Notes under the pieces: model-generated
Told to the model about the DNA's origin: nothing
The model's database searches: none
Seen by the model: the letters and a program-made list of their open reading frames with translations, nothing else
NCBI GenBank assembly: GCA_963775255.1
Contig: CAVZIA010000012.1
Location: forward strand, 15,919-79,918
Length of the DNA: 64,000 nt
Reading direction: 5' to 3'
DNA from: an uncultured Thermoleophilia bacterium
Lineage (GTDB): Bacteria; Actinomycetota; Thermoleophilia; UBA2241
In this document: one piece after another, positions 1-64,000 of the stretch
Layout of the letters: every line of letters starts with the position of its first letter
Numbering within the stretch: position 1 is the stretch's first letter
Translations under genes and position numbers: made by a program

Positions 1-987
1 CAGGCGAAGGCGGCCGCGGCCGGAGTCACCCCTGCAACGCTCGGCCAGTACGTGACGCTCATCCTGAACGGCTACCCGCTCGGCGTTGTGCCGACCACGA
101 CCGGCGTCCTGCCGGCACAGATCATGGTCGGGCAGATCGCTGTGCCGCCACTGCCGGGGGCGGTGAGCAAGATGCTCTCGGTGATCCCGGTGCCGGGCTC
201 GGAGGGCATGGTCCCGCTGAGCTCGATCGCGAAGGTCGTGGAGGTCAAGGCGCCGGTGCAGGTGACGCACGTGGACGGGGCTCGGACCGCCAGCATCACG
301 GCGACCTCCGTCGACAACAACATCGGCGCCTCGTCGAGTGCCGTCACCAAAGCACTCGACGGCGTGCAGTTGCCGCAAGGGGCGACCTGGGAGCTCGGCG
401 GCGCCACCCAGATGACCAACGACGTCTTCCGCTCGCTGGGCATCGCCATGCTCGTCGCCATCCTGCTCGTCTACATCATCATGGTGGCGACGTTCCGCAG
501 CCTGCTGAACCCGCTCATCTTGCTGGTCAGCATCCCGTTCGCGGCGGTCGGCGCGATCCTCGCGCTGGTCATCACCGGCACGAGCCTCGGCATGCCGAGC
601 CTCATCGGCCTGCTCATGCTCATCGGCATCGTGGTGACCAACGCGATCGTGCTGCTCGACCTCGTCGAGCAGTTCCGGCGCAAGGGCATGGACGCCCGCA
701 CCGCCGTCATCGAGGGCGGGCGCCGCAGACTGCGGCCGATCCTCATGACGGCCATCGCCACGATCCTGGCGCTGATCCCGATGGCGCTCGGCATCGGCGG
801 CAAGGGCGGGTTCCTCTCCACACCGCTCGCCGTGGTGGTGATCGGCGGCCTGTTCACCTCGACCTTCCTGACGCTGATCCTGGTCCCGGTGCTGTACCTC
901 TCCTTCGACCGCCTGCGGCCGAAAGGCGCCTACGAACCGGATGAGGGGGACTTCGCGGCCGCTACGGAGCCCGCGCCGGCGAGCTGA
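1..987 (+). CDS. RND efflux transporter permease (AcrB/AcrD/AcrF family), C-terminal part; truncated by the window start
   Basis: Motifs GIVVTNAIVLLD and RLRPILMT, plus several TM helices ending GGLFTSTFLTL. Confidence 0.9.
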   Translation, partial: QAKAAAAGVTPATLGQYVTLILNGYPLGVVPTTTGVLPAQIMVGQIAVPPLPGAVSKMLSVIPVPGSEGMVPLSSIAKVVEVKAPVQVTHVDGARTASITATSVDNNIGASSSAVTKALDGVQLPQGATWELGGATQMTNDVFRSLGIAMLVAILLVYIIMVATFRSLLNPLILLVSIPFAAVGAILALVITGTSLGMPSLIGLLMLIGIVVTNAIVLLDLVEQFRRKGMDARTAVIEGGRRRLRPILMTAIATILALIPMALGIGGKGGFLSTPLAVVVIGGLFTSTFLTLILVPVLYLSFDRLRPKGAYEPDEGDFAAATEPAPAS

Positions 988-1103
988 CGCGCGGCACGGC
1001 GGCGCGACCGCGCGTCACGCCGCCGTTGCCCTGCGATACGCTTGGGCGCGGTCGCGCGTATGATCGGCGCGGCCGCCGTACCCGTCTCACGAGAGGAGAG
1101 CCC

Positions 1104-1619
1104 GTGGCCAAACCAGCCCCGAAGAAGACCGCGAGCGCCGCGAAAGCCAGGTCCACGAAGACGCTCACCGCCGCCGACCTCGAACGCCGGACGGCGCGCA
1201 AGGTCACCCGCGATCAGCTCGTCGACCTGCTGAACGACGACCTCGCCAAGGAGTTCCAGGCGCTGGTGCAGTACGTGCAGCACGCCGCCGCCATGACCGG
1301 CCCGCAGTACGACGCCATCAAGGCGGAGCTCGTCGTGCACTCGAACGAGGAGCACGCCCACGCCATCTCGCTGGCCGACCAGATCGACTTCATGGGCGGC
1401 GTGCCCGGCGTGGACGTCGCCGAGGCGCACATCTCGCCCGACTCCAAGGTGATGCTGGAGCAGGACCTCGAGGGCGAGCTCGACGCCATCGCCCGCTACC
1501 GCGAGCGCATAGCCCAGGCCGAGATGCTGCAGGAGTACGGCCTGCGCCGCGCGCTCGAAGACATCCTGATCACGGAAGAGGAGCACGCGCGGGACCTGCA
1601 GGACGCGCTCGACCTCTGA
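1104..1619 (+). CDS. Bacterioferritin/ferritin-like diiron protein with a basic N-terminal tail
   Basis: GTG at 1104 after GAGGAG; ferroxidase-type motifs E-x6-Y, EEHAHA, ELDAIARY and EEEHA. Confidence 0.85.
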   Translation: MAKPAPKKTASAAKARSTKTLTAADLERRTARKVTRDQLVDLLNDDLAKEFQALVQYVQHAAAMTGPQYDAIKAELVVHSNEEHAHAISLADQIDFMGGVPGVDVAEAHISPDSKVMLEQDLEGELDAIARYRERIAQAEMLQEYGLRRALEDILITEEEHARDLQDALDL

Positions 1620-1675
1620 GAAGCCGGGTCTCGCGCATACCCGGCGACCGGCGGCGGAGGCCCGGGCGACAGGCG

Positions 1676-2935
1676 CTACGCGCTCGCCCGGGCCTCCGCC
1701 GTTCTCGACTGGTGCCGGCGGCGCCAGGGCGCGGCCAGCGTGAAGAACAGCGCCGCGCCGATCAGCCCCACCGCCAGCAGCACCACGAAGGCCTGGCGCG
1801 CGCCGATGTTGTCCATGGCCCACCCACCGAACGCCGGACCCAGCGCGGCCCCTCCGTTCCAGACCACCGTCCAGACGCCCATGTAGCGTCCGCGGACGGC
1901 CTCGGGGGCCAGGTCGGCGACCTCGGCCGAGGCGATCGGTGACAGCAGCGTCTCCCCTACGCTCATCACCGTGATGAGGAACACCAGCGACCACAGCGGT
2001 CCGGCGAAGGCGGATCCTCCGATACCCACCGCCAGCAGCGCGCTGGAGATGGCCAGCAGGGCCATGCGGTTGCGGCGCCTCAGCGCGCTCACCAGCGGGT
2101 ACTGCACCAGCGCCACGATTCCCGCGTTGAGCGCCAGCAGGAATCCCCACTCGCGGTACGGCAGGCCGATGTAGTCGGTCACGTAGACCGCGTAGATCGA
2201 GCCGAAGTTGCCGATGCAGAAGACCGGCAGGATCGCGACCGCGCAGAAGATGAGGAAGACACGGTCGTGCAGCACGATGCGGTACCCGCTGCGACCGTGG
2301 CGGTCGGTGTGGCGCACCTTCAGGAGCGCGCTCTCCGGCCGGCTCTCCCGGATCCAGACGGCCATGATGACCACCATGAACACGCAGCCGGCGGCAGCCG
2401 AGAGGAACAACTCGCGGAACGTGGCCCCATAGCCCAACGCGACACCGGCGACGGCGGGGCCGATGACCACTCCGAGATTCATGGCCACGCGCGTGACGCC
2501 GAATCCCTCCTGCCGCCGCTCCGGTGGCAGGACGTCGGCGATCATCGCGTTGCTGGCTGTCTGGAACAGCGGCCACCCCAGCGCACTCTCGAAGGCGACG
2601 AGCGCGGCGACCTGCCAGAGCTGGGTGATGAAGGCGAAGCCCACGAACCAGACCACGCCCACCAGCACCGACAGCATGATCACCATCCGGCGCCCGAGCC
2701 GGTCGGTGAGCGCTCCGCCCCAGAACTGCACAGGCATCACGGCGAGCGGGACGAGCCCGAACACCACGCCGATCATGGACATGGAGGTCCCGAGTTGCGT
2801 GCGCAGGTAGATGGCCTCGTAGGGGAAAGCCAGGGCGGCGGCTCCTACGTAGATGAAGATGCCGATGGTGAGCACCCAGAACTGCCGCGGGAAGGCGGCG
2901 AGGCGGCGCAGGGAGGTGCTCACGCGCGAGGTCAT
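1676..2935 (-). CDS. MFS transporter
   Basis: About 12 TM segments; motif A GALTDRLGRR; second-half motif APEAVRGRY. Confidence 0.9.
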   Translation of the reverse strand: MTSRVSTSLRRLAAFPRQFWVLTIGIFIYVGAAALAFPYEAIYLRTQLGTSMSMIGVVFGLVPLAVMPVQFWGGALTDRLGRRMVIMLSVLVGVVWFVGFAFITQLWQVAALVAFESALGWPLFQTASNAMIADVLPPERRQEGFGVTRVAMNLGVVIGPAVAGVALGYGATFRELFLSAAAGCVFMVVIMAVWIRESRPESALLKVRHTDRHGRSGYRIVLHDRVFLIFCAVAILPVFCIGNFGSIYAVYVTDYIGLPYREWGFLLALNAGIVALVQYPLVSALRRRNRMALLAISSALLAVGIGGSAFAGPLWSLVFLITVMSVGETLLSPIASAEVADLAPEAVRGRYMGVWTVVWNGGAALGPAFGGWAMDNIGARQAFVVLLAVGLIGAALFFTLAAPWRRRHQSRTAEARASA

Positions 2936-3084
2936 CTGCCCATGCTAACGGAGCGGGAATGGACGCGAGGCGCCGGGGACCGTCGCGAGCGGCCCGCGAA
3001 CCTCGCAGCCGCGGCCGAGAATCCTGACGTCGCGGCCCGCCCTGCGCTCGTGGATCTGCAGGGCCACTGTTTCGAACCTCCGCG

Positions 3085-3113
3085 TTGACTTGGCCCTGCG
3101 GCGCAGCTAGGTT
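3085..3113 (+). promoter_or_regulatory. Sigma70-type promoter of a leaderless gene
   Basis: TTGACT-N17-TAGGTT, then 6 nt to the ATG at 3120; no Shine-Dalgarno. Confidence 0.65.
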
Positions 3114-3119
3114 CGTCGT

Positions 3120-4193
3120 ATGTATCTGAGTGTCCAACAGGCGGCAAACCGGCTCGGCGTGTCGCCGGTCACCATCCGCCGCTGGACCGCCACCGGCTTC
3201 CTCCCCTGCACGCGCACGGCCGGGGGGCACCGGCGCATCGACGAGCACGACATCGACGACCTCGCCAAGGCGATCGGAGGCAGCAACCACCTGGCCGCCC
3301 AGCTCGCGCGGGAGCGCGAGGTCGACGTGCTGGTCAACACGGCCTCGGCGCTGGCCGTCAAACTCGACCTCACCGAGCTGCTGCTCGAGATCGCCATGCG
3401 CATGACCAGCCTCCTCGACTGCCACTTCTGCGCCGTCTCCGAGTACGACCCCGAGGACGAAGCGGTGCGCACGCTGGCCGAGTACGACCACGCCGGCCGG
3501 CGCCTGCCGGACGCGAGCCCGTACCGCTTGCGCGACTTTCCGCTCACCCGCCGGGTGCTCACTGAGCAGATCACGGCGGTCGTCAATGTGGACGACCCGC
3601 ACGCGGACCCCGCCGAGGTCGCCGAGCTGCGCCGGGAGGGCGACCGCAGCCTGCTCATGGTGCCGCTGATCGTCAAGGGGCGCACTCTGGGTTTGCTCGA
3701 GGTGGTCGACCAGACACGCTCGCGCGAGTACTCGCGCCAGCAACTGCGTCTCGCGAGCGCCATCGCCGGGCAGGCGGCCGTCGCCATCCAGAACGCCAAG
3801 CTCTTCGCCGAACGCCGCCGCAGCGACGAGGACATCACCCGCTTGCGCGAGGCGCTGACGACCGTCACCGCCGCAGTGCCGCACATCGGCGAGGGCGGTC
3901 GCCGCAGCGACGCTCTCTCGGCGGTCGCCGCAGCCGTCTGCGAAGCGCTGGGCGCCATCTCCTGTGTCGCCAGCCTGGGCGGCGAAAGCGCCGGCGCGTT
4001 CGGCGCCGGCCAGGCCGCCGCCCCGTCGGGCGAGCGGAACCGCGGCGGCGCCGCCAACCTCCTCGTCGCACGCGACCCGTCCGGCGCCACCGACCTCACC
4101 CTTGCCGTGACGCTGCCGCACCCGCCGGGCGACGGCCAGGTCGAACTCCTCGACCTCGTCGCCGCCGTGACTGCGGCCGTCGCCAAGCGCTGA
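3120..4193 (+). CDS. MerR/excisionase-type HTH plus GAF domain regulator (paralog 1)
   Basis: N-terminal YLSVQQAANRLGVSPVTIRRW...RTAGGHRR; GAF signature SLLMVPLIVKGRTLGLLEV...AAVAIQNAKLF. Confidence 0.85.
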   Translation: MYLSVQQAANRLGVSPVTIRRWTATGFLPCTRTAGGHRRIDEHDIDDLAKAIGGSNHLAAQLAREREVDVLVNTASALAVKLDLTELLLEIAMRMTSLLDCHFCAVSEYDPEDEAVRTLAEYDHAGRRLPDASPYRLRDFPLTRRVLTEQITAVVNVDDPHADPAEVAELRREGDRSLLMVPLIVKGRTLGLLEVVDQTRSREYSRQQLRLASAIAGQAAVAIQNAKLFAERRRSDEDITRLREALTTVTAAVPHIGEGGRRSDALSAVAAAVCEALGAISCVASLGGESAGAFGAGQAAAPSGERNRGGAANLLVARDPSGATDLTLAVTLPHPPGDGQVELLDLVAAVTAAVAKR

Positions 4194-4349
4194 GCGCTCG
4201 GTTCCTCCACCCCATCCGGCCGTTCTGGCCGCAAAACCGTCACGCACCGTCGTCGTAAGACACTTGAAAACAAGCGCTTTTGCTGGTCGTTTGCTCCCCG
4301 CTTCCGCTCCACGAACTTGCCACGAGGTCTTGCGCAGAAGTTCGCGCGG

Positions 4350-4378
4350 TTGACGGTGAAGCACGGCGTCGCTACGGT
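4350..4378 (+). promoter_or_regulatory. Sigma70-type promoter of a leaderless gene
   Basis: TTGACG-N17-TACGGT, then 6 nt to the ATG at 4385; same geometry as paralog 1. Confidence 0.65.
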
Positions 4379-4384
4379 TTGCAC

Positions 4385-5461
4385 ATGTATCTGAGCGTCC
4401 AACTCGCCGCACGTCGCCTCGGCGTCTCGCCCCACACCATCCGCCGCTGGACGGCCTCGGGCTTCCTGCCCTGCACGCGCACCGCCGGCGGGCACCGGCG
4501 CATCAAGCAGGAGGACATCGACGAGCTCTCGCACCTGATCGGAGGCCGCAACCACCTCGCCGCTCGGCTGGCTCGCGAGCGCGAGCTCGAGACCCTGGTC
4601 GCCACGGCCATCGCCGTCTCCAGCCAGCTCGACGCCACGGCGCTCCTGCGCGAGATAGCCAAGCAGATGACCACGCTGATGGACGCGCACCTCTGCGTCA
4701 TCTCCGACTACGACCGGGCCACCCGAACCGTCTCCGTTCGCGCCGAGTACGACGACCGCGGCAACCGCCAGCCCGACACGATGAAGTACACGCTCAGCCA
4801 GTTCCCCATGGCCCGCCGCGCGATCGAGGAGCACGAGAGCGTCACCGTCAACGTGAGCGACCCGCACGCCGACGCGGCCGAGGTCTCGATCATGCGCCGC
4901 GACGGCGACAAGTGCCTGCTCATCCTGCCGATGATCCACCAGGGCGAGAGCATCGGCCTCATCGAGGTGCTCGACCACCAACGCGAGCGCAAGTTCAGCC
5001 GCCAGGAGATGCGTCTGGCCAACGCCGTCGCCGCCCAGGCGGCGGTGGCCCTGCACAACGCCACCGTGTTCGCGCAGCTCAAGCGCAGCGACCAGGAGAC
5101 CCTCACGCTGCGCCACGCCATCGACACCATCGCCGGCGGGTACGAGGCGCTGCACGCACAGCACGAGCGCGCCGAAGTGCTGCGAGCTGCCGCCAACGTG
5201 GCGGCGCGGGCCCTGGGCGCCATCTCCTGCGTCGCCAGCTGCGGCGGCGACAGCGCCGGCGCATCGGGCCTGTCCGCCTACGACCAGCCGCTGCCGCAGA
5301 GCGGCAGCGCGCACGTGATCGTCTCGTCGGCGCCATGCGGCGATGACCTCGTCACGCTCACTCTCACGCTAGGCGGCGAGGCCGGCGAGGGCCAGACGGA
5401 GCTCCTCACGCTCGTAGCCACCATGGCCGCCGGCGCCATCCGGTCCGGCCGCCCCGCCTGA
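4385..5461 (+). CDS. MerR/excisionase-type HTH plus GAF domain regulator (paralog 2)
   Basis: Begins MYLSVQ like paralog 1; shares GFLPCTRTAGGHRR and ALGAISCVAS. Confidence 0.85.
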   Translation: MYLSVQLAARRLGVSPHTIRRWTASGFLPCTRTAGGHRRIKQEDIDELSHLIGGRNHLAARLARERELETLVATAIAVSSQLDATALLREIAKQMTTLMDAHLCVISDYDRATRTVSVRAEYDDRGNRQPDTMKYTLSQFPMARRAIEEHESVTVNVSDPHADAAEVSIMRRDGDKCLLILPMIHQGESIGLIEVLDHQRERKFSRQEMRLANAVAAQAAVALHNATVFAQLKRSDQETLTLRHAIDTIAGGYEALHAQHERAEVLRAAANVAARALGAISCVASCGGDSAGASGLSAYDQPLPQSGSAHVIVSSAPCGDDLVTLTLTLGGEAGEGQTELLTLVATMAAGAIRSGRPA

Positions 5462-5523
5462 CGTCACCCGCGGGACTCTTCCCCGCCGCGGGGCTCCGCC
5501 CGCCGCTCTGCTATTCTCGCGCC

Positions 5524-8379
5524 ATGCCCGCGCGCCCTCACTTCGTGGTCGTCGACACCGAGACGACCGGTCTCGACCCGCTGACCGACCACATCATCGA
5601 CGTCGGCGCCGTGCGCCTGGACCAGGATCTCGCCGTCGTCGACCGGTTCACTACGCTCGTCGACCCCGGCGTACCGATACCGTTGTTCGTCTCGCGGCTC
5701 ACCGGCATCAGCGATGCGGACCTCGCCGGCGCCGCGTCCATCGGCGAGGCCCTCGCAAGCCTTGCGGAGTTCGCCGGCGACGCGCTGCTCGTCGGCCACA
5801 ACGCGCGGTTCGACCGCGAGATGCTGGCGGTGGCCGCGCGACGCGCCGGCACGCGTCCGCTCGACGCCGCCTGGTTCGACACCCTGGAGGCGGCGCTGCT
5901 GCTGTTCCCCGAGCTCGACCGCCATGCGCTGCCGGTGCTCGTCGAAGAGTTCGGCCTGGACCGTCCGGCGCACCGCGCCCTACCGGACGCCGAGGCCACG
6001 GCCGAGGTGCTGGAGCGTCTGGCGCGCCGTGCCGCCGGCCTCGCGGACGTTGAGCGGAGCCTGCTGACGAGCATCAACTGGCCGCCGCTGGCCGTGCTCG
6101 ACGCCTGCCGGGCCCCCGCCGACGAGGCGCCGCCGCCGCTGGTGGCCGACGAGCCGCCGGAGGGTCCCGGCCCTCTCGCGGTGCTGCCGGTCGCCTCGGA
6201 CGCCTGGCGCGCGGAGCTGGACGGCGACGAGATGGACGAGCCGCGAATGGCCGGCCGGCTGGCCGGCTTTCGCCGGCGTCCCGGCCAGGTGGCGTACGCG
6301 GAGGCCGCCGCCCACGTGTTCAAGCGCGGCGGCATAGGCGTGTTCGAGGCCGGCACCGGCATGGGCAAGAGTCTCGGCTACCTGCTGCCGGCGGCGTTCG
6401 CCGGTGCGGCCGCCGGCCGCCGCGTGCTGGTCAGCACCAAGACCAAGGCGCTACAGCGGCAGCTGGCTCGCGCCGAGCTGCCGCTCGTCGCCGAGACCCT
6501 GCCCCCGGGCTGGCGCTGGGCGCTCCTCATGGGCCGCGAGAACTACCTGTGCCGGCGGCGACTCGACGAGGCGGTGGCGAACGAGGCCGAGACCCTGCCC
6601 GCTGCGGACCGCGCACTCGCGCTCGCCTATCTCGTGGGGCGAGCACGCCGCGGTGATGTCGACCTCTCCGCTCTCCCCTACCGCGCCTCCCTGGTCCTGA
6701 CGGCTCTGCCGGACCTGGCGCGCGAGCTCAGATCGTCCCGCGCCACCTGCCTGGGGCGCTACTGTCCGGCGCGTCGCGGCTGCCACTGGCGCCTGGCGCG
6801 CAGCCGCGCCGAGGCCGCGCACCTCGTGTGCGTGAACCACGCGCTCCTCCTCTCGGGCAGGGAGACGCTACCGGCGTTCGAGGACGTCGTCATCGACGAG
6901 GCTCACCTGCTGTACCACGAGGCCACGGAAGCGTTCAGCGACCGCGTGGACGCGCAGGGCGTGGAACAACTGCTCGGAGACCTGCGCGGGCGGCACCGGC
7001 AGCGCCCGCTGCCGCAGCGCCTGCGGGCCGCGGCTCACAAGCTGCCGCCCGACGAGGGCCGCGCGCTGGTCGCGGCCGCGGACGCCTGCGAGCGCGCGGC
7101 CGAAGAGGCGCCGGCGCTCAGCCGCGCGGTCGGGGAGTCGGTCGCGGGGCTCGCCGCGGCGGCGTCCCGCGCCGGCCAGGACGGCGACGAGGGCTACCAG
7201 AGCGGAGGCCGGCGGACCGACGAGTACACCACCACCGTGTGGCTCACGGCCGGGCTGCGCGACCTGCCTGAGCACGACCGGTTCCTCGTCGACGCCGGTC
7301 TGCTCGCCGAGTGCCTGGGCCGTCTGTCCATGGCCGCGGCGGGCGGCGCCGAGGTCCTGCCCGACGGCCACCGCGAGCACGCCGCATTGACCGCGCTCTC
7401 CGACGATGCCGCCGCCGCGGCGGAGTTGCTCGGCGACGTGCCCGACGGCGGCGCTCCGGAGACGGTGGCCTGGGCCGAGCTGGAGAGCGCGGCGCGCGGC
7501 GCCTCCGGCGCGGCGCGCTGGGCGCTCACCCGCTCGCCGGTCACGCCGGCCGGCGGCATCCGCGAGATCCTCTGGGACCGCCTGCGCAGCGCCGTGCTCA
7601 CCAGCGCCACGCTCACCGTGGCCGGTTCGTTCGCCTACTTCCGTGAGATGACCGGGCTCACCGGCGACGTGGAAGCCCGCGAGGCGGTGTTCCCGTCGCC
7701 GTTCGACTACCGCCGCCAGGCGGTGCTCGTGCTCGAGCACGACCCCTGCGGCGCCTGGCGACCCGACGATCTCGCCGCCCGCCAGGGCGAGCGCCTCAAG
7801 CACATCGCCGACGTCACCGGCGGCCGCACGCTCGCTCTCTTCACCAACAAGCGCGACATGCTCCGCGTGGCTGCGGTCGTGGGCGAGCACGTGGAGGACG
7901 ACGGCGTGCTCGTGCTCGCTCAGGGCATGCACGGCAGCGCAGCCACTCTGGCCGAGGAGTTCCGTCTGCACCCGGAGACGATCCTGCTCGGCGTGGACAC
8001 CCTGTGGACGGGCCAGGACTTCCCCGGAGACTCGCTCACCTGTCTGGTGATCGCCAAGCTGCCGTTCCCGCGGCTGGACCCGCTGTTCCGCGCCCGCCGC
8101 AGGGCCTGCGAGGAGGCGGGCGAGCGCTGGTTCGAGCGTTTCTACCTCCCGGAGGCCGTGCTCAAGTTCCGGCAGGGCTTCGGCCGGCTCATCCGCACGG
8201 AGACAGACACCGGCGTGATCGTCGTGCTGGACCACCGGTTGACGCAGAAGGCCTACCGCAAGGACTTCCTCGCGAGCCTGCCGGAGATGGAAGTCGTGGA
8301 GGCCGCTCCGGCCGAGCTCGCCGCGGCGGTGCGGTACCACTTGCGGCGGCTCACCGCAGAGGCCCCGGCGCCCATCTGA
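5524..8379 (+). CDS. dinG: DEDDh 3'-5' exonuclease fused to a DinG-family helicase
   Basis: VVDTETTG, GHNARFD, HRALPDA; Walker A EAGTGMGKS, DEAH, QGFGRLIR; Fe-S cluster cysteines. Confidence 0.88.
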   Translation: MPARPHFVVVDTETTGLDPLTDHIIDVGAVRLDQDLAVVDRFTTLVDPGVPIPLFVSRLTGISDADLAGAASIGEALASLAEFAGDALLVGHNARFDREMLAVAARRAGTRPLDAAWFDTLEAALLLFPELDRHALPVLVEEFGLDRPAHRALPDAEATAEVLERLARRAAGLADVERSLLTSINWPPLAVLDACRAPADEAPPPLVADEPPEGPGPLAVLPVASDAWRAELDGDEMDEPRMAGRLAGFRRRPGQVAYAEAAAHVFKRGGIGVFEAGTGMGKSLGYLLPAAFAGAAAGRRVLVSTKTKALQRQLARAELPLVAETLPPGWRWALLMGRENYLCRRRLDEAVANEAETLPAADRALALAYLVGRARRGDVDLSALPYRASLVLTALPDLARELRSSRATCLGRYCPARRGCHWRLARSRAEAAHLVCVNHALLLSGRETLPAFEDVVIDEAHLLYHEATEAFSDRVDAQGVEQLLGDLRGRHRQRPLPQRLRAAAHKLPPDEGRALVAAADACERAAEEAPALSRAVGESVAGLAAAASRAGQDGDEGYQSGGRRTDEYTTTVWLTAGLRDLPEHDRFLVDAGLLAECLGRLSMAAAGGAEVLPDGHREHAALTALSDDAAAAAELLGDVPDGGAPETVAWAELESAARGASGAARWALTRSPVTPAGGIREILWDRLRSAVLTSATLTVAGSFAYFREMTGLTGDVEAREAVFPSPFDYRRQAVLVLEHDPCGAWRPDDLAARQGERLKHIADVTGGRTLALFTNKRDMLRVAAVVGEHVEDDGVLVLAQGMHGSAATLAEEFRLHPETILLGVDTLWTGQDFPGDSLTCLVIAKLPFPRLDPLFRARRRACEEAGERWFERFYLPEAVLKFRQGFGRLIRTETDTGVIVVLDHRLTQKAYRKDFLASLPEMEVVEAAPAELAAAVRYHLRRLTAEAPAPI

Positions 8380-8395
8380 GCCCGTCGAGCCCCTG

Positions 8396-8788
8396 CTACT
8401 TCAGCATCCTGCCGCTGCCCCTCGCCTCGCGCGCTCCGACGCGCTTGACCAGCCGGGCCTTGGTCCTGGCGCCGCAACTGGGACAGGTGAGGGTCTTGTA
8501 GCTGTAGTAGGTGCCGTCGGGGTTCTTGCCCACACTGGAGGTGGTGAAGAAGTTGACGGCGGTGGGCACCTGGAACGGCTTGTGGCACTTGGCGCACACG
8601 TAGCCGCGGTCGCGCGAGACGAGGGCGAGATACATCCAGAGGCTCGCGATGACCAGGACGATCGTCCACGCGACGCCGCGGTGCGGCAGCACGTAGCCGA
8701 GGGTGAACAGGAGCATGCCGATGAAGATGGCGAGCTTCCAGAGCGTGCCGAACCAGTCGCGCTCCGAGCGTTCGACGAAACGAGCCAC
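8396..8788 (-). CDS. Hypothetical membrane protein with a zinc ribbon
   Basis: Two TM helices followed by CAKC...CPSC; start codon uncertain. Confidence 0.65.
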   Translation of the reverse strand: MARFVERSERDWFGTLWKLAIFIGMLLFTLGYVLPHRGVAWTIVLVIASLWMYLALVSRDRGYVCAKCHKPFQVPTAVNFFTTSSVGKNPDGTYYSYKTLTCPSCGARTKARLVKRVGAREARGSGRMLK

Positions 8789-8831
8789 GGACTCTCTTCT
8801 CAAACGGCCGGCGACGAACGCCGGCGGACTC

Positions 8832-8948
8832 TCAGCCCCCGACCGGTCCGGCCAGGTAGCTGACCAGCGTGAAGATGCCGAAGAGGACCGCGGCGACGAC
8901 GACCATGAAGAGAAGAGTCTGGAAGAACCCTTTGAAGACCCCGCTCAT
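8832..8948 (-). CDS. Small 38-aa membrane protein
   Basis: GGAG RBS; MSGVFKGFFQTLLFMVVVAAVLFGIFTLVSYLAGPVGG; too short for the supplied ORF track. Confidence 0.5.
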   Translation of the reverse strand: MSGVFKGFFQTLLFMVVVAAVLFGIFTLVSYLAGPVGG

Positions 8949-9035
8949 TGTCAGCTCCTGCCCTCGGTGAACCGGACCGTCTGAGTATGCCATCCCCGGG
9001 CACGCGGAGAAAGCGCGCCGAAGATGGTCGGCTCC

Positions 9036-9064
9036 TCAAGTCGCGATGGTACTCTGGCCGATAA
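9036..9064 (+). promoter_or_regulatory. Sigma28 (FliA/WhiG)-like promoter
   Basis: TCAA-N17-GCCGATAA upstream of the gene at 9136. Confidence 0.4.
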
Positions 9065-9135
9065 GGTCTCGTGCGGCGCCGCCGCACCGCGCCGCGACCA
9101 CCCGGGACCGTGGCGCACGACAGGGAGGGAACCTC

Positions 9136-9810
9136 ATGGATGTCACGTTCGAGAACGGCCCGGCCTTCACCGTCGCCGTGGCCAAGATGGCCGCAGGCGA
9201 GCAGATCCGTTGCGAAGGCGGCGCGATGCTCAGCATGACCACCGGCATGCAGATCGAGACATCCACCCAGGGCGGCATCCTCAAGGGCCTCAAGCGCTCG
9301 CTGTCCGGCGAGTCGTTCTTCATGAACACGTTCACCGCGCCGGCGGGCGGCGGCGAGATCGTGCTCGCCCACTCCCTGCCCGGCGACATGTCGTACATCG
9401 ACCAGCAGGGCGAGACCTGGCTCTACCACCGCGACGGCTTTGTCGCCTCGGAGATGGGCATCGACCTCGACACCAGCTGGGGCGGCCTCAAGAGCGCGTT
9501 CGGCGCCTCGTCGTTCTTCGTCGTCAAATGCAGCGGACGCGGCAAGGCGATCTTCGCCACCTACGGCGCGCTACGCCGCGTGGACCTGCAGGCCGGCCAG
9601 CAGTACACCGTGGACAGCGGCCACCTGGTGGCCTGGCACGAGGCGATGCCGATCGACGTGCACAAGGTCGGCGGGATGAAGTCGCTCTTCTTCTCCGGCG
9701 AGGGCTTCGTGGTCACGCTCACCGGGCCCGGGACCTTCTTCACGCAGACTCGCAGCGAGCAGGCGTTCATCAACTGGATCGTCCCGTACCTGCCCAAGAG
9801 CGGAAGCTGA
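9136..9810 (+). CDS. TIGR00266/AIM24 family protein
   Basis: GGAGG RBS; GESFFMNTF, VDSGHLVAW, SGEGFV, GPG.FFTQTR. Confidence 0.88.
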   Translation: MDVTFENGPAFTVAVAKMAAGEQIRCEGGAMLSMTTGMQIETSTQGGILKGLKRSLSGESFFMNTFTAPAGGGEIVLAHSLPGDMSYIDQQGETWLYHRDGFVASEMGIDLDTSWGGLKSAFGASSFFVVKCSGRGKAIFATYGALRRVDLQAGQQYTVDSGHLVAWHEAMPIDVHKVGGMKSLFFSGEGFVVTLTGPGTFFTQTRSEQAFINWIVPYLPKSGS

Positions 9811-9962
9811 GCCGGGCGGCGCGGCCGGCGCGGCGGCGGCAGGCGCGGCGCGGCCGGCGCGGCCCCGCCGCGGAGCCCGGGGCTCCTCCCGCCGCGCCAC
9901 CAGTTTGCCGGGCGGCGCGGCGGGTACGACCCGGAGTGACGACGTCGTCAGGGAGGTCACAC

Positions 9963-10127
9963 ATGAGACCGGACGACCTGAGCCACAAGGGCGAGGCCAA
10001 GAAGGGCCAGCACCCGCACGAGCGCTGGCACGACCCTCGAGCAGCCACCCAGGCGCCACGCTCCTGGACCAACAAGTCGATGCACCACCCCGCGACCCGG
10101 ATCGGCGAGATCAAGCACGGGAAGTAG
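9963..10127 (+). CDS. Small His/Lys-rich 54-aa protein
   Basis: GGAGGT RBS 4 nt before the ATG; followed by a GGTTGAC..GTCAACC hairpin. Confidence 0.55.
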   Translation: MRPDDLSHKGEAKKGQHPHERWHDPRAATQAPRSWTNKSMHHPATRIGEIKHGK

Positions 10128-10297
10128 TGGTTGACCGGCGCGGCCGAGTCAACCGACGGTGCGCCGAAGGTGTGCCGTCTTCAGCGGCAGCGGACCGCCG
10201 GCGAGGGTCGTGAGTAGAGGGCCCGGGGGCCGAAGAGCCTCCGGGCCCCGGCACGTACGGCGCACCCGCCGGTCCAGCAGCGCCGGCCGAAGGGCGA

Positions 10298-10876
10298 TCA
10301 GGCGTTGAGCTTCTTGAGCGCCCAGGCCATGTTGCGGCCGAGCGTCACCATGGTCTGCATGCCCTCTTCGTCGTTCTCGACGTCGCCCTTGTCCAAGCCC
10401 ATGCCGAGGTTCCAGTAGCTGGACCCGATGAGGACCATCTCGTTGATCTGGAACCAGTGGTTGATGCTGTCGAAGGCGTGGATGGCGCCGCCGCGCCTGG
10501 CGGCGACCACGGCCGCGCCCACCTTGCGCGCCAGCGGGTTGCCGCTTTTGCGCGTCGCGTAGCCGGCACGTTCCATGAGCGCCTGAGTGTTCGCCGTGCA
10601 GTTCGCGTAATACGTCGGCGAGGCGATGATGATGCCGTCCGCCTGGACCATCCTGGCGATGCACTCGTTCATGCCGTCGTCCGGCTGGCCCGAGCAGGTG
10701 CTGTCCTGGGTCTCGGCGCACTTGAGACAGGCGGTGCAGCCCCTGAACCCCTTGTTGTAGAGCTGGATCAGCTCGCTCTCGATACCTTCGGCCTCGAGCT
10801 CGGCGAACACCGTGCGCACCAGCGTAGCCGTGTTACCGTCCTTGCGCGCGCTGCCACTGAACGCCACCACCTTCAT
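10298..10876 (-). CDS. Flavodoxin-like iron-sulfur flavoprotein (NADPH-dependent FMN reductase family)
   Basis: FSGSARKDGNT, CTACLKC-x6-C, ASPTYY, RRGGA, GSSYWN. Confidence 0.9.
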   Translation of the reverse strand: MKVVAFSGSARKDGNTATLVRTVFAELEAEGIESELIQLYNKGFRGCTACLKCAETQDSTCSGQPDDGMNECIARMVQADGIIIASPTYYANCTANTQALMERAGYATRKSGNPLARKVGAAVVAARRGGAIHAFDSINHWFQINEMVLIGSSYWNLGMGLDKGDVENDEEGMQTMVTLGRNMAWALKKLNA

Positions 10877-10879
10877 CCC

Positions 10880-11458
10880 TCAGTCTCCTTCCAGCACTTC
10901 GAGCGCCCGCTTGAGGTCGGTCATGTGCCGCTGCGCCTCGCGGGCCGTGCACGACACGCCCGGCAGCGGCACCGCGAACACGCGGCGGCCGAACGTCCGC
11001 GACAGGTCGTCGTTGAACCCGTAGCCGCTCGCGTGCTCCCAGCCGAACGAGAAGCGCAGCACCCGGTCGAGCGCGCCCTTGTAGACGAACACCAGGATAC
11101 GCGGCCGCACCCGCGAGACGATGTCCGAGACGCGCTGCCAGCCGTCCTCGTACTCGCCGCGGGCGGGCTCGTCGCCGAACGGCCGCGGCGTCTTGCAGAT
11201 GTCGGTGACGCCGAAGCCGGCGTCGAGGAGCGCGTCGTCGGCGTAGCCGCCGGCCGGCGTACTCAGGATGCCGGCGTCGCCGAGGCGTTTCCACAGACCG
11301 CGGCCCGCCTTGCCTTCGAAGTAGTGGCCGACCTCGATGCTGGCCGGCGAGGGCGTCTTGCCCAGGAACAGGGCGCGCAGCTCGCCGCGCTCAGGCAGGA
11401 TATCGGCGAGCGTCGGCACAAGCTCTCCTCGGACCTCGATCTCGGTGAGGTGCGTCAC
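10880..11458 (-). CDS. Uracil-DNA glycosylase superfamily protein (MUG-like)
   Basis: TLADILP..LRALFLGKTPS..S...GHYF, GFGVTD; overlaps the upstream gene's stop. Confidence 0.7.
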   Translation of the reverse strand: MTHLTEIEVRGELVPTLADILPERGELRALFLGKTPSPASIEVGHYFEGKAGRGLWKRLGDAGILSTPAGGYADDALLDAGFGVTDICKTPRPFGDEPARGEYEDGWQRVSDIVSRVRPRILVFVYKGALDRVLRFSFGWEHASGYGFNDDLSRTFGRRVFAVPLPGVSCTAREAQRHMTDLKRALEVLEGD

Positions 11459-12849
11459 GAGCCGGCCTCCGCGTTCGTGAACCTGTGCGCCACGCGAACA
11501 AGGGCCAGGGTGTCCAGGCCGCAGTACTCGAGCAGCGAGCGCCGCAGCATCTCGCGGCGCTCGTCCGTCGTCTCCGGGTCGATCGCCTCGTGGTACGCCG
11601 CTTGCGCCGAGAGTCCGTCCTGGACCTCTTCAAGCAAGGCGTGATCGAGCTCCGCGTCCACAGTGGGCAGCACCGTCTTCAGCGAGTACGAGCCGCGCAG
11701 CGCCGGGTGGTCGTAGTGGTCACGAGTGAGGCGCAGCAGATCGACCAGCCGGTCCGTCGCGGCATTCAGCCGCGGCGCGAGGTCCGGCAGCATGGCCGCC
11801 ATCTCCATCAGACGCCACTTCTCGAAGTCGTGATACACGAAGATGGGTCCGCGGTCGCCGAGTGCGTCGAGCAGCGACTCGGCGGCGGCGCGCACGGGCG
11901 CCTGGCCACTCGTGTCCAGGAACTCCCGGTGAGTCACCACGCCGGGCGTCTGCTCGACGTGGCACGACCACTGGAACACCACCTGCTGGTATGGGCTTGT
12001 GCCGGCCCAGACCGGCAGCGCGAACTGCACAGTCTCGAAGTCGAGGTAGTACCGCGGGTACGGCAGCGTCTCGAGGAACGCGGTGGCCGCGGGGTCGAGC
12101 CGACCGAGCGCGGGGTCTGGCGGGAGCGCGCACTCGCCATCGGCGTCGCGCTCCTCGTCCGGCGCGCAGCGCACCTTGCCCTCCTGCCCCTCGCAGAACG
12201 CGACGAACGGGCACTCGAACGGCCGTCGGCACTGCGGTCCGGTGCGCAGGACCGGCAGCGGTCCGGCCAGAAGCTCGCTGAAGCCGCGCACCCAGCCGGG
12301 GATGTGCGCCATGACCGGCCGTGCCTGATCGGCGACGGGGATCTCGCGCAGCAGACCGCGGTAGTCACCGTCGCCTGGGTACACGAAGCTCGTGTCGACG
12401 ACGGCCACGCTGAGCCCGTCCAGCGGTACTCCCGCTCCCTCCGTCACCCAGCCCTGGATTGCGATGTCCTGCAGGTGGTACTCCTTGAGCCGCGTGGCCG
12501 ACTTGACCTCTACCATGCGGCAGCGGCCGGCGCGCCGCTCGAGGATGTCGGCGCGGATCAGTACACCCTTGTGGCGGAAGGTGGCCTCGTACAGAGTGAC
12601 GTCGCCGGGCCGGGCGAGCGACTCCTCGGTCTCGAGGAGGGCCTGGCTCAGAGGCGCGCCTTCTCCGATCAGTACGCCGCCCGGGTAGAGCTCGCGGGCG
12701 ACCTCGCCGACGCCGTTGCCGGCGGCGAAACGCCGCTGTGTGTCCAGGCTGTACTCCTCGAGCTCCGGGCGATGCACGGCCAGCCACAGCCGCTTGCCGC
12801 ACTGCAGCCCGGCGTTCATACGTGACTTGGAGAGGCGGAAGGTACGCAC
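11455..12849 (-). CDS. DUF2779-domain protein (PD-(D/E)xK-like N-terminus, RNase H-like C-terminus)
   Basis: LSKSR..GLQC.KRLW, ADIL..VEVKS, YYLDFET, PYQQ..FQWS.H, GSYSLK.VLP, YCGLDT. Confidence 0.8.
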   Translation of the reverse strand: MRTFRLSKSRMNAGLQCGKRLWLAVHRPELEEYSLDTQRRFAAGNGVGEVARELYPGGVLIGEGAPLSQALLETEESLARPGDVTLYEATFRHKGVLIRADILERRAGRCRMVEVKSATRLKEYHLQDIAIQGWVTEGAGVPLDGLSVAVVDTSFVYPGDGDYRGLLREIPVADQARPVMAHIPGWVRGFSELLAGPLPVLRTGPQCRRPFECPFVAFCEGQEGKVRCAPDEERDADGECALPPDPALGRLDPAATAFLETLPYPRYYLDFETVQFALPVWAGTSPYQQVVFQWSCHVEQTPGVVTHREFLDTSGQAPVRAAAESLLDALGDRGPIFVYHDFEKWRLMEMAAMLPDLAPRLNAATDRLVDLLRLTRDHYDHPALRGSYSLKTVLPTVDAELDHALLEEVQDGLSAQAAYHEAIDPETTDERREMLRRSLLEYCGLDTLALVRVAHRFTNAEAGS

Positions 12850-12935
12850 TGCCTCCCATTGTATCCTGCCGGCCGGTACGGAGCGTCCGTAGCGGCGCCG
12901 CGTCGCGTCTGCCCGGCGAAGAGTACACTCGGTCC

Positions 12936-13100
12936 ATGTACGCGTACCGTCGTCACATGGCTCTCGTCCTCACACTCATCGCCCTCGCGGCGGTCGTCCT
13001 GTTCGCGCTTGGCCTGGTCTTGTGCATCGACTGGGGCGGCGCGAGCGCATCGCCGCGGGACTTCGGCATGCCGGCGTCGCTCGTCCTCAGCCTCTTCTGA
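12936..13100 (+). CDS. Small 54-aa membrane protein, probably leaderless
   Basis: TACACT-N6-ATG; one hydrophobic helix. Confidence 0.45.
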   Translation: MYAYRRHMALVLTLIALAAVVLFALGLVLCIDWGGASASPRDFGMPASLVLSLF

Positions 13101-13322
13101 CACTCTGGAGGGGCGCGGACATGTGCGGCGCCCAGCCTATGTCGGGAAGTTCTGAGCGCGTCACGCGCAGCGTGGCCGGGCCGGCGGCGTGGCCGCTCAC
13201 TTGGCGGTCACCTTGAGCCCCGCCGGCAGCCGGGCGTGAAAGATGTCGCTGGCGCTCCCCGTGACGACGCGCTTCATGCGCGTAGAATCGGCCCCAGCCT
13301 GCACCGCGACCCTGGAGGACTC

Positions 13323-14069
13323 ATGGGCGCCGAACACGTCACTCTGCCGGACCCCTCGCGCCTGCTGCGCGAGCTCGACCTGCGCACACCGGTCATCGGC
13401 CTCTACGATGCGCCTGATCCGGAGGCGTTCGCGCCGCTGGTGGCCCCACCCAAGGGGCCGGGCCGCGGACCGTGTCTGTTCAACTACTACAAGCGGTGGG
13501 CCAAGGGCGATACCTTGCACCTCACCGCCGACGCCTTCGGCTGCGGCGGCTGCGGACGCTCGCTCTTCGGCGTGCAGGTGCGCGAGCGTGACGACTTCAT
13601 CGACTTCCTCTGGAGGGACGAGGGACTGCGCGCCAGCCGTGAGCTCATGGCCGGCTGGGTGGACCACGCGCCGACCTACCACCCCGAGCACCCCAACGTC
13701 ATGGTCGGGCCGCTGAAGCCGGAGCTGGCACGCTACCTCAAGACCATCACCTTCTGGGTCAACGCCGATCAGCTCTGCGTGTTGCAGCACGGCGCGTACC
13801 ACCACCACGCCTGGGGCGAGCCCGACCCGGTGAGCGTGCCGTTCGGGTCGGGCTGCTCCGAGCTCGTACAGTTCCAGGACCTCGACGCCGCGCACGCCTT
13901 CATCGGAGGCACGGACATCGCCATGCGCGACGGCCTGCCGCGGGAGGTGCTCGCCTTCACCGTCACGTTGCCGATGTACGAGCGGCTCTGCTCTCTGGGC
14001 GACGACAGCTACTTCGGCAAGGGGTTCCTCGGCCGACTGCGCAAGGCGCGCGGCGGCTCCCTGGCGTGA
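13323..14069 (+). CDS. DUF169 family protein
   Basis: GGAGG RBS; FGCGG, PFGSGC, IGGTDIAMR, LAFTVT. Confidence 0.75.
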   Translation: MGAEHVTLPDPSRLLRELDLRTPVIGLYDAPDPEAFAPLVAPPKGPGRGPCLFNYYKRWAKGDTLHLTADAFGCGGCGRSLFGVQVRERDDFIDFLWRDEGLRASRELMAGWVDHAPTYHPEHPNVMVGPLKPELARYLKTITFWVNADQLCVLQHGAYHHHAWGEPDPVSVPFGSGCSELVQFQDLDAAHAFIGGTDIAMRDGLPREVLAFTVTLPMYERLCSLGDDSYFGKGFLGRLRKARGGSLA

Positions 14070-14107
14070 GCGTCTGAACGTCCGGGAGCGCGGGCTCGGA
14101 CGCCCGC

Positions 14108-14938
14108 TCAGCCGCCCGGCGCCGTGACCACCCACGCCGTCGCGGCGTCCACGACCGTGAACCCATGCCGGCGGTACAGCGGCTGTCCCGCCTCGCTGGC
14201 CGTAAGATAGAACGCCCGCGTCTGCGGCCGGTACAGGTCGAGCACGCGGGCCAGAAGGAACCCGCCGATGCCGCGACCCTGCAGGTCGGGAAGTGTGGCC
14301 ATCCCCGAGATGCCGGCCAGGCCCTCGTCGGAGACGACGCACACCGCGGACACCGGCGCGTCCTCGAGCCGGCAGAGGTACACACCAAAGGCCGGATCGG
14401 CCAGGAGATCCATCGTCACGACCCGGCCGTAGAGCTCAGCCGGAAGGTCGAAAGCGGCCTCGCTGACGGCGAGGAACTCTGCGAGAGGGTCCGCCGTGTG
14501 GACGCGCTCGACCGAGAACGCGCCCGGGTCGAGCGCCGAACGGATGTCCCGCGTCGCCTCCTGCGCGTCCACAGGCGACGCGAGGTCCGCGGCGCGCGCC
14601 ATGAGCGGGATCGGCGGGAGCGGCTCGAGACCGAGCTCGCGGGCGAGCGGCTCGAGCCGCCGCTGGATCGACTCGCTGAAGCAGATGTAGCCGCCGACGC
14701 CCCGCCCGCGGATGCGCGCCACGAACTCGCGCAAGCGCCCTTCGGCGGGATCGTCGCCGCCGGCGCCGTCGCCGAAGACGACGCCGCAGTTGAGGAACAC
14801 GCTTCCCAGCCCGCTGCAGCCGAGGATCGCAGAGGGAGCGACGACGCAGTCGGCGCCGGGCCTGCGGCCGTAGAACCGCACGACCATGCGGCCCAAACCA
14901 CGGTAGAACTCCTCGACGGTCGGCTGCGTCTGCGTCAT
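14108..14938 (-). CDS. GNAT family N-acetyltransferase
   Basis: Acetyl-CoA motif ATLPDLQGRGIG; ASEAGQPLYRRHGF. Confidence 0.88.
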   Translation of the reverse strand: MTQTQPTVEEFYRGLGRMVVRFYGRRPGADCVVAPSAILGCSGLGSVFLNCGVVFGDGAGGDDPAEGRLREFVARIRGRGVGGYICFSESIQRRLEPLARELGLEPLPPIPLMARAADLASPVDAQEATRDIRSALDPGAFSVERVHTADPLAEFLAVSEAAFDLPAELYGRVVTMDLLADPAFGVYLCRLEDAPVSAVCVVSDEGLAGISGMATLPDLQGRGIGGFLLARVLDLYRPQTRAFYLTASEAGQPLYRRHGFTVVDAATAWVVTAPGG

Positions 14939-15027
14939 GACCTCTCCCAAACGTACCCGGTGTGGCGCAGAACGTCCCTCGGCTGCCGGCCGTAGGCGCC
15001 GCGGGGTCTGTCGGCTACTATACGGCT

Positions 15028-15324
15028 GTGACCTCCCGAGAGGCGCTCCGCCGCCTGAACCGCAACCGCGAGAAGCTGCGCACCCATCACGTGCGCCACA
15101 TCGCCGTCTTCGGCTCCACCGCGCGCGACCAGGCGACCGTGCACAGCGACGTCGACCTTCTCGTGGAGTTCGAGCCCGGCGCGCCCGTCGGCCTCTTCGC
15201 CTTCGTGCGCCTCCTCGACTTCCTCTCGAACGTCATGGACACGCGCATCGACCTCGCCACCCCCGGCGCGCTGCGTCCGGAGATGCGCGACGAGATCGTC
15301 GCGGAGGCCGTGCGTGTCTTCTGA
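15028..15324 (+). CDS. Minimal nucleotidyltransferase (MNT) antitoxin
   Basis: FGSTAR-x6-SDVDLLVEF; about 98 aa; TACTAT-N6-GTG start. Confidence 0.88.
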   Translation: MTSREALRRLNRNREKLRTHHVRHIAVFGSTARDQATVHSDVDLLVEFEPGAPVGLFAFVRLLDFLSNVMDTRIDLATPGALRPEMRDEIVAEAVRVF

Positions 15325-15706
15325 GCGCCGCCACGGTGAGCCGGGGTACGTCGAGCGCCAGGCCAAGCTGCGCTTCCGCGACTGGCGCTTCCGCGTGCGG
15401 GACATCCTCGCGGCGGTGCGCGCCGTGGCCGCCTACACGGAGGGTATGACCTTCGAGGATTTCGTCGCCGACGGCCGCACCCGTGACGCTGTGGTGCGCA
15501 ACCTCCTGACCCTGGGCGAGTCGGTGCGCTGGATCCCCGACGTGATTCTGGAGGCGCACCCCGCGGTGCCGTGGCGCACCATGCGCGGGGTGCGCAACGT
15601 GGTCGTGCACGAGTACTTCGGCGTCGACGACGCCATCCTGTGGCAGACGGTACAGGGCGACCTGCCGCCGCTGGCGCCGCTGCTCGAGGCCGTCCTCGAG
15701 TCCTGA
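15314..15706 (+). CDS. HEPN (DUF86/HepT-like) ribonuclease toxin
   Basis: RxxxxH motif RNVVVHEYFGVD; overlaps the MNT gene. Confidence 0.88.
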   Translation: MSSERRHGEPGYVERQAKLRFRDWRFRVRDILAAVRAVAAYTEGMTFEDFVADGRTRDAVVRNLLTLGESVRWIPDVILEAHPAVPWRTMRGVRNVVVHEYFGVDDAILWQTVQGDLPPLAPLLEAVLES

Positions 15707-15783
15707 GAACGACGGAGGGGCGGCGGCGAGCACCTGCGTGCCCGCCGCCGCCCCCGGACTTCTCGCCCGCCTGTAGCGGTCTC

Positions 15784-16413
15784 CTACTTGAGCACCGGCA
15801 GGATGTCGGTGTTGAAGATGACCTTCGTCATGTCGAGATGGATGCCGATCACGCTGAAGACGGCTGCTTCGCCCTCGGCGGTCAGCTTGAACTGCACGCC
15901 GTTGATCCGATACGACTTGCCCCTGTGCGTGATCTTGGTGGCGTGGGTCGAGGTGGCCAACGTGACCCGGTCGTACGTCGTGCTGACGCCCAGCGTCGCC
16001 GCCTCGGCGTAGCTCACCGACATCGCATAGCTGTTCTTGCCGCTGGCGATGATCCGGATCCCCTCGGCGCGGAACAGGTTGTCCGGCGTGCCGCTCGGGT
16101 CCACGATACGGATCGACCCTTTGTGGAAGAACGTCCCCTTGCCTGTGGAAGCGTTCCAGGTGCCACCGGTCTTCATCGGCACGCGGAGCCAGAAGTACTC
16201 GTTACCTTTGGCGTTGAACTTGACCTTCATCGTCGCAGGGCTGACCGGCGCCACGTCGACGCCCTTGGCCGCAAGCTCCGCCGTGAACGTGGGACCGACG
16301 GTCAACTGCGAACTGCCCGATTTGACCGTCGCCGCCTGTGCCGGTACCGCTATCACGAGCACCGCGATGGCCACCGCGAGCGCGAGCAGCGCAAGACGTC
16401 TCCGAGTTCCCAT
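15784..16413 (-). CDS. Secreted beta-rich hypothetical protein (possibly HtaA-like)
   Basis: GGAGG RBS; signal peptide ending AQA; G-x3-H-x-G motif (GTFFHKG). Confidence 0.65.
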   Translation of the reverse strand: MGTRRRLALLALAVAIAVLVIAVPAQAATVKSGSSQLTVGPTFTAELAAKGVDVAPVSPATMKVKFNAKGNEYFWLRVPMKTGGTWNASTGKGTFFHKGSIRIVDPSGTPDNLFRAEGIRIIASGKNSYAMSVSYAEAATLGVSTTYDRVTLATSTHATKITHRGKSYRINGVQFKLTAEGEAAVFSVIGIHLDMTKVIFNTDILPVLK

Positions 16414-16536
16414 GTGCAACCTCCCATTGCCTGTGCCGGCAGGTCCCTGCTGTCCGGCCATTTGCGGGTTCTTCACCGTATTTTGGACGTACTGCCACCG
16501 GCAGAGTCTCACCCCCGTACGCCTTGTTCAGGGGAA

Positions 16537-16564
16537 CAATCGGCTGCGGAACGCCCAATCTTGA
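16537..16564 (-). promoter_or_regulatory. Sigma28-like promoter
   Basis: Minus strand TCAA-N16-GCCGATTG upstream of the gene at 16413. Confidence 0.45.
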
Positions 16565-16603
16565 GCTCCGCGCCCCCGCGCCACCGCCCGCCTCACCCTG
16601 CCC

Positions 16604-17647
16604 GTGTACAATCGGCCCTCGATGCAGCAAGCGCCCCCACAGCAACAGGTCGGCTACGCGAGCCTCGGCATGCGCTTCGCGGCCGTCCTGGTCGACACGC
16701 TGGTGCTGTTCGGCCTGCTCATCCTCGCCGTGACCGTGTACGTCGCCGTGCTCGCCGGCCAGGGCAAGGTCAACCCCAGCGACCCCGCCGCCGCGCAGGA
16801 GCTGAGCCGGCAGATCGCCGGCTCCGGCGCTCAGATCGACTTCCTCTTCTTCGCGGCGCTGTTTCTCTACTACGCGGTCCTCGAGGCCATCTTCAGCGCC
16901 AGCGTCGGCAAGCTCGTGTTCGGCATGCGCGTGGTGATGCGCGACGGCTCTCGCGCCACCGGCCTGGCCGTGGTGATCCGCAACCTTGTGCGCATCCCGG
17001 AGGCGATGCTCCTGTACGTCCCCGCCGCGGTCTCCTACGTGGCGAGTCCGCAGCGCCAGCGGCTCGGGGACCACGCGGCGCGTACCGTCGTGATCCGCAG
17101 AGGTGCGGCACCCGTTGCCTACAGCGCGCCGCCGGCGCCGCCGTTCGCCCCACCCGGACGCTCCGCTGCCGGCGCGCCCCAGGGCGGCGTGCAGGCCCCG
17201 ACGCCGCCGCCCGCGACTCCGGAGGCCGCCCGTCCGAATCCCGCCGTGCCGGACGTCCCGCCGGAGCCGCAAGCACCCAGTCCGGAACAGGCGCTCGCAC
17301 GCCTCAAGCAGGCCGCGCTCGCCACGCGAGGAGCGCATCTGGCTTACCTGCACTTCTCCGAGCGCGAGCTCGCCGCCGGCGCCGACCAGCAAGCCGGCGG
17401 CTATTCGGAGGAGTACGTGAGCGCGTGGTTCACGCTGGCCGACGCGGTGACGGGGCTCAGGGAGGCGCGCGCCGATCTCGACCGCGCGGCTGCGGCGTCG
17501 GGGCAGACCCTCGAACAGGCCGTGGACGCGCAGCCCGATCTCGTGCACCTGCTCGCGGGACTGGCGCCGTACTTCACGGCCGCAGGGGACGAGGGGATAC
17601 ACGAGGCGTTTCTCGAGGCGGCGCGCGCGGAGGCGTCGGGAGCGTAA
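16604..17647 (+). CDS. RDD family membrane protein with a Pro-rich linker and a helical C-terminal domain
   Basis: YASLGMRFAAVLVD, SVGKLVFGMRVV, QRLGDHAART; the start may be the ATG at 16622. Confidence 0.82.
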   Translation: MYNRPSMQQAPPQQQVGYASLGMRFAAVLVDTLVLFGLLILAVTVYVAVLAGQGKVNPSDPAAAQELSRQIAGSGAQIDFLFFAALFLYYAVLEAIFSASVGKLVFGMRVVMRDGSRATGLAVVIRNLVRIPEAMLLYVPAAVSYVASPQRQRLGDHAARTVVIRRGAAPVAYSAPPAPPFAPPGRSAAGAPQGGVQAPTPPPATPEAARPNPAVPDVPPEPQAPSPEQALARLKQAALATRGAHLAYLHFSERELAAGADQQAGGYSEEYVSAWFTLADAVTGLREARADLDRAAAASGQTLEQAVDAQPDLVHLLAGLAPYFTAAGDEGIHEAFLEAARAEASGA

Positions 17648-17729
17648 GACGTGGTGATGGACGGCGAAGGGGGACACCGTCCATGCACCAGGGGGCTTGA
17701 TTACACGGCGCTGCGCGGCAGAGTCTGCG

Positions 17730-18389
17730 TCAGCGGATCACGAGTCTGGCGGTCGTCTGCTTCACCTGGGAGCGGCCGGCGAGGTCGGTGGCCTGCACAG
17801 CCCACGTGTACGAACCCTTGGGGAGCCTGACCAGAGCGTACCCGCGGCCGGTGTGCACGCGCCCGAGTTCGATCCTCCTGGTCTGGCCCCCGCCCTTGAC
17901 GACCAGCGTCGCGTCCACGGACTTCGAGCCGGCGTCGCGAACGCTGAAGCGGAGGGCAGTCCGGCCGCCCGGGGCCGGGCGCGCGGAGCGCGCGACGGTC
18001 TGGGGGCCGGCGGTGTCCACGTCTATCGAGGTCGTCACGACGGGGCTCACGCCGCCGTCGACTGAGACGAAGCGCACCAGCAACTCCTTGCGCCCCGACG
18101 CCCCCCCGAGCACCCAACTCGCGGGATGCCCGGTGTAGGCCGCGGCGTACCAGGACTGGCCGTCGTCGGAGAACTGCACGGTGGTCACGGGAGACGCGTC
18201 GTTGCTGGCGTGGTTCACGACGTCCACGTTGAGAAGCGGCACCACGCCGGTGCCGAGAGGGTCGACGATGCTCGCCCGCACGTCGCTCCATGCGGCGAAC
18301 GCGCTCGCAGGGATCACCACCGTCAGGAGCAGCACTCCCGTCAGCAGCGCGAGAAGAGCACCCACTCTCGCCGTCGTCGCACCGCGCAT
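17730..18389 (-). CDS. Secreted hypothetical protein with Ig-like beta domains
   Basis: GAGGAGG RBS; signal peptide ending AFA; QFSDDG, VDTAGP, GSYTW.V.ATDLAG. Confidence 0.65.
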   Translation of the reverse strand: MRGATTARVGALLALLTGVLLLTVVIPASAFAAWSDVRASIVDPLGTGVVPLLNVDVVNHASNDASPVTTVQFSDDGQSWYAAAYTGHPASWVLGGASGRKELLVRFVSVDGGVSPVVTTSIDVDTAGPQTVARSARPAPGGRTALRFSVRDAGSKSVDATLVVKGGGQTRRIELGRVHTGRGYALVRLPKGSYTWAVQATDLAGRSQVKQTTARLVIR

Positions 18390-18636
18390 CACGACCTCCT
18401 CACGGGTCCGCCTCGCCTTCACCCAGGGACATCGGGCGAAACAGGGAGGCCCGGCATGAGCACTGATTCCCGACCTTCCGGGCAACTCTCCCCCTCCCAC
18501 GGGGTACGGTTCCCGGACCGTCTGGGCACGCCGCCCGTCGGCGCAAGCCGCCGAACTCAGCGGAGACCCGTGCGGCCGTAAAGTGGACGTCGGGGGTACC
18601 ATGAGTCTGGTGCACGAGGACAAGGAGGGGGCGCTC

Positions 18637-19707
18637 ATGACCAGGGGCTCGTCACACGCAAGTACGCGCATGCCAGGGATGCTCATCGCGGCAGTGGTCC
18701 TCGCGTGCGCGGCGGCCGTACTGCCGGCCGCCGCTACGGCCGCACCCGCGCCGTTCGTGGTCTGCAACCAGTTCGGCGGCCAGGCGGGACCGGACATCGC
18801 AGGAGCCATGACGGTCTGGACGGACAACCGCAACGGCAACCTCGATATCTACGGCAAGGACCTTAGCACCGGCAAGAACTACGCCGTCTGCACCAACCGG
18901 CAGCAGCAGGACAACCCATCGGTGACGCGCTACGTCACCGACTCGGGCAAGGTCCACTACGTCGCCGTGTGGGTCGACAAGCGCAATCACGCCGGCGGCG
19001 ACGCCAGCGACATCTACGGCCGCGACATCACCGGCAGGAGCAACTTCGTGGTCGCCCGCAACGCGACGGTCAAGCTCTACCCGGACATTTCCGGCAACTG
19101 GGTCGTGTGGATCGAGTCCGACGACCCGGCAGGGCCGTACCGCATCAAGGCGCGCGACCTGGCGACCGGGACGACCTACCTCGTCGCCACCAGCAAGGTG
19201 CTGAGCCCCGTCGCTGTGGACTGGCGCCGGCTGGCGTCGGGCAAGCTCGTTTACACCGCCGTGTACGCTTCGGCGAACGGCGACATCAGCGGGCGCAACC
19301 TGCCGGACGGCGACCCGTTCGTCATCTCCCAGAAGGCGACCTTCGAGTGGATGCCCGACATCAGCCACAACCGTGTGGTGTGGTGGGAGTCCGGCGGACG
19401 CATCCTGATGCGCGACCTCAAGACCAAGGTCCGCTCGTTCGTGCACAACGGCTCCCGGCCCAGGATCGACGGCCAGCTGGTGACCTGGGACGGCGGCGGC
19501 CACGGCGGCGAGTTCGTCATCTCCTACGTCGCCAGAGCCAGGATCTACGTGCGCAACGTCGCGCGCGGCACGGGCGCCGTCTCGCTCGGTGTGGCCAGGC
19601 AGACCAACCTCTTCCCCGCCATCAGCGGCCACCGTGTGGTGTGGGAGGCCGGGCCGGCGCTCCGCGTGCTCTCGCACATCCACATCTATGGGGCGCGTGT
19701 GCGCTGA
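18637..19707 (+). CDS. Secreted beta-propeller repeat protein (TIGR04275-like)
   Basis: AAGGAGG RBS; repeats of P.I.G..VVW and WTDNRNGNLDIYG. Confidence 0.78.
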   Translation: MTRGSSHASTRMPGMLIAAVVLACAAAVLPAAATAAPAPFVVCNQFGGQAGPDIAGAMTVWTDNRNGNLDIYGKDLSTGKNYAVCTNRQQQDNPSVTRYVTDSGKVHYVAVWVDKRNHAGGDASDIYGRDITGRSNFVVARNATVKLYPDISGNWVVWIESDDPAGPYRIKARDLATGTTYLVATSKVLSPVAVDWRRLASGKLVYTAVYASANGDISGRNLPDGDPFVISQKATFEWMPDISHNRVVWWESGGRILMRDLKTKVRSFVHNGSRPRIDGQLVTWDGGGHGGEFVISYVARARIYVRNVARGTGAVSLGVARQTNLFPAISGHRVVWEAGPALRVLSHIHIYGARVR

Positions 19708-19770
19708 CGGCTCCCCCTCGCGACGTCGACGGTTTCGCTACGCGCACTCGCGCCGATACAGATGGCGTAG

Positions 19771-19953
19771 GTGAGAACTCCGACCTGGGGTCCGCAGGTG
19801 GAACAACGCACACACACCCGTCAGACGACGGTGAAGGCATACGAGACGCCGGGGTTCGACCCGGCACTGGGGCTGTTGCTCGCGGTGATCCTCGTGCTTC
19901 TGGCGCTTGCGCTGGGGACCGGTCTGTTCCTGGTGCTGCCGGCGGCCCTCTGA
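19771..19953 (+). CDS. Small membrane protein
   Basis: Long hydrophobic C-terminus; start uncertain (19771 or 19831). Confidence 0.35.
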   Translation: MRTPTWGPQVEQRTHTRQTTVKAYETPGFDPALGLLLAVILVLLALALGTGLFLVLPAAL

Positions 19954-20002
19954 AGAGCATGGGCCGCCGGCGGTACCCGTCTCGCGTTCGCGCGAGAAGC
20001 GG

Positions 20003-22171
20003 TCACGGCGTGAAGCGGAACCCCTGCTCCACCATGACCCGCTCGCAGGCCGCCACGACGTCAGGGTCGTAGCGCACGCCGGCGCCGTCACGGATCTCGG
20101 CCAGCGCGGCGTCCGCGCCGAGCGCCGCGCGGTAGGGGCGGTGCGAGGACATTGCCTCGACGACATCGGCCACCGACAGGATCCGCGTCTCGATGAGCAA
20201 CTGCTCACCGGTCAGGCCGCTGGGATAGCCGGACCCGTCGAGCCGCTCGTGGTGCTGAAGCACCATCGTGGCGACGGGGCGGCCGAAGTCGATGACCGAG
20301 AGGATCTCGTAGCCCGCCTGAGCGTGCTGCTTGATCAGGTTGAACTCGACGTCACTGAGACGTCCGGGCTTGGCGAGGATCTCGGCGGGCACGGCGATCT
20401 TGCCGATGTCGTGGATGAGAGAACCTAGCCGCAGGCCGTTCAGCTCGGCGTCGCCGAGGCCGAGCTCACGGCCGATGGCCGTGGCCAGCTCGGCGACGCG
20501 CCGCTCGTGCCCGGCCGTGTACGGGTCGCGCGTCTCCACCACCTGGCTCATGGCCAGGACGGCGCCTTCGACGGTGCGCCGCAGCTGCTCTGCCTGGCGG
20601 CGCACCTCCTCCTGCGCCTGGACCTGGCCGGTGACGTCGATCATGAGGCCGCCCACGAGCGGCGACCCGCCGTCGCACACGATGGGGAAGTGCAGCGAGT
20701 GGAGGTACTTGACCTCGTCACTGCGTCGCATGGTGATCACTTCGTCGACCATGTCGCCGGCCAGGGCGCGCTCGGCGGCCGCATTGGACGCCGTGGCCAC
20801 GTCCTTCGGCCAGATCTCCTCCGGGCGCTTGCCGAGCCACCCATCTGATCCGCCCTCATCGATGGCGCCCCAGAGTGAGCTGAGGTACAGATAGCGGCCC
20901 TCGGGATCCTTGATGGTCACGAAGCCCGGGACCTGCTCGGCGAGACTGCGGAAGCGTTCATCGCTCTCCGCGAGCGCCAGCCGGGCCCTGTGACGGTCGG
21001 TGATGTCGTCGAGCGCGACCGTGACGTGGGAGGCGCCGTCCATGACCATAGGCTCGGCGCCCATGCGCAGCCAGAGCGTGTCCGGCCGGCCGTTCCGAGT
21101 GGTCTCGAGCGCCAGTTCCAGGCCGCGCAGCGACGTGCCGCCCTTGAGCGCCGCCTGCACGGCATCGCGCAGCGGGCACAACGGGCACTCGTCCGAGAAG
21201 CCGCATCCACGCTCGTTCTCCAGGCTGTGCACGCAGCCGAGCAGGTCGCCGCACTGGGTGCGGCTCGCGGGTCGGTGCTCGAGCAGCGCGACGCCGCCCT
21301 CACCGATGAGGCACAGGGCGGCTCGGTTCACCCGCACCACGTTGACCTGGTCGTCGAACACGATCATGGCCACGGGTGAGGACTCGAAGATCGCGGCCAG
21401 GTTCGCGCGCTCGGCGTCCAGGGCCTCCTCGGCCACCACGCGTTTCGTGACGTCGCGGCCATAGGCTACGAGGGCGTCTGCGGCCGGGAGGTGGTTTGCC
21501 GTGATGTCGAGCACGAACCCGCCGCCGGGGCGCCGCCTGTCCAGGCGGAGCTGAAGCTCGCCGTGCTCGACCGCCTCCGCCCACTGGCCCCGCCAGTCGG
21601 CCTCCGTGAGGCCGGGGTCCAGGTCCCACAACGCGCGGCCCACGACTTCGTCCCTGGGCTTGCCGAACGTCCCGCATGCGAAGTCGTTGGCGTAGAGCAC
21701 GGCGCCATCGGGCGCCGTCGTGGTGATCGAGAGTGACGCGTGGTCGAGAGCGAAGAGCGCCATACGCGCGGATTCGGCTGCCCGGCGATGCGCACGGCGC
21801 AGGTCGGCGCCGTCTACGGCGCGCCGCACGGCCGGAGCCAGACGCGTGAGGTTGTCCTTGAGCACGTAGTCCACCGCGCCGGCCGACATGGTGGCGACCG
21901 CGGTGTCCTCGTCGATGCTGCCCGACACGGTGATGGCCGGCAGGTCGGGCGTCAGTTCGGCGATGAGGCGCAGCGCCTCGATGCCGGAGAACCCCGGGAT
22001 GTTGTAGTCGACCAGGGCGATGTGCCAGGACTCGGCGGCCAGCGCGGCGCGAAGCCCGTCCTCCGACTCGACCCGGTCCCACTGTGGGTCGAGCTCCGCG
22101 TCGCGAAGACGACGCAGCTGCAAATCGACGTCGTCCTGACTGTCTTCGACGAACAGGATCCTGACGCTCAC
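20003..22171 (-). CDS. Receiver-PAS(x3)-HD-GYP c-di-GMP phosphodiesterase
   Basis: REC (ILFVEDS, D.NIPG, DYVLKD); PAS domains; HDIGK, HHERLDGSGYP, SHRPYR. Confidence 0.92.
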   Translation of the reverse strand: MSVRILFVEDSQDDVDLQLRRLRDAELDPQWDRVESEDGLRAALAAESWHIALVDYNIPGFSGIEALRLIAELTPDLPAITVSGSIDEDTAVATMSAGAVDYVLKDNLTRLAPAVRRAVDGADLRRAHRRAAESARMALFALDHASLSITTTAPDGAVLYANDFACGTFGKPRDEVVGRALWDLDPGLTEADWRGQWAEAVEHGELQLRLDRRRPGGGFVLDITANHLPAADALVAYGRDVTKRVVAEEALDAERANLAAIFESSPVAMIVFDDQVNVVRVNRAALCLIGEGGVALLEHRPASRTQCGDLLGCVHSLENERGCGFSDECPLCPLRDAVQAALKGGTSLRGLELALETTRNGRPDTLWLRMGAEPMVMDGASHVTVALDDITDRHRARLALAESDERFRSLAEQVPGFVTIKDPEGRYLYLSSLWGAIDEGGSDGWLGKRPEEIWPKDVATASNAAAERALAGDMVDEVITMRRSDEVKYLHSLHFPIVCDGGSPLVGGLMIDVTGQVQAQEEVRRQAEQLRRTVEGAVLAMSQVVETRDPYTAGHERRVAELATAIGRELGLGDAELNGLRLGSLIHDIGKIAVPAEILAKPGRLSDVEFNLIKQHAQAGYEILSVIDFGRPVATMVLQHHERLDGSGYPSGLTGEQLLIETRILSVADVVEAMSSHRPYRAALGADAALAEIRDGAGVRYDPDVVAACERVMVEQGFRFTP

Positions 22172-22250
22172 TCATGCCCCCTTCGGCCCCGCACTCCCCT
22201 GCGCGCGAAGCATGCTCGCAGGGGGAGCGGGCTGTATCGACGGCCTCGGT

Positions 22251-23408
22251 TCAGCAGCCGGTGAGAAACGCCTGGGCCTTCTCCATCCAGGCGGGCACAT
22301 CGATGCCCTGAGGGCACTTCTCGACGCACTCGCCGCAAGCGGTGCACCGGTCGGCGCGCTCTTCCGGGCTCCAGAAGGTGTTGTAGACGAACTGCTGCCG
22401 CGGCAGGTTCTCGTACATGTGGGCGTCGTTGTACAGGTCGAACACACCGGGGATGTCGACGCCCTGCGCGCACGGCATGCAGTAGCGGCAGGCCGTGCAG
22501 GGGATGGGGCTGAGCTCGCGATACAGGTCGCGCACGCGCGCCACCAGCGCGAGCTCCTCCCGCGTCAGCAGACCGGGGCGGCAGGCGCCGGCCAGCCTGA
22601 GGTTCTCGTCCACGTGATCCATGGTGCTCATGCCGCTGAGCAGGAACGAGACCTCGGGGTGACTCCAGACCCACTGGAGCGCCCACTCGGCCGGGGTGCG
22701 CCGGAGCGGAGCCTCGTCCCACACGGCCTGCACTCGCGGCGGCACGTTGCTGGCTAGGGCGCCGCCGCGCACCGGCTCCATGACGATGACGCCGAGGCCT
22801 TTGCCGGCCGCCAGCTCCAGCCCCTTGCGGCCGGCCTGGTAGTCCTCGTCCATATAGTTGTACTGGATCTGGACGAACTCCCACAGGTCCGTAGCGCCGA
22901 GGATCTTCTCGAAGTCCTCGTACACGCCGTGGAAGCTGAACCCGAGGTGGCCGATGCGGCCGTCAGCGAGCGCCCGCCCGGCCGACGCCAGCTGGTCCTG
23001 CTCCACGACCGTCCGCCAGTGAGCCTCGTCCAGCGAGTGCAGCAGGTAGAAGTCGAGGTGGTCGGTCTGCAGCCGCTCGAGCTGGATGGCGAGGATGCGG
23101 TCGAAGTCCGACGGCTTCTCGACGTTCCAGACGGGCATCTTGGTCGCCAGCTTGACCCGCTCACGCCAGCCGCCCTGCAGCGCGCGGCCGAGCCAAGTCT
23201 CGCAGTTGTTCTCGTGGTACATCCAGGCGGTGTCGACGTAGTTCACACCGCCCTCGATGGCGCGGTGCAGCATCGCGTCGGCGAGGTCGTGGTCGATGTT
23301 CTTGAAGTCCGGCCTGCCGTCGTCGCCCGGCAGCACCGGCAGGCGCATGGCGCCGAAGCCGAGGGCAGAGGGCTTGAAGTCGAGGCGTCCGAAGTCGCGG
23401 TACTGCAT
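22251..23408 (-). CDS. Aldo/keto reductase with a C-terminal 4Fe-4S dicluster
   Basis: LGFGAMRLP, NYVDTAW.Y, CTACRYCMPC, CTACGECVEKCPQ; TACGAT-N6-ATG start. Confidence 0.9.
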   Translation of the reverse strand: MQYRDFGRLDFKPSALGFGAMRLPVLPGDDGRPDFKNIDHDLADAMLHRAIEGGVNYVDTAWMYHENNCETWLGRALQGGWRERVKLATKMPVWNVEKPSDFDRILAIQLERLQTDHLDFYLLHSLDEAHWRTVVEQDQLASAGRALADGRIGHLGFSFHGVYEDFEKILGATDLWEFVQIQYNYMDEDYQAGRKGLELAAGKGLGVIVMEPVRGGALASNVPPRVQAVWDEAPLRRTPAEWALQWVWSHPEVSFLLSGMSTMDHVDENLRLAGACRPGLLTREELALVARVRDLYRELSPIPCTACRYCMPCAQGVDIPGVFDLYNDAHMYENLPRQQFVYNTFWSPEERADRCTACGECVEKCPQGIDVPAWMEKAQAFLTGC

Positions 23409-23524
23409 ACTTGTATCGTACCGGATTCGAGCCGTCCGCGACGCGCCGCGGACCCGCCGTGCGGTGACGCACGCGGCCGAGTCAGCCGATAGACTCGGCC
23501 CCAGTCGTCCCGAGGAGCCACACC

Positions 23525-24448
23525 ATGCCCAAGATCGTCCAGCACCCCGAGATCCTCGTCCAAGCCCGCAGAGGCGGGATCGTCGAGAGCCTGCACCGTG
23601 CATGCGCCGCGCTCGCCGGCCCGGACGGCGAGATCGTCGAGCGCTGGGGGGACCCCGGCATGGTCACGTACTGGCGCTCGTCGGCCAAACCGCTGCAGGC
23701 GCAGGCGTGGCTCGCCGACGGCACCATCGCGCACTTCGGCTGGGGCGCCGAGGAGCTGGCCATCATGAGCGCCTCGCACGACGGGCTCGACTTCCAGGCG
23801 GACCTGGTGCGACGCATGCTCGCCGACCTCGGCCTCACCGAGTCCGACCTGCGCTGCGACGCCACGAAGAAGGCGCGCCACAACTGCTCGGGCAACCACA
23901 CCGGCTTCCTCGCCGCCTGCGTGTACCACGGCTGGGACGTGCCCACCTACCAGCAGCCGGACCACCCGGCGCAGCGGGCCGCGCTCAAGGCCTTCGCGGC
24001 GCTGACCGGTGTCGCCGCCGGAGCGCTGGCCACCGGCGTCGACGGCTGCGGCATCGTCTGCTACGCCACGCCGGTGACGGTCGCCGCCGCCGCCTTCGCC
24101 CTCCTCCCCGAACTGCTGCCGGAGATCAGCGCCGCCATGCGCGCGCACCCGGAGCTCGTCGAGGGACCCGGGGAGATCGACACCGAGGTCATGCGCGCGC
24201 TCCCCGGCGCCACCAGCAAGTGCGGCGCCGAGGGCCTCAGCTGCTTCTCGCTTCCGGACGGGCGCGGGCTCGCCGTCAAGGTCGTCGACGGCGCCGACCG
24301 CGCCCACGAGCCCGCCGGTCTGGCGGCGCTCGAGGCGGTCGCCGGCGCCGACGTGATGACCGACGAGCTGCGCCGCCTCGCCCGCCCGCCGATCACGAAC
24401 GACGCCGGCGACGAGGTCGGCGAGCTCCTTGCCGTCATTCCCGAGTAG
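23525..24448 (+). CDS. L-asparaginase II (Rhizobium etli-type)
   Basis: RSSAKPLQA, ASH.G, HNCSG.H, DGCG, K.GAEG. Confidence 0.85.
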   Translation: MPKIVQHPEILVQARRGGIVESLHRACAALAGPDGEIVERWGDPGMVTYWRSSAKPLQAQAWLADGTIAHFGWGAEELAIMSASHDGLDFQADLVRRMLADLGLTESDLRCDATKKARHNCSGNHTGFLAACVYHGWDVPTYQQPDHPAQRAALKAFAALTGVAAGALATGVDGCGIVCYATPVTVAAAAFALLPELLPEISAAMRAHPELVEGPGEIDTEVMRALPGATSKCGAEGLSCFSLPDGRGLAVKVVDGADRAHEPAGLAALEAVAGADVMTDELRRLARPPITNDAGDEVGELLAVIPE

Positions 24449-24534
24449 TACCGGCGCCTGCTGAGGCCCGACGGCGCCGGCGCGTACTCATCCCGCCGGG
24501 GTGGTGGTGTCCTCAGGGGGTCGGAGCCTCCGTT

Positions 24535-24710
24535 GGCGCCATCTGAGGTGCCATCTGAGATGCCATCGAGGGCGCCGTCCAAGGCTCCGACCCCCGACGC
24601 GCATACTTCCCCCTCCTGCCGGGGCCGGCGCACATCGTCAGCGCACGGGCCGCACGGGCGCACAGGCCGCACAGACCGCACGGGCGTACGGGCCGTACAG
24701 ACCGCACGGG
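24535..24710. repeat. Intergenic degenerate tandem repeats (12-bp GCCATCTGAGGT-like, then 8-9-bp GCACGGGCC/GCACAGACC-like)
   Basis: gcgccatctgaggtgccatctgagatgccatcgagg and gcacgggccgcacgggcgcacaggccgcacagaccgcacgggcgtacgggccgtacagaccgcacggg. Confidence 0.7.
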
Positions 24711-24805
24711 CAGCACCGGCCTCGTACGCGCGGAGGGGCGGGACGCCGGCGGGCGCCCCGCCCCTCCGCTATCCGGCTGAGCCACCGCCGAAGCGGCCCC
24801 CCGGC

Positions 24806-26644
24806 TCAGCCCTCTTCGGCCCTCGGCTTGCGCCTCAGAAGGACCAGGACGACGGCTACGATCACGATGACCACTGCCACGACGATGATGATCAGCGTCG
24901 TGTCGGACGAGCTCGACGTCGTCGTCGTCTCGGCCGCCTTGGGCCCGATCTTGTAGTAGTTGCTGACGTTGTCGCTGATGTACGCGACTGCCCCGTTGGG
25001 CTGCGGGATGCGCTGCCAGCCCTCCCACTTGGCCGTGTTCCAGGCCTCGAGCAGCTTGGGGTAGGTCAGAACGATGTACGGGCTCTGCTCGTACAGGATC
25101 TGCTGCATCTGGTAGGTGATGGCCTTGCGTTTCTGCGGGTCGAGCTCTTTGGACTGCTGCAACCACAGCTGGTCGTACTGCTTGTCGGACCAGCAGGCGT
25201 CGTTCTGGTTCTCGATCTGCACGGTGCGGAAGTAGCCGAGCCGGCGGCCGGGGTCGGAGCCGCTCGGCTGCCACGCCCAGATGTACATGTCGTAGTCCGG
25301 CTTGTACGTGTTGCCGACGTAGTTCCAGCCCCCGTCGATGAGCGTGCCGTTGTCCTCGACGGAGTACTGGATGTCGAGGCCCAGGCTCTGCCACCAGCCG
25401 GTGATGAGCTTGCCCATGACCTGGCTCTGCGCCGACTCGGTTCGTGACCAGAGGCGCAGCTTGATGTCCTTGCCGCCGTTCTTGGGGTCGTTCAGGATGC
25501 CGTCGCCGTCGGTGTCCTTGTAGCCGGCGTCGGCGAGCGCCTGCTTGGCCTTGGCGAGGTCGAATGTGTACTTGACATCGGCCGGAGGCTCCCAGTGCCA
25601 ATCGAGGTTGGGGTCGTAGAAGTTGACCTCGAAGATGGACGTCCCCGGATCGGCGTAGCCCTGGTAGGCGAGAGCGGTCAGCTTGTCCTCGTCGACAGCC
25701 CAGTTGAGCGCCCGGCGGAACTTGGCGTCTTTGAGCACGGGGTTGCCGAGCGACGGGCCCGTGTAGCAGTTGAACGACAGGTAGTCGAAAGCTTTCTGCG
25801 AGCACGCATCCGAAGCGAGGTCGGGGTCGCTCTGCAGCGCCTTGACCTGTGCAGGCGGGATGTTGATGGCCAGGTCGATGGCGCCGAGTTTGAGGTCCTG
25901 CGCCAGCGTGTCCTGGTTCTGGTAGTCCGTGAAGACGATCTCGTCGACCTCGGGCTTGCCGCCCCAGTAGTCCTTGTTGGCCACGCAGCGGATGTACTCG
26001 CCCTTCTTCCACTCCACGACCTGGAAGGGGCCCGACCCGACGATCGGCGGTCTATTGAGGTACTTCGTGGCCTGGTCGTACGTCTTGAACTTGCTCCAGA
26101 TGTGCTCCGGCACCACCGGTACCCACATGGAGAGGATGTCCGCCTTCGGCTGACTGCAGGTGATGACCAGGGTGGTGTCGTCCGGCGCCACGGCGCTCTT
26201 GATGCCGTCGAGCGCGGAGAGGAACGCGGTGAGCTCCAGGTCCTTCTGGTAGGTGTAGCTGAAGGCGACGTCATGGGCGGTGAGCGGCACGCCGTCGCTC
26301 CACATGACCCCCTGCCTGATCTTGAAGGTCCACGTCAGGCCGTCCGGGCTCGTCGTCCAGCTCTCGGCGAGCCCCGGCGACGTCGACAGGTACTTGTCGT
26401 CGTAGTTGGTCAGGAAGTCGTAGCTGACGTGGAAGAGCTCGTAGCTGGACTGCTCGATACCCACGAACGGGTTGAGGTTGTCGGGCTCGGTGGTCCAGCC
26501 CACTTTGAGCGTGACCTGGCCGGCGGCCGGCGACGGGCTCGAGGCGCCGGCCAGAGCTGCCGAGAGGCCCCAGACCAGGCCGATGGCCAGCACCAGGATG
26601 ACGAGAAGGACGAGCCGTGAGGAGCGACGTGGAAGCGCAGCCAT
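24806..26644 (-). CDS. Family 5 (peptide/nickel) ABC substrate-binding protein with a C-terminal TM anchor
   Basis: EPDNLNPF, WSDGVPLTAHDVAFS, GSGPF; Thr/Ser linker, TM helix and RRK tail. Confidence 0.9.
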   Translation of the reverse strand: MAALPRRSSRLVLLVILVLAIGLVWGLSAALAGASSPSPAAGQVTLKVGWTTEPDNLNPFVGIEQSSYELFHVSYDFLTNYDDKYLSTSPGLAESWTTSPDGLTWTFKIRQGVMWSDGVPLTAHDVAFSYTYQKDLELTAFLSALDGIKSAVAPDDTTLVITCSQPKADILSMWVPVVPEHIWSKFKTYDQATKYLNRPPIVGSGPFQVVEWKKGEYIRCVANKDYWGGKPEVDEIVFTDYQNQDTLAQDLKLGAIDLAINIPPAQVKALQSDPDLASDACSQKAFDYLSFNCYTGPSLGNPVLKDAKFRRALNWAVDEDKLTALAYQGYADPGTSIFEVNFYDPNLDWHWEPPADVKYTFDLAKAKQALADAGYKDTDGDGILNDPKNGGKDIKLRLWSRTESAQSQVMGKLITGWWQSLGLDIQYSVEDNGTLIDGGWNYVGNTYKPDYDMYIWAWQPSGSDPGRRLGYFRTVQIENQNDACWSDKQYDQLWLQQSKELDPQKRKAITYQMQQILYEQSPYIVLTYPKLLEAWNTAKWEGWQRIPQPNGAVAYISDNVSNYYKIGPKAAETTTTSSSSDTTLIIIVVAVVIVIVAVVLVLLRRKPRAEEG

Positions 26645-26899
26645 GGGCCTTCCTTTCTGCGCCGGCGGGCTGAGGCGGCGTGCCCTCGCCGGCGAGCCGG
26701 GCGGCTGCCCGCCCCGGGCGGCCGCACAGCGCCCCCCGGCGCCGCGCACACAGGCTACGCAATGCGGGGCCGCCGGCGCAAGGGCTCGTGATGCACTGAT
26801 ATGCAGGCGCGCGCCTCGCGACCGTGAGATACACTCGCCCTTCTCCCGCACGAGGCCGGCGCACCCGGCGCCGGCCGGGACCGATGGAAGGAGGGCGAC

Positions 26900-27769
26900 A
26901 TGACACTCAAGCTTGGGCTGCCGAAGGGGAGCCTCGAGCACGCGACCATCGACCTCTTTCGCCGCGCGGGGTTCCTCATCACCGTCGCGGAGCGGTCGTA
27001 CTTCCCTGCCATCGACGACCCCGGCATCGAGTGCATGCTGGTGCGCGCCCAGGAGATGGCGCGCTACGTGGAGGACGGCGCCCTGGATTGCGGCCTCACC
27101 GGCCACGACTGGGTCGTGGAGAACGAGGCCACGGTCCACACGGTCGGCGACCTCGTGTACGCCAAGCAGAGCTTCGGAAAGGTGCGCTGGGTGCTCGCCG
27201 TGCCGGAACAGTCACCGGTGCGGTCCCCCGCCGATCTCCAGGGCAAGATCGTCGCCACCGAGCTGGTCGGGGTCACCCGACGGTGGCTGGCCGAGCGCGG
27301 CGTCACCGCCAGGCTCGAGTTCAGCTGGGGAGCCACCGAGGCCAAGCTCCCCGAGCTGGCCGACGCGATCGTCGAGGTCACCGAGACCGGCAGCTCCCTG
27401 CGCGCCAACAAGCTCCGCGTCGTCGAGACGGTGCTCGAGAGCACCACCCAGTTCATCGCCAACGTGGCCAGCTGGGAGGACGCGGAGAAGCGCCGCAAGA
27501 TCGAGGACATCTCGATGTTGCTCCAGGGCGCGATGGCGGCGCTCGACAAGGTCGGCCTGATGCTCAACGTGCGTACCGGCGACCTGGACGCGGTGCTGGC
27601 GGTCCTGCCGGCCCTGCGCAAGCCGACCATCTCACACCTCAGCGATGCCGGATGGGTGGCCGTCAACACGATCCTCGAGGAGAGCGTGGTCCGTGAGATC
27701 ATCCCACGCCTCAAGGAGGCCGGCGGCGAGGGCATCGTGGAGTTCCCGCTGAACAAGATCGTGATGTAG
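26900..27769 (+). CDS. hisG: ATP phosphoribosyltransferase (long form)
   Basis: [29 protein letters not shown]; C-terminal regulatory domain. Confidence 0.95.
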
Positions 27770-27838
27770 GAGCGCGAGGCGCCGGCGGCCGCAGGCTGGG
27801 CCGGCGCTCGCTGAAGCGCCTCTTCCCCGCCCCGCCGG

Positions 27839-28597
27839 TCAGCCTGTGAGTGCGCGCGCGGCCGCCAGGGCCTCCCGCTCACTCAGGCGGCCGTAGCTCC
27901 GGAGCACCTCGTGGGCGCTCACCGGGACCCAGATGTAGCCGTCCCGGTCGTCGCCCAGCGGCGCGGCCACACCCTGCACGAAACGCCAGGCAGTGAGCGC
28001 CGCCGCCAGCGCGTCCAGCGAGTCGTGGTCGTAGTACTCGTCCCACACAAGCCCGGCGGCGCGCAGCGTGGCCACGCGGACGCGCAGGCCCGCGCGGGTG
28101 CTCTTCGCCGGCGGCGTGCCGCCCAGCAGGGTCGCGAACGTGGCGTGCGGGTAGACCTCGAGCGCCGCCGGCGCCTCCCCGAGCATGCCGGCCATCGTGC
28201 CGGGGGCCGGGGGCTCGAAGCCGCGCCGGCCGAGCTCGCGGAAGTACTCCCACCCGGTCTCCATCCACGTGTAGAGGCCACCCGCCCCTTCGGCGACCAC
28301 GCGTGTGGGCACCTGGTAGATGGAGATGCGCCTGTGGGCCAGTGCGGCGTCACAGGCGCGCGGGCGTGAAGCCGCGCCTCCGCGCGCCCGTCGCGGCCGC
28401 TGCGGCGCGTCCACGCCGACGGCCACCGCGCCAAGTCCGTCGAGCCACCCGAACAGCCGCTCCCGGTCGCCGGCCTCGCGGTCGTCGGCCTCACGCCACG
28501 AGGCGACCTCGAGCGTGCGCCCGCAGCGCACCGCGACGGCCACACACGGCCTGCTCGCGGCGATGTCGACACCGACGACCACCGGGCCCGGTTCCAT
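27839..28597 (-). CDS. DUF429 family predicted nuclease (RNase H fold)
   Basis: VGVD, VGVDAP, R.CD, EVYPH, DSLDA. Confidence 0.8.
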   Translation of the reverse strand: MEPGPVVVGVDIAASRPCVAVAVRCGRTLEVASWREADDREAGDRERLFGWLDGLGAVAVGVDAPQRPRRARGGAASRPRACDAALAHRRISIYQVPTRVVAEGAGGLYTWMETGWEYFRELGRRGFEPPAPGTMAGMLGEAPAALEVYPHATFATLLGGTPPAKSTRAGLRVRVATLRAAGLVWDEYYDHDSLDALAAALTAWRFVQGVAAPLGDDRDGYIWVPVSAHEVLRSYGRLSEREALAAARALTG

Positions 28598-28662
28598 GGG
28601 CGCAGCCTAGCAGACCCGGGCCGCGCCGCATAAGGAGACGGACGGCGGCGCGGCCGGCGGCG

Positions 28663-29937
28663 TCAGGGAGCGGCGATACTGACGCTGCGCACACCCCAGC
28701 GCTGCCAGTGCGGGTAGGCGCCTCGGGCGACGAAGCCGATGACGTTGCGCGACTTGGGGTTGAGCAGCGCCGCCGGGATCGTCACCGTGCGGTACCGGCT
28801 CCACTTCCTGACCGGCCCGGCGCGGAGCGCCCCCGCGTCCTGCCAGTTCACGAGCAGGCGGACCTCTCGGGTCTGCACATCGAACAGGCGGAAGCGCAGC
28901 ACCCTGTCGCCCTTCTGACCGGTGGTCTCGTAGAAGACCTCCTTGGGATGCGTACGCTCGGCGCCGCAGAATCCGAGCGGCGCCGCGAACGGCAGAGCCG
29001 GCGGCAGGGCGGCGCTCTGGCGAGGGTTGAAGCGCACGTTCCGCAACTGCACCCACGAGGCCTCGCTCGTGTGCGCGAAGTCGTACAGGCTGCCGCCGAG
29101 CGCCCCGTTCTCGCGCAGGGCCCGCACGTAGGCCATGGTCTCGCTCTTCGACGACTTCGCCGAGTCACCGCCGATGACGTGGATGGGGACGTTCGGCATG
29201 CCGGTCTTCTCCCGGATGATGCGGATGTTGTCGCGCGTATCTCGGTACGCGTTCGCGTAGCCGTCGCCGTGATACGTGTAATAGCCCATGGGCACGAAGA
29301 CGTCGTAGATGGCCGCAAGACCGGCGTAAGGGAAGCCGGGCCAGATGCTCGGGGACTTGGTCATCCCGGCAGGCGACATGATGCACGCGCCGAGCGGGTA
29401 CCTGCTGCCGACCTTGGCGCGGATCTTCTTCGAGAGCGTGAGCACGCGCTTCGTGCGTGTGCTCGCCGGCCTGACCGTGGTCGCTTCGATGTCGAGGGTG
29501 AACGAGTCGAACTTCTGTCCGCCGGCGCTGCGGAAGTCGATGGCCGCCTTGCTGCGCGCCCAGTCCTTGGACATGTCCGTGAACCCCGGCAGGTACCAGG
29601 CGACCACCTTGATACCCTGGGCGTGGCACTGCTCGATGATCGTGCCGAGGGCGTCGCGCCGATACACCGTCTCAGAGCCCTCCGGCAGGTGGTAGTTGGC
29701 CGTCTCGACGTAGAGTGTGCCGACTCCGCGCGCCTTCATGTCCCCGGCGAGGTTCGCGGCGGCCTTGGCCGGGTTCTTCCACGCGCTCGTGTAGTCGTAC
29801 ATGTCGAACCACGTGCCCAGTCCGCGATAGGCGCGGACAGGTGCAGACGCGGCCGCGGCACGCGGCAGCGGCGCGGCCGCCCCCACGACGAGGACGAACG
29901 CCAAGGCGATGAACAGGCTGGAAAGACGGACCCTCAC
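28663..29937 (-). CDS. Secreted glycoside hydrolase-like TIM-barrel protein
   Basis: Signal peptide; GLGTWFDMYD, KVVAWYLP, TLDIE, PMGYY, GGSLYD. Confidence 0.65.
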   Translation of the reverse strand: MRVRLSSLFIALAFVLVVGAAAPLPRAAAASAPVRAYRGLGTWFDMYDYTSAWKNPAKAAANLAGDMKARGVGTLYVETANYHLPEGSETVYRRDALGTIIEQCHAQGIKVVAWYLPGFTDMSKDWARSKAAIDFRSAGGQKFDSFTLDIEATTVRPASTRTKRVLTLSKKIRAKVGSRYPLGACIMSPAGMTKSPSIWPGFPYAGLAAIYDVFVPMGYYTYHGDGYANAYRDTRDNIRIIREKTGMPNVPIHVIGGDSAKSSKSETMAYVRALRENGALGGSLYDFAHTSEASWVQLRNVRFNPRQSAALPPALPFAAPLGFCGAERTHPKEVFYETTGQKGDRVLRFRLFDVQTREVRLLVNWQDAGALRAGPVRKWSRYRTVTIPAALLNPKSRNVIGFVARGAYPHWQRWGVRSVSIAAP

Positions 29938-30023
29938 GAGCACACCCCCCACGGTGGCCGGTACTGCGTCGTCCAGTATAGCCGTGGTAGTGTGCTGCCG
30001 ACACCGGCCGTGAGGAGGGGCAT

Positions 30024-30542
30024 GTGAGCATCGAGTACGTCCAGCGGCAACTCGGGGCCGCCGAGAGGATCCGGTACACCGACCGTCATCACTGGGTCTT
30101 CTTCGTCGCCGAGATGATCAAGTGGATCCTGTTCGCAGCGGTCGTGATCGCCCTGATCATCCTGCTCAAGGTCTGGTGGCTGCCGCGCGCGAGCTGGGTC
30201 TGGTGGCTGCTGCTCGTCTTCCTCGTCCCGGCGGTGCGGATCGCCTGGGGCTTCCTCTCCTGGAAGATGAACGTCTACGTACTCACCAACCGGCGCGTGA
30301 TCGAGTCCACCGGCGTTCTCAGCAAGCGTGTCTCCGACTCCTCGCTCGAGAAGCTCACCGACATCGTGCTCAAGCAATCGATCATGGGGCGCGCCCTCGA
30401 CTACGGCGACATCGTGGTGCTGACGGCCGCGGCGGTCGCCGGGATCAACGACCTCAAGCAGATCCGCCGGCCCATGGAGTTCAAGACACAGATGCTGAAC
30501 GCCAAAGAAGAGCTCGAGCGAGAGCTGGGCGCGAGCAACTGA
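30024..30542 (+). CDS. Membrane-anchored bacterial PH domain protein
   Basis: Two TM helices, then YVLTNRRVI..GVLSK and GR.LDYGD. Confidence 0.85.
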   Translation: MSIEYVQRQLGAAERIRYTDRHHWVFFVAEMIKWILFAAVVIALIILLKVWWLPRASWVWWLLLVFLVPAVRIAWGFLSWKMNVYVLTNRRVIESTGVLSKRVSDSSLEKLTDIVLKQSIMGRALDYGDIVVLTAAAVAGINDLKQIRRPMEFKTQMLNAKEELERELGASN

Positions 30543-30597
30543 CGGTCGTCGATCGCAGCGCCCGCGTCCGCCGGCGGCGATGCTCGGCTCCAGGGCG

Positions 30598-31158
30598 TCA
30601 GCTCTCGGGCGTCCACTCCTTGCCCGCGCTCCAGCACTTGGCCACCGGTTCTCCCAGAGCCCAGTACTTCTTGCTCGCCATGTCGAAGAGCAGCGGCTTG
30701 AGCTTGGCGATGTCGACGACACCGTTGGTCAGGACGTCGACGTCGGCGTAGGTGCCCACGATCTCCCCGACGAACAGGTCGTGGGTCGGCAGCGTGACGT
30801 GCTCGATGAGCTTGCACTCCATCGTCACCTTGCACTGCTGGATCATGGGTGCGGTGTCGAGCTCGCCGTAGAACAACTCGAAGAGCCCGCTCTTGTCCTC
30901 CTTCTTGCCGCTGACCATGCCGATGTGGTCCGTGACTTCGACCATGTCCTCGGAGGGCAGACTCACGCTGAACGTCTTGTTCTCGATGATGCCCTTGTTG
31001 GTCAGATGGGCGTTGCCCATGCCGAGGGTGATGCCCCTGAGGTGGGCGATGCCGACGTGGGCGACGGTCGCGAAGTCGGGCGTCCCGTCGACGGTCGCGC
31101 CGACGATGGCGGTGATGAGCGGGTAGAGCGCGTTGGTCGATCCGAGCTTCTCCTTCAA
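30598..31158 (-). CDS. Flavin reductase family protein
   Basis: LYP.I.AIVGA, FSVSLP, APMI..C..MECK, HDLFVGEI; TTG start after GAGG. Confidence 0.85.
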   Translation of the reverse strand: MKEKLGSTNALYPLITAIVGATVDGTPDFATVAHVGIAHLRGITLGMGNAHLTNKGIIENKTFSVSLPSEDMVEVTDHIGMVSGKKEDKSGLFELFYGELDTAPMIQQCKVTMECKLIEHVTLPTHDLFVGEIVGTYADVDVLTNGVVDIAKLKPLLFDMASKKYWALGEPVAKCWSAGKEWTPES

Positions 31159-31297
31159 GGTGACCTCACTGGTCGCGATGGCGTTTGCGTGTGACCGCTC
31201 TCTACCCACGCCGGGCCGTCGCGTAATCGGCGCGGCGGAAAGGGCCGCGGCGGCCGGCCCGGTTTCGCCACGGCCGCCCAGCCTTCATCATGGTCGC

Positions 31298-32425
31298 ATG
31301 TCCCCGGACGCCGACAGGCCCGCCGAGCCCGGCACGCGCCGCCGCGAGCGCAGACCACGGCGGCGCCTCCCCGCTCTCGCCGTCATCGTCGTCGCCGGCG
31401 TCATCGCCGTGGCGGCGGCGTTCGCGCTCGCCTCCGCGCTCGACGACGACCGGCCGCAGGGCCCGTACCTCATCGGCGCGTGGAGCTTCGGCGACAGCGC
31501 CTCGCTCGCGACGGCCGTCAAGGCCGGCGCCCTCGACGAGGTGAGCGTCGACTGGCTGCAGTCGCGGGCCGACGGCAGCGTCTTGGCTCCGCGCCTCGAC
31601 ACCGCCTTCATCGCCGAGGCGAAGCACCAGCACTGCCGCGTCTTCGTCACCCTCACCGACTACAACGAGGCTACCCACACGTTCGACCGATCGATCCCCG
31701 CGGCGATCCTTGCGTCGGCGCAGACGAGGCGCCGGCACGCTGCGGCCGTCGCCGCCTGGTGCAGGACCTACGGCGTGGCCGGCGTGGACGTGGACTGGGA
31801 GGCCCTCAAAGCCTCGGACCGCGATGCCTTCTCGGCGTTCGTCGAGGAGCTGGCGAGCCGGCTCCGCAACGACGGCCGCCTCATCGCGGTCGACGTCGTC
31901 CCCAAGCTCCGGGAGCCGGGCAGCTGGGATACGCCGCGAGCACAGGACTGGGCGCGCCTCGGCAGGGCGGTCGATCAGTTCCGGGTCATGACCTACAACT
32001 ACTCGGGCTCGTGGTCCGGGCCGGGACCGCTCTCGCCGCCAGACTGGATGGACCGTGTGCTCACCTATGCAGAGTCGCAGGTCCCTCGACGCCACATCGT
32101 CATGGGCATCGGGTTCTACGGGCGCGACTGGCAGGGCTCCACGACCAGGGACCTGGTCTGGAGTGACGTCCGGGCCATCCGCGCCGCCGACCACCCCAAG
32201 GAGATACGCACGGGCTCGCGAGAGCTGTACCTCACGTACCGCAAGGACGGGGCGCTCCATCAGGCCTATTTCCCCGACGCCGCGGCCATCCGCGCCAAGG
32301 CGGAGATGCTGCTCTCGCGTCACCCGCACCTGCGCGGCGTGTACGCCTGGGAGATGGGGCAGGAAGACCCGCGCGCGTGGCGCGAACTGGCGCGCGCGCT
32401 GCACGCCGGCAAGACCGGACGGTGA
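31298..32425 (+). CDS. GH18 glycosyl hydrolase (chitinase-like), membrane-anchored
   Basis: DxDxE motif GVDVDWE, VMTYNY, MGIGFYGRDW, AWEMGQED. Confidence 0.85.
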   Translation: MSPDADRPAEPGTRRRERRPRRRLPALAVIVVAGVIAVAAAFALASALDDDRPQGPYLIGAWSFGDSASLATAVKAGALDEVSVDWLQSRADGSVLAPRLDTAFIAEAKHQHCRVFVTLTDYNEATHTFDRSIPAAILASAQTRRRHAAAVAAWCRTYGVAGVDVDWEALKASDRDAFSAFVEELASRLRNDGRLIAVDVVPKLREPGSWDTPRAQDWARLGRAVDQFRVMTYNYSGSWSGPGPLSPPDWMDRVLTYAESQVPRRHIVMGIGFYGRDWQGSTTRDLVWSDVRAIRAADHPKEIRTGSRELYLTYRKDGALHQAYFPDAAAIRAKAEMLLSRHPHLRGVYAWEMGQEDPRAWRELARALHAGKTGR

Positions 32426-32745
32426 GCGGGGCGGGCGGAGGCGGGCGGGTGCCGCTCGCGCCGTTGCGTCTGTGAGGCGAGAGCGGCCGGCGGGCTGCTC
32501 CTCGCCCGCCGGCCGCCGGCCACCACCGCACGGCCTGGGCCGGGCGGCCTCTCGCCGGGCGCGTGAGCGTGCGCCCGGGGGTGGACTCACGGCGCGCGAC
32601 CGCGACTCCGGCCGTCGCCTGACCTTATCGGTATCGCGCCGCCGGACCGCTCCATGAGCGGATTCTTTCGTCAGGACTGTCGACGCCCGGCGCGCCCGTC
32701 CCTGTGGAGCGCGAACCACCATCGTGGCCGACGGTCCGCAAGAAG

Positions 32746-32785
32746 CAGGAGGCCGGGGACTGGAGCGGGTCCCCGGCCTCCTGCC
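32746..32785 (-). terminator. Perfect 16-bp hairpin; possible minus-strand terminator
   Basis: GCAGGAGGCCGGGGAC-N8-GTCCCCGGCCTCCTGC, followed by TTCTT on the minus strand. Confidence 0.5.
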
Positions 32786-32948
32786 GTGGTCACGGTCCCC
32801 CCTTTTCTTTCTTCTTCGCTCACGTCAGCGCGCGCACATGCACGCGCAAACGGCTGCCGCCGCCACGGCGGCTGCCCCGTGTGCTCGTTGCCGGCGCCTG
32901 CTACCCTTGTAACACCATGCGCGACCGGAGCCACGTGCAACTCACCTG

Positions 32949-33866
32949 ATGGACGACTTCAACCTCACCTCCCGCCTGCGGGGGGCCGCCCTCGACGAGG
33001 CGCTGCGCCTGCACAGCAGTCTCATGGGAGAGGCGCGCGGGATCATCGACCACGGCAACGAGAACGGTGTGGTCCTGCGCCTCACCGGCGGCCTCGCCAT
33101 TCGTCACTACGCCATCGACCTCGAGTTCGCCGAGCGCGAGTACAGCGACATCGACCTCATCGGGACCAAGCGCCAGGTGGTGGAGATCGGTGAGGTCTTC
33201 AGCGACCTCGGCTACGTCGAGAACAAGCACGTCGCCATGGCCACCGGCAACGGCCAGTTGCAGTTCTTCGTGCCCGAGGGCGGCGCCGCGGGCGCGGGAG
33301 AGGACGACGTCCTCCCCGTGGTGACCGAGACTCCTCCCAGCGACCACATCGACGTGTTCCTCGACGCCATGCGCATGGATCACGATCTCGACTTCCGCGA
33401 CCGGCTGGAGATCAACACCTACGCCATCGACCCCGCCGACCTCTTTCTCAGCAAGCTGCAGATCGTCAATCTCAACGAGAAGGACGTGCACGACACGATC
33501 AGCCTGGTCAAGGACGTGTATGTGGACTTCCAGCCGCACCCCGGGGTGCTCGACCTGCAGCACGTGGCGGAGACGTGCGCCGCCGACTGGGGCCTCTACA
33601 TCGACGTGATGAACAACGTCGACACGGTGGTGGAGCACGTCGGAGAGTACGACCTCAGCCCTCGGGACGCCGCGCGCGTGCGCCGCACCCTCGAGCTGGC
33701 GCAGGACATGATGACCGAACAGGCCAAGACTCTGCGCTGGCGCCTGCGCGCACGCATCGGCAAGCGCGTGCGCTGGTACTCCGAGGTCGAGGAGCAGTTC
33801 GGCGGGCGCGCGGACGACGCGAGCGTCGCCGTGCGCACCAAGGCCGGCCGCGCCGCGACGTCGTAG
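32949..33866 (+). CDS. Nucleotidyltransferase-fold hypothetical protein
   Basis: LRLTGGLA...YSDIDL, IDVF.D, DLFLSKLQIV..NEKD..D. Confidence 0.7.
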   Translation: MDDFNLTSRLRGAALDEALRLHSSLMGEARGIIDHGNENGVVLRLTGGLAIRHYAIDLEFAEREYSDIDLIGTKRQVVEIGEVFSDLGYVENKHVAMATGNGQLQFFVPEGGAAGAGEDDVLPVVTETPPSDHIDVFLDAMRMDHDLDFRDRLEINTYAIDPADLFLSKLQIVNLNEKDVHDTISLVKDVYVDFQPHPGVLDLQHVAETCAADWGLYIDVMNNVDTVVEHVGEYDLSPRDAARVRRTLELAQDMMTEQAKTLRWRLRARIGKRVRWYSEVEEQFGGRADDASVAVRTKAGRAATS

Positions 33867-33903
33867 CCGGCGCGGCCGGCCGGGCGCGTCCACGAGGCGG
33901 CGC

Positions 33904-34926
33904 TCAGCCCTCCGGCCAGCGCGGAGGCGTCGCGATCAGCGCCCAGCCGACGCCGTCCTCGAGCTCCCGCACGGCCGCCCAGTCGCCGGCCGAGAAGTGC
34001 CGTCGCGCCAGCGGCTCCAGCAGGCGCACGTCCAGTGCCAGCAGGTCGTCGAGCTCGCCGAGCAGCCGCAGGCCGGCCTCGACGGCGCGGGCGGCATCGT
34101 CACGCTCCACCGCCAGCGCGAGCCGCCGCAGCGACTCGAGCGCCTCACGCTGCCGGGCGGCGAGCAGCACCTGCGGCCCGTCCACGCCGTGCACCTGCAG
34201 CGCCGGGAACCAGGCCTGCTGCTCGCGCCGGAACCGCGACTCGACGGACGACAGCCGGTCCACGAGGCGGGCCACGAGCGGCCTCTCCCGCTGCCAGCGC
34301 AGCCGAGCCGGCGAGCCGCCGAGCCGCTCGAGCTCTTCTCCCAGTCCTCGGCACAACCGCCGGACGAGCTCGGCCTCGCGGCGGAACAGCTCGAGCGGGT
34401 GGCCGGGCGGCGGAGCGAGGACCTCGGCGGCTGCCTCGGCGGCGGTCGCTTCAGCGATGCTCTCGGCCTCGCGACCCGACGCCGCCTCGTTCGAGAGCGC
34501 CGCCTCCAGTGCGGCCGTCTCCGCCCGCTCGAGGTCGGCCGTGGCCTCCTTCCAGCGGTCGGCCGTCTCCTGCAGGGACCGCCCGGCCTCGAGCGCAGCG
34601 ACGATCTCACGCAACTCGCCGAGCCGCCGCTCGTCGCCGATGATGCGCCGCGGCGCGTCGGCCACACGCGGCGCCCGCCCCGTGCTTCGCTCCACCTCGG
34701 CGGCGATCTCCCCCACGAGATGCCGCCAGGGCACGCCGAGCCTCACAGCCACGTCGCTCAGGGTCATCACCCGCGCCCACCGCGTACGGGCGCGCTCGTC
34801 GGCCAGCCTCTCGAACCCCTTCACCCGCTCGAGGAGGAAAGGCTCGAGGAATGCGTACGCCTGGAGCAGCGCGTACACGGTCGTCCGCGGCCCGATGAGG
34901 ATGTCCTTTGCCCGACCAGTGCTCAC
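33904..34926 (-). CDS. DUF1858/DUF438 hemerythrin-like protein (degenerate)
   Basis: N-terminal DUF1858-like segment, GHPL..F.RE, W..VRE.E..VGW. Confidence 0.65.
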   Translation of the reverse strand: MSTGRAKDILIGPRTTVYALLQAYAFLEPFLLERVKGFERLADERARTRWARVMTLSDVAVRLGVPWRHLVGEIAAEVERSTGRAPRVADAPRRIIGDERRLGELREIVAALEAGRSLQETADRWKEATADLERAETAALEAALSNEAASGREAESIAEATAAEAAAEVLAPPPGHPLELFRREAELVRRLCRGLGEELERLGGSPARLRWQRERPLVARLVDRLSSVESRFRREQQAWFPALQVHGVDGPQVLLAARQREALESLRRLALAVERDDAARAVEAGLRLLGELDDLLALDVRLLEPLARRHFSAGDWAAVRELEDGVGWALIATPPRWPEG

Positions 34927-35054
34927 GGCCGTGCATCCTCTCGCGCCGGGACGCGGTGAGCAAGGGCCGGCGGTCCGGCGCGACGTTGTCGCACCGCCGC
35001 CCCCGGTGGTATCCTGCCGCTCCCGCCCTCTCCCCGGCACCGGCGGCCCACGCC

Positions 35055-37019
<1,965 letters not shown>

Positions 37020-37055
37020 CCGCACGCGGGACGGGCGTCTGTTACGCTCTCGCGC

Positions 37056-37949
37056 ATGGTCACCCCCGGCGGCACACCACCGAGCGGCGCTCCGGCAGAC
37101 CTGTCCGCCGCGAGCGGCGCCCGCGCGGCCGGTATGCCCTCCCCCAGCCGCGCCCGCGCCCTGCAGAAGCGGCTGCTGGACTGGTACGCGGAGAACCGCC
37201 GCGACCTGCCGTGGCGCCGCACCACGGACCCCTACGCGATCCTCGTCAGCGAGGTCATGCTGCAGCAGACGCAGGTCCCGAGAGTCGTGCCCAGGTTCCA
37301 CGACTGGCTGGCGGCCTGGCCGGACCTCGAGAGCCTTGCCGCGGCGCCGCTGGCGGACGTGCTGCAGCGGTGGCAGGGTCTCGGTTACAACAACCGGGCG
37401 CGACGCCTGCAGACCTGCGCGCAGGCGGCCGTGGCCGACGCGGCGCGCGGCGCCCGCGCGAGATTGCCGCGCACGCCGCAGGGGCTGCGCGCGCTCCCCG
37501 GCGTCGGCCCCTACACCGCCCGGGCCGTCCTCATCTTCGCCCACAACGCCGACCTCGCGGCCGTGGACGCCAACGTGCGCCGAGTCCTCACCCATGAGCT
37601 CGGCCTCCCCGAGCACCTCGGCGAGAAAGACCTCCAGACGGTCGCGGACGCCGTGCTGCCGCGCGGCCGCAGCCGCGACTGGCACAACGCACTCATGGAC
37701 TACGGCTCGCTGGTCCTCACCGCGCGCAGCACCGGCATCGCCTCGCTGTCGCGGCAGGGCGCCTTCGAAGGGTCCCGCCGGCAGAAACGCGCCCGCCTGC
37801 TCCGGCGCCTGCTCGACCAGGGCCCGCAGCCGCTGGCCGAGCTCGCCGCGGCTCTCGGCCTGCCGCCGGCGGAAGCCGCGGACCTGCTCGAGCGCCTCGG
37901 ACGCGACGGGCTGGTCGTACAGACGGCCGGGACCTGGGGGGTGGCGTGA
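37056..37949 (+). CDS. mutY: A/G-specific adenine glycosylase (MutY-like), lacking the Fe-S loop
   Basis: RDLPWR, VSEVMLQQTQV, WQGLGY, LPGVGPYTA, VDANVRRV. Confidence 0.8.
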   Translation: MVTPGGTPPSGAPADLSAASGARAAGMPSPSRARALQKRLLDWYAENRRDLPWRRTTDPYAILVSEVMLQQTQVPRVVPRFHDWLAAWPDLESLAAAPLADVLQRWQGLGYNNRARRLQTCAQAAVADAARGARARLPRTPQGLRALPGVGPYTARAVLIFAHNADLAAVDANVRRVLTHELGLPEHLGEKDLQTVADAVLPRGRSRDWHNALMDYGSLVLTARSTGIASLSRQGAFEGSRRQKRARLLRRLLDQGPQPLAELAAALGLPPAEAADLLERLGRDGLVVQTAGTWGVA

Positions 37950-38419
37950 TCTACGACGTCGACATCGTCAGTGTGCCGGCGCGGCCCGTGGTGTCGCTGC
38001 GCCACACGGGTCCGCTTTCCGCCATCGGCGGCACCATGCGCCGCCTGCGCGAGATCCTGGCCGCGGCGGGCCTCCAAGCCGACGGGCCGATGTGCGCACG
38101 CTTCTACAGCGACGGCGCCGAGGGTGCGGACGCCGACTGCGACGTCGCCCTGCCGGTCGTGCCGCGCCCCGATGGCTCGGTCCCCGACGCCGTCGAAGAG
38201 GCGCGCGGCGAGTGGGTGCCCCTGCACCACGTACTCGAGGCGGTGCACCGCGGGCCGCACGACCACATGGACGACGCCTGGGCGGCGGTCCGCGAGGCCT
38301 GCGCCGCCCTGGGGTACACGCCGTCGGGGCCGGTCACAGAGGTCTACGAGGTGACTCGCGCCGACGGCGTGCCGCCGCAGGAGTACGTGACGCGCGTCCG
38401 TCTCCCCTACGCCCGCTGA
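37946..38419 (+). CDS. GyrI-like small-molecule-binding domain protein
   Basis: H.GP.D.M..AW, GP..EVY, T.VRLP; GTGA overlap with mutY. Confidence 0.8.
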   Translation: MIYDVDIVSVPARPVVSLRHTGPLSAIGGTMRRLREILAAAGLQADGPMCARFYSDGAEGADADCDVALPVVPRPDGSVPDAVEEARGEWVPLHHVLEAVHRGPHDHMDDAWAAVREACAALGYTPSGPVTEVYEVTRADGVPPQEYVTRVRLPYAR

Positions 38420-38447
38420 GCCCGGGCGACAGACGGCCGGCTCGTCC

Positions 38448-38768
38448 TCAGGTGCGGAACATCGTCAGCAGAAAGACCAGGTCTTCGTCCGCCACGACGG
38501 CGTGCTTCAGCTCGGCCGGCATGTAGAACAGCATCCCCGGCCGGCCCTCGTGCGCCTGGCCGCCCAAGGTGACGGTGCCTCGTCCCTGCAGGATCTGGAT
38601 CACCGCCGGCACGCTCGCGGTGTGCTCGCTCAACTCCTGCCCCGCGGCGAGCGTGAAGTGGATGAGTTTGTGGTGCTCGTTCTCGACGATCGCCTTGCTC
38701 ACGATGCCCTGCTCGGCGACCTCCACCATCGCCTCGAGGTCGGCGACGACCGGGTCTCCGACGTCCAT
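38448..38768 (-). CDS. Cupin domain protein
   Basis: F.LAAGQELSEH, ILQGRG, MPA.LKHAV.A. Confidence 0.85.
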   Translation of the reverse strand: MDVGDPVVADLEAMVEVAEQGIVSKAIVENEHHKLIHFTLAAGQELSEHTASVPAVIQILQGRGTVTLGGQAHEGRPGMLFYMPAELKHAVVADEDLVFLLTMFRT

Positions 38769-38880
38769 AGGGTCCTCCCGGATCCGCTGCAGCTTCCTGC
38801 TGCGAAGGTACCCGGGCCCTGCAGTTCCGGCCCATGACGCTTGCCAGGTCGCGATCAATTGCGCGCCACGTTTGACACGT

Positions 38881-38909
38881 TTGACATAAACATTACATGG
38901 CAATATACT
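38881..38909 (+). promoter_or_regulatory. Near-consensus sigma70 promoter with an overlapping inverted repeat
   Basis: TTGACA-N17-TATACT; TTGACAT-N9-ATGGCAA dyad; TTTGACA occurs at both 38871 and 38880. Confidence 0.75.
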
Positions 38910-38960
38910 TTGTGCCACGGTACACAAGAAAAGCTAATTATTCCCCGAAGGAGGCTCGTC

Positions 38961-39110
38961 ATGGCCGAAAGCACTACCGGCATCACGCACTTCATCGCCC
39001 GCGCCGTGACGACCGTGGCCGCGCTCCCGCAAGGCGTGCGCGGCCCGCTTCGCGGCAAGGACTTCATGCTCGACGATCAGACGTTCGGCGCCGACAGCGA
39101 CGGACATTGA
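38961..39110 (+). CDS. Small 49-aa peptide A
   Basis: AAGGAGG RBS; MAESTTGITHFIARAVTTVAALPQGVRGPLRGKDFMLDDQTFGADSDGH. Confidence 0.65.
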   Translation: MAESTTGITHFIARAVTTVAALPQGVRGPLRGKDFMLDDQTFGADSDGH

Positions 39111-39129
39111 CCCGGGAGGGGTGAGCACC

Positions 39130-39282
39130 ATGCAGCATCGTATTCTTCGCTCGATCAGCAAGTTCTTCGAGGGCACCAGCTCGGTGCTGAGTACGCCTTC
39201 CGGCGACGCTCGCGGTCACGTCAACGTGCCGATCGACACCATGTTCGACGTCGGCGACGGCAAGCACATCTACGGGCGCTGA
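39130..39282 (+). CDS. Small 50-aa peptide B
   Basis: GGGAGG RBS; MQHRILRSISKFFEGTSSVLSTPSGDARGHVNVPIDTMFDVGDGKHIYGR. Confidence 0.6.
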   Translation: MQHRILRSISKFFEGTSSVLSTPSGDARGHVNVPIDTMFDVGDGKHIYGR

Positions 39283-39355
39283 CACAGACGCGTATCTGAG
39301 ACATTTCTCCGTCCCGCGCGCGGCGTTCCCCCGCGCCGCGTCCAGGCGAGACACA

Positions 39356-39418
39356 AGGCCCTTCGCCCCCTGGTTCCGGCCCGAATCCCAGGGATCAGGC
39401 GAGGGGCCTTCCCCTTTT
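39356..39418 (+). terminator. Probable intrinsic terminator between convergent units
   Basis: AAGGCCCTTCGCC...GGCGAGGGGCCTT stem followed by CCCCTTTT. Confidence 0.45.
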
Positions 39419-39471
39419 CCGGATGAGCGCCACACCCGCGTCCACCGGGCACGCAGGCCCGCGGCCGCGGC

Positions 39472-40788
39472 TCAGGTGGCGAAGTACGCGGGGTAGCGGC
39501 GGGTCTTGGCCTTGCGGCGCTGATAGGTGCGCGCGAGCTCGATGAAGATCCCGACGTCGCGCTCCAGGTCGCCCTGGGTGCCGTCGAAGTAGAACACCCG
39601 GATCGGCATGTCGTGGAGATCCTTGGAGAGGCTCGGGTAGACGGCCTCCGTGACGATGCCGTTCATGCAGGTGAAGGGACTGATGTCGATGATGCCGTCG
39701 GCGCCCTTCTCGTACATGTAGATGGACTTGCCGCTGCTCAGCACCATCTCGCCCAGCGCCCCGGTGTACGGCAGGTACGGCTTGCTCATCTCGAGCACCT
39801 CTCGCACGTCGTGCGGCTCCTCGTACCCGACGAAGTCGTCCGCGAACGGCCCGAACAGCTTGTGCTCGTCCATGCGCATGACCTTGCTCTTGATGTAGCG
39901 GATGGCGTTGTCCTTGCCGAACCGCTTGCCGGCCTCCGTGAGACGCCGGCGTTGCTCGTCGTCGGTATACCAGACCCACTCGCCGATATCCGAGAGCCAG
40001 CACTCCCCTCCCTGCTCCTCGACCACACGGATGAGGTCGAAGTTGGAGAAGGTGTTGTGGCGGCAGAAGATCTCGCCGACCACCCCGATGAGTGGCCGCG
40101 AGGCGTCGTAGTCGGCCGGCAGCGCGCGGAACTTGTCGCGGGCGCGCAGCATGGCGGCGACGATGGCCTCCATGCGCTCCTTGTGCGAGACGTGTTCCAT
40201 GCTCACGGCCTTGCCCACGTCTTCGAGGCTCTCCTGGTACACCGCGTCGGTGGAGCCCTTGTCGCGCTCGTAGGGCCGCGTCTTGAGCAGGAGCTTCATG
40301 AGGATGTCCTGCGCCAGCACGGCGCGCCACGCCGTGCGCACCAGGTCCTGCGAGTAGTTGCCGATCGACGAATAGCCGTCGTTGGAGGTGATGCTGATCA
40401 CGGGCACGTCGTCGTAGCCGAGCTCGTCCAGCTTGGTTCTGATGAGGTGCAGGTACTGGCCGAAGCGGCACGGTCCGTTCGCGGACGGCATCAGGTAGGC
40501 GACGTTCTCGCGGCCCTCGTCCTCGATGATGCGGAGGAGGTCGCCGAGCACGATCTTCTGCGGGTAGCACTCGTCGCCGGAGGTCATGCGCCCTCCGAGG
40601 TCGAGCGTGCGCTCATCCGAGTCGGTGGTCTGCCACGCGTCGAAGCCGATGGAGCGGATCGCGGCCGCGAGCAGGTAGGAGCCGCCGTACGGCATCTGCG
40701 GCAGGTACAGCCTGCGGCCCTGCAGCCCGAAGTCGGCGATGGCCTCCCGGATCTGCTCGTCCTGAACGTGGTCAGCCTTCGACCCCAC
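39472..40788 (-). CDS. 2-hydroxyacyl-CoA dehydratase activase-associated protein (C-terminal-type partner)
   Basis: SGDECYP, GPCRFGQY, IGVVGEIF, SPFTCMNG; GTG after GAGGAGG. Confidence 0.8.
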   Translation of the reverse strand: MGSKADHVQDEQIREAIADFGLQGRRLYLPQMPYGGSYLLAAAIRSIGFDAWQTTDSDERTLDLGGRMTSGDECYPQKIVLGDLLRIIEDEGRENVAYLMPSANGPCRFGQYLHLIRTKLDELGYDDVPVISITSNDGYSSIGNYSQDLVRTAWRAVLAQDILMKLLLKTRPYERDKGSTDAVYQESLEDVGKAVSMEHVSHKERMEAIVAAMLRARDKFRALPADYDASRPLIGVVGEIFCRHNTFSNFDLIRVVEEQGGECWLSDIGEWVWYTDDEQRRRLTEAGKRFGKDNAIRYIKSKVMRMDEHKLFGPFADDFVGYEEPHDVREVLEMSKPYLPYTGALGEMVLSSGKSIYMYEKGADGIIDISPFTCMNGIVTEAVYPSLSKDLHDMPIRVFYFDGTQGDLERDVGIFIELARTYQRRKAKTRRYPAYFAT

Positions 40789-43700
40789 CAGCCACCTCCT
40801 CGCGACACTCACGAGCCTCGTCGGCCGCGTCCTGCGACCACCAGCGAAGGAAGCCCTTGCTGTCCAGGTACGCCTCGCAGCGCGTCATGGCGCCGGCGTC
40901 GTTCTGGTGCTCGTCGAACTGCAGGGTCAGATACGGCTTGCCCGAGGCGTCGCGCACGTAGTGCTTGATGTACGAGTCGGGGCCGCACTTGAAGTTGGTC
41001 ATGTAGATCAGGTGCAGGTTCTCGCGGTCGCGCACGAACGTCGCGGTCTGCAGGATCTTGCGCCCGTAGTTCCAGAACATGTTGGGCACGATCGGGTCGA
41101 TGTCGATGCCGCGGATGGGCAGGAAGTCGAGCGGGATCACGTTGACCCCATAGAACTTGCGCAGCTTGCGCGGGATGTCCATGTTGATGCCCTTGTCGTA
41201 CATGTTGTACGGGCGTCCCACCAGGACGACCCCGAGCTCGCCGGCAAGGTCGAGGCGCTCGAGCGCCTCGGCGCCGGCCGCCAGCAGCTTGCCGCGGAAC
41301 ACGTCCTGCGCCTTGTAGGCGGCGTCCAGCGCGCTGCGCACCTGGGTCTTGCTCACTCCGAGTCTCTGCATCATCTCGGCGAAATCCTGGATGAGCCCTT
41401 CGCGGCCGTCGCGGAACCGCACACGCGGGTCGAGGATCTTCTCCCGGTGGGCCCGGAGCCCCGGCGCGTGCTTGACCACGAACGGCAGCGTCTGGCCCCA
41501 CGGACAGGCGTGCGAGTTGTACTGCATGAACTCGGTCTCTTCGTTGACCTGGTTCGGCAGGAAGACCCAGTCGACGCCCTCGTCGAACAGCCACTGCACG
41601 TGGCCGTGCGCCACGCGGATGGGGAAGCACGGCTCGGCGACGGTGAGCGCCACGCCCGCTTCGCGGATGGCCTTGTCGCTCTCCGGCGACATGACGGGGC
41701 GCAGGCCGAGCTCGGCGAAGAAGGCGGACCAGAAGGGCAGGCGGTCGTGGGTGTACATGGCTCGCGCGAAGCCGACGGTGGGCGCCGTCTCGGGCACGCG
41801 TGCACGTGCCGCCTCGTACGGCGCCAGCAGTTGCTCCTCACGGAAGGCTATGAGGTCGGCGATGATGGGCTCTTTGTCGACCTTGGCCGGCTTGCGGTAG
41901 CGGTCGGAGCACTTGTCGCCCCAGTACGTCTTCTCGCCCTCGATGGTGAACTGCCGCACGTCGCACTCGTTGGAGCACGCCTTGCAGACGAAGTCGAGCA
42001 CCGTGTAGTCGACCTGCTGCAGGTCCCAGCCGCGGAACGAGGTGGGCTCGCCCGTGCGCTGGACGCGCTCGCGCGCGAGGAGCGCCATGCCGAGCGCGCC
42101 CATGACGCCGTTGTGCGGCGGCACGATGACTTCCTTCTCGAGGATCTGGCTGAACGCCGCGGCGACGGCGTCGTTGTAAGCGGTACCGCCCTGGAAGAAG
42201 ATCACGTCGCCGATGTGGCGCTCGCGGACCAGGCGGTTCAGGTAGTTGGTGGCGATGCTGAAGGCGAGACCGGCCACCAGGTCGTCGCGGCGCGCGCCGC
42301 GCTGCTGGTAGGCCATGACGTCGCGCTCCATGAACACCGTACAGCGCTCGCCCAGCCGCACCGGCGTGTCAGAACCGAGCGCGAGATCGGCGAACTCGCC
42401 GACGATGCTGATGCCGAGCTTCTCGGCCTGCTCTTCGAGGAAGGACCCCGTGCCGGCGGCGCACGCCTCGTTCATGGCGAAGTCGACGACGATGCCGTCC
42501 TGCAGGCTGATGAACTTGCTGTCCTGGCCGCCGATCTCGAAGATCGTGTCGCACTGCTTGCCGATCTTGCGGCCGATGAAGTCGGCGCCCGTCTTGTGGG
42601 CGGTGATCTCGTCGGTGATGATGTCCGCCCCGGTGAGCTCGCCGATGAGCTCGCGACCGGAGCCGGTGGTGCCCACGCCGAGCAGATTGATGTTGTCGCC
42701 GATCTCGTCGCGGATGTCGGCGAGGCCCTTGGTCACTACCTCCACCGGGCGGGCGTCGGTCTTGGTGTAGATCTCCTTGAGGACCTCGCCGGCGTCGTTG
42801 ATGACGACGAGGTTGGTGGACACGGACCCGATGTCGATGCCCATGTACACGTCGACGACCTCGTCGCCCTCGAACTCAAAGGGTCTGGCCATGTCGCGCA
42901 GCAGCACCACGCGGTCCATGGAGAGAGGCTCGGTGGTGGGGAACTCCGCTGCCGGAAGACTGTCGACGTCGAGGCCGAGGATCGCGCGGTCGCGAGCGGT
43001 CTCGACGTCGGCCTCGATGAGCGCAGCGCCGATGGCGCCCATGCTCGCGTGGTACTCCGGGATGAAGAGCTGGCCGTCTTCGAGGCCGAAGGCCTCGCGC
43101 AGCGAGCGCACGGCGCCCTCGTTGGCGGCCACGCCGCCGATGAACGCCACGGGCGGGTCGATGACCTTGCCCTTGGCGATCGTGCCCTTGAAGTTCCGCA
43201 TGACGGCGTCGCAGAGGCCGCGAAGCACCTCGGGGGGCTCGTAGCCCTTCTGCTGCGCGTGGATCATGTCGCTCTTGGCGAACACGCTGCAGCGGCCGGC
43301 GATGCTGGCCGGCTTGCTGGCCTCGAGCACGATACCGCCGACGTCCTCGATGTCGTAGAGGAGGCGGCTCGCCTGCTGGTCCATGAAGGACCCGGTGCCG
43401 GCGGCGCAGTCGCCGTTGGTCTGGTAGTCGACGATGCCGGCGTGACCGCCGTCGCCGGGCTCCAGACGGATGAACTTGGAGGTCTCGCCGCCCATCTCGA
43501 AGATGGTCTGCGTCTCCGGGTTCAGCGCTCCCACGCCGCGCGTGATGGCCTTGAACTCGTTCTCGAAGGCCGCGTCGAGCGCGGGACCGACCAGGCGGCC
43601 GCCGGAGCCTGTGACACGGGCGCCGTGCAGAGAGCCTTCGGGAAGGACGGCCAGCAACTCGCCGAGCAGCGCCTGCGCCGACTCGGCCGGACTGCCCTTG

Positions 43701-43882
43701 ATGCGCCTGTACCGCGCCACGAGCACCGGCGCTCCGTCGATGACGGTCAGGCCGTCGCGCGGTGTCTGGAAGAGGTCCGGATGCTGCCGGAGAAGGTCAG
43801 AGAACAGACCTTGGTCATCAGCCCGGCCGACGAGCGCGGCCTTGAGGCTGATGCAGCCGATATCGATGCCAAGCGTGGTCAT
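40772..43882 (-). CDS. Acyl-CoA dehydratase activase (tandem BadF/BcrAD ATPase domains plus DUF2229)
   Basis: GIDIG x2, CAAGTGSF x2, GRCSVF/GERCTVF, CFPIRVAHGH, NFKCGPDS. Confidence 0.9.
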   Translation of the reverse strand: MTTLGIDIGCISLKAALVGRADDQGLFSDLLRQHPDLFQTPRDGLTVIDGAPVLVARYRRIKGSPAESAQALLGELLAVLPEGSLHGARVTGSGGRLVGPALDAAFENEFKAITRGVGALNPETQTIFEMGGETSKFIRLEPGDGGHAGIVDYQTNGDCAAGTGSFMDQQASRLLYDIEDVGGIVLEASKPASIAGRCSVFAKSDMIHAQQKGYEPPEVLRGLCDAVMRNFKGTIAKGKVIDPPVAFIGGVAANEGAVRSLREAFGLEDGQLFIPEYHASMGAIGAALIEADVETARDRAILGLDVDSLPAAEFPTTEPLSMDRVVLLRDMARPFEFEGDEVVDVYMGIDIGSVSTNLVVINDAGEVLKEIYTKTDARPVEVVTKGLADIRDEIGDNINLLGVGTTGSGRELIGELTGADIITDEITAHKTGADFIGRKIGKQCDTIFEIGGQDSKFISLQDGIVVDFAMNEACAAGTGSFLEEQAEKLGISIVGEFADLALGSDTPVRLGERCTVFMERDVMAYQQRGARRDDLVAGLAFSIATNYLNRLVRERHIGDVIFFQGGTAYNDAVAAAFSQILEKEVIVPPHNGVMGALGMALLARERVQRTGEPTSFRGWDLQQVDYTVLDFVCKACSNECDVRQFTIEGEKTYWGDKCSDRYRKPAKVDKEPIIADLIAFREEQLLAPYEAARARVPETAPTVGFARAMYTHDRLPFWSAFFAELGLRPVMSPESDKAIREAGVALTVAEPCFPIRVAHGHVQWLFDEGVDWVFLPNQVNEETEFMQYNSHACPWGQTLPFVVKHAPGLRAHREKILDPRVRFRDGREGLIQDFAEMMQRLGVSKTQVRSALDAAYKAQDVFRGKLLAAGAEALERLDLAGELGVVLVGRPYNMYDKGINMDIPRKLRKFYGVNVIPLDFLPIRGIDIDPIVPNMFWNYGRKILQTATFVRDRENLHLIYMTNFKCGPDSYIKHYVRDASGKPYLTLQFDEHQNDAGAMTRCEAYLDSKGFLRWWSQDAADEARECREEVAGGVEG

Positions 43883-43923
43883 GGGTGTACGACGTGGTCC
43901 TCCCTGGGGGCCGGAGCGCCCCA

Positions 43924-44013
43924 CCGACTGCAAAAGACTGCCCCGCCGACTGCAAAGACTACCGTCCGCGCCCGCGCGGGGCAAACCGCCTGCAAAGAAG
44001 ACTATAAGAGTCT
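43924..44013. repeat. Direct repeats in the divergent promoter region
   Basis: CCGACTGCAAA(A)GACT x2, a degenerate CTGCAAAGAAGACT, and an AGACT-N5-AGTCT dyad. Confidence 0.55.
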
Positions 44014-44213
44014 GTTTTTGCCGTCAACGCGGCGCCGTCGACGCTGCCGTCGGGCGACCTGGGCGCGCCTCCAACGTGACCCCCTGCGACCCGGAACGTC
44101 ACCACGGCAGAGGCTCCGTGACCCTGTGCGGCCGGCCGGCGCGCCCCTAGCATGCTCCTGCGGCGCGCCGGCCGGCCCGCGCTCGTCACATCACACGACC
44201 CGTGGGGGCAATC

Positions 44214-45005
44214 GTGAACGAATCGACCACGCTCACCAACCGCGAACGGCGCGAGAACGTCGCGTTCCTGGGTCAGGCGTTCCTCGCCGCCCAGAGGCTG
44301 CCGTCCGAGATCCTCGACGCCGAGCAGCGGGACATCTTCCTGCAGGACGAGCCGGAGCAGAGCCGGCTGTTCTACGTCCTGCTGTGTTACGGCGCGCTCG
44401 CCGCGCAACCGGCTCCCGAGTCGGTCGTCGACGCCGACTGGCGCCGGCTCACCGACGCCGGGGTCGTCGACGCCCTGTTCGCCGGGGAGTTCGACCTCAC
44501 CCGCTACGCGCTGGACCCGCCCGTGTCCCGCAACGACAGCAAGGGCAAGATCATCGACTTCGTGCGTCTCGCCGAGACGCGCGAGACATGGGGCCGGCTC
44601 CTGCCCCAGCCGCCCGACCCCGACGTCGCGGTCGACGTACTGCACGCCGCCTCCGGCGGCGCACTCAAGTCGCGCGCCTTCTGGGCGGTGCGCGAGATGC
44701 GTCGCTACGGGCTCTGGGAGGACGAGTCACTCGACCGGTTCGCGTGCGTCCCCGACGGCCGCGTGCGTAAGCGCGCGGTGCGCATGGGCCTCGTCGACCT
44801 GCCGGAGAAGGCCGACACGTTCGCCGACATGAAGGCGGTCTCGCGCGCCCTGCACGCGGTGCTGCGCCTGGGCGAGTCCCCCGACGGCTGCTTCGACCTC
44901 CCCATCAGCATGGCCGACCAGCGCTGCGAGGTGTGCGACGCGGCGCGCATGGCGGCGTGCCCCATGCCGCACTGCCGCTGGCGGCGGGAGCACGCGGAGG
45001 CCTGA
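44214..45005 (+). CDS. Hypothetical protein, possibly a divergent HhH-GPD glycosylase with a C-terminal Cys cluster
   Basis: VPDGRVRKRAVRMGLV resembles the D-x-H-V-x-R segment; CEVC-x6-CPMPHC. Confidence 0.5.
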   Translation: MNESTTLTNRERRENVAFLGQAFLAAQRLPSEILDAEQRDIFLQDEPEQSRLFYVLLCYGALAAQPAPESVVDADWRRLTDAGVVDALFAGEFDLTRYALDPPVSRNDSKGKIIDFVRLAETRETWGRLLPQPPDPDVAVDVLHAASGGALKSRAFWAVREMRRYGLWEDESLDRFACVPDGRVRKRAVRMGLVDLPEKADTFADMKAVSRALHAVLRLGESPDGCFDLPISMADQRCEVCDAARMAACPMPHCRWRREHAEA

Positions 45006-45193
45006 CGGGACTGCTCCTGGCAGATCTGCGGCGGCGGCGCAGGACGGCAGCGTCCCTGCGCCGCCGCCGCATCTACACCTGAATCCCAAGCTCAACTCGG
45101 GCGAAACCCCTATTTCAGCCTGGTCGATTCGGGAAAGAAACTATATGTAGCGGTCGTGCGGGGACCGTCGTACGAGACGGAAGGGGTCGAGAG

Positions 45194-45352
45194 ATGTTCT
45201 GGGAGATCCTGGCCTGGACGGGCGTGGTGCTGGTCTACGTGTTCCGCATCGCCGTCGTCGTCGGCATCGTGGCAGCGGTCTTCCTGATCGCCCGCTCGTT
45301 GCACGGCGCGAAAGCTCCGGCGCGTCACGCAGGAGTGCCGGGCCGCAGATAG
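45194..45352 (+). CDS. Small 52-aa membrane protein
   Basis: GAAGGGG RBS; MFWEILAWTGVVLVYVFRIAVVVGIVAAVFLIARSLHG... Confidence 0.5.
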   Translation: MFWEILAWTGVVLVYVFRIAVVVGIVAAVFLIARSLHGAKAPARHAGVPGRR

Positions 45353-45429
45353 CGCGAGTCGGTTCACCTCTTACGCCCCGGTCGCCGGCAGGTGGCCGGG
45401 GCGTTCGCGTCTCCAGGCCCGGTCCAGCC

Positions 45430-47907
45430 TCAGCGGACCTTGACGGTCGTCACCACCGGCTTGGCGAGGCGATTGCCGCCGAGGTCGACCGCCTTGAACG
45501 TGACGGTGAAGTTCCCCCGTTTGCGCGACTTCCAGGCGCAGACGTGCTTGGCGCCCTGCTTGACCCAACCGAGATTCAGCCTGGCGACCGCGGCGCCAGC
45601 GGCGTTGGTCACCGTCGCGCCGACCTTGACCGTCGCGCTGTAGGCAGCCATGGGCGTGCAGGAGATCTTCGCGGTCTTGCGGCGCGCCACACGCACCATC
45701 TTGGGCACCTTCAGGCGAGGAGCGACAAGGTCGACAGTGACGACCCGGGCCGCGGAGGTGACCCCCAGCGCGCCGTCGGCCGTCAGCCTGAAGGTGTAGC
45801 GGCCGCTCGTCGCCGGCTCGCCCCCCTTGAGCTTGCCGTCCCAGGTCGCAACCTGCTTGCCCTTGGCGAGATGCCCGAGAACCACGGTGCGCGCCACGGA
45901 GCGCCCCCGGAGGATCGTGGCCGTGACGTCGGCGGCGCGGGTCAGCGTGAACGGCAGAGTCACGGCGTCGCGAACGCCATCGTCGTTCGGCGACAAGGTG
46001 ACGCGCGAGACCGCAGCCAGTGCAAGCGTGCGGTCGATCGTGACCTTGCGCCGCACGGCCGTGGTGTTGCCCGCCGCGTCACGGATCTCGACCTGGACGG
46101 TCGCGGCACCCTCGGGAGCAGGCGTCAGCTTGCCGCCCGAGAGGATACGGCCGTCCCACTTGGCCTTCTGCGCCGAGGCGGTGACCCAGGTCCAGGACGT
46201 CAGACGCCGAAGCGCCTTTCCGTCGCCGTCCACCACGGAGACCCGCGCCTGGACGGCCTCCGCCGGTGTGTAGCTGATCTGCGCCACGTCGCTCTGCCCA
46301 TCATCGTTGGGGCTGAACGGGTCGGGCGTCACGTCGGCGCTCTCCAGGTGCGGCGGGGCGGTGTCGAGCCGTACCGTGGCCGTCGCGGGACGCGCCACGC
46401 CGGCGGCGCTGGTGGCGTCGACCTGCAGGGTGTACGCGCCGTCGGGCAGCAGTCTGCCGTCGTCGTCCCGGCCGTCCCAGACGGTCTGGATGACCTTGCC
46501 CTCGCCGCCGTCGTGGCACACCAGCTGTCCGGCGGCGTCGCGGATCTCCAGCGTCCACGTCGCCTGCTGCGAGATGGTGAACCCGACGGTCACTTCGTCG
46601 TTGACGCCGTCGCCGTTGGGGCTGATGGCCGGGTCGTCCGGCATCAGGCCGTAGATCTTAGGCTGGCCGGTGCGCGCCACGACCTTGCGGACGTTGGGCA
46701 GTTGGGCGTACAGCCGGTTGCCGGGGCAGTCGGTGTAGTTGGCGTCGCGGTGCCCGGCGATGGCCGGGAGCGTCACGTGCTGGCCCGTCGCGTACTTCTC
46801 GCCGTAGCCGCACACCAGCGTCCCCGTGCCGAGCGGGTCGACGTGGTGGACGTCCAGCTTCCACTCGAGGAGCCGCTCGAGCGAGGTGACCGAGGCCGAC
46901 GTGGGATTGGCGTGCGTGAAGGTCCCGATGACGGAGATGCCGGTGCTCCCGGTGTTGAAGCCGAGCACCTGGGCGCCGATGACCCCACGGGAGACGCCTC
47001 CGTAGCGACCTTCGTAGATGACGCCGTACCGGTCGATGAGGAAGTTGTAGCCCACGTCGCTCCAGTGCAGCGACTTGGTGTGATAGGCGTAGACGCCGCG
47101 GACGACGGCGGGCGCCTCCGCGGCGGAGTAGTCGTTGCCGCTGTCCGTGTGGTGGACGAAGGCCACCTTGACCGGCGCGTAGTCGGGCTTGCCCGAGCGC
47201 CAGGATTCATTGGCGCCCCACTGCGCGCGGGTCACGATCTGGGGCTTGCTGGTCATCGCCGCCGCGGTCTGCGTGAAGTGAAGGCCGGCAATGGTGGCGG
47301 CGGTGCGCCGCACGGCCCCAAGGACCGTCGCGGCGGTGTCCGCGTCCTCGCTGCTGTTGATGGCGACCACGTGCACGTCGCGGAGGCGCGCCGGCGCGGG
47401 AGCGGCGCCCCCGGCGCGCTGCGCCGCGACCTGCACGTAGCGGCCGGCGCCGGTCCAGATGGGCTCGGTGAAGGCCTTCTCCGGCCCGCCCTCTTCAGCG
47501 GCGCGCTCGAGCGTGACGGTATACCAGCGGCTCCAGGCCCGGCCGTCCCGGCTCGTGCGCAGCAGCACCTGCACGTCGCCGGCGCGGGCCGGCGGTCTGC
47601 ACGTGACGCCGGCCATGGTGAAGGTCATGCCCGGGTCGACCGTGACGGCGCCGGCCGTCGGCGCCGCGCCGGCTGCCCCGGCGGCGCGGCCGGCTGCGCT
47701 CCGCGTGGTCGCGGTGGGCGCCACCGGTCCCACGGTGAGCCCGCCCTGCAGGACCGCCGTCCGCAGCGCGACGGGCGGGTCGTTCATCCACGCGGCCACA
47801 GCGTCGCTCAGACGCGGCGCAGCCCAGACCGCCGCGACCGCCGCGACGGTGCAGAGGATGGAGATTGCCGCTCGACGCGCGGCGCGGTTGTGAGGATCAG
47901 TCGCCAT
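45430..47907 (-). CDS. N-acetylmuramoyl-L-alanine amidase (Amidase_2/PGRP) with FlgD Ig-like repeats
   Basis: FVHHTDS, WSDVGYNFLIDRYG.IYEGR, GHRD..TDCPG; three SPN.DG..D / WDG repeats. Confidence 0.9.
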   Translation of the reverse strand: MATDPHNRAARRAAISILCTVAAVAAVWAAPRLSDAVAAWMNDPPVALRTAVLQGGLTVGPVAPTATTRSAAGRAAGAAGAAPTAGAVTVDPGMTFTMAGVTCRPPARAGDVQVLLRTSRDGRAWSRWYTVTLERAAEEGGPEKAFTEPIWTGAGRYVQVAAQRAGGAAPAPARLRDVHVVAINSSEDADTAATVLGAVRRTAATIAGLHFTQTAAAMTSKPQIVTRAQWGANESWRSGKPDYAPVKVAFVHHTDSGNDYSAAEAPAVVRGVYAYHTKSLHWSDVGYNFLIDRYGVIYEGRYGGVSRGVIGAQVLGFNTGSTGISVIGTFTHANPTSASVTSLERLLEWKLDVHHVDPLGTGTLVCGYGEKYATGQHVTLPAIAGHRDANYTDCPGNRLYAQLPNVRKVVARTGQPKIYGLMPDDPAISPNGDGVNDEVTVGFTISQQATWTLEIRDAAGQLVCHDGGEGKVIQTVWDGRDDDGRLLPDGAYTLQVDATSAAGVARPATATVRLDTAPPHLESADVTPDPFSPNDDGQSDVAQISYTPAEAVQARVSVVDGDGKALRRLTSWTWVTASAQKAKWDGRILSGGKLTPAPEGAATVQVEIRDAAGNTTAVRRKVTIDRTLALAAVSRVTLSPNDDGVRDAVTLPFTLTRAADVTATILRGRSVARTVVLGHLAKGKQVATWDGKLKGGEPATSGRYTFRLTADGALGVTSAARVVTVDLVAPRLKVPKMVRVARRKTAKISCTPMAAYSATVKVGATVTNAAGAAVARLNLGWVKQGAKHVCAWKSRKRGNFTVTFKAVDLGGNRLAKPVVTTVKVR

Positions 47908-48034
47908 AGGCCCGTTCGGCTGACTTCAGGTTTCGACAGCCTAGCACGGATTCCTCAGGCGGGCGGCAGGGCCCCTCAAGGCCCCACCGCCCGCCCGGTA
48001 CGCCGCGAAGCGCCGGCGCAGCCTCAGCGATGCT

Positions 48035-49438
48035 TCAGCGCTGCGCCGCCTCGACGATCTTCGCGGTCTTGACGTGCTTGTCGACCTCGTCTTCTTTCTC
48101 GGCGCTCATGCAGCTCCAGATGGGGCTGTAGAGGCGGTCGACGGTCTTCGCGTACTGGTCGAGCTCGTCCTGCAGATCGGTGATCATTACGTCGCCGCCG
48201 GGATGCGTGGGATGCGCCCCGGTCGCCGCCATGATCTCGCGCGACTGCGTGGGGTTGTCGATCCACATGCACGGCATGAGCAGGTTGTGGTTGAAGGGCT
48301 GCCTGCTCCGGATCTCACGGAAGAAGTCCGAGTTGAACGCCTCCATGAGGCTGACGTCGCGGATGTTGTCGGTGGCGAAGTGCGTGAAGATGCACGGCTC
48401 CACCCAGCCCTCGCTGTTGATGTGCATGTAGTGCTTGCCGGCGATGCAGCCGTTGACCCACGGCGCGTCTCCCCAGAAGTCGACCGGGAAGAGAGCCTTG
48501 GTGTCACGGATGCGGTTGATGCCGACGCGGAACTCGTTGCGCTCCTGCGCGTTGAGCATGAGGCTCGTGTCGGGGTCGCGCCCCACCGGCATGTAGAGGA
48601 AGTGCCACGCAAGCAGCGCACCCTTGGCGATGAGCGGATCGACGAACTCGTCGCTGAGGAGCGCCTGCCAGGTGTTGCGCGTGACCGTGGCCGAGTAACC
48701 GAAGAGCACGCCCGCCTGACCGAGGTGGTCCATGTTCTCCATGACCTGATCGTGCACGCCGTCGCCGCGCCGCCGGTCGGTGAGCTCGGGAGAGCCCTCG
48801 AGACTCAGCATCGGGGCGATATTGCCGACCTTGGCCAGCTCGTCGATGGTGTCGTGATCGAGGAGCGTGCCGTTGGTGAACACCTGGAAGTAGGCGTCCT
48901 TGTTCTCCCGCGCGAAGTCGAGCAGCTCGTCCCACATGAACGGCTCGCCACCGAGCAGCGTGAACAGGTAGACACCCATGTCGTTGCCCTCGTCCACGAT
49001 CTTCTGCATCAGACGGCGGTCGAGGTCTTGATCGATGTTGTACTCCGACGCGTAGCAGCCCTCGCAAGCGAGGTTGCAGCGCATGGTGGGACTCATGAGG
49101 ATCGTGGTCGGCGCGTTGTTCCCCGTGTTCTCGATGAGCTTCTTCCGCTTGTCGACGCCGCGAAGAAGAGTGTTAACGATAAGACATTCGATGAATGCGT
49201 CGCGACAACGCGGACTGAGCTTCGAGGTCACGTGCTTGGCGATCAGGAGCGCCGGATGGTCGTCCTCCACCTTGTCCGCCACGAAGCGGACCGAGCTCTT
49301 GTATTGGTCTGGGGTGATCTTCTCAGCCAGGTTGAAGGCCTTGACGATCTTCGTCTTGTCGTCGCTGGCCGCCAGCTTGAGCATCTGGTTGATCACCTGC
49401 CGTTGTGCGGCAGTGTAGAGGCCGCCGGTACGGCTCAT
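48035..49438 (-). CDS. Radical SAM protein with a SPASM/twitch-like C-terminal domain
   Basis: CNLACEGC, GGEP, FTNGT, GCIAG...GWVEPC, NLLMPC; GGGAGG RBS. Confidence 0.9.
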   Translation of the reverse strand: MSRTGGLYTAAQRQVINQMLKLAASDDKTKIVKAFNLAEKITPDQYKSSVRFVADKVEDDHPALLIAKHVTSKLSPRCRDAFIECLIVNTLLRGVDKRKKLIENTGNNAPTTILMSPTMRCNLACEGCYASEYNIDQDLDRRLMQKIVDEGNDMGVYLFTLLGGEPFMWDELLDFARENKDAYFQVFTNGTLLDHDTIDELAKVGNIAPMLSLEGSPELTDRRRGDGVHDQVMENMDHLGQAGVLFGYSATVTRNTWQALLSDEFVDPLIAKGALLAWHFLYMPVGRDPDTSLMLNAQERNEFRVGINRIRDTKALFPVDFWGDAPWVNGCIAGKHYMHINSEGWVEPCIFTHFATDNIRDVSLMEAFNSDFFREIRSRQPFNHNLLMPCMWIDNPTQSREIMAATGAHPTHPGGDVMITDLQDELDQYAKTVDRLYSPIWSCMSAEKEDEVDKHVKTAKIVEAAQR

Positions 49439-49897
49439 CCATCTCCTCCCTTCTGTCGTCGCGCGCAAGGCGTCCATGCGTGCGCGCGTGCCCGTCGTTC
49501 AGTGGTGGGCCAAAGGAGAGGGACTGGGCGGCTCGACACCGCGGACTGCCGCCTGGACGCGTCGGCACCCCCTCCAACGGTCTGCGTATTGTGAGCCGAA
49601 GTCTATCACCGGGTCGACGGTACCGGACCAAACTTGCCCGAGAAATCCTGAGCAATGTCCGCCCGGGCGAAAGGTTTCGCGTCTCCCCATCGTTAGAGAG
49701 ATGACCGCGGACGATGTCCCGGTCGCCTCCAGCTGCCAGGCTGGCTGGCTGATCGCCCGCGCCGGGTCGCTCCACACCGGCGCGGGCGGTCGCTTTTCAC
49801 GGGCCGCCCCGGCGCTCGGCCCCATGAGTGAGATCCGCTCAAGCGCGGGCGTAGCCAGTCTGGAGACACTTCCTGTGCCAATCCGTCTAGGAAGCCC

Positions 49898-49925
49898 TCA
49901 ACTTTCACGCGCGAAGAGCCGATAC
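49898..49925 (+). promoter_or_regulatory. Sigma28 (FliA/WhiG)-like promoter directly upstream of the riboswitch
   Basis: TCAA-N16-GCCGATAC; the predicted TSS falls just 5' of the aptamer. Confidence 0.55.
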
Positions 49926-49935
49926 GGACTGCGAA

Positions 49936-50014
49936 CGACAAAGGCAAACCTGTCGTGAGGCAGGGACGCAAAGCCAGAGGTCTTGAAAATGGTCAAGATA
50001 GCTCGGTTGCCGAA
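49936..50014 (+). ncRNA. c-di-GMP-I (GEMM) riboswitch
   Basis: GGCAAA-CCTGTC-GTGA(GNRA)-GGCAGG-GACGCAAAGCC..GGTCT..AGATAGC..GTTGCC matches the class I consensus. Confidence 0.92.
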
Positions 50015-50147
50015 CCGGACCGCAGTCGCGGATCTCGATCTCAGCGACGAGCGCCTCTCGCTAGTCCCGCCTCGAGACACCGACACAGGCAAACGTCCGC
50101 CGGCCTTGAGCAAGTCGGCAGGCCAAAGGAGCACTGGTGTGGAGGCG

Positions 50148-51857
50148 ATGAAGATGCGAGCCAAGTACTTGTTCCTCGCGATCGCGCTGCTCTGTCTCCT
50201 GGCCTTGCCAACTACGGCACTGGCCAAGGACCACGGCGACAGCGCCAAGATCGACGACAGCGTGGCGACAGTGCTTGACGCCACCGGCGACGACCAGGCG
50301 ATCCCGGTCATCGTCTACACCGCACCGGGGGACGGGGGCGTCGTCGACAAAGCCGTCCCCGCCGGCGTTGACACCACCGACCTCTCGGATTTCGACGCCG
50401 TCGCGGCGTATCTGACGTCTGACGAGATCGACGCGCTGTCCAACAGCGACTCCGTCGACCTCATCGTCGCCGACAACCCGGTCTTCGGCCTCGACTACGC
50501 AAGCTCGATGGACATCACCAACTTGTCCATCGGACTCGACAGGGTCGCCTCCCCGGCCACCGGCGGTCCGGACGGAGCCGGCGTCGGTGTCGCGGTCGTG
50601 GACAGCGGGATCGCCACGACCTCCGACCTGGGCAGCAGCCGTATCGCCGCTTGGAAGGACTTCGTCAACAATCAGCGGAGGCCGTACGACGACGCCGGAC
50701 ACGGCACGTTCGTCGCCGGGCTCATCGCCGGCGACGGCACGGCGTCTCTGCCGCTCGACGGGGGCGGCTCCGCCACCGTACAGTTCCGCGGCGTGGCTCC
50801 AGCGGCCAACATCATCGGCATCAAGGTCCTCGACAGCACAGGCACCGGACGCTCCTCCTCGGTGATGTCCGGCATCCTCTGGGCGGTCGCGCACAAGAGG
50901 CAGTACAACATCCGGGTCCTCAACCTCTCCATCGGCGGCGATCCCGTCGCGCCGACCGACTTCGACCCGATCGCGCAGGCCGTCGAGCTGGCCTGGAAGA
51001 GCGGCATCACCGTGGTGTGCGCGGCCGGCAACGAAGGCGAGACCGGCCCCGGCGGTATCCTCTCCCCCGGCGACAGCCCCTACGTGATCACCGTGGGCGC
51101 CGCCGACACGCACCAGACGGCGTCGACCGGCGACGACACGGTCACCTACTACAGCTCGGTCGGTCCGACGCTCTGGGACGAGTACGCCAAGCCTGACCTG
51201 CTCGCCCCCGGCAACCGCCTGATCTCGGTGCGGGTGCCCGGCTCTTACATCGACACGAACTTCCCGCAGAACCTGATCGCGGTCTCCTCCTACGTGCCGG
51301 GCGCGCCCGACAACGCCGACCCGAGCTACCTGATGCTCTCCGGGACCAGCACCTCCGCCCCGGTGGACGCCGGCGTCGCGGCCCTCATGATCGGTGAGAA
51401 CCAGCGCCTGACCCCGGACGACGTCAAAGTGCGCATGATGAGCACGGCCGACCCGATCGCGGGCGTGAGCCGGTTCCGGCAGGGCGCCGGCCTGCTCGAC
51501 GCCGCCGGCGCACTGGCGAGCAACCAACACTCCAGAGGGTATGCACTTTCAGAGGATGTCGGTGACGGAACGACAATCCTTACACAGGACGACTACGCCA
51601 ACTGGGACCAGACCGCCTGGAGCAAGTACGGATGGACCAAGTTCCGCTGGACCAAGTTCCGCTGGACCAAGTTCCGCTGGACCAAGTTCCGGTGGACCAA
51701 GTTCCGGTGGACGGACGTGGCCTCGACCAAGTTCCGGTGGACGGACGTGGCGTGGACCAAGTTCCGGTGGACGGATTACCAGTCGACGAAGTTCCGGTGG
51801 ACCGCGGACTACGACTGGACGAAGTTCCGGTGGACGATCCTGATCGAAGGACAGTGA
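50148..51857 (+). CDS. Secreted S8 (subtilisin-like) serine peptidase with a C-terminal Trp-pentapeptide repeat tail
   Basis: Signal peptide ending ALA; catalytic triad VAVVDSG / GHGTFVAG / SGTSTSAP; oxyanion AAGN; start at ATG 50148 or 50154. Confidence 0.93.
   Translation: MKMRAKYLFLAIALLCLLALPTTALAKDHGDSAKIDDSVATVLDATGDDQAIPVIVYTAPGDGGVVDKAVPAGVDTTDLSDFDAVAAYLTSDEIDALSNSDSVDLIVADNPVFGLDYASSMDITNLSIGLDRVASPATGGPDGAGVGVAVVDSGIATTSDLGSSRIAAWKDFVNNQRRPYDDAGHGTFVAGLIAGDGTASLPLDGGGSATVQFRGVAPAANIIGIKVLDSTGTGRSSSVMSGILWAVAHKRQYNIRVLNLSIGGDPVAPTDFDPIAQAVELAWKSGITVVCAAGNEGETGPGGILSPGDSPYVITVGAADTHQTASTGDDTVTYYSSVGPTLWDEYAKPDLLAPGNRLISVRVPGSYIDTNFPQNLIAVSSYVPGAPDNADPSYLMLSGTSTSAPVDAGVAALMIGENQRLTPDDVKVRMMSTADPIAGVSRFRQGAGLLDAAGALASNQHSRGYALSEDVGDGTTILTQDDYANWDQTAWSKYGWTKFRWTKFRWTKFRWTKFRWTKFRWTDVASTKFRWTDVAWTKFRWTDYQSTKFRWTADYDWTKFRWTILIEGQ
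51603..51836 (+). repeat. Coding 15-bp tandem repeat (TGGACCAAGTTCCGC/G = WTKFR)
   Basis: WDQTA WSKYG (WTKFR)x5 WTDVA STKFR WTDVA WTKFR WTDYQ STKFR WTADYD WTKFR WT. Confidence 0.95.
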
Positions 51858-53395
51858 GCGCAGCAGAAGCGCAGCAGATACTGACGACTGAAGACGAGAC
51901 GGCCGTGCGGAAACGCACGGCCGTCTCCGTCTATGTGGGGCTCGTCTGCCTGGGCGCGGCCTCTGCCTCTGTCGCCGCCGCCCTCCACGAGCCGGCTTCC
52001 TTCACTCTCAGTCTCGTCGCCTTCATGATCCTCGCGACACTGACGGACCTCCGCGAGATCAAGCTTCCGTGGGTCGGCGACGTGACCCTATCGTTCGTCC
52101 CGGTGCTCGCCAGCCTCATCGTCCTGGGACTCTGGCCGGCCATGGCCGTCGCCGCCGTCAGCGGCATCACGGCGGCCTGGGTGACGCGCGACCCGATCAA
52201 GATCGCCTTCAACGTCGGCAATTACGTCATCTCCACGTACCTGGCCGGTCTTCTCTACCTGGCCTGGGCGCCTCTTGGCGGCGCGTTCATGACCAAGGTG
52301 CTGCCCACGTTCGGGGCGACGGTCGTCGACTTCGTCGCGCACACCGCCCTGCTCGCCGGGGTCATCGCGCTCTCCACGCAGGCAGGCGGAGCAGTGAAGG
52401 TCTGGCGGCAGAACTACCAATGGGCGCTCCCCGGCTACCTGGCGGGCTCGACGCTCGCGCTGCTGCTCGCCGCTCTCTATGTGTGGGCAGGCGTGCCCGG
52501 CATGCTGCTCGGCATCCCGCCGCTCTACCTCATCTACTACTCCTACGACATCTACGTGAAGCGTGCGAAGGAGAAGGTCACGTTCGACGCCGAGCGCGAC
52601 AGCTTCCACAAGGAGCTTGCCGACTCCACGGCCCTCCACGACGAGCTCCGCGCCGCCCAACTCAAGGTGGCGGCCGAGATCGAGCGCGCCCGGCGCATCC
52701 AGACTGACCTCCTCCCCACCTCGGTGCCGAAGGTCCAAGGTCTCGCACTGGACCAGCGGATCGAGTTCCTCGGCGAGATGGGCGGCGACTACTACGACTA
52801 CATCCCGTTCGGCGACGGGCGGCTGGGCATCGTCTGCGGCGACGTCATGGGCAAGGGGCTCGCCGCGGCGCTCATCATGGCCATGGCGCGGTCGCTGCTG
52901 CACGACGCCATCGCCCCCGGCAAGCAGGCCTCCGAGGTCATGGCCGAGGTCAACGACGGCTTGACGCGCGACCTCGAGGGCCAGCGCCTGCCGTACTTCC
53001 TCACGCTGGCCCTCGCGGTGTACGACCCCGGGACGCGCAAACTCGTCATCGCCGGCGGCGGCCACAACCCGGTGCTCATCGCCGACGGCGAGACGGTGAC
53101 GCAGGTACCGTCCCGCGGCGCCGCCCTCGGCGTGCGCACGGGGCTCCAGTTCCCGGAGGACGAGCTCACGCTGACCCCCGGCACCACCGTCGCGCTCTAC
53201 ACCGACGGCCTCACGGAGGCCCGCGACCCGGCCGGCACGCTGTTCGGCCTCGAGAGGCTGGAGAGCTCGCTGGAACGGTGTCAGACAGGCGGCATCCGTG
53301 ACACACTTGAAGGGGTCTGGGACGACATCGCCGCGTTCCGCGGCGAGAGCTCCTCGACCGACGACGCAACGCTCCTGCTGGCGCGCCTCACCTGA
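51854..53395 (+). CDS. Membrane-sensor PP2C/SpoIIE (RsbU-like) phosphatase
   Basis: GTGA overlap with the peptidase stop; multi-TM N-terminus with KIAFN (MASE9-like by eye); coiled coil; GGDYYD, GDVMGKG, YTDGLTEA, DDATL. Confidence 0.9.
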   Translation: MSAAEAQQILTTEDETAVRKRTAVSVYVGLVCLGAASASVAAALHEPASFTLSLVAFMILATLTDLREIKLPWVGDVTLSFVPVLASLIVLGLWPAMAVAAVSGITAAWVTRDPIKIAFNVGNYVISTYLAGLLYLAWAPLGGAFMTKVLPTFGATVVDFVAHTALLAGVIALSTQAGGAVKVWRQNYQWALPGYLAGSTLALLLAALYVWAGVPGMLLGIPPLYLIYYSYDIYVKRAKEKVTFDAERDSFHKELADSTALHDELRAAQLKVAAEIERARRIQTDLLPTSVPKVQGLALDQRIEFLGEMGGDYYDYIPFGDGRLGIVCGDVMGKGLAAALIMAMARSLLHDAIAPGKQASEVMAEVNDGLTRDLEGQRLPYFLTLALAVYDPGTRKLVIAGGGHNPVLIADGETVTQVPSRGAALGVRTGLQFPEDELTLTPGTTVALYTDGLTEARDPAGTLFGLERLESSLERCQTGGIRDTLEGVWDDIAAFRGESSSTDDATLLLARLT

Positions 53396-53437
53396 GGCGA
53401 GCGGAGCGCCAACGACGACCACGGGGCTGAGGGAGAG

Positions 53438-54214
53438 ATGGGCGATCAGACGAGCGCGTTGCCGGCTTCGCTGCAGGTGTATCGCTACCGGGCCGGCGCC
53501 GAGCGCGTCGAGGCCGTCATCGGCGAGCTGGAGCCGGGGCTGCCGCAGGAGGACCTCGTCGCGCACGCGAGCGAGGCGCTCCGACGCGAGACCTTCATGT
53601 GCTACGCGGTGTCGCAGCCGGACGACTTCGTGGCCGACGAGCTCTGCTTCGTGCCCCAGGGCGACCGCTGCGACATACTCAGCATCCGCACCAACGGCTG
53701 GGAGCGCCATCACGGCGACCACCGCCGCAGCCTGGTGGAGATCCTGAACAACCTGGCGGCGGCCGTCGCCTGCGGCAAGCTGCGCATCCTCGACCCCGGC
53801 GAGCTTGCGGTCGGACGGGAGGAGGGGCACGCCGTCCGCGAGTTCACGATCCGCGACACGACCGAGCTCCAGCGTGCGCGGGAGTCGGTCGACGAGGTGC
53901 TCCAGCAGGCGGGAGTGAACGACATCAACCGCCAGCGCACCATCCTGTGCATCTCCGAGGCCGTCACCAACATGCTCCTGCACGGCGGCGGGCACGGGGA
54001 CATGGTGGTCCGCCGCCTCCCCGACCGTCTACGGTTCATCGTCGCCGACGAGGGTCCCGGGCTGAGCTTCCTCAACTGGATCGAGCCGCCCTCCAAGGGC
54101 GGTCAGGCGTCCATGGGCTACGGCTACAAGATCATCCTCGACTACCTCGACGCCGTCGCCCTGCATACCGGAACCGGCGGTACTACGTTACTATTGGACC
54201 GCACGACCAACTGA
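53438..54214 (+). CDS. RsbW/SpoIIAB-like anti-sigma kinase with an N-terminal extension
   Basis: GAGGGAG RBS; ISEAVTN..LHG, DEGPG, MGYG; GHKL motifs confined to the C-terminal half. Confidence 0.82.
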   Translation: MGDQTSALPASLQVYRYRAGAERVEAVIGELEPGLPQEDLVAHASEALRRETFMCYAVSQPDDFVADELCFVPQGDRCDILSIRTNGWERHHGDHRRSLVEILNNLAAAVACGKLRILDPGELAVGREEGHAVREFTIRDTTELQRARESVDEVLQQAGVNDINRQRTILCISEAVTNMLLHGGGHGDMVVRRLPDRLRFIVADEGPGLSFLNWIEPPSKGGQASMGYGYKIILDYLDAVALHTGTGGTTLLLDRTTN

Positions 54215-54227
54215 GGCAGGAGACTCA

Positions 54228-54539
54228 ATGCTGCGCACTTCGATCGCTCAGGGCCCGGCGCCCACCGTCTACCTCGCCGGCGAGATGGACCTCGACTGCG
54301 CCGACACCTTGCGCGAAGCCGTCACCGAGGCCGCCCGGGGCGCACAGATGGTCGCGCTGGACTTCGCCAACGTGGAGTTCATCGACTCGTCCGGCACCGG
54401 GATCTTCGTGCGCCTGGCGCTCGACCTGAAGAGCCAGGGCACACCGCTGGTGGCCCGCAACCTCTCCCCCGCCGTGCGCGGCGTGTTCGACATGCTGCGC
54501 GTACGCGAGCTGGTCGGCGACGAGGTCTTCCCGGACTAA
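54228..54539 (+). CDS. STAS-domain anti-anti-sigma factor (RsbV/SpoIIAA-like)
   Basis: LAGEMD, LDFANVEFIDSSG (phosphoacceptor Ser); AGGAG RBS. Confidence 0.9.
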   Translation: MLRTSIAQGPAPTVYLAGEMDLDCADTLREAVTEAARGAQMVALDFANVEFIDSSGTGIFVRLALDLKSQGTPLVARNLSPAVRGVFDMLRVRELVGDEVFPD

Positions 54540-54835
54540 CTGCGCCTGAGCGGGCCCGTCCCCGCCAGCACGACGATCGTGGCCGCGTCAACGCAGTCGC
54601 TGATGCTCGAGACGTAGGCCTCCCCGGCCAACTGCGACCCCTCCCTCGTGACCATGTTCAGGGCCATGCACGACCCGTCACTCAGGTGCACGCGGAACTC
54701 CTCCGTGCTGGCGGGTGACTCCACGCGCAGTGACCAGTAGGGCTCCCGCCCCATCTCCTCTTCGCTGACAGAGGCGCTGAGGAACCCCACGTCGACGCGG
54801 TCGTGCTTGAGTCTGAGTAACCTCTTGGACTGCAT
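54536..54835 (-). CDS. Hypothetical protein (99 aa)
   Basis: AGAGG RBS; convergent with and overlapping the STAS stop; own sigma28-like promoter. Confidence 0.55.
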   Translation of the reverse strand: MQSKRLLRLKHDRVDVGFLSASVSEEEMGREPYWSLRVESPASTEEFRVHLSDGSCMALNMVTREGSQLAGEAYVSSISDCVDAATIVVLAGTGPLRRS

Positions 54836-54868
54836 GCCTCTGCGCGTCTCCTCGCCTCGCTACCTCTG

Positions 54869-54895
54869 CTATCGGCCCCAGAGGCAACGACCTGA
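54869..54895 (-). promoter_or_regulatory. Sigma28-like promoter
   Basis: Minus strand TCAG-N15-GCCGATAG. Confidence 0.45.
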
Positions 54896-55085
54896 ACGGT
54901 CTCTGTGATGATACTACGTTCTAAGCAGGAATCGCGCGGAACCCGAGACCGCGGAAGCGCCGCTGCGTTGACGTTGGGGTGTGACGTTGGGCGCTACGGG
55001 ACGAACTTGGCCTGTGTCCCAGGGACACCCGAGATCACGACCGAAGGCGGTGCCCAGGCCAGCGCGTCGGTCAGAGAGGAGAGGG

Positions 55086-55161
55086 TGGTGGCGAGGGTCA
55101 GAATTGAACTGACGACACCACGATTTTCAGTCGTGTGCTCTACCAACTGAGCTACCTCGCC
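55086..55161 (-). tRNA. tRNA-Phe (GAA)
   Basis: GGCGAGG/CCTCGCC acceptor stem, AGCTCAGTTGGTAGAGC D-arm, CTGAAAA anticodon loop, TTCAA T-loop, encoded CCA; 76 nt. Confidence 0.97.
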
Positions 55162-55289
55162 GCCGGACGAAAAAAGCGCCCGGAAAGGGCCTCGACATGC
55201 TACCTGCGAGGCTGCAGAGGGTCAACCTGCGACGGGCCCGGGCGCCGCATGGCGGCCCGGGCCCGTCGGGGTCTCATGAAGTCGCGGCG

Positions 55290-56003
55290 TCAGCCCTCCG
55301 AGGTGTCCAGCTCCGACTGCAGCAGCACGCTCTCGATGTCCTCGTCCGGCAGGAACACCTTGACGAGGTCGCGCTCCTTGCCCGGCGGCAGCAGGCAGAG
55401 CACGTAGTCGCCGGGCAGGATCTCCGTGGACCCGCGGGCGACCAGGGCGTTGCCGGCGCGCACGATGGCTGCGAGCAGCGCACCCTCCGGCAGGTCGATA
55501 TCCTGCACGTAGGTGTTGGCGAACGGTGAGTTGTCACCCACCTCGAGTTCGACCACGTCCAGGTTCTGCTTGCGCAGCGACAGCAGGTGCACGAACTTGT
55601 GCACCGGCAGCTCGTGCATGATGAGGTTGAGCAGCGCCGTGGTGGCGCAGATGGTGGCCTCCACGCCCAGCAGGTCGAACGTGGGCTGGTTGAACGGGTT
55701 GTTGACCCGGGCCACGACCTTGGGCACGCCGAACTTGAGCTTGGCGACCTGCGAGATGATGATGTTGTCCTCGTCGTCGCCGGTGACCGCCACGACCATG
55801 TCGCAGCGGCCGATGCCGGCCTTCTCGAGCACCCAGACCTCGGTGCCGTCGCCGAACACCAGAGACTCGTCGCCGAGCTCCTCGGCGATGATGGAGAACC
55901 GCGACGAGCGCTGCTCGATCAGCACGATCTCGTGGCCGAGCCGCAGGAGCTGCCGGGCGGTGTTGAGCCCGACCTTGCCGCCACCGACGATGAGCACGAA
56001 CAT
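55290..56003 (-). CDS. trkA: TrkA/KtrA family RCK protein (TrkA_N plus TrkA_C)
   Basis: IVGGGKVG, GDGT, VTGDDEDN, ARVNNP; C-terminal RCK_C. Confidence 0.88.
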   Translation of the reverse strand: MFVLIVGGGKVGLNTARQLLRLGHEIVLIEQRSSRFSIIAEELGDESLVFGDGTEVWVLEKAGIGRCDMVVAVTGDDEDNIIISQVAKLKFGVPKVVARVNNPFNQPTFDLLGVEATICATTALLNLIMHELPVHKFVHLLSLRKQNLDVVELEVGDNSPFANTYVQDIDLPEGALLAAIVRAGNALVARGSTEILPGDYVLCLLPPGKERDLVKVFLPDEDIESVLLQSELDTSEG

Positions 56004-56006
56004 GGC

Positions 56007-56429
56007 TCAGCCCTCCGCGACGGGGAGTTGACAGGAGCGGACGGCGTCGAAGAGCGCGATGCGCACGTCACGCGTGGGACACACGGTGCGGATGCCCGCC
56101 TGCGCGAAGAGCTCCGCGCGCAGCGGGTCGTAGACGCGCGCGACCACGCAGCGGATGCCGTACTTCTTCTGCGCCACCTGCGCGATGACGATGTTGGTGT
56201 TGTCGCCGTCCGTACAGGCGACGAAGGCGATGGCGTTCTCGATGCCGGCCTCGCGCAGGACGTCCCAGTCCAGGGCCCTGCCCACGACGAAGTCGCCGGG
56301 GAAGTCCTCGCCGAGCAGGTGGAAAGCGTCGGGGCTCTCGTCGATGATGGCGACGTCGAACCCCTGGGTCACCAGGTCACGGGCGAGACCGGACCCGACG
56401 CGGCCACACCCGCAGATCACGACATGCAT
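56007..56429 (-). CDS. TrkA_N-only RCK protein
   Basis: ICGCGRVG, TDGDNTN, VARVYDP. Confidence 0.85.
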   Translation of the reverse strand: MHVVICGCGRVGSGLARDLVTQGFDVAIIDESPDAFHLLGEDFPGDFVVGRALDWDVLREAGIENAIAFVACTDGDNTNIVIAQVAQKKYGIRCVVARVYDPLRAELFAQAGIRTVCPTRDVRIALFDAVRSCQLPVAEG

Positions 56430-56438
56430 GGCACTCTC

Positions 56439-58622
56439 CTAGTCTTTGGCGCTTGTGTCGGATGATCCGGCATCGCCGCTCGAGGCCGGGGCCGACGACG
56501 CCGGTTGCTGCAGGGCGTCGGCCACACTCGAACCCTCCGTAGGATAGTCCTTGGGAACGAGGTTGAGGAGGACCTCGCAGGGCGAGTGGTCCAGCACATA
56601 GTCTGTCGTCCGGCCGAAGATGAGGTTGCCGATGCGCCGCTTGCGCGTGGTGCCCAGCATGATGACCTCGCTGCGGACGCGCGCGGCCTCCTCGCAGATC
56701 GCGCGTCCCGCCTGCCTGGCGGTCACGACGTTGGGCGTGAACTTGACCTTGAACTGCGAGGCGATGGTCGCGCCCGCCTTGAGCACCTTGTCGGCCTTGG
56801 CGCGCTCGTTGACGAGACGCGCGTCGAGCGGCAGGTTGAGCGGCACCTCGATGACGTAGAGGCCGTTGATGGACGACTTCTTCTCGGTGGCGAGCTGGCA
56901 GGCGAGGACCACCATCTCGTCGCTGATGCGCGTGCCGGTGATGGGCACCAGGATCTGGTCGTAGTCGATGTCCGCCTGCATGCTCAGGGGGACGACGACC
57001 TTCTCCACCGTCTTGGTGAGCGAGTACCCCTTCGCCCTGCGGTAGACCACGTACACGACGATGCCGATGCCCATCCAGGAGAAGCCGATCAGACGCCCCT
57101 CGGCGTGCGTCGCCACGACGACGCACCACACGGCGAAGGTGCCGATGCCGCCGACCACCGACAGCAGCGGCAGCTGCTTGCCGCGGACGGTGATGCTGAG
57201 CGGCGTCCTGAACGGACGACGGAGCTCCGGCTCCTTGAAGCGCAGCACGACGACGGAGATGTGCGCCGCCGTGAACGAGATCATGGCGCCGAACGCGTAG
57301 AGGTCGGCGAGGAAGAACGTGCTGCCGGGTAAGATGATCAGGCACGCCACGACCCCGAACACGATGATCGCGACGTAGGGGGTCAGGCGCTTCGGGTGGA
57401 CGCGACCGAGGATGGGAGGCACCTGACGGTGCTGCCCCAGCGAGTACGCCAGCCGCGAGACGCCGATGAGGCCTGCGTTGGTCGCGATCACCAGGATGGT
57501 CGCGGCGAGCACGCCCACCCACACGCCGAGGATGCCGCGCAGCCAGGCGAGGCTGTCGGGGACGAAGCGCACCACCCCCTGCACCGGGTCGTCGACGAAG
57601 TTGCTGCCGAGCTGCGTGCCGTACATCCTGGTGTACTCCACACCGCCGCGCGTGTAGACGGCGCCGGTGGGCGCGGTGGTCGCGGTGGCCGGCATGAGCG
57701 TCTTCGTCCCGACGACCTCGGTGGGCAGGTAGGCGGTCACCGAGGGATCCGCGGAGAGCACGTAGGTGCCCTCGATCTTGCCCGGCTTGACCTCGACCTG
57801 CTGGACGTAGCCCGTCCGCGGGTCGACGCGGAGCTCGTTGCTGCCGACCGGCATGGCGGACAGCGCCACCAGCGACATGCCGATGTACACCACGATGACC
57901 GTGACGAGGACCATGTTGATGGCCCGCGGCACATCCCTGTCGGGGTTCGCGGCCTCTTCCGCCATGTTGGAGATGGTCTCGATGCCCGTGTACGCGATGG
58001 TACCGATGGAGATCGCGTAGATGAACTGGCGCAGCGTCGGGGCGGTCCACAGGTGGACCTGGTCGATGAGCAGGCGCGGCGCCAGTAGCAGGACCACGCC
58101 GATGACCATGATGAGGACCTGGGTGGCGAGGTCCGCGACCGCGAGGATGATGTTGAGCCGGGCGGCCTCTTTGATCCCGATCACGTTGATCGTGACGAGA
58201 AACAGGATGACGAGGACCCCCACGATGGAGTCTGTGGGGTGCGTCTTGAGGACCGGGAAGAAGACCGCGAGGTAGTGCGGCACGAAGAACGCCGAGATGG
58301 CGATGGTGACGATGTAGTCGAGCATGAGGGCCCAGCCGGCGCCGAAGCTCACGAACTCGTTGAAGGCCCGGCGCGTGAAGCTCGACGAGCCGCCGGCCTC
58401 CGGGAGCATGGCCGTCGCCTCGGCGTAGGACCAGGCGGTGGTCACGAAAAGCAGGCCCGTCAGGGTGAAGACGACCGGCGTGAGCCCCATGGCGTAAGCC
58501 GCCACCACGCCGAGGGCGTAGTAGATCGACGAGCCCACGTTGCCGTACGCGGTGCTGAACAGGGCCGGGACCCCCAGCACCTTGTGGAGGCTCTGTCCCT
58601 CGCGTGTCCTTCTGCGTGCCAC
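56439..58622 (-). CDS. APC-family permease fused to a universal stress protein domain
   Basis: YGNVGSSIYY, PEAGGS, AYTGIE; C-terminal ILVP...FGRTTDYVL..SPCEV. Confidence 0.88.
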   Translation of the reverse strand: MARRRTREGQSLHKVLGVPALFSTAYGNVGSSIYYALGVVAAYAMGLTPVVFTLTGLLFVTTAWSYAEATAMLPEAGGSSSFTRRAFNEFVSFGAGWALMLDYIVTIAISAFFVPHYLAVFFPVLKTHPTDSIVGVLVILFLVTINVIGIKEAARLNIILAVADLATQVLIMVIGVVLLLAPRLLIDQVHLWTAPTLRQFIYAISIGTIAYTGIETISNMAEEAANPDRDVPRAINMVLVTVIVVYIGMSLVALSAMPVGSNELRVDPRTGYVQQVEVKPGKIEGTYVLSADPSVTAYLPTEVVGTKTLMPATATTAPTGAVYTRGGVEYTRMYGTQLGSNFVDDPVQGVVRFVPDSLAWLRGILGVWVGVLAATILVIATNAGLIGVSRLAYSLGQHRQVPPILGRVHPKRLTPYVAIIVFGVVACLIILPGSTFFLADLYAFGAMISFTAAHISVVVLRFKEPELRRPFRTPLSITVRGKQLPLLSVVGGIGTFAVWCVVVATHAEGRLIGFSWMGIGIVVYVVYRRAKGYSLTKTVEKVVVPLSMQADIDYDQILVPITGTRISDEMVVLACQLATEKKSSINGLYVIEVPLNLPLDARLVNERAKADKVLKAGATIASQFKVKFTPNVVTARQAGRAICEEAARVRSEVIMLGTTRKRRIGNLIFGRTTDYVLDHSPCEVLLNLVPKDYPTEGSSVADALQQPASSAPASSGDAGSSDTSAKD

Positions 58623-58641
58623 GGTCCCTCGTCTCTCTCCG

Positions 58642-58812
58642 CTACCTCATCGTCCACCAGCGCAGGCCGGCGAACAGGAGCAACAGCACCCCGGCGATGA
58701 GCTGGATGGAGAGAGGCCAGACGCCACCCGAGGCCCCCCTGACGACCAGCAGGACGCCCAGGACGCCCATGACGATGACGATGATCTGTCGGGTTCTCAG
58801 CATGTCCATCAT
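58642..58812 (-). CDS. Small two-TM membrane protein
   Basis: Two hydrophobic helices; immediately upstream of the APC-USP gene. Confidence 0.55.
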   Translation of the reverse strand: MMDMLRTRQIIVIVMGVLGVLLVVRGASGGVWPLSIQLIAGVLLLLFAGLRWWTMR

Positions 58813-59067
58813 GAAGCCGGCCCGCCGATGGGCGAGCCGGCCTCTGGACGCCGAATGTACCACCGGGCTCAAGCGTGTACAAGACACCCGTCGACAACTC
58901 CTCGAGGCCGAGAAAGCCCGTGCTGACGACGCATCCGGACCACGCCGTGTCGGCCGCCGTCCGCCGGCGTCCCGGCGACGTCACGGCAAACGCCGGCGGG
59001 CGGCCCGAGGGCCACCCGCCGGCGTCTCGCTGAGCGCGGCTCTCGCCGCGCGTCCTGTACGTGCCTG

Positions 59068-61224
59068 CTACTTGATGAGGAACGGGATGACGAGCAGGGC
59101 CACGATGTTGATGACCTTGATCATCGGGTTGATGGCCGGGCCGGCGGTGTCCTTGTAGGGATCGCCGACGGTGTCGCCGGTGACGGCGGCCGCGTGGGCG
59201 TCGGAGCCCTTGCCGCCGTACTCGCCGTCCTCGATGAGCTTCTTGGCGTTGTCCCAGGCGCCGCCGCCGGAGGTCATGCTGATGGCGAGGAAGATGCCGG
59301 TGATGATGCAGCCCATGAGCACGCCGCCGAGCACCTCGAACCCGTGCTGGCGGAAGGCGAGGCCGATGATGATGGGCGTGAGCACCGGGATCGCGGCCGG
59401 GAGAAGCATCTTGTTGATGGCCGACTTGGTGACGATGTCGACGGCCGTGGCGTAGTCCGGCTTCTGGCTGCCGTCCATGATGCCCGGCATCTCGCGGAAC
59501 TGACGACGGACCTCTTCCACGACCTGGCCGCCGGCCTTGCCGACCGCGGTCATGCAGAGCGACGCGAACAGGTACGGGAGCATGCCGCCGATGAACAGGC
59601 CGGCGAGCACCCACGGGTTGTCGATCATGAACTTGATGGTGTCGTGGAAGTTGTACTTCTGCAGGAAGTGCTCCTGCAGGTCGAGCGTGTACGAGACGAA
59701 CAGGATGAGGGCCGCGAACCCGGCGGAGCCGATGGCGTAGCCCTTGGTGATGGCCTTGGTGGTGTTGCCGACAGCGTCCAGAGGATCGGTGGTCTGGCGC
59801 ACGGACTCCGGCATGTTCGCCATCTCGGCGATGCCGCCGGCGTTGTCGGTGATGGGGCCGTAGGCGTCGATGGCGACGATGATGCCGGTCATGGAGAGCA
59901 TGGCCATGACGGCGACGGCGATGCCGTAGAGGCCCGCCTGCCCGCCGCCCGCGGCCGTGTAGCTCACGAGGATGCCGGCGGCGATGACGAGCACCGGCAG
60001 CGCCGTGGACTGCATGGAGACGGCGAGGCCCTGGATGATGTTGGTGGCGTGACCCGTGGTGCTCGCCTTGGCGATGCTCTTGACGGGGTTGTAGCGCGAC
60101 GCGGTGTAGTACTCGGTGATGACGACGATGAGTGCGGTGACGATGACGCCGGTGACGGCGGCGGCGAAGAGGCGGCCGACGGAAGGCACGCCGAAGACCC
60201 TGGCGACCGGGCTGCCGAGCATCCACTGCGTGATCGGGTAGAAGAGCACGATCGCGATGACGGCGGACACCGAGAGGCCCTTGTAGAGCGCGTTCATGAT
60301 GTTGTTGCTCTTGCCGAGGCGCACGAAGAAGGTGCCGATGATGCTGGCGATGATGCTGACGCCGCCGATGACCAGCGGGTACAGCACGGCCGGCTTGTAG
60401 GCGACGTCGGTGCTGACGTGGATCAGCAGGCCTTTGGCGGCGGTGGTGGCGCCCACGCCCACGCGGAACGTGAGGAAGGCGAGCAGCATCGCGGCCACGG
60501 CCGTGACGGCGTAGGTCTCGAACAGGTCGGCGGCCATGCCGGCGCAGTCGCCGACGTTGTCGCCCACGTTGTCGGCGATGACGGCCGGGTTGCGCGGGTC
60601 GTCCTCGGGGATGCCCGCCTCGACCTTGCCGACCAGGTCGGCGCCCACGTCGGCGGCCTTGGTGAAGATGCCGCCGCCGACGCGCGCGAACACGCTGATG
60701 AGGCTGCCGCCGAAGCCGAGCCCGACCAGCGCGGCGACGTCGCCGGTGATCCAGTAGTAGATGCTGACGCCGAGCAGCGCGAGGCCGACCACAAGCAGGC
60801 CGGTGACGGCGCCGCCGCGGAAGGCGACGGTGAGCGCGCGGCCAAGGCCCTGGCGCGCGGCCTCGGCGGTGCGCACGTTGACGCGCACGCTGACCATCAT
60901 GCCGATGTAGCCGGCGGCGGCCGAGAGGCAGGCGCCGATGACGAAGCCGACGGCGGCGTGCCAGCCGTACGTCCAGTCCTTGCCGATGCCGAGCGCTACC
61001 AGCAGGACGACGAAGACCACCACGCCGACCATGGCGATGGTGCGGTACTGCCTGGCCAGATAGGCCTTGGCGCCCTCCTGCACGGCGCCGGCGATCCGCT
61101 GCATGACCTCGTCGCCCGCAGGCAGCTTGAGCAGCCACCTGATGAGCAGCACACCGTAGATCACGGCGATCAGCCCGCAGATGACCGCCACGAGTATGGC
61201 GTTGTTGGATACGAACGAAGACAC
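59068..61224 (-). CDS. hppA: Membrane-bound H+-translocating pyrophosphatase, K+-independent type
   Basis: [30 protein letters not shown] (Lys variant), [18 protein letters not shown]. Confidence 0.95.
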
Positions 61225-61287
61225 AGTCTTGCTCCTTTCTTGACCCCTCCTACGCGGGCGCGGGGGGAGCGCCCGTCGCTTATGCCC

Positions 61288-62160
61288 TTAGCTCAGGTAC
61301 TTCCCGATGAGCAGGTCGAGCTTCTGCTTGGTCGCCGGCGGGATGAGCTCCGCCGGCGTGTTGATGGCGAACTCGACCGCGTGATTGCACGACTCGCAGT
61401 CGCGGCTGAGATCGAGAGCGCCCACGACGCGCCGGACGATGGCCTGCGCGGTGGCGACGTTGCGCCGGACGTTGCCCAGTACCTGGTCCAGCGTCACGTC
61501 TTCTTCGCCTTCATACCAGACGTCGTAGTCCGTGACCATCGCCATGGTGGCGTAACAGAGCTCTGCCTCGCGCGCCAGCTTGGCCTCCTGCAGGTTCGTC
61601 ATGCCGATGATGTCGAACCCGAGCTGCCGGTAGACGTTGCTCTCCGCGCGGGTGCTGAACTGCGGGCCCTCGATGCAGACGTAGGTGCCGCCCTCGTGCA
61701 CCGTGGCGCCGACCTCCCTGCCCGCCTCGACGATGAGCCTGCTGGTGTACGGGCAGAACGGGTCGGCGAACCCCATGTGCACGACCACACCGTCGCCGAA
61801 GAACGTGCTCGGCCGCGCCTTGGTGCGGTCGAACAACTGGTCCGGCACGACGACGTCGAGCGGCTTGAGCTCCTCGCGGAGGCTCCCGACGGCGCTGGCG
61901 GAGAGCACGTAGTGCACCCCCAGCGCCTTCATGCCCCAGATGTTGGCGCGGTAGTTGACCTCGCCCGGCAGGATGCGATGCCCGCGCGCGTGACGGGGCA
62001 GGAACGCCACACTCACGCCGTCGATCTCGCCGAGAAAGAACGAGTCGGACGGCTGTCCGAACGGTGTGTCGATGACCACTTCACGAGCGTTCTCGAGCAG
62101 CTCGTAGAACCCGGACCCGCCGATGACGCCGACGCTTGCAGACTCGGTGACTGCTGCCAC
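61288..62160 (-). CDS. mtnP: S-methyl-5'-thioadenosine phosphorylase
   Basis: IGGSG, FLPRH, EGPQFSTRAES, IIGMT, VTDYD. Confidence 0.92.
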   Translation of the reverse strand: MAAVTESASVGVIGGSGFYELLENAREVVIDTPFGQPSDSFFLGEIDGVSVAFLPRHARGHRILPGEVNYRANIWGMKALGVHYVLSASAVGSLREELKPLDVVVPDQLFDRTKARPSTFFGDGVVVHMGFADPFCPYTSRLIVEAGREVGATVHEGGTYVCIEGPQFSTRAESNVYRQLGFDIIGMTNLQEAKLAREAELCYATMAMVTDYDVWYEGEEDVTLDQVLGNVRRNVATAQAIVRRVVGALDLSRDCESCNHAVEFAINTPAELIPPATKQKLDLLIGKYLS

Positions 62161-62421
62161 GGGCGCCTCCCTTCTCATGGTAGCCGCGCGAAGTATACAG
62201 GTGCGCGCGACGCACTCAAAGGGCGGCGCTTGTCATCCACGATACGGACATGTTGACCGCATGGCGAAACGGCGGGTAGAGTCCGGCGGGCTGGCCAAAA
62301 CGGCCGGACCTCCCTCGCCGGAGGCCGTCCGGCGAGGTGATAATCTTCACGCACACGCAGCTGCCCGGCCGGCGCCCCACGTGTGAGCGTCGCCGGCCTC
62401 TTCCGCGCAAAGGAGCAAACG

Positions 62422-63120
62422 GTGCCCAAGAACAAGGTGGTCCCCATCGAGGAGGCGATGTCCCACATCAAGAGTGGGATGAGCATCGCCGTCGGCGGTT
62501 TCATCGGCCAGGGCGATCCGCTCACGCTGATCGATCACCTGAAGACGATGGACGTCGGCGACCTCACGATCTACGAGAACGACGCCGGCTACCGCGAGCG
62601 CGGCGTCGTCGAGCTGGTCAGGCAGGGCAAGATCAAGAAGGTCGTCGCCAGCCACATCGGCACCACTCCCGAGATCGGCAAGGCCATGAACGAGGGCCGC
62701 CTCGAGGTGGAGCCCACCCCGCAGGGCACGCTCGCCGAGATGATGCGTTGCGGCGGCGCGGGCCTCGGCGGCTTCCTCACGCCCACCGGCATCGGCACCG
62801 TCGCCGAAGAGGGCAAGCAGATCATCGAGCTGGACGGGCGCAGGTACATCCTCGTGCCGTCGCTCAAGTGCGACGTCGCCATCATCCGCGCGCACGCCGG
62901 CGACACGTGGGGCAACCTCATCTACCGCGGCACGTCGCGGAACTTCAACGTGCCGGCGGCCACCTGCGCCGACTACGTCATCGCCGAGGTCGAGAACCTC
63001 TACACCATGGGTGAGCTCGACCCCAACGCCATCCACACCCCCGGCATCTTCGTCGATGCGGTGGTGCGCGCCAACATCGACTACTGCGTCATCCGGGAGG
63101 AGAAGTTCAATGGCCAGTGA
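62422..63120 (+). CDS. Family I CoA-transferase, subunit A (AtoD/ScoA-like)
   Basis: VGGF, PQGTLAE, G.GGFLTPTG.GT, GNL.YR, HTPGIFVD. Confidence 0.92.
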   Translation: MPKNKVVPIEEAMSHIKSGMSIAVGGFIGQGDPLTLIDHLKTMDVGDLTIYENDAGYRERGVVELVRQGKIKKVVASHIGTTPEIGKAMNEGRLEVEPTPQGTLAEMMRCGGAGLGGFLTPTGIGTVAEEGKQIIELDGRRYILVPSLKCDVAIIRAHAGDTWGNLIYRGTSRNFNVPAATCADYVIAEVENLYTMGELDPNAIHTPGIFVDAVVRANIDYCVIREEKFNGQ

Positions 63121-63784
63121 CGCGAAGAAGATCATCGCCGCCCGCGCCGGCCAGGAGCTCAAGGACGGGCAGATCATCAACCTGGGCATCGGGCTCCCGA
63201 CGCTCATCGCCAACTACGTGCCCGAGGGCGTCGACGTGGTCATCCAGACCGAGAACGGCGCCGTCGGCGTCGGCCCGGCGCCCGACCCCGGCTGCGAGGA
63301 CCGCGACCGCGCCAACGCCGGCAACCAGCCCATCACGCTCATCCCCGGCGGCAGCTACTTCGACAGCGCCACCTCGTTCGGCATGATCCGCGGCGGCCAC
63401 CTGGACGCCACCTTCCTCGGCACCCTGCAGGTCGACGAGAAGGGCAACATCGCCAACTGGATCGTGCCCGGCAAGATGCTCGCCGGCATGGGCGGCGCCA
63501 TGGACCTCATCACCGGCGCCAAGATCGTCCACATCGTCACCGAGCACTGCTCCAAGGACGGCGCGTCAAAGCTCATGAAGCAGTGCACGTTCCCGCTCAC
63601 CGGCGCGGAAGAGGCCGACGTCATCATCACCGAGCGGGCGCTGTTCCGCCGCTATCCCGACAAGGGCTGGGTGCTCGAGGACGTGGCCGTCGGCCACACG
63701 CTGGACGACATCGCCGCCTGCACCGACATGGCGTACGCGGTCGCCGACGACGTCAAGCTGGATGCGTACGGCGGCGACGCGTAG
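63110..63784 (+). CDS. Family I CoA-transferase, subunit B (AtoA/ScoB-like)
   Basis: NLGIGLPT, QTENG (catalytic Glu), IRGGH.D, GMGGAMDL. Confidence 0.92.
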   Translation: MASDAKKIIAARAGQELKDGQIINLGIGLPTLIANYVPEGVDVVIQTENGAVGVGPAPDPGCEDRDRANAGNQPITLIPGGSYFDSATSFGMIRGGHLDATFLGTLQVDEKGNIANWIVPGKMLAGMGGAMDLITGAKIVHIVTEHCSKDGASKLMKQCTFPLTGAEEADVIITERALFRRYPDKGWVLEDVAVGHTLDDIAACTDMAYAVADDVKLDAYGGDA

Positions 63785-63846
63785 CGTTTTCGCACCTCTC
63801 CCCCGCGGTATGTCTGCAGCACCACGCACCGCGAAGGGAGCCACCA

Positions 63847-64000
63847 GTGACCAAGCTCATCGACGAGTTCAGCCGCAAAGAGTGGAAGGACTGCTGCGGC
63901 AAGGGCTGTAAGAAGTGCCGCATAGCGCAGGCCTACATCGAGAAGTACGGCGGCCGCAAGCTGGGCCTGGAGAAGCTGAACGCCGACCGCGACGCCGTCA
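63847..64000 (+). CDS. Small Cys-motif protein, truncated by the window end
   Basis: AAGGGAG RBS, GTG start; CCGKGCKKC motif. Confidence 0.55.
   Translation, partial: MTKLIDEFSRKEWKDCCGKGCKKCRIAQAYIEKYGGRKLGLEKLNADRDAV

What the first reader, a model, noticed from the sequence alone, without database searches (positions are those of the whole stretch)
49898..54539. Candidate protease-encoded peptide signalling system: c-di-GMP riboswitch, subtilase with WTKFR array, membrane PP2C, RsbW-like kinase, STAS
Seen in sequence: a tightly packed operon under a c-di-GMP-I riboswitch. An intact secreted subtilase ends in a peptide array, and its stop overlaps (GTGA) the start of a multi-TM sensor phosphatase, followed by an anti-sigma kinase and a DSSG STAS protein. 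Established: PP2C/RsbW/STAS trios form partner-switching modules (Bacillus RsbU/W/V and SpoIIE/AB/AA). Inference: the protease cuts its own tail into many copies of a short peptide that the coupled membrane domain detects, giving a quorum-like circuit with precursor and processing enzyme in one protein. I do not know of a characterised system with this layout.
Basis: partly seen in the sequence, partly recalled or inferred. Interest (0 to 1): 0.9.

Follow-up and report, generated by a model that had tools for sequence, protein, structure and literature searches.

The report
Protease with tryptophan tail beside sensor
A secreted protease that ends in a string of five-residue tryptophan repeats sits directly in front of a membrane sensor gene, and the same pair recurs across many actinobacteria with different signalling outputs, so it looks like an undescribed way of feeding a signal into the cell.

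Summary
A c-di-GMP-I-type riboswitch aptamer (49934-50015) precedes four genes. They are a secreted S8 peptidase with a WTKFR-type tail, a MASE9 membrane domain fused to a PP2C phosphatase (GTGA stop/start overlap), an RsbW-like kinase, and a STAS protein with the DSSG motif. The operon is syntenic throughout one Thermoleophilia genus.

Trp-every-fifth-residue tails (WSGTS, WDGRV, WSARQ, WTGVR and others) end S8 peptidases in other Actinomycetota families. In 23 of 26 assessable loci, the next gene starts within about 140 nt and encodes a homologous multi-TM domain (hhalign 91%, E 1e-6; three pass Pfam MASE9). That domain is fused to PAS or GAF histidine kinases or to GGDEF-EAL instead of PP2C. 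All 22 full-length tailed S8s keep the catalytic motifs. Nine of 15 such sensors in five genomes have a tailed S8 upstream.

So the window holds the PP2C, riboswitch-controlled version of a conserved protease-sensor cassette. No tool could test whether the tail is cut into peptides or stays attached as a tether. AlphaFold2 gave no fold, and the classical pentapeptide-repeat reading fails family-wide. The neighbouring radical SAM gene is probably unrelated.

The parts
49934..50015 (+). c-di-GMP-I-type riboswitch aptamer (best Rfam model c-di-GMP-I-GGC); the leader runs on to the start codon at 50148
   Evidence: 73.6 bits, full model 1-80. Present upstream of the S8 gene in 15 of 18 relatives' loci at the gathering score, and the core is invariant in 14 aligned copies. 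Absent at E<=0.1 from L067, L068, L143 and L022. The expression platform is not resolved.
50148..51857 (+). Secreted subtilisin-type S8 peptidase, 569 aa: signal peptide (about aa 1-26), pro-region, catalytic domain (about aa 143-448)
   Evidence: Pfam PF00082, E 3e-44. Closest solved relatives are 9ues and 3afg, both deposited as 'Subtilisin-like serine protease', at E 2e-44 and 5e-44. The D/H/S motifs are read. The best NCBIfam hit is mycosin, below its cut-off.
51618..51854 (+). C-terminal Trp-every-fifth-residue tail (WSKYG, 5 x WTKFR, then WTDVA/STKFR/WTDYQ-type units, ending WTILIEGQ)
   Evidence: In 120 homologues, 885 of 931 core-to-core spacings are multiples of 5. No Pfam family passes its cut-off. 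No fold was predicted: AF2 pLDDT is 20-25 in the whole protein and 38.6 for the tail alone.
51854..53395 (+). Membrane sensor phosphatase, 513 aa: MASE9-type 8-TM domain (about aa 20-235), coiled linker, PP2C/SpoIIE domain (aa 321-512). Its GTG start overlaps the S8 stop.
   Evidence: The membrane core is homologous to the sensors that follow tailed S8s elsewhere.
53438..54214 (+). RsbW/SpoIIAB-type serine kinase (HATPase_c_2, aa 141-252) with an N-terminal part of about 135 aa of unknown family
   Evidence: RsbA_anti_sig 47 bits, below cut-off; no usable hit for the N-terminal part.
54228..54539 (+). STAS anti-sigma-factor-antagonist-type protein, 103 aa, with the DSSG phosphorylation motif
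   Evidence: Pfam STAS_2 53.6 bits and STAS 50.5 bits. TIGR00377 scores 51.6 against a cut-off of 53.45. The protein is 73-100% identical across the genus.

Best explanation
The window carries one member of a conserved actinobacterial two-gene cassette. The first gene is a secreted, catalytically intact S8 peptidase whose C-terminus is an array of five-residue units that each start with Trp. The second, translationally coupled gene is a MASE9-type membrane sensor.

I read the peptidase with its tail as the extracytoplasmic input device of that sensor. In this Thermoleophilia lineage the sensor's output is a PP2C phosphatase. The PP2C would dephosphorylate the STAS protein, opposing the RsbW-like kinase. 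That is a partner switch whose final target is not encoded in the operon. The whole unit is switched by c-di-GMP through a 5' riboswitch.

The mechanism I think most likely runs as follows. After Sec export the unstructured tail is cut by the protease domain, in cis or by neighbouring molecules, after the invariant Trp or after the Phe/Tyr. The resulting short Trp peptides, or the shortened tail, partition into the outer leaflet. There the MASE9 domain, which has almost no exposed loops, senses them within the membrane.

Shown here: the gene content, the conservation of the pair with changing outputs, and the intact catalytic motifs. Inferred: that the tail is the coupling element. Not shown: cleavage, release, binding, and the direction of riboswitch control.

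My odds are about 0.75 that the S8 and the sensor are functionally coupled. Within that, about 0.4 is for self-processing into peptides and about 0.3 for an intact tail acting as a tether or co-receptor.
For: Within the genus:
- S8, PP2C, kinase and STAS lie in the same order in 18 of 18 genus loci.
- PP2C follows the S8 in 40 of 46 tail-bearing loci from the species-wide scan; the other 6 loci end at the S8.
- The GTGA overlap is present in 27 of 35 distinct junctions.

Outside the genus:
- A phmmer search with the tail found a 577-aa S8 that is 35% identical and has W[TD]GVR units.
- In metagenome loci the gene 14-55 nt after such S8s is multi-TM plus GAF-GGDEF-EAL.
- In 19 genomes of two further families, the tailed ORF is an S8 in 18 of 19. 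A MASE9-like domain starts within -31 to +137 nt of its stop in 18 of 19.
- In five more families, 5 of 7 assessable loci show the same arrangement.

Homology of the membrane domains:
- hhalign against the window family gives Prob 91%, E 1.1e-6.
- The window-family HMM hits seven of these downstream ORFs.
- Pfam MASE9 is above its cut-off in L321, L327 and L338.

Outputs differ: 5 PAS-HisKA, 3 GAF-HisKA and 4 GGDEF-EAL.

Other points:
- Catalytic motifs are kept in 22 of 22 full-length tailed S8s.
- In the reverse direction, 9 of 15 sensors in five genomes have a tailed S8 directly upstream.
- Several genomes hold two or three cassettes with different units.
- Units are uniform within a protein, and their number varies from 4 to 37.
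- The tail is predicted unstructured.
- MASE9 was described as probably binding its ligand within the membrane (passages read).
Against: - No call shows cleavage, release or binding.
- MASE9 has outer loops of at most about 12 residues, so a soluble peptide has little to bind.
- The pair is not obligate. Six of 15 sensors lack a tailed S8 upstream. L343 and L361 and L229 and L235 are tailed S8s with no sensor found next to them. In L322 the sensor lies 1.8 kb away.
- Most sampled loci come from one family (17 of 19), so they are not independent.
- Stoichiometric translational coupling fits a stable complex better than a diffusible signal.
- Adjacency alone would also arise if the sensor merely monitors or regulates export of its protease.
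- In the window lineage the tail fits the pentapeptide-repeat pattern and gives weak Pfam hits.
Confidence: 0.45

Rival explanations
1. Tether or co-receptor. The tail is not released. Its Trp side chains lie in the membrane interface and dock the protease on its own MASE9 sensor. The sensor then reports what the protease meets: substrate load, inhibition, or loss of the protease.
For: The 4-nt stop/start overlap is present in 27 of 35 junctions, and gaps are short elsewhere, which suits 1:1 complexes. The sensor has almost no exposed loops. The protease has no other anchor. Only Trp is universal, and the other positions are mostly small or polar.
Against: An unstructured tail beside an active subtilase would be expected to be degraded (inference). 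Tail length varies from about 45 to 190 residues. Uniform units within a protein but different units between paralogous cassettes look like a specificity code. The co-fold gave no verdict.
Confidence: 0.3
2. No signalling link. The protease is simply co-expressed cargo, for example a c-di-GMP-controlled matrix or surface-remodelling enzyme like C. difficile ZmpI. Its tail is a cell-envelope anchor or substrate-binding extension, and the sensor responds to something else.
For: There is a precedent for a class I c-di-GMP riboswitch on a secreted protease gene (ZmpI/PPEP-1; passages read in PMC6366702). MASE9 also occurs with other partners and without a tailed S8. The tail in this lineage is cationic and aromatic.
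Against: The pair persists while the output domain is swapped among PP2C, histidine kinase and GGDEF-EAL, and across at least seven tool-coded families. The riboswitch is confined to the window's lineage. The repeat occurs in no other gene of this genome, so it is not a general anchor module.
Confidence: 0.15
3. The tail is a folded pentapeptide-repeat (Rfr-type) beta-helix domain.
For: In the WTKF lineage the unit T-K/D/N-F/Y/V-x-W matches the A(D/N)LXX register, which I recalled from memory. In that lineage 885 of 931 spacings are multiples of 5, and degenerate units keep a hydrophobic centre. The only Pfam hits of the tail are Pentapeptide_4, LD_SV2 and Pentapeptide, and 8 of 70 homologues hit Pentapeptide_4 at E<=0.01. 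A true Pfam pentapeptide protein with ADLRW units exists (P0269).
Against: All hits are below the cut-off (19-27 bits against 38). AF2 gives pLDDT 20-25 and 38.6. Some arrays have only 6-8 units. Family-wide, the central position is R/T/S/A/Q rather than hydrophobic.
Confidence: 0.07
4. The divergent radical SAM/SPASM enzyme cross-links Lys and Trp in the tail, as in a RiPP-like maturation.
For: The gene lies next to the S8 in 17 of 18 genus loci. Its best solved relatives are the peptide maturases SkfB, SuiB and CteB (E 5e-8 to 6e-6). Each tail unit carries both K and W.
Against: G003 has the S8 but no rSAM. L143 and L118 show no rSAM hit, and L104 keeps only a remnant. Homologues at 63% and 40-42% identity occur in genomes with no such tail. 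The other cassettes have no Lys in the unit. No specific NCBIfam family matches. The substrate would be exported unfolded by Sec.
Confidence: 0.03

Closest known systems
Tandem-repeat pheromone precursors cut by subtilisin-type proteases (yeast alpha-factor with Kex2; Bacillus Phr pentapeptides released by subtilisin, Epr and Vpr). Recalled from memory, not read here.
   Same: Many copies of a short peptide lie in one precursor. An S8-family protease is the processing enzyme. A multi-pass or dedicated receptor lies downstream.
   Different: Here the array is fused to the protease itself. There are no dibasic spacers. The presumed receptor is a MASE9 domain encoded by the next gene. Release of peptides is not shown.
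Partner-switching modules RsbU/RsbW/RsbV and SpoIIE/SpoIIAB/SpoIIAA, and P. aeruginosa SiaABCD
   Same: A PP2C phosphatase, an HATPase_c_2 serine kinase and a STAS protein with DSSG are present. SiaA is the best NCBIfam hit of the PP2C, at 64 bits against a cut-off of 700. For SiaABCD I saw the listing and abstracts only.
   Different: No sigma factor or diguanylate cyclase target was found among the neighbours scanned. The sensor domain is MASE9. The kinase has an extra N-terminal domain. A protease gene leads the operon.
Class I c-di-GMP riboswitch on the secreted protease gene zmpI (PPEP-1) of Clostridioides difficile
   Same: A c-di-GMP-I-type aptamer lies in the leader of a secreted protease gene (passages read in PMC6366702).
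   Different: ZmpI is a metalloprotease with known adhesin substrates. It has no tail, and no sensor or partner switch follows it.
MASE9 sensor domain (Galperin and Chou preprint 10.1101/2021.11.05.467447)
   Same: It is a multi-TM domain with short outer segments that is promiscuously fused to HD-GYP or GGDEF-EAL outputs (passages read).
   Different: In the passages I read, no partner protein, no ligand and no PP2C or histidine-kinase fusion was described. Here a tailed S8 is its regular upstream neighbour.
Extracytoplasmic accessory proteins encoded beside their sensor (for example DbfQ with DbfRS in Vibrio cholerae; listing and abstract only)
   Same: A secreted protein encoded next to a membrane sensor is proposed to set the sensor's activity.
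   Different: The accessory protein here is an active protease with a repeat tail, and the sensor has no periplasmic domain.

Membership tests
c-di-GMP-I riboswitch (Rfam clan CL00126; RF03167 variant) | Covariance-model score at or above the curated gathering score, over the full-length aptamer | tested here: met
   73.6 bits against 59, model positions 1-80 of 80. Fifteen relatives score 60.5-75.4 bits.
c-di-GMP-I riboswitch (Rfam clan CL00126; RF03167 variant) | The variant-defining nucleotide of the GGC model, as opposed to the parent class | tested here: inconclusive
   The GGC model consensus reads GACGCGAAg, whereas the window and 13 aligned relatives read GACGCAAAG. That the position is the ligand-stacking A47 is my recollection. 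The overlapping RF01051 score is not shown by the tool.
c-di-GMP-I riboswitch (Rfam clan CL00126; RF03167 variant) | Ligand binding and a working expression platform | not testable with these tools
   No terminator-like site was found. The fold z-score is -1.0. The alifold pairs between aptamer and SD region show no compensatory changes.
Peptidase S8 (subtilase) | Pfam model above its cut-off, and the Asp/His/Ser motifs | tested here: met
   151 bits against 21.8. VVDSGI, HGTFVAG and GTSTSAP are present.
Pentapeptide repeat proteins (Pfam PF00805/PF13599) | Pfam model above its gathering score | tested here: not met
   Pentapeptide_4 scores 19.2 bits against 38, and Pentapeptide scores 11.6 against 20.2.
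Pentapeptide repeat proteins (Pfam PF00805/PF13599) | Hydrophobic central residue in every unit, and a predicted right-handed beta-helix | tested here: not met
   The hydrophobic centre is met only in the WTKF lineage. Family-wide, position 4 is R/T/S/A/Q. AF2 predicts no strands in the tail.
MASE9 (PF20972) | Pfam model above its gathering score | tested here: inconclusive
   The window protein scores 17.3-18.9 bits against 24.3. Many orthologues are listed with PF20972. The cassette sensors L321, L327 and L338 score 29.9-32.5 bits.
MASE9 (PF20972) | Multi-TM domain with short outer segments, fused to varied signalling outputs | tested here: met
   There are about 8 hydrophobic segments with loops of at most 15 aa. 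Outputs seen are PP2C, HisKA-HATPase_c and GGDEF-EAL.
Partner-switching module (RsbU/W/V type) | PP2C phosphatase, HATPase_c_2 kinase and a STAS protein with a phosphorylatable Ser, all in one operon | tested here: met
   DSSG is present. The gaps between genes are 42 and 13 nt.
Partner-switching module (RsbU/W/V type) | A cognate sigma factor or other target encoded alongside | tested here: not met
   None was found among the 17 neighbouring ORFs scanned with Pfam. The rest of the genome was not searched.
rSAM-modified peptide (RiPP) locus | Maturase and substrate co-occur | tested here: not met
   The S8 tail occurs without the rSAM in G003 and L143. rSAM homologues occur in genomes without the tail.
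Peptide (quorum-type) signalling | A released peptide and a receptor that responds to it | not testable with these tools
   Only adjacency of the presumed receptor is shown.

The most novel reading that the evidence does not exclude
Actinobacteria use a previously unrecognised class of signalling system. One secreted protein is at once the precursor array and the processing enzyme. The S8 domain chops its own Trp-periodic tail into x4-W-type pentapeptides. The variable four residues of each peptide form a specificity code read inside the membrane by the cognate MASE9 sensor. Several orthogonal channels per genome feed histidine kinases, c-di-GMP enzymes or, as here, a c-di-GMP-gated partner switch.
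Probability: 0.3. Interest if true: 0.92.

Novelty: new variant of a known kind. Interest (0 to 1): 0.8.

Why it matters
In the passages I read, MASE9 had no known ligand or partner. A regular, co-translated upstream partner gives a concrete and testable input for it.

The cassette recurs in Actinomycetota. The loose Trp-period pattern hits 148 of 400 sampled genomes (an upper bound), and the cassette itself was confirmed at 23 of 26 assessable loci in seven tool-coded families. It feeds three different kinds of output, so a single experiment on one member would inform many uncharacterised histidine kinases and c-di-GMP enzymes.

If the tail is processed into peptides, this would be a new logic for cell-cell or self signalling, with precursor and protease fused. 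It would also be a source of orthogonal peptide-sensor pairs.

In the window's lineage the cassette links c-di-GMP, through the riboswitch, to a partner switch in a little-studied soil class.

Tried and rejected
Co-fold of the MASE9 part (A2, residues 1-300) with the 74-residue tail: 'no answer', score 0.00. This is neither for nor against binding.

RNA evidence: no RNA holder was listed among 22 runs.

Tail fold: AF2 on the whole S8 with 70 rows gave tail pLDDT 20-25, and on the tail alone pLDDT 38.6. No model was worth a fold search.

Other searches that gave nothing useful:
- phmmer of the tail against PDB sequences gave 0 hits at E<=10.
- The Atlas look-up of the tail gave only unnamed clusters at 0.87-0.90, and for the kinase's N-terminal part gave nothing.
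- Expression platform: no terminator-like site, fold z-score -1.0, and no compensatory pairs.
- Small ORF between the rSAM and the riboswitch: only frame-independent DNA conservation was found. An Rfam 'evalue' scan of 49400-50200 found nothing else credible.
- Defence system: PADLOC gave only generic subtilase/IetS and viperin-level hits.
- No riboswitch was found upstream of the non-Thermoleophilia cassettes.

Covariation of the repeat's fifth residue with the sensor: the residue follows the PP2C tree with only 3 changes, so the test has no power.

Literature:
- Searches for c-di-GMP-I-GGC, riboswitch + subtilisin + antagonist, pentapeptide repeat + subtilase, MASE9, Trp-rich repeats + subtilisin-like + kinase and subtilisin-like + membrane-associated sensor found no description of this cassette.
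- These searches cover only the held open-access library.
- The paper that defined the GGC variant (PMC5358364) is not held, so its ligand data were not seen.
- Supplements were not consulted and may hold gene-context tables for MASE9 or for the riboswitch variant.

In some searches my ORF choice for L325 (it was a GMP synthase, 785 nt away) and for L334 (no family) was wrong or uninformative. The HMM hits stand for those two loci.

The tallies include eight genomes flagged unpublished (G041, G204, G253, G085, G266, G057, G178, G123). Only their match counts enter the '149 of 401' and per-family figures. No sequence of theirs was read. The reversed-pattern control also matched in many genomes, so those tallies are upper bounds.

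Full report
WHAT IS IN THE WINDOW.

Rfam places a c-di-GMP-I-type aptamer (best model RF03167, c-di-GMP-I-GGC) at 49934-50015 on the + strand, with 73.6 bits against a gathering score of 59.

Four tightly packed genes follow:
- An S8 peptidase. Its true start is the ATG at 50148, preceded by GGAGG, and it ends at 51857.
- A 513-aa protein with a multi-TM N-terminal part and a SpoIIE/PP2C domain (51854-53395).
- A 258-aa protein with an HATPase_c_2 kinase domain and an unassigned N-terminal part of about 135 aa (53438-54214).
- A 103-aa STAS protein with DSSG (54228-54539).

The peptidase has a Sec-type signal sequence and the Asp, His and Ser motifs. Its last 79 or so residues are units of five: WSKYG, five WTKFR, then WTDVA/STKFR/WTDYQ-type units, ending WTILIEGQ.

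The GTG of the second gene overlaps the TGA of the first. GAAGGA, encoded by the final Glu-Gly codons, lies four bases upstream. The conserved C-terminal EGQ may therefore partly reflect the ribosome-binding site and start codon of the next gene. That last point is inference.

A hydropathy scan gives about eight membrane segments with loops of at most 15 residues. Pfam MASE9 is just below its cut-off for the window protein, but it is precomputed for many orthologues.

CONSERVATION IN THE LINEAGE.

The organism belongs to a Thermoleophilia lineage (names).

In 18 of 18 loci fetched from the same genus, the order S8, PP2C, kinase, STAS is kept. It is flanked by an amidase and a radical SAM gene on one side, and by a small ORF, a tRNA, TrkA genes and a transporter on the other.

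I judged 46 of them real, all from Thermoleophilia or Actinomycetota MAGs. In 40 of these the PP2C gene follows, and the other six end at the S8.

The units are WTKFR, WTKFK, WTKFA, WSKYA, WTKYS or WTKFQ. They are uniform within a protein. The fifth residue follows the phylogeny of the PP2C gene with only three changes.

The exact pattern was found in 0 of 400 other Actinomycetota genomes, and in no other gene of the window's own genome.

The aptamer lies upstream of the S8 in 15 of 18 loci at the gathering score. Its core is invariant in 14 aligned copies. Four loci of one subclade lack it even at E<=0.1.

All 14 copies read GACGCAAAG where the GGC model consensus has GACGCGAAg. At that position they resemble the parent c-di-GMP-I class. 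I could not read the paper that defined the variant.

WHAT THE TAIL IS NOT.

In the WTKF lineage the tail fits the pentapeptide-repeat register. In that lineage 885 of 931 core spacings are multiples of five, and the degenerate units keep Asp/Asn followed by a hydrophobic residue. The only Pfam families it touches are pentapeptide families, but all are below their cut-offs.

Against a folded beta-helix:
- AlphaFold2 gave pLDDT 20-25 for the tail within the whole protein, and 38.6 for the tail alone.
- Some arrays have only six to eight units.
- In the wider family (next section) the central position is Arg, Thr, Ser, Ala or Gln rather than hydrophobic.

The divergent radical SAM/SPASM gene (48035-49477) was tempting. 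Its nearest solved relatives are the peptide maturases SkfB, SuiB and CteB. However:
- G003 has the tailed S8 without it. L143 and L118 show no rSAM hit, and L104 keeps only a remnant.
- Homologues at 63% and about 40% identity occur in genomes with no such tail.
- The other cassettes have no Lys in the unit.

THE DECISIVE COMPARISON.

A phmmer search with the tail against 1.84 billion representative proteins gave mostly low-complexity noise. It also found P0248, a 577-aa S8 with a signal peptide and about 160 C-terminal residues of W[TD]GVR units. P0248 is 35% identical to the window protein.

A metagenome scan for that unit gave seven real loci, six of them distinct:
- In four distinct loci, the gene 14-55 nt after the S8 stop begins with a multi-TM domain. 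Where the contig allows, this is followed by GAF-GGDEF-EAL.
- In one locus the next gene is another S8.
- In one locus the next gene is a helicase.

Profile-profile comparison of this domain with the window's PP2C family improved as sequences were added. The values were Prob 51.5%, 64% over 182 columns, and 91% with E 1.1e-6 over 94 columns covering window residues 53-146.

A generic pattern of Trp at every fifth codon, six times, matched 149 of 401 sampled Actinomycetota genomes. The reversed-pattern control also matched in many, so this is an upper bound. The tally includes eight unpublished genomes, whose sequences I did not read.

Of the first 30 places, 19 were real tails. I fetched 19 larger stretches from 19 genomes, 17 from one tool-coded family and 2 from another. 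In these stretches:
- The tailed ORF is an S8 in 18 of 19; the other is cut by a contig end.
- A MASE9-like domain begins within -31 to +137 nt of its stop in 18 of 19; in the other it lies 1.8 kb downstream.
- Units include WSGTS, WSGST, WSSSS, WSGQA, WDGRV, WSARQ, WDSRT, WHGAN and WTGTR.

Pfam on the downstream proteins gave three kinds of output: PAS-HisKA-HATPase_c in 5, GAF-HisKA-HATPase_c in 3, and GGDEF-EAL, mostly with GAF, in 4. MASE9 itself was above its cut-off in three.

In five genomes of five further families, 5 of 7 assessable loci show the pair and 2 do not.

All 22 full-length tailed S8s keep the catalytic motifs.

In the reverse direction, 9 of 15 sensors of this type in five genomes have a tailed S8 directly upstream, and six do not.

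Several genomes carry two or three cassettes with different units, and one has two in tandem.

NCBIfam has no specific model for these peptidases or sensors.

READING.

The pair 'S8 with a Trp-period-5 tail plus MASE9 sensor' is kept while the cytoplasmic output is exchanged. That is the classical signature of an input module and its transducer. The window holds the version whose output is a PP2C partner switch, placed under a c-di-GMP riboswitch.

What couples the two proteins is inferred, not shown. The feature that sets these S8s apart is the tail, and MASE9 has been argued to bind its ligand inside the membrane (passages read).

Two mechanisms fit:
- The active protease trims its unstructured tail into short Trp peptides that enter the outer leaflet. 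It is favoured by the uniform units, the variable copy number, the different units in paralogous cassettes and the universal catalytic motifs.
- The intact tail docks the protease on its sensor. This is favoured by the stoichiometric translational coupling, seen as a 4-nt overlap in 27 of 35 junctions, and by the lack of any other anchor.

I put about 0.75 on functional coupling. Within that, about 0.4 is for processing and about 0.3 for tethering.

The target of the STAS/kinase pair, the sense of the riboswitch and the role of the kinase's N-terminal domain remain open.

COMPARISON AND NOVELTY.

Each component is a known family. The trio is a partner-switching module of the RsbU/W/V type, without an adjacent sigma factor.

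A class I c-di-GMP riboswitch on a secreted protease gene has a precedent in C. difficile zmpI. Tandem-repeat peptide precursors cut by S8 proteases are known from yeast alpha-factor and from Bacillus Phr peptides; I recalled these and did not read them here.

I found no description of a protease that carries the array itself and is regularly followed by a MASE9 sensor. Those searches cover the open-access library only, and supplements were not seen.

I therefore rate this as a new variant of known kinds of sensor-input pairing. There is a substantial chance that it is a new kind of peptide signalling.

Noticed in passing
window 48035-49477 (-): Orphan radical SAM/SPASM protein of 480 aa with an N-terminal extension of about 120 aa. 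No NCBIfam model is near its cut-off. The best solved relatives are the peptide maturases SkfB, SuiB and CteB. It is kept beside the cassette in 17 of 18 genus loci, but it also occurs in genomes without the tail. Its substrate is unknown, and no small conserved ORF was seen nearby.
   Followed up: partly
window 54536-54835 (-): Conserved 99-aa ORF with no family. It is convergent with the STAS gene and overlaps its end by 4 nt. It is present in most relatives' loci.
   Followed up: no
window 51843-51857: The last codons of the S8 (GAA GGA CAG TGA) contain an SD-like GAAGGA and the GTG start of the next gene. The strongly conserved C-terminal E/Q-G-Q may therefore be constrained by translation initiation of the sensor gene. 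Loci with a TAA stop lose the overlap.
   Followed up: partly
window 50090-50147: A conserved leader segment (GTCCGCCGGCCTTGAGCAAGTCGGCAGGCC, then AAGGAGCAC...GGAGGCG) lies between the aptamer and the start codon. RNAalifold pairs parts of the aptamer's 3' half with the SD region, without compensatory support.
   Followed up: partly
window 45430-47907 (-): An 825-aa secreted protein with Amidase_2 plus FlgD_ig/CHU_C-type Ig repeats. It is syntenic with the cassette throughout the genus.
   Followed up: no
G001, G002, G010, G011, G012 loci (L025, L027-L030): In several relatives the S8, PP2C or rSAM genes appear in two or three frame-shifted pieces or with in-frame TGA codons. This could be assembly error in MAGs or decay of the cassette, and I did not resolve which.
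   Followed up: no
G244:C8 about 85.0 and 89.0 kb (L342, L352, L380, L382); G082:C17 about 35.6 and 38.2 kb: Two tailed S8 genes lie within about 4 kb of each other. In G244 each has its own sensor and its own unit (WSWHG-type and WDGWG), forming tandem cassettes. In G082 no sensor was found after the first S8.
   Followed up: partly
P0269: A canonical Pfam pentapeptide-repeat protein (E 1e-46) built of ADLRW units. This shows that Trp at the fifth position does occur in true pentapeptide-repeat proteins.
   Followed up: partly
window 40772-43984 (-) and 39472-40812 (-): A 1070-aa BcrAD_BadFG/DUF2229 'CoA enzyme activase' fusion, followed by a 446-aa ORF with no Pfam family.
   Followed up: no

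Follow-up and report, generated by a model that had tools for sequence, protein, structure and literature searches.

The tryptophan-periodic repeat found in the window (the whole stretch of 64,000 nucleotides that was analysed) is the C-terminal tail of a pre-pro S8 subtilase, and no free peptide gene encodes it. The protease gene lies behind a GEMM-I clan riboswitch and directly upstream of the gene for a polytopic membrane phosphatase, and we tentatively favour a reading in which the tail would be a cationic aromatic tether holding the protease at the membrane surface beside this sensor. The protease gene is divided as follows.

50148..51857, + strand: pre-pro S8 subtilase gene, 569 aa and stop codon (PF00082; start at the homologue consensus)
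50148..50225, + strand: Sec-type signal peptide MKMRAKYLFLAIALLCLLALPTTALA, predicted by inspection of the sequence
50574..51491, + strand: S8 catalytic domain (Pfam stretch 198-503 of P0001)
50601, 50700, 51030 and 51348, + strand: catalytic codons for Asp, His, oxyanion Asn and Ser, respectively, located by alignment
51561..51617, + strand: conserved lead-in GDGTTILTQDDYANWDQTA preceding the array (alignment A1)
51618..51830, + strand: Trp-periodic array of 14 units (translation and Tandem Repeats Finder)
51831..51854, + strand: C-terminal cap WTILIEGQ, kept among homologues

The PF00082 match of the window protease scores 151.4 bits against a gathering score of 21.8 (E 4e-44), and all 76 sequences of the alignment have D152, H185, N295 and S401 (motifs VDSG, HGT, GNEG and GTS). 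By its sequence the tail-bearing subtilase is secreted, with MKMRAKYLFLAIALLCLLALPTTALA at the N-terminus as its predicted Sec-type signal peptide, and catalytically intact. The start ATG at 50148 is preceded by a GGAGG Shine-Dalgarno and is the Met at which the consensus of 76 homologues begins; an alternative TTG start at 49983 gives a longer reading that crosses the riboswitch. The I9 inhibitor propeptide model scores 14.1 bits against a cut-off of 21.2 on the window protease and gives a weak match in 41 of 76 relatives. In the lead-in, conservation is complete for G472, G474 and W486 and reaches at least 90% for Y483 and W491 (alignment A1). The array with its flanks (94 aa) has a net charge of +10, and the remainder of the mature protein (449 aa) one of -32. 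The nearest solved catalytic domain is that of the Tk-SP / AprX-type subtilases (PDB 3AFG, 9UES; E 1e-44), and Tk-SP shares with the window protease the layout of propeptide (putative in the latter), S8 domain and non-catalytic C-terminal extension. In a sequence search against the PDB, the tail itself gave 0 matches at E 10. The extension of Tk-SP is a beta-jelly-roll, unlike a short-unit repeat, and we know of no linkage of Tk-SP to a sensor gene.

Translation of 49983-51857 on the + strand gives the unit order WSKYG (from 51618), WTKFR five times (the first at 51633), WTDVA, STKFR, WTDVA, WTKFR, WTDYQ, STKFR, WTADYD, WTKFR, WTILIEGQ and stop, that is, 15 units within 51618-51854 once the cap is included. 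The sequence-only reading, made earlier on this DNA, had counted seven WTKFR and two STKFR units with distal WTDVA, WTDYQ and WTADYD, and translation confirms this count, WTDVA being present twice. Its start at 51603 falls in the conserved lead-in. The five-residue register, which it took to be strict, is not fully so because WTADYD has six residues. Tandem Repeats Finder reports a period of 15 with 10.4 copies (score 161) and a period of 30 (score 180). The synonymous variants on which protein-level selection had been argued are real (ACC 7 and ACG 2; CGC 3 and CGG 6), and the argument itself is upheld, for which comparison across species is far stronger evidence than the two synonymous sites of the window.

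That the array might be an assembly artefact or a non-coding repeat has a next to negligible probability in our estimate. It would find some ground in the behaviour of short-read contigs, which break within the five identical leading units; none of the short contigs from runs X1 and X2 spans these units, so that their exact number is provisional, and no read-library contig spans the whole array. It may also be noted that gene callers at times read the array in the wrong frame (P0101, P0121, P0122). Against this, third-position G+C is 0.94 in the coding frame of the array and 0.33 and 0.56 in the other two (0.90 in the protease body), and 51577-51881, with the distal array, is matched with 0 differences by overlapping pieces of publicly available short contigs (runs X1 and X2, which are possibly from the source sample). 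Moreover, the in-frame array is found with its conserved flanks both in the relatives described next and in 100 database proteins. Contigs of the X15 RNA library cover the repeat units alone at 95-99% likeness and may derive from relatives.

Loss of the tail or of its frame among orthologues had been named as evidence that would count against the reading; in the order, 72 of 89 genomes have the tail in frame. It was found in 0 of 16 genomes of other families of the same class, and at one place only in the window's own genome. The comparison of copy number and unit sequence among orthologues that had been proposed gives a core copy number of 4 to 12 in 98 of the 99 relatives counted, possibly 0 in the remaining orthologue, and a consensus W-[TS]-[KR]-[FY]-x that is kept across genera, with several unit types (WTKFR, WTKFK, WTKFA, WTKYR, WSKYA, WTKYS, WTRYR). 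One identical peptide unit corresponds to 2-6 different 15-mers; for example, five WTRYR units have 6 variable synonymous sites and zero amino-acid changes. The units are thus under selection at the protein level. Position 5 is identical within a protein and differs between lineages; between lineages, the unit type shifts en bloc. On parsing 977 units, we found Trp in 95%, T in 85% and A in 7% at position 2, Lys in 73% at position 3, and F (66%), Y (17%), V (12%) or I (3%) at position 4; per-protein unit totals are lower bounds, as the parser halts early at some six-residue units. Unit spacings are in register in 722 of 770 cases, and 24 of 29 six-residue units sit two or four units before the cap. 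The spacer units WTDVA, WTDYQ and WTADYD hold conserved places in the window's genus. The cap motif W-[TA]-x-L-x-x-G-Q ends 98 of 99 homologues, other genera having the forms WSVVIDGQ, WTTMIDGQ, WTTLLQGQ and WSVLIDGR. In the orthologue with zero core repeats (G088, contig C100), the lead-in and the cap are kept and the PP2C gene still follows.

The tail is restricted to S8 proteases, as PF00082 is present in all of the 100 database proteins that carry it. The genes around the protease gene are listed below.

45430..47907, - strand: secreted N-acetylmuramoyl-L-alanine amidase with FlgD-Ig domains, divergent neighbour (adjacent in 22/22 loci)
48035..49477, - strand: radical SAM/SPASM gene, divergent neighbour (Pfam Radical_SAM and SPASM; adjacent in 18/22 loci)
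49934..50015, + strand: riboswitch aptamer of the GEMM-I clan in the protease operon's 5' leader (RF03167, c-di-GMP-I-GGC, scores best)
51854..53395, + strand: membrane PP2C/SpoIIE-type phosphatase with polytopic MASE9-like N-terminus (SpoIIE PF07228, E 7e-48)
53438..54214, + strand: RsbW-like anti-sigma-type kinase (HATPase_c_2, Pfam; syntenic in 22/22 loci)
54228..54539, + strand: STAS-domain antagonist protein (STAS_2, E 3e-14; syntenic in 22/22 loci)

In 22 of 22 loci the protease gene has the PP2C gene as its immediate 3' neighbour, and in the window the GTG start of the PP2C gene and the stop codon of the protease gene overlap (GTGA). Two 98%-complete genomes have neither the tail nor a PP2C orthologue of full length. 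The hydrophobic segments of the phosphatase lie between residues 22 and 222, and its match to MASE9 (PF20972) is weak, with 19.6 bits (17-20) against a cut-off of 24.3. According to the available part of its description, MASE9 has short outer loops and its ligand is expected by the describers to bind within the membrane, the outputs described are HD-GYP and GGDEF-EAL, and neither a ligand nor a partner protease is mentioned in that part (Galperin and Chou, bioRxiv 10.1101/2021.11.05.467447). So far as this partial text goes, MASE9 is a membrane input domain that combines promiscuously with different outputs, as do the sensors that follow Trp-tailed proteases, and it differs from the present cases in that a MASE9-like N-terminus heads a PP2C phosphatase here and PAS histidine kinases elsewhere. 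The sequence-only reading had missed both the S8-protease specificity of the tail and the membrane sensor gene next door.

Outside the order, 21 of 30 Trp-every-fifth arrays found in Actinomycetota form the end of an S8 protease. In 16 of 17 S8 loci that were refetched, the next gene encodes a membrane N-terminus with a signalling output (histidine kinase or GGDEF-EAL), and 7 of the 17 next-gene proteins have similarity to MASE9, three above the cut-off and four weak. The window tail is one member of a widespread type of protease tail, and no description of Trp-repeat subtilase tails was found in the literature searched. The tails of other actinobacterial families have units such as WSGTS, WSSSS and WAARQ, which are not cationic; this rules out charge as a principle common to all such tails. 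Bacterial signalling proteins often have polytopic membrane sensor domains of the kind of MASE9, and for MASE9, which has no named ligand in the available part of its description, the locus offers a concrete candidate partner, namely a secreted protease with a Trp-repeat tail under strong selection, encoded immediately upstream of the sensor. The output of the sensor is swapped by lineage; in the window it is PP2C, and in other actinobacteria it is a histidine kinase or a GGDEF-EAL enzyme.

In the tether reading that we favour, each unit would contribute two aromatic residues, Trp and either Phe or Tyr, together with a basic one, Lys or Arg, and the basic tail on a strongly acidic enzyme body would act as an additive, multivalent tether. 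The tail would anchor the protease to the external face of the cytoplasmic membrane or to the innermost envelope, next to the PP2C phosphatase with its polytopic MASE9-like N-terminus, for which the same mRNA would be the template. In this way, proteolysis outside the cell could be coupled to the partner-switching cassette of PP2C phosphatase, RsbW-like kinase and STAS protein, and the entire unit would be switched by the GEMM-I (c-di-GMP-type) riboswitch. The membrane-active alternative of the sequence-only reading is to this extent plausible as a tether, while nothing was found for an antimicrobial role. The behaviour of position 5, uniform within a protein yet variable between lineages, speaks against a simple sticky tether and suits discrete, equivalent units better. 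Also, the very short outer loops of the polytopic sensor would offer little to a folded domain, which argues against docking of the tail on the sensor. The zero-repeat orthologue that precedes a PP2C gene would make the array dispensable, provided that it is not the result of an assembly collapse.

The same pairing of genes might mean that Trp-tailed subtilases and the membrane sensors encoded directly after them form a widespread kind of signalling pair, of which the literature searched has no description, with the tail, either tethered or as lineage-specific self-cut peptides, being the long-sought ligand of MASE9-type and related polytopic sensors. We regard this as rather doubtful. The sensor would then relay to its own output, which would be the PP2C partner-switching cascade under c-di-GMP riboswitch control here and a histidine kinase or a c-di-GMP synthase/phosphodiesterase in other actinobacteria.

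The main rival of the tether, to which we also give a low probability, is that the protease cuts its own tail and frees several copies of a lineage-specific pentapeptide (such as x-W-T-K-F), and that these lipophilic, cationic peptides are sensed within the membrane by the co-transcribed polytopic sensor. One possible cleavage site is directly C-terminal to the Phe or Tyr of a unit, which would place this residue in the P1 pocket and the Trp in the P4 pocket; subtilisins favour hydrophobic residues at P1 and P4. Consistent with this are the purifying selection that holds units identical within a protein while synonymous sites drift, the block changes between lineages and the variable core copy number. 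Among the 100 database proteins the array occurs only on an S8 protease, with the catalytic set intact in all 76 sequences aligned, and the sensor gene is strictly linked to it (22/22 loci, and 16/17 elsewhere), has interchangeable outputs and belongs to a type thought, in the part of the MASE9 description available, to bind its ligand within the membrane. There are analogues: the tandem copies of yeast alpha-factor are cut by the S8 protease Kex2, the cyanobactin precursor PatE is processed in tandem copies with the S8 proteases PatA/PatG, Bacillus Phr pentapeptides are freed by subtilisin, Epr and Vpr, and AgrC and ComD are polytopic peptide sensors. The window tail resembles such precursors (alpha-factor/Kex2, PatE, Phr) in its identical short units, acidic spacers, S8 protease, lineage-specific units and nearby dedicated sensor. 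It differs from them in that the units belong to the protease itself and come with a conserved cap and lead-in, and in that the sensor is a MASE9-like PP2C instead of a GPCR, Rap protein or histidine kinase. Against self-cutting stand the conserved places of the spacer units in the window's genus, the likeness of the conserved lead-in and cap to a folded domain, the retention of the sensor by the zero-repeat orthologue and the weak likeness of the tail to pentapeptide-repeat proteins. If the tail is indeed cut into peptides, the locus would be a self-contained peptide-signal factory. The multi-core precursor proposed in the sequence-only reading retains some probability only in this recast form, in which the tail of the protease itself would be the source of the units, and not as a RiPP of a radical SAM enzyme.

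For the latter, the divergent radical SAM/SPASM enzyme would cross-link Trp and Lys (or another aromatic motif) of the tail before export. In 18 of 22 loci this enzyme is encoded next to the protease, and the units have the W-x-K and K-x-x-W spacings, Trp/Lys motifs on which streptide, darobactin and triceptide maturases act. However, the tail is not a RiPP of the neighbouring enzyme because gene and tail occur separately: the tail is present without the radical SAM gene in G003, G069, G096 and G103, of which G003 (93% complete) and G069 (97%) have the tail operon and no radical SAM match at E 1e-40, and 8 genomes have the radical SAM gene but no tail, among them G060 and G061, which are 98% complete and also lack the operon. 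Moreover, the radical SAM protein is below every NCBIfam cut-off among the best 25 of 64 models, the top match having 80 bits against 500 (NirJ2). The supposed precursor is a 569-aa Sec-exported enzyme instead of a short leader-core peptide, and in the stretch from the radical SAM gene to the riboswitch no small ORF is conserved beyond the nearest relatives. We therefore consider such a modification extremely unlikely.

A functional amyloid, or free antimicrobial Trp/Arg peptides, would be suggested by composition only (Trp, Phe, Lys and Arg), and we take either to be very unlikely. The neighbouring genes include no amyloid accessory, immunity or export genes, the tail is covalently part of an enzyme, and the units of relatives such as WTKFA and WSKYA have one charge, while the WSGTS units of other families are polar.

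The remark in the sequence-only reading that c-di-GMP control may be involved is substantiated by the GEMM-I clan aptamer, which scores 73.6 bits with RF03167 against a gathering score of 59 and lies 133 nt before the start codon of the protease gene. The same aptamer is found 5' of the protease gene in 6 of 8 and 4 of 5 loci of relatives in the order (two sets), and it is the sole intergenic stretch conserved at the DNA level in distant genera. Neither an intrinsic terminator nor a sigma-70 promoter was found in the leader, and folding of the whole leader was no better than that of shuffles (z = -1.0). No riboswitch was found 5' of the Trp-tailed subtilase genes of other actinobacterial families (0 of 13 upstream pieces, some of which possibly fall short of the 5' end), and the literature searched gave no ligand report for the c-di-GMP-I-GGC variant. 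The zinc protease PPEP-1 of C. difficile is a secreted protease under the control of a c-di-GMP-I (GEMM-I) riboswitch. The window resembles this case in that a secreted protease gene has a same-clan aptamer in its 5' leader, with the differences that the best model in the window is the GGC variant and that the regulated unit includes a partner-switching cassette. The locus thus joins a c-di-GMP-type riboswitch to a partner-switching cascade via an extracellular protease, an arrangement of which no description was found in the literature searched.

Coming to the fold, we infer that the tail may fold as a pentapeptide-repeat-like beta-solenoid. Of the solenoid or amyloid scaffold offered as an alternative in the sequence-only reading, the amyloid is unsupported and the solenoid gains weak support from below-threshold HMM matches and an in-register alignment. 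Pentapeptide_4 (PF13599) gives below-threshold matches in 48 of 76 relatives and PF00805 gives matches in 9 of 76; on testing 10 relatives, 2 exceeded the PF00805 cut-off of 20.2 bits (P0105 with 25.1 and P0026 with 21.8). The window tail scores 13.6-13.8 bits with PF13599 against a cut-off of 38 and has no PF00805 match at E 1, and PF00805 has no match anywhere in the window's genome. Alignment to a true pentapeptide-repeat protein sets T-K-F-R-W of the tail against its A-D-L-R-W units in the same register, where the comparison proteins were preselected by likeness to the tail. It may be noted that many matches to the tail are simply other period-5 repeats, and that the units could equally well be read in a second register, centred on Trp. 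The tail and the pentapeptide repeat proteins (PF00805 / PF13599) have in common five-residue tandem units with a small residue two before the hydrophobic one (T-x-F). The consensus of these proteins, which we take to call for Asp/Asn at i-1 and a small residue such as Gly at i+2, is not followed by the core units, which have Lys for the usual Asp/Asn and an invariant Trp for the usual Gly; only the spacer T-D-V-A fits. The tail units are also identical within the protein, with one unit of six residues. The fold of pentapeptide repeat proteins is the Rfr-type right-handed quadrilateral beta-helix, as in MfpA, Qnr and Rfr32.

Such a pentapeptide beta-helix might serve to bind an anionic wall polymer or peptidoglycan, keeping the protease in the wall and perhaps controlling the amidase, and the tail would then have no direct role at the sensor. 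The period of 5, with Thr at i-2 and hydrophobic Phe, Tyr, Val or Ile at i in the 977 units, the pentapeptide HMM matches with their in-register alignment, the basic surface charge of the tail and the amidase gene adjacent in all 22 loci are consistent with this, and wall-bound S8 proteases such as Bacillus WprA do regulate autolysins. However, the module is present once per genome and on this protease only, whereas known wall-binding repeats serve several proteins per genome, and the window protease has no Pfam match at E 1 to the wall-binding repeat families (choline-binding, GW/SH3b, LysM, SLH and CWB2). Also, binding to the wall would leave unexplained the invariant downstream sensor gene across families with unrelated unit chemistry, and we judge this role of the tail to be unlikely. 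The tail is basic, exported and fused to a protease, unlike the acidic, cytoplasmic DNA mimics among the pentapeptide repeat proteins; if the helix is real, the tail would add an exported and basic variant with a Trp ladder to a fold that is known chiefly from such mimics.

The ORF 49983/50148-51857 (+) ends in a Trp-periodic tail, and the elements around it are as follows.

45430-47907, minus strand: secreted amidase_2 of 825 aa with FlgD-Ig and CHU_C-like repeats, divergent, upstream of the operon
48035-49477, minus strand: radical SAM/SPASM protein of 480 aa, divergent, upstream, adjoining the operon in 18 of 22 loci
49934-50015, plus strand: aptamer of the GEMM-I clan, best model c-di-GMP-I-GGC (73.6 bits; gathering score 59)
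51603-51857, plus strand: Trp-repeat stretch, the 3′ end of the ORF 49983/50148-51857

On translation the tail reads NWDQTA, WSKYG, WTKFR (five times), WTDVA, STKFR, WTDVA, WTKFR, WTDYQ, STKFR, WTADYD, WTKFR, WTILIEGQ and a stop, which contains exactly the seven WTKFR and two STKFR units counted in the sequence-only reading, with WTDVA present twice. The strict five-residue register claimed there holds for nearly all units and gives way at WTADYD, which has six residues. Among the nine core units the DNA differs only at ACC/ACG (7 and 2) and CGC/CGG (3 and 6), besides the TCG that replaces TGG in both S units, and Tandem Repeats Finder reports a period of 15 (10.4 copies, score 161) and one of 30 (score 180). 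Third-position G+C reaches 0.94 in the tail frame, the alternative frames having 0.33 and 0.56 and the gene body 0.90. Public short contigs from two runs, which may be of the source sample itself, match 51577-51881 in pieces with no difference, and the chance that the array is an artefact is negligible; no public contig bridges the five identical leading units, so their exact number is as assembled.

The protein is a subtilase (PF00082, 151 bits) in which Asp152, His185, Asn295 and Ser401, numbered from the Met at 50148, are invariant in all 76 aligned homologues, and among solved structures Tk-SP (3AFG, 9UES; E 1e-44) comes closest to its catalytic domain. ATG 50148 is most likely the start, as it is preceded by GGAGG and followed by a typical signal peptide, and the homologue consensus begins there. 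An I9 propeptide is weakly matched, and NCBIfam gives generic S8 models alone, each below its cut-off.

Residues 525-624, used as query in a word-indexed protein search, retrieved 100 proteins, every one carrying PF00082 and, where named, called AprX or S8 peptidase of Thermoleophilia. We set aside P0074, which has a frame-shift close to its end, and P0101, a wrong-frame call of the downstream gene, and counted 99 others, with WTKFR occurring 527 times, WTKFK 107, WTKFA 56, WAKFR 47, WTKYR 24 and STKFR 22. The core units number 4 to 12 per protein (median 9), except in P0096, whose count by motif is zero because its units are WTGVR. The register of five residues is kept in 722 of 770 core-to-core spacings, and 98 of the 99 proteins end in W-[TA]-x-L-x-x-G-Q. 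The comparison of unit sequence and copy number among orthologues, proposed in the sequence-only reading as a check, thus gave a tail that mostly has 4 to 12 cores in these proteins and was found in 72 of the 89 genomes of the order (7 of 11 genera). It is present in 21 of 24 whole genomes of relatives of the genus and once in the window's own genome; the 16 genomes that represent six further families of the class gave none. In other genera the array is made up purely of WSKYA, WTKYS, WTRYR or WTKFA units and closes with a similar cap, so the general unit is W-[TS]-[KR]-[FY]-x. One orthologous subtilase of 504 aa (genome G088, contig C100, locus L093, 830-2344) ends ...KWDKYAWTILIDGQ, keeping the lead-in and cap with no core unit, and it is still overlapped at its end by the PP2C gene; either the array was truly lost or the assembly collapsed. 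One locus (L039) stops early within the array, which may be an assembly error. At three others (L024, L031 and L033, in genomes G002, G012 and G001, whose assemblies have 7, 10 and about 40 contigs) the catalytic part is out of frame and the tail intact, which may reflect either indel errors or pseudogenes.

Within one protein, between 2 and 6 distinct 15-mers encode the same peptide unit. Five WTRYR units have 4 DNA versions with 6 variable sites, six WSKYA units have 4 versions with 5 variable sites, and eleven WTKFA units have 4 versions, in each case with no amino-acid difference. Judged from this synonymous variety, unit identity is evidently held by purifying selection and not by recent duplication alone, including at position 5, which varies among lineages (R, K, A, S or Q). 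The sequence-only reading had therefore reached the right conclusion from an argument that was thin within the window, the evidence being the 15-mer variety within proteins of the other genera. The tail is thus under selection, and it is specific to this protease.

The stop codon TGA of the protease (51855-51857) overlaps GTG 51854, where the PP2C gene begins. Its product of 513 aa has hydrophobic segments within residues 22-222 and a SpoIIE/PP2C domain, the N-terminus scoring 19.6 bits with MASE9 (cut-off 24.3), and the gene is followed by those for an RsbW-like kinase and a STAS protein. This order is found in 22/22 protease-containing loci, and two tail-less genomes (G060 and G061, both 98% complete) have no full-length PP2C orthologue; the protease gene is strictly coupled to that of a polytopic sensor. 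The array is sometimes called in another frame (DQVPVD... or GPSSGG...; window 51632-53395 (+), P0101, P0121, P0122), which stretches the downstream gene into the array or yields chimeric proteins, so database entries include false N-termini for the PP2C protein. In most relatives' loci a conserved ORF of 99 aa with no Pfam family (54536-54835 (-) in the window) lies tail to tail with the STAS gene, and beyond it lie a tRNA gene (55089-55161 (-)) and a TrkA-like gene.

Within this order the operon is under riboswitch control. The aptamer lies upstream of the protease gene in 6/8 and 4/5 loci of two sets, and it alone is conserved by blastn among the intergenic pieces in distant genera. The literature searched, including the available part of PMC7266159, holds no statement on the ligand of the GGC variant. 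In one genus of the order (L042, 9743-9824) the aptamer before the protease is better matched by canonical c-di-GMP-I (RF01051, 65.9 bits) than by the GGC variant, and perhaps the models do not tell ligand classes apart in this case.

The amidase adjoins the operon in 22/22 loci, including those that lack the radical SAM gene. That gene, whose product has about 120 extra N-terminal residues, is matched in 76/89 genomes of the order (53-95% identical). A role of its product in cross-linking the tail is extremely unlikely, since the two occur separately (G003, G069, G096 and G103 have the tail with no radical SAM match, and eight genomes have the gene without the tail, G060 and G061 also without the operon) and the protein reaches no NCBIfam maturase cut-off. 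Two reduced genomes (1.7-1.8 Mb) lacking the protease operon keep the radical SAM gene.

Similar tails were sought in 401 sampled Actinomycetota genomes as seven TGG codons at 15-nt spacing. The pattern was found in 120 of them, a tally that counts 8 genomes flagged unpublished whose loci were not used, and some matches are low-complexity DNA, as a reversed-pattern control also matches many genomes. Of the 30 loci returned, 21 encode an S8 domain immediately ahead of the array within one ORF, and the remaining 9 comprise a fragment at a contig end and repeats that are low-complexity or out of frame. Seventeen of the 21 were refetched with flanks (the 4 omitted are on short contigs), and in 16 of these the next same-strand ORF, its start set by a first-start rule, begins from about 29 nt before to 185 nt after the protease stop. 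In these 16 it has an N-terminal membrane region with PAS- or GAF-HisKA-HATPase (10) or GGDEF-EAL (6). MASE9 matches 7/17 downstream N-termini (3 above cut-off), and an HMM built on the membrane domain of the window's family matches 8 downstream ORFs. MASE9 has been described as a promiscuous membrane input domain of eight segments with short, poorly conserved outer loops and a ligand site probably inside the membrane (bioRxiv 10.1101/2021.11.05.467447). Units of these families include WAARQ, WSGTS, WDGRV, WHGAN, WSSSS, WSGQA and WDGMS, with Trp alone common to them. No riboswitch was found in their 13 upstream pieces, which may not all reach the 5′ end of the gene.

The tail region of 94 residues has a net charge of +10 as against -32 over the remaining 449 mature residues, and Trp has affinity for membrane interfaces. 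We tentatively favour, as possible though short of probable, a reading in which the basic aromatic units would hold the acidic protease at the outer face of the membrane, beside its polytopic sensor, and proteolysis or occupancy there would feed the PP2C/kinase/STAS switch. It is somewhat unlikely that the protease instead trims its own tail into unit peptides read by the sensor; this main rival best explains why units are identical within a protein and different between lineages, but is harder to square with the conserved spacers, lead-in and cap. That the tail is an amyloid or a source of antimicrobial peptides, as the sequence-only reading had also considered, is very unlikely. Neither the protease nor the period-5 repeat is of a new kind; the literature searched gave no account of tails like these, and no Pfam or NCBIfam model covers them. 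What is new is an exported, basic, Trp-laddered variant fused to a protease in fixed pairing with membrane sensors, the partner in the window being a PP2C partner-switching cassette under a GEMM-I riboswitch.

As to fold, we infer only that the tail may be a pentapeptide-repeat structure; a solenoid that binds wall polymers and has no sensor role is rather improbable. Pentapeptide_4 matches 48 and PF00805 9 of 76 relatives, most below threshold; P0105 (25.1 bits) and P0026 (21.8), two of ten relatives tested, exceed the PF00805 cut-off of 20.2, the window tail fails both models, and a PDB sequence search with it gave no relative. BLAST pairs T-K-F-R-W of the tail with A-D-L-R-W of one true pentapeptide-repeat protein, a register that would put Thr at the small and Phe at the central inward position. 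An alternative with Trp as the centre and Phe inward at i-2 would be equally possible, and it fits the tails of other families better (A-N-W-H-G, T-S-W-S-G). HMMER, run exhaustively against 1.84 billion representatives, yielded 217 matches at E 1e-3; among 49 scanned, 6 were true PF00805 proteins, 3 were S8 proteases, and the rest were mostly unrelated period-5 repeats or without a family. One match, P0153 (1031 aa), is a far larger S8 protease whose N-terminal part includes a right-handed beta-helix region and whose C-terminus carries about 35 WTGID units, and P0137, a non-protease surface protein with Listeria-Bacteroides repeats, carries W-S-K-[CFIL]-D units.
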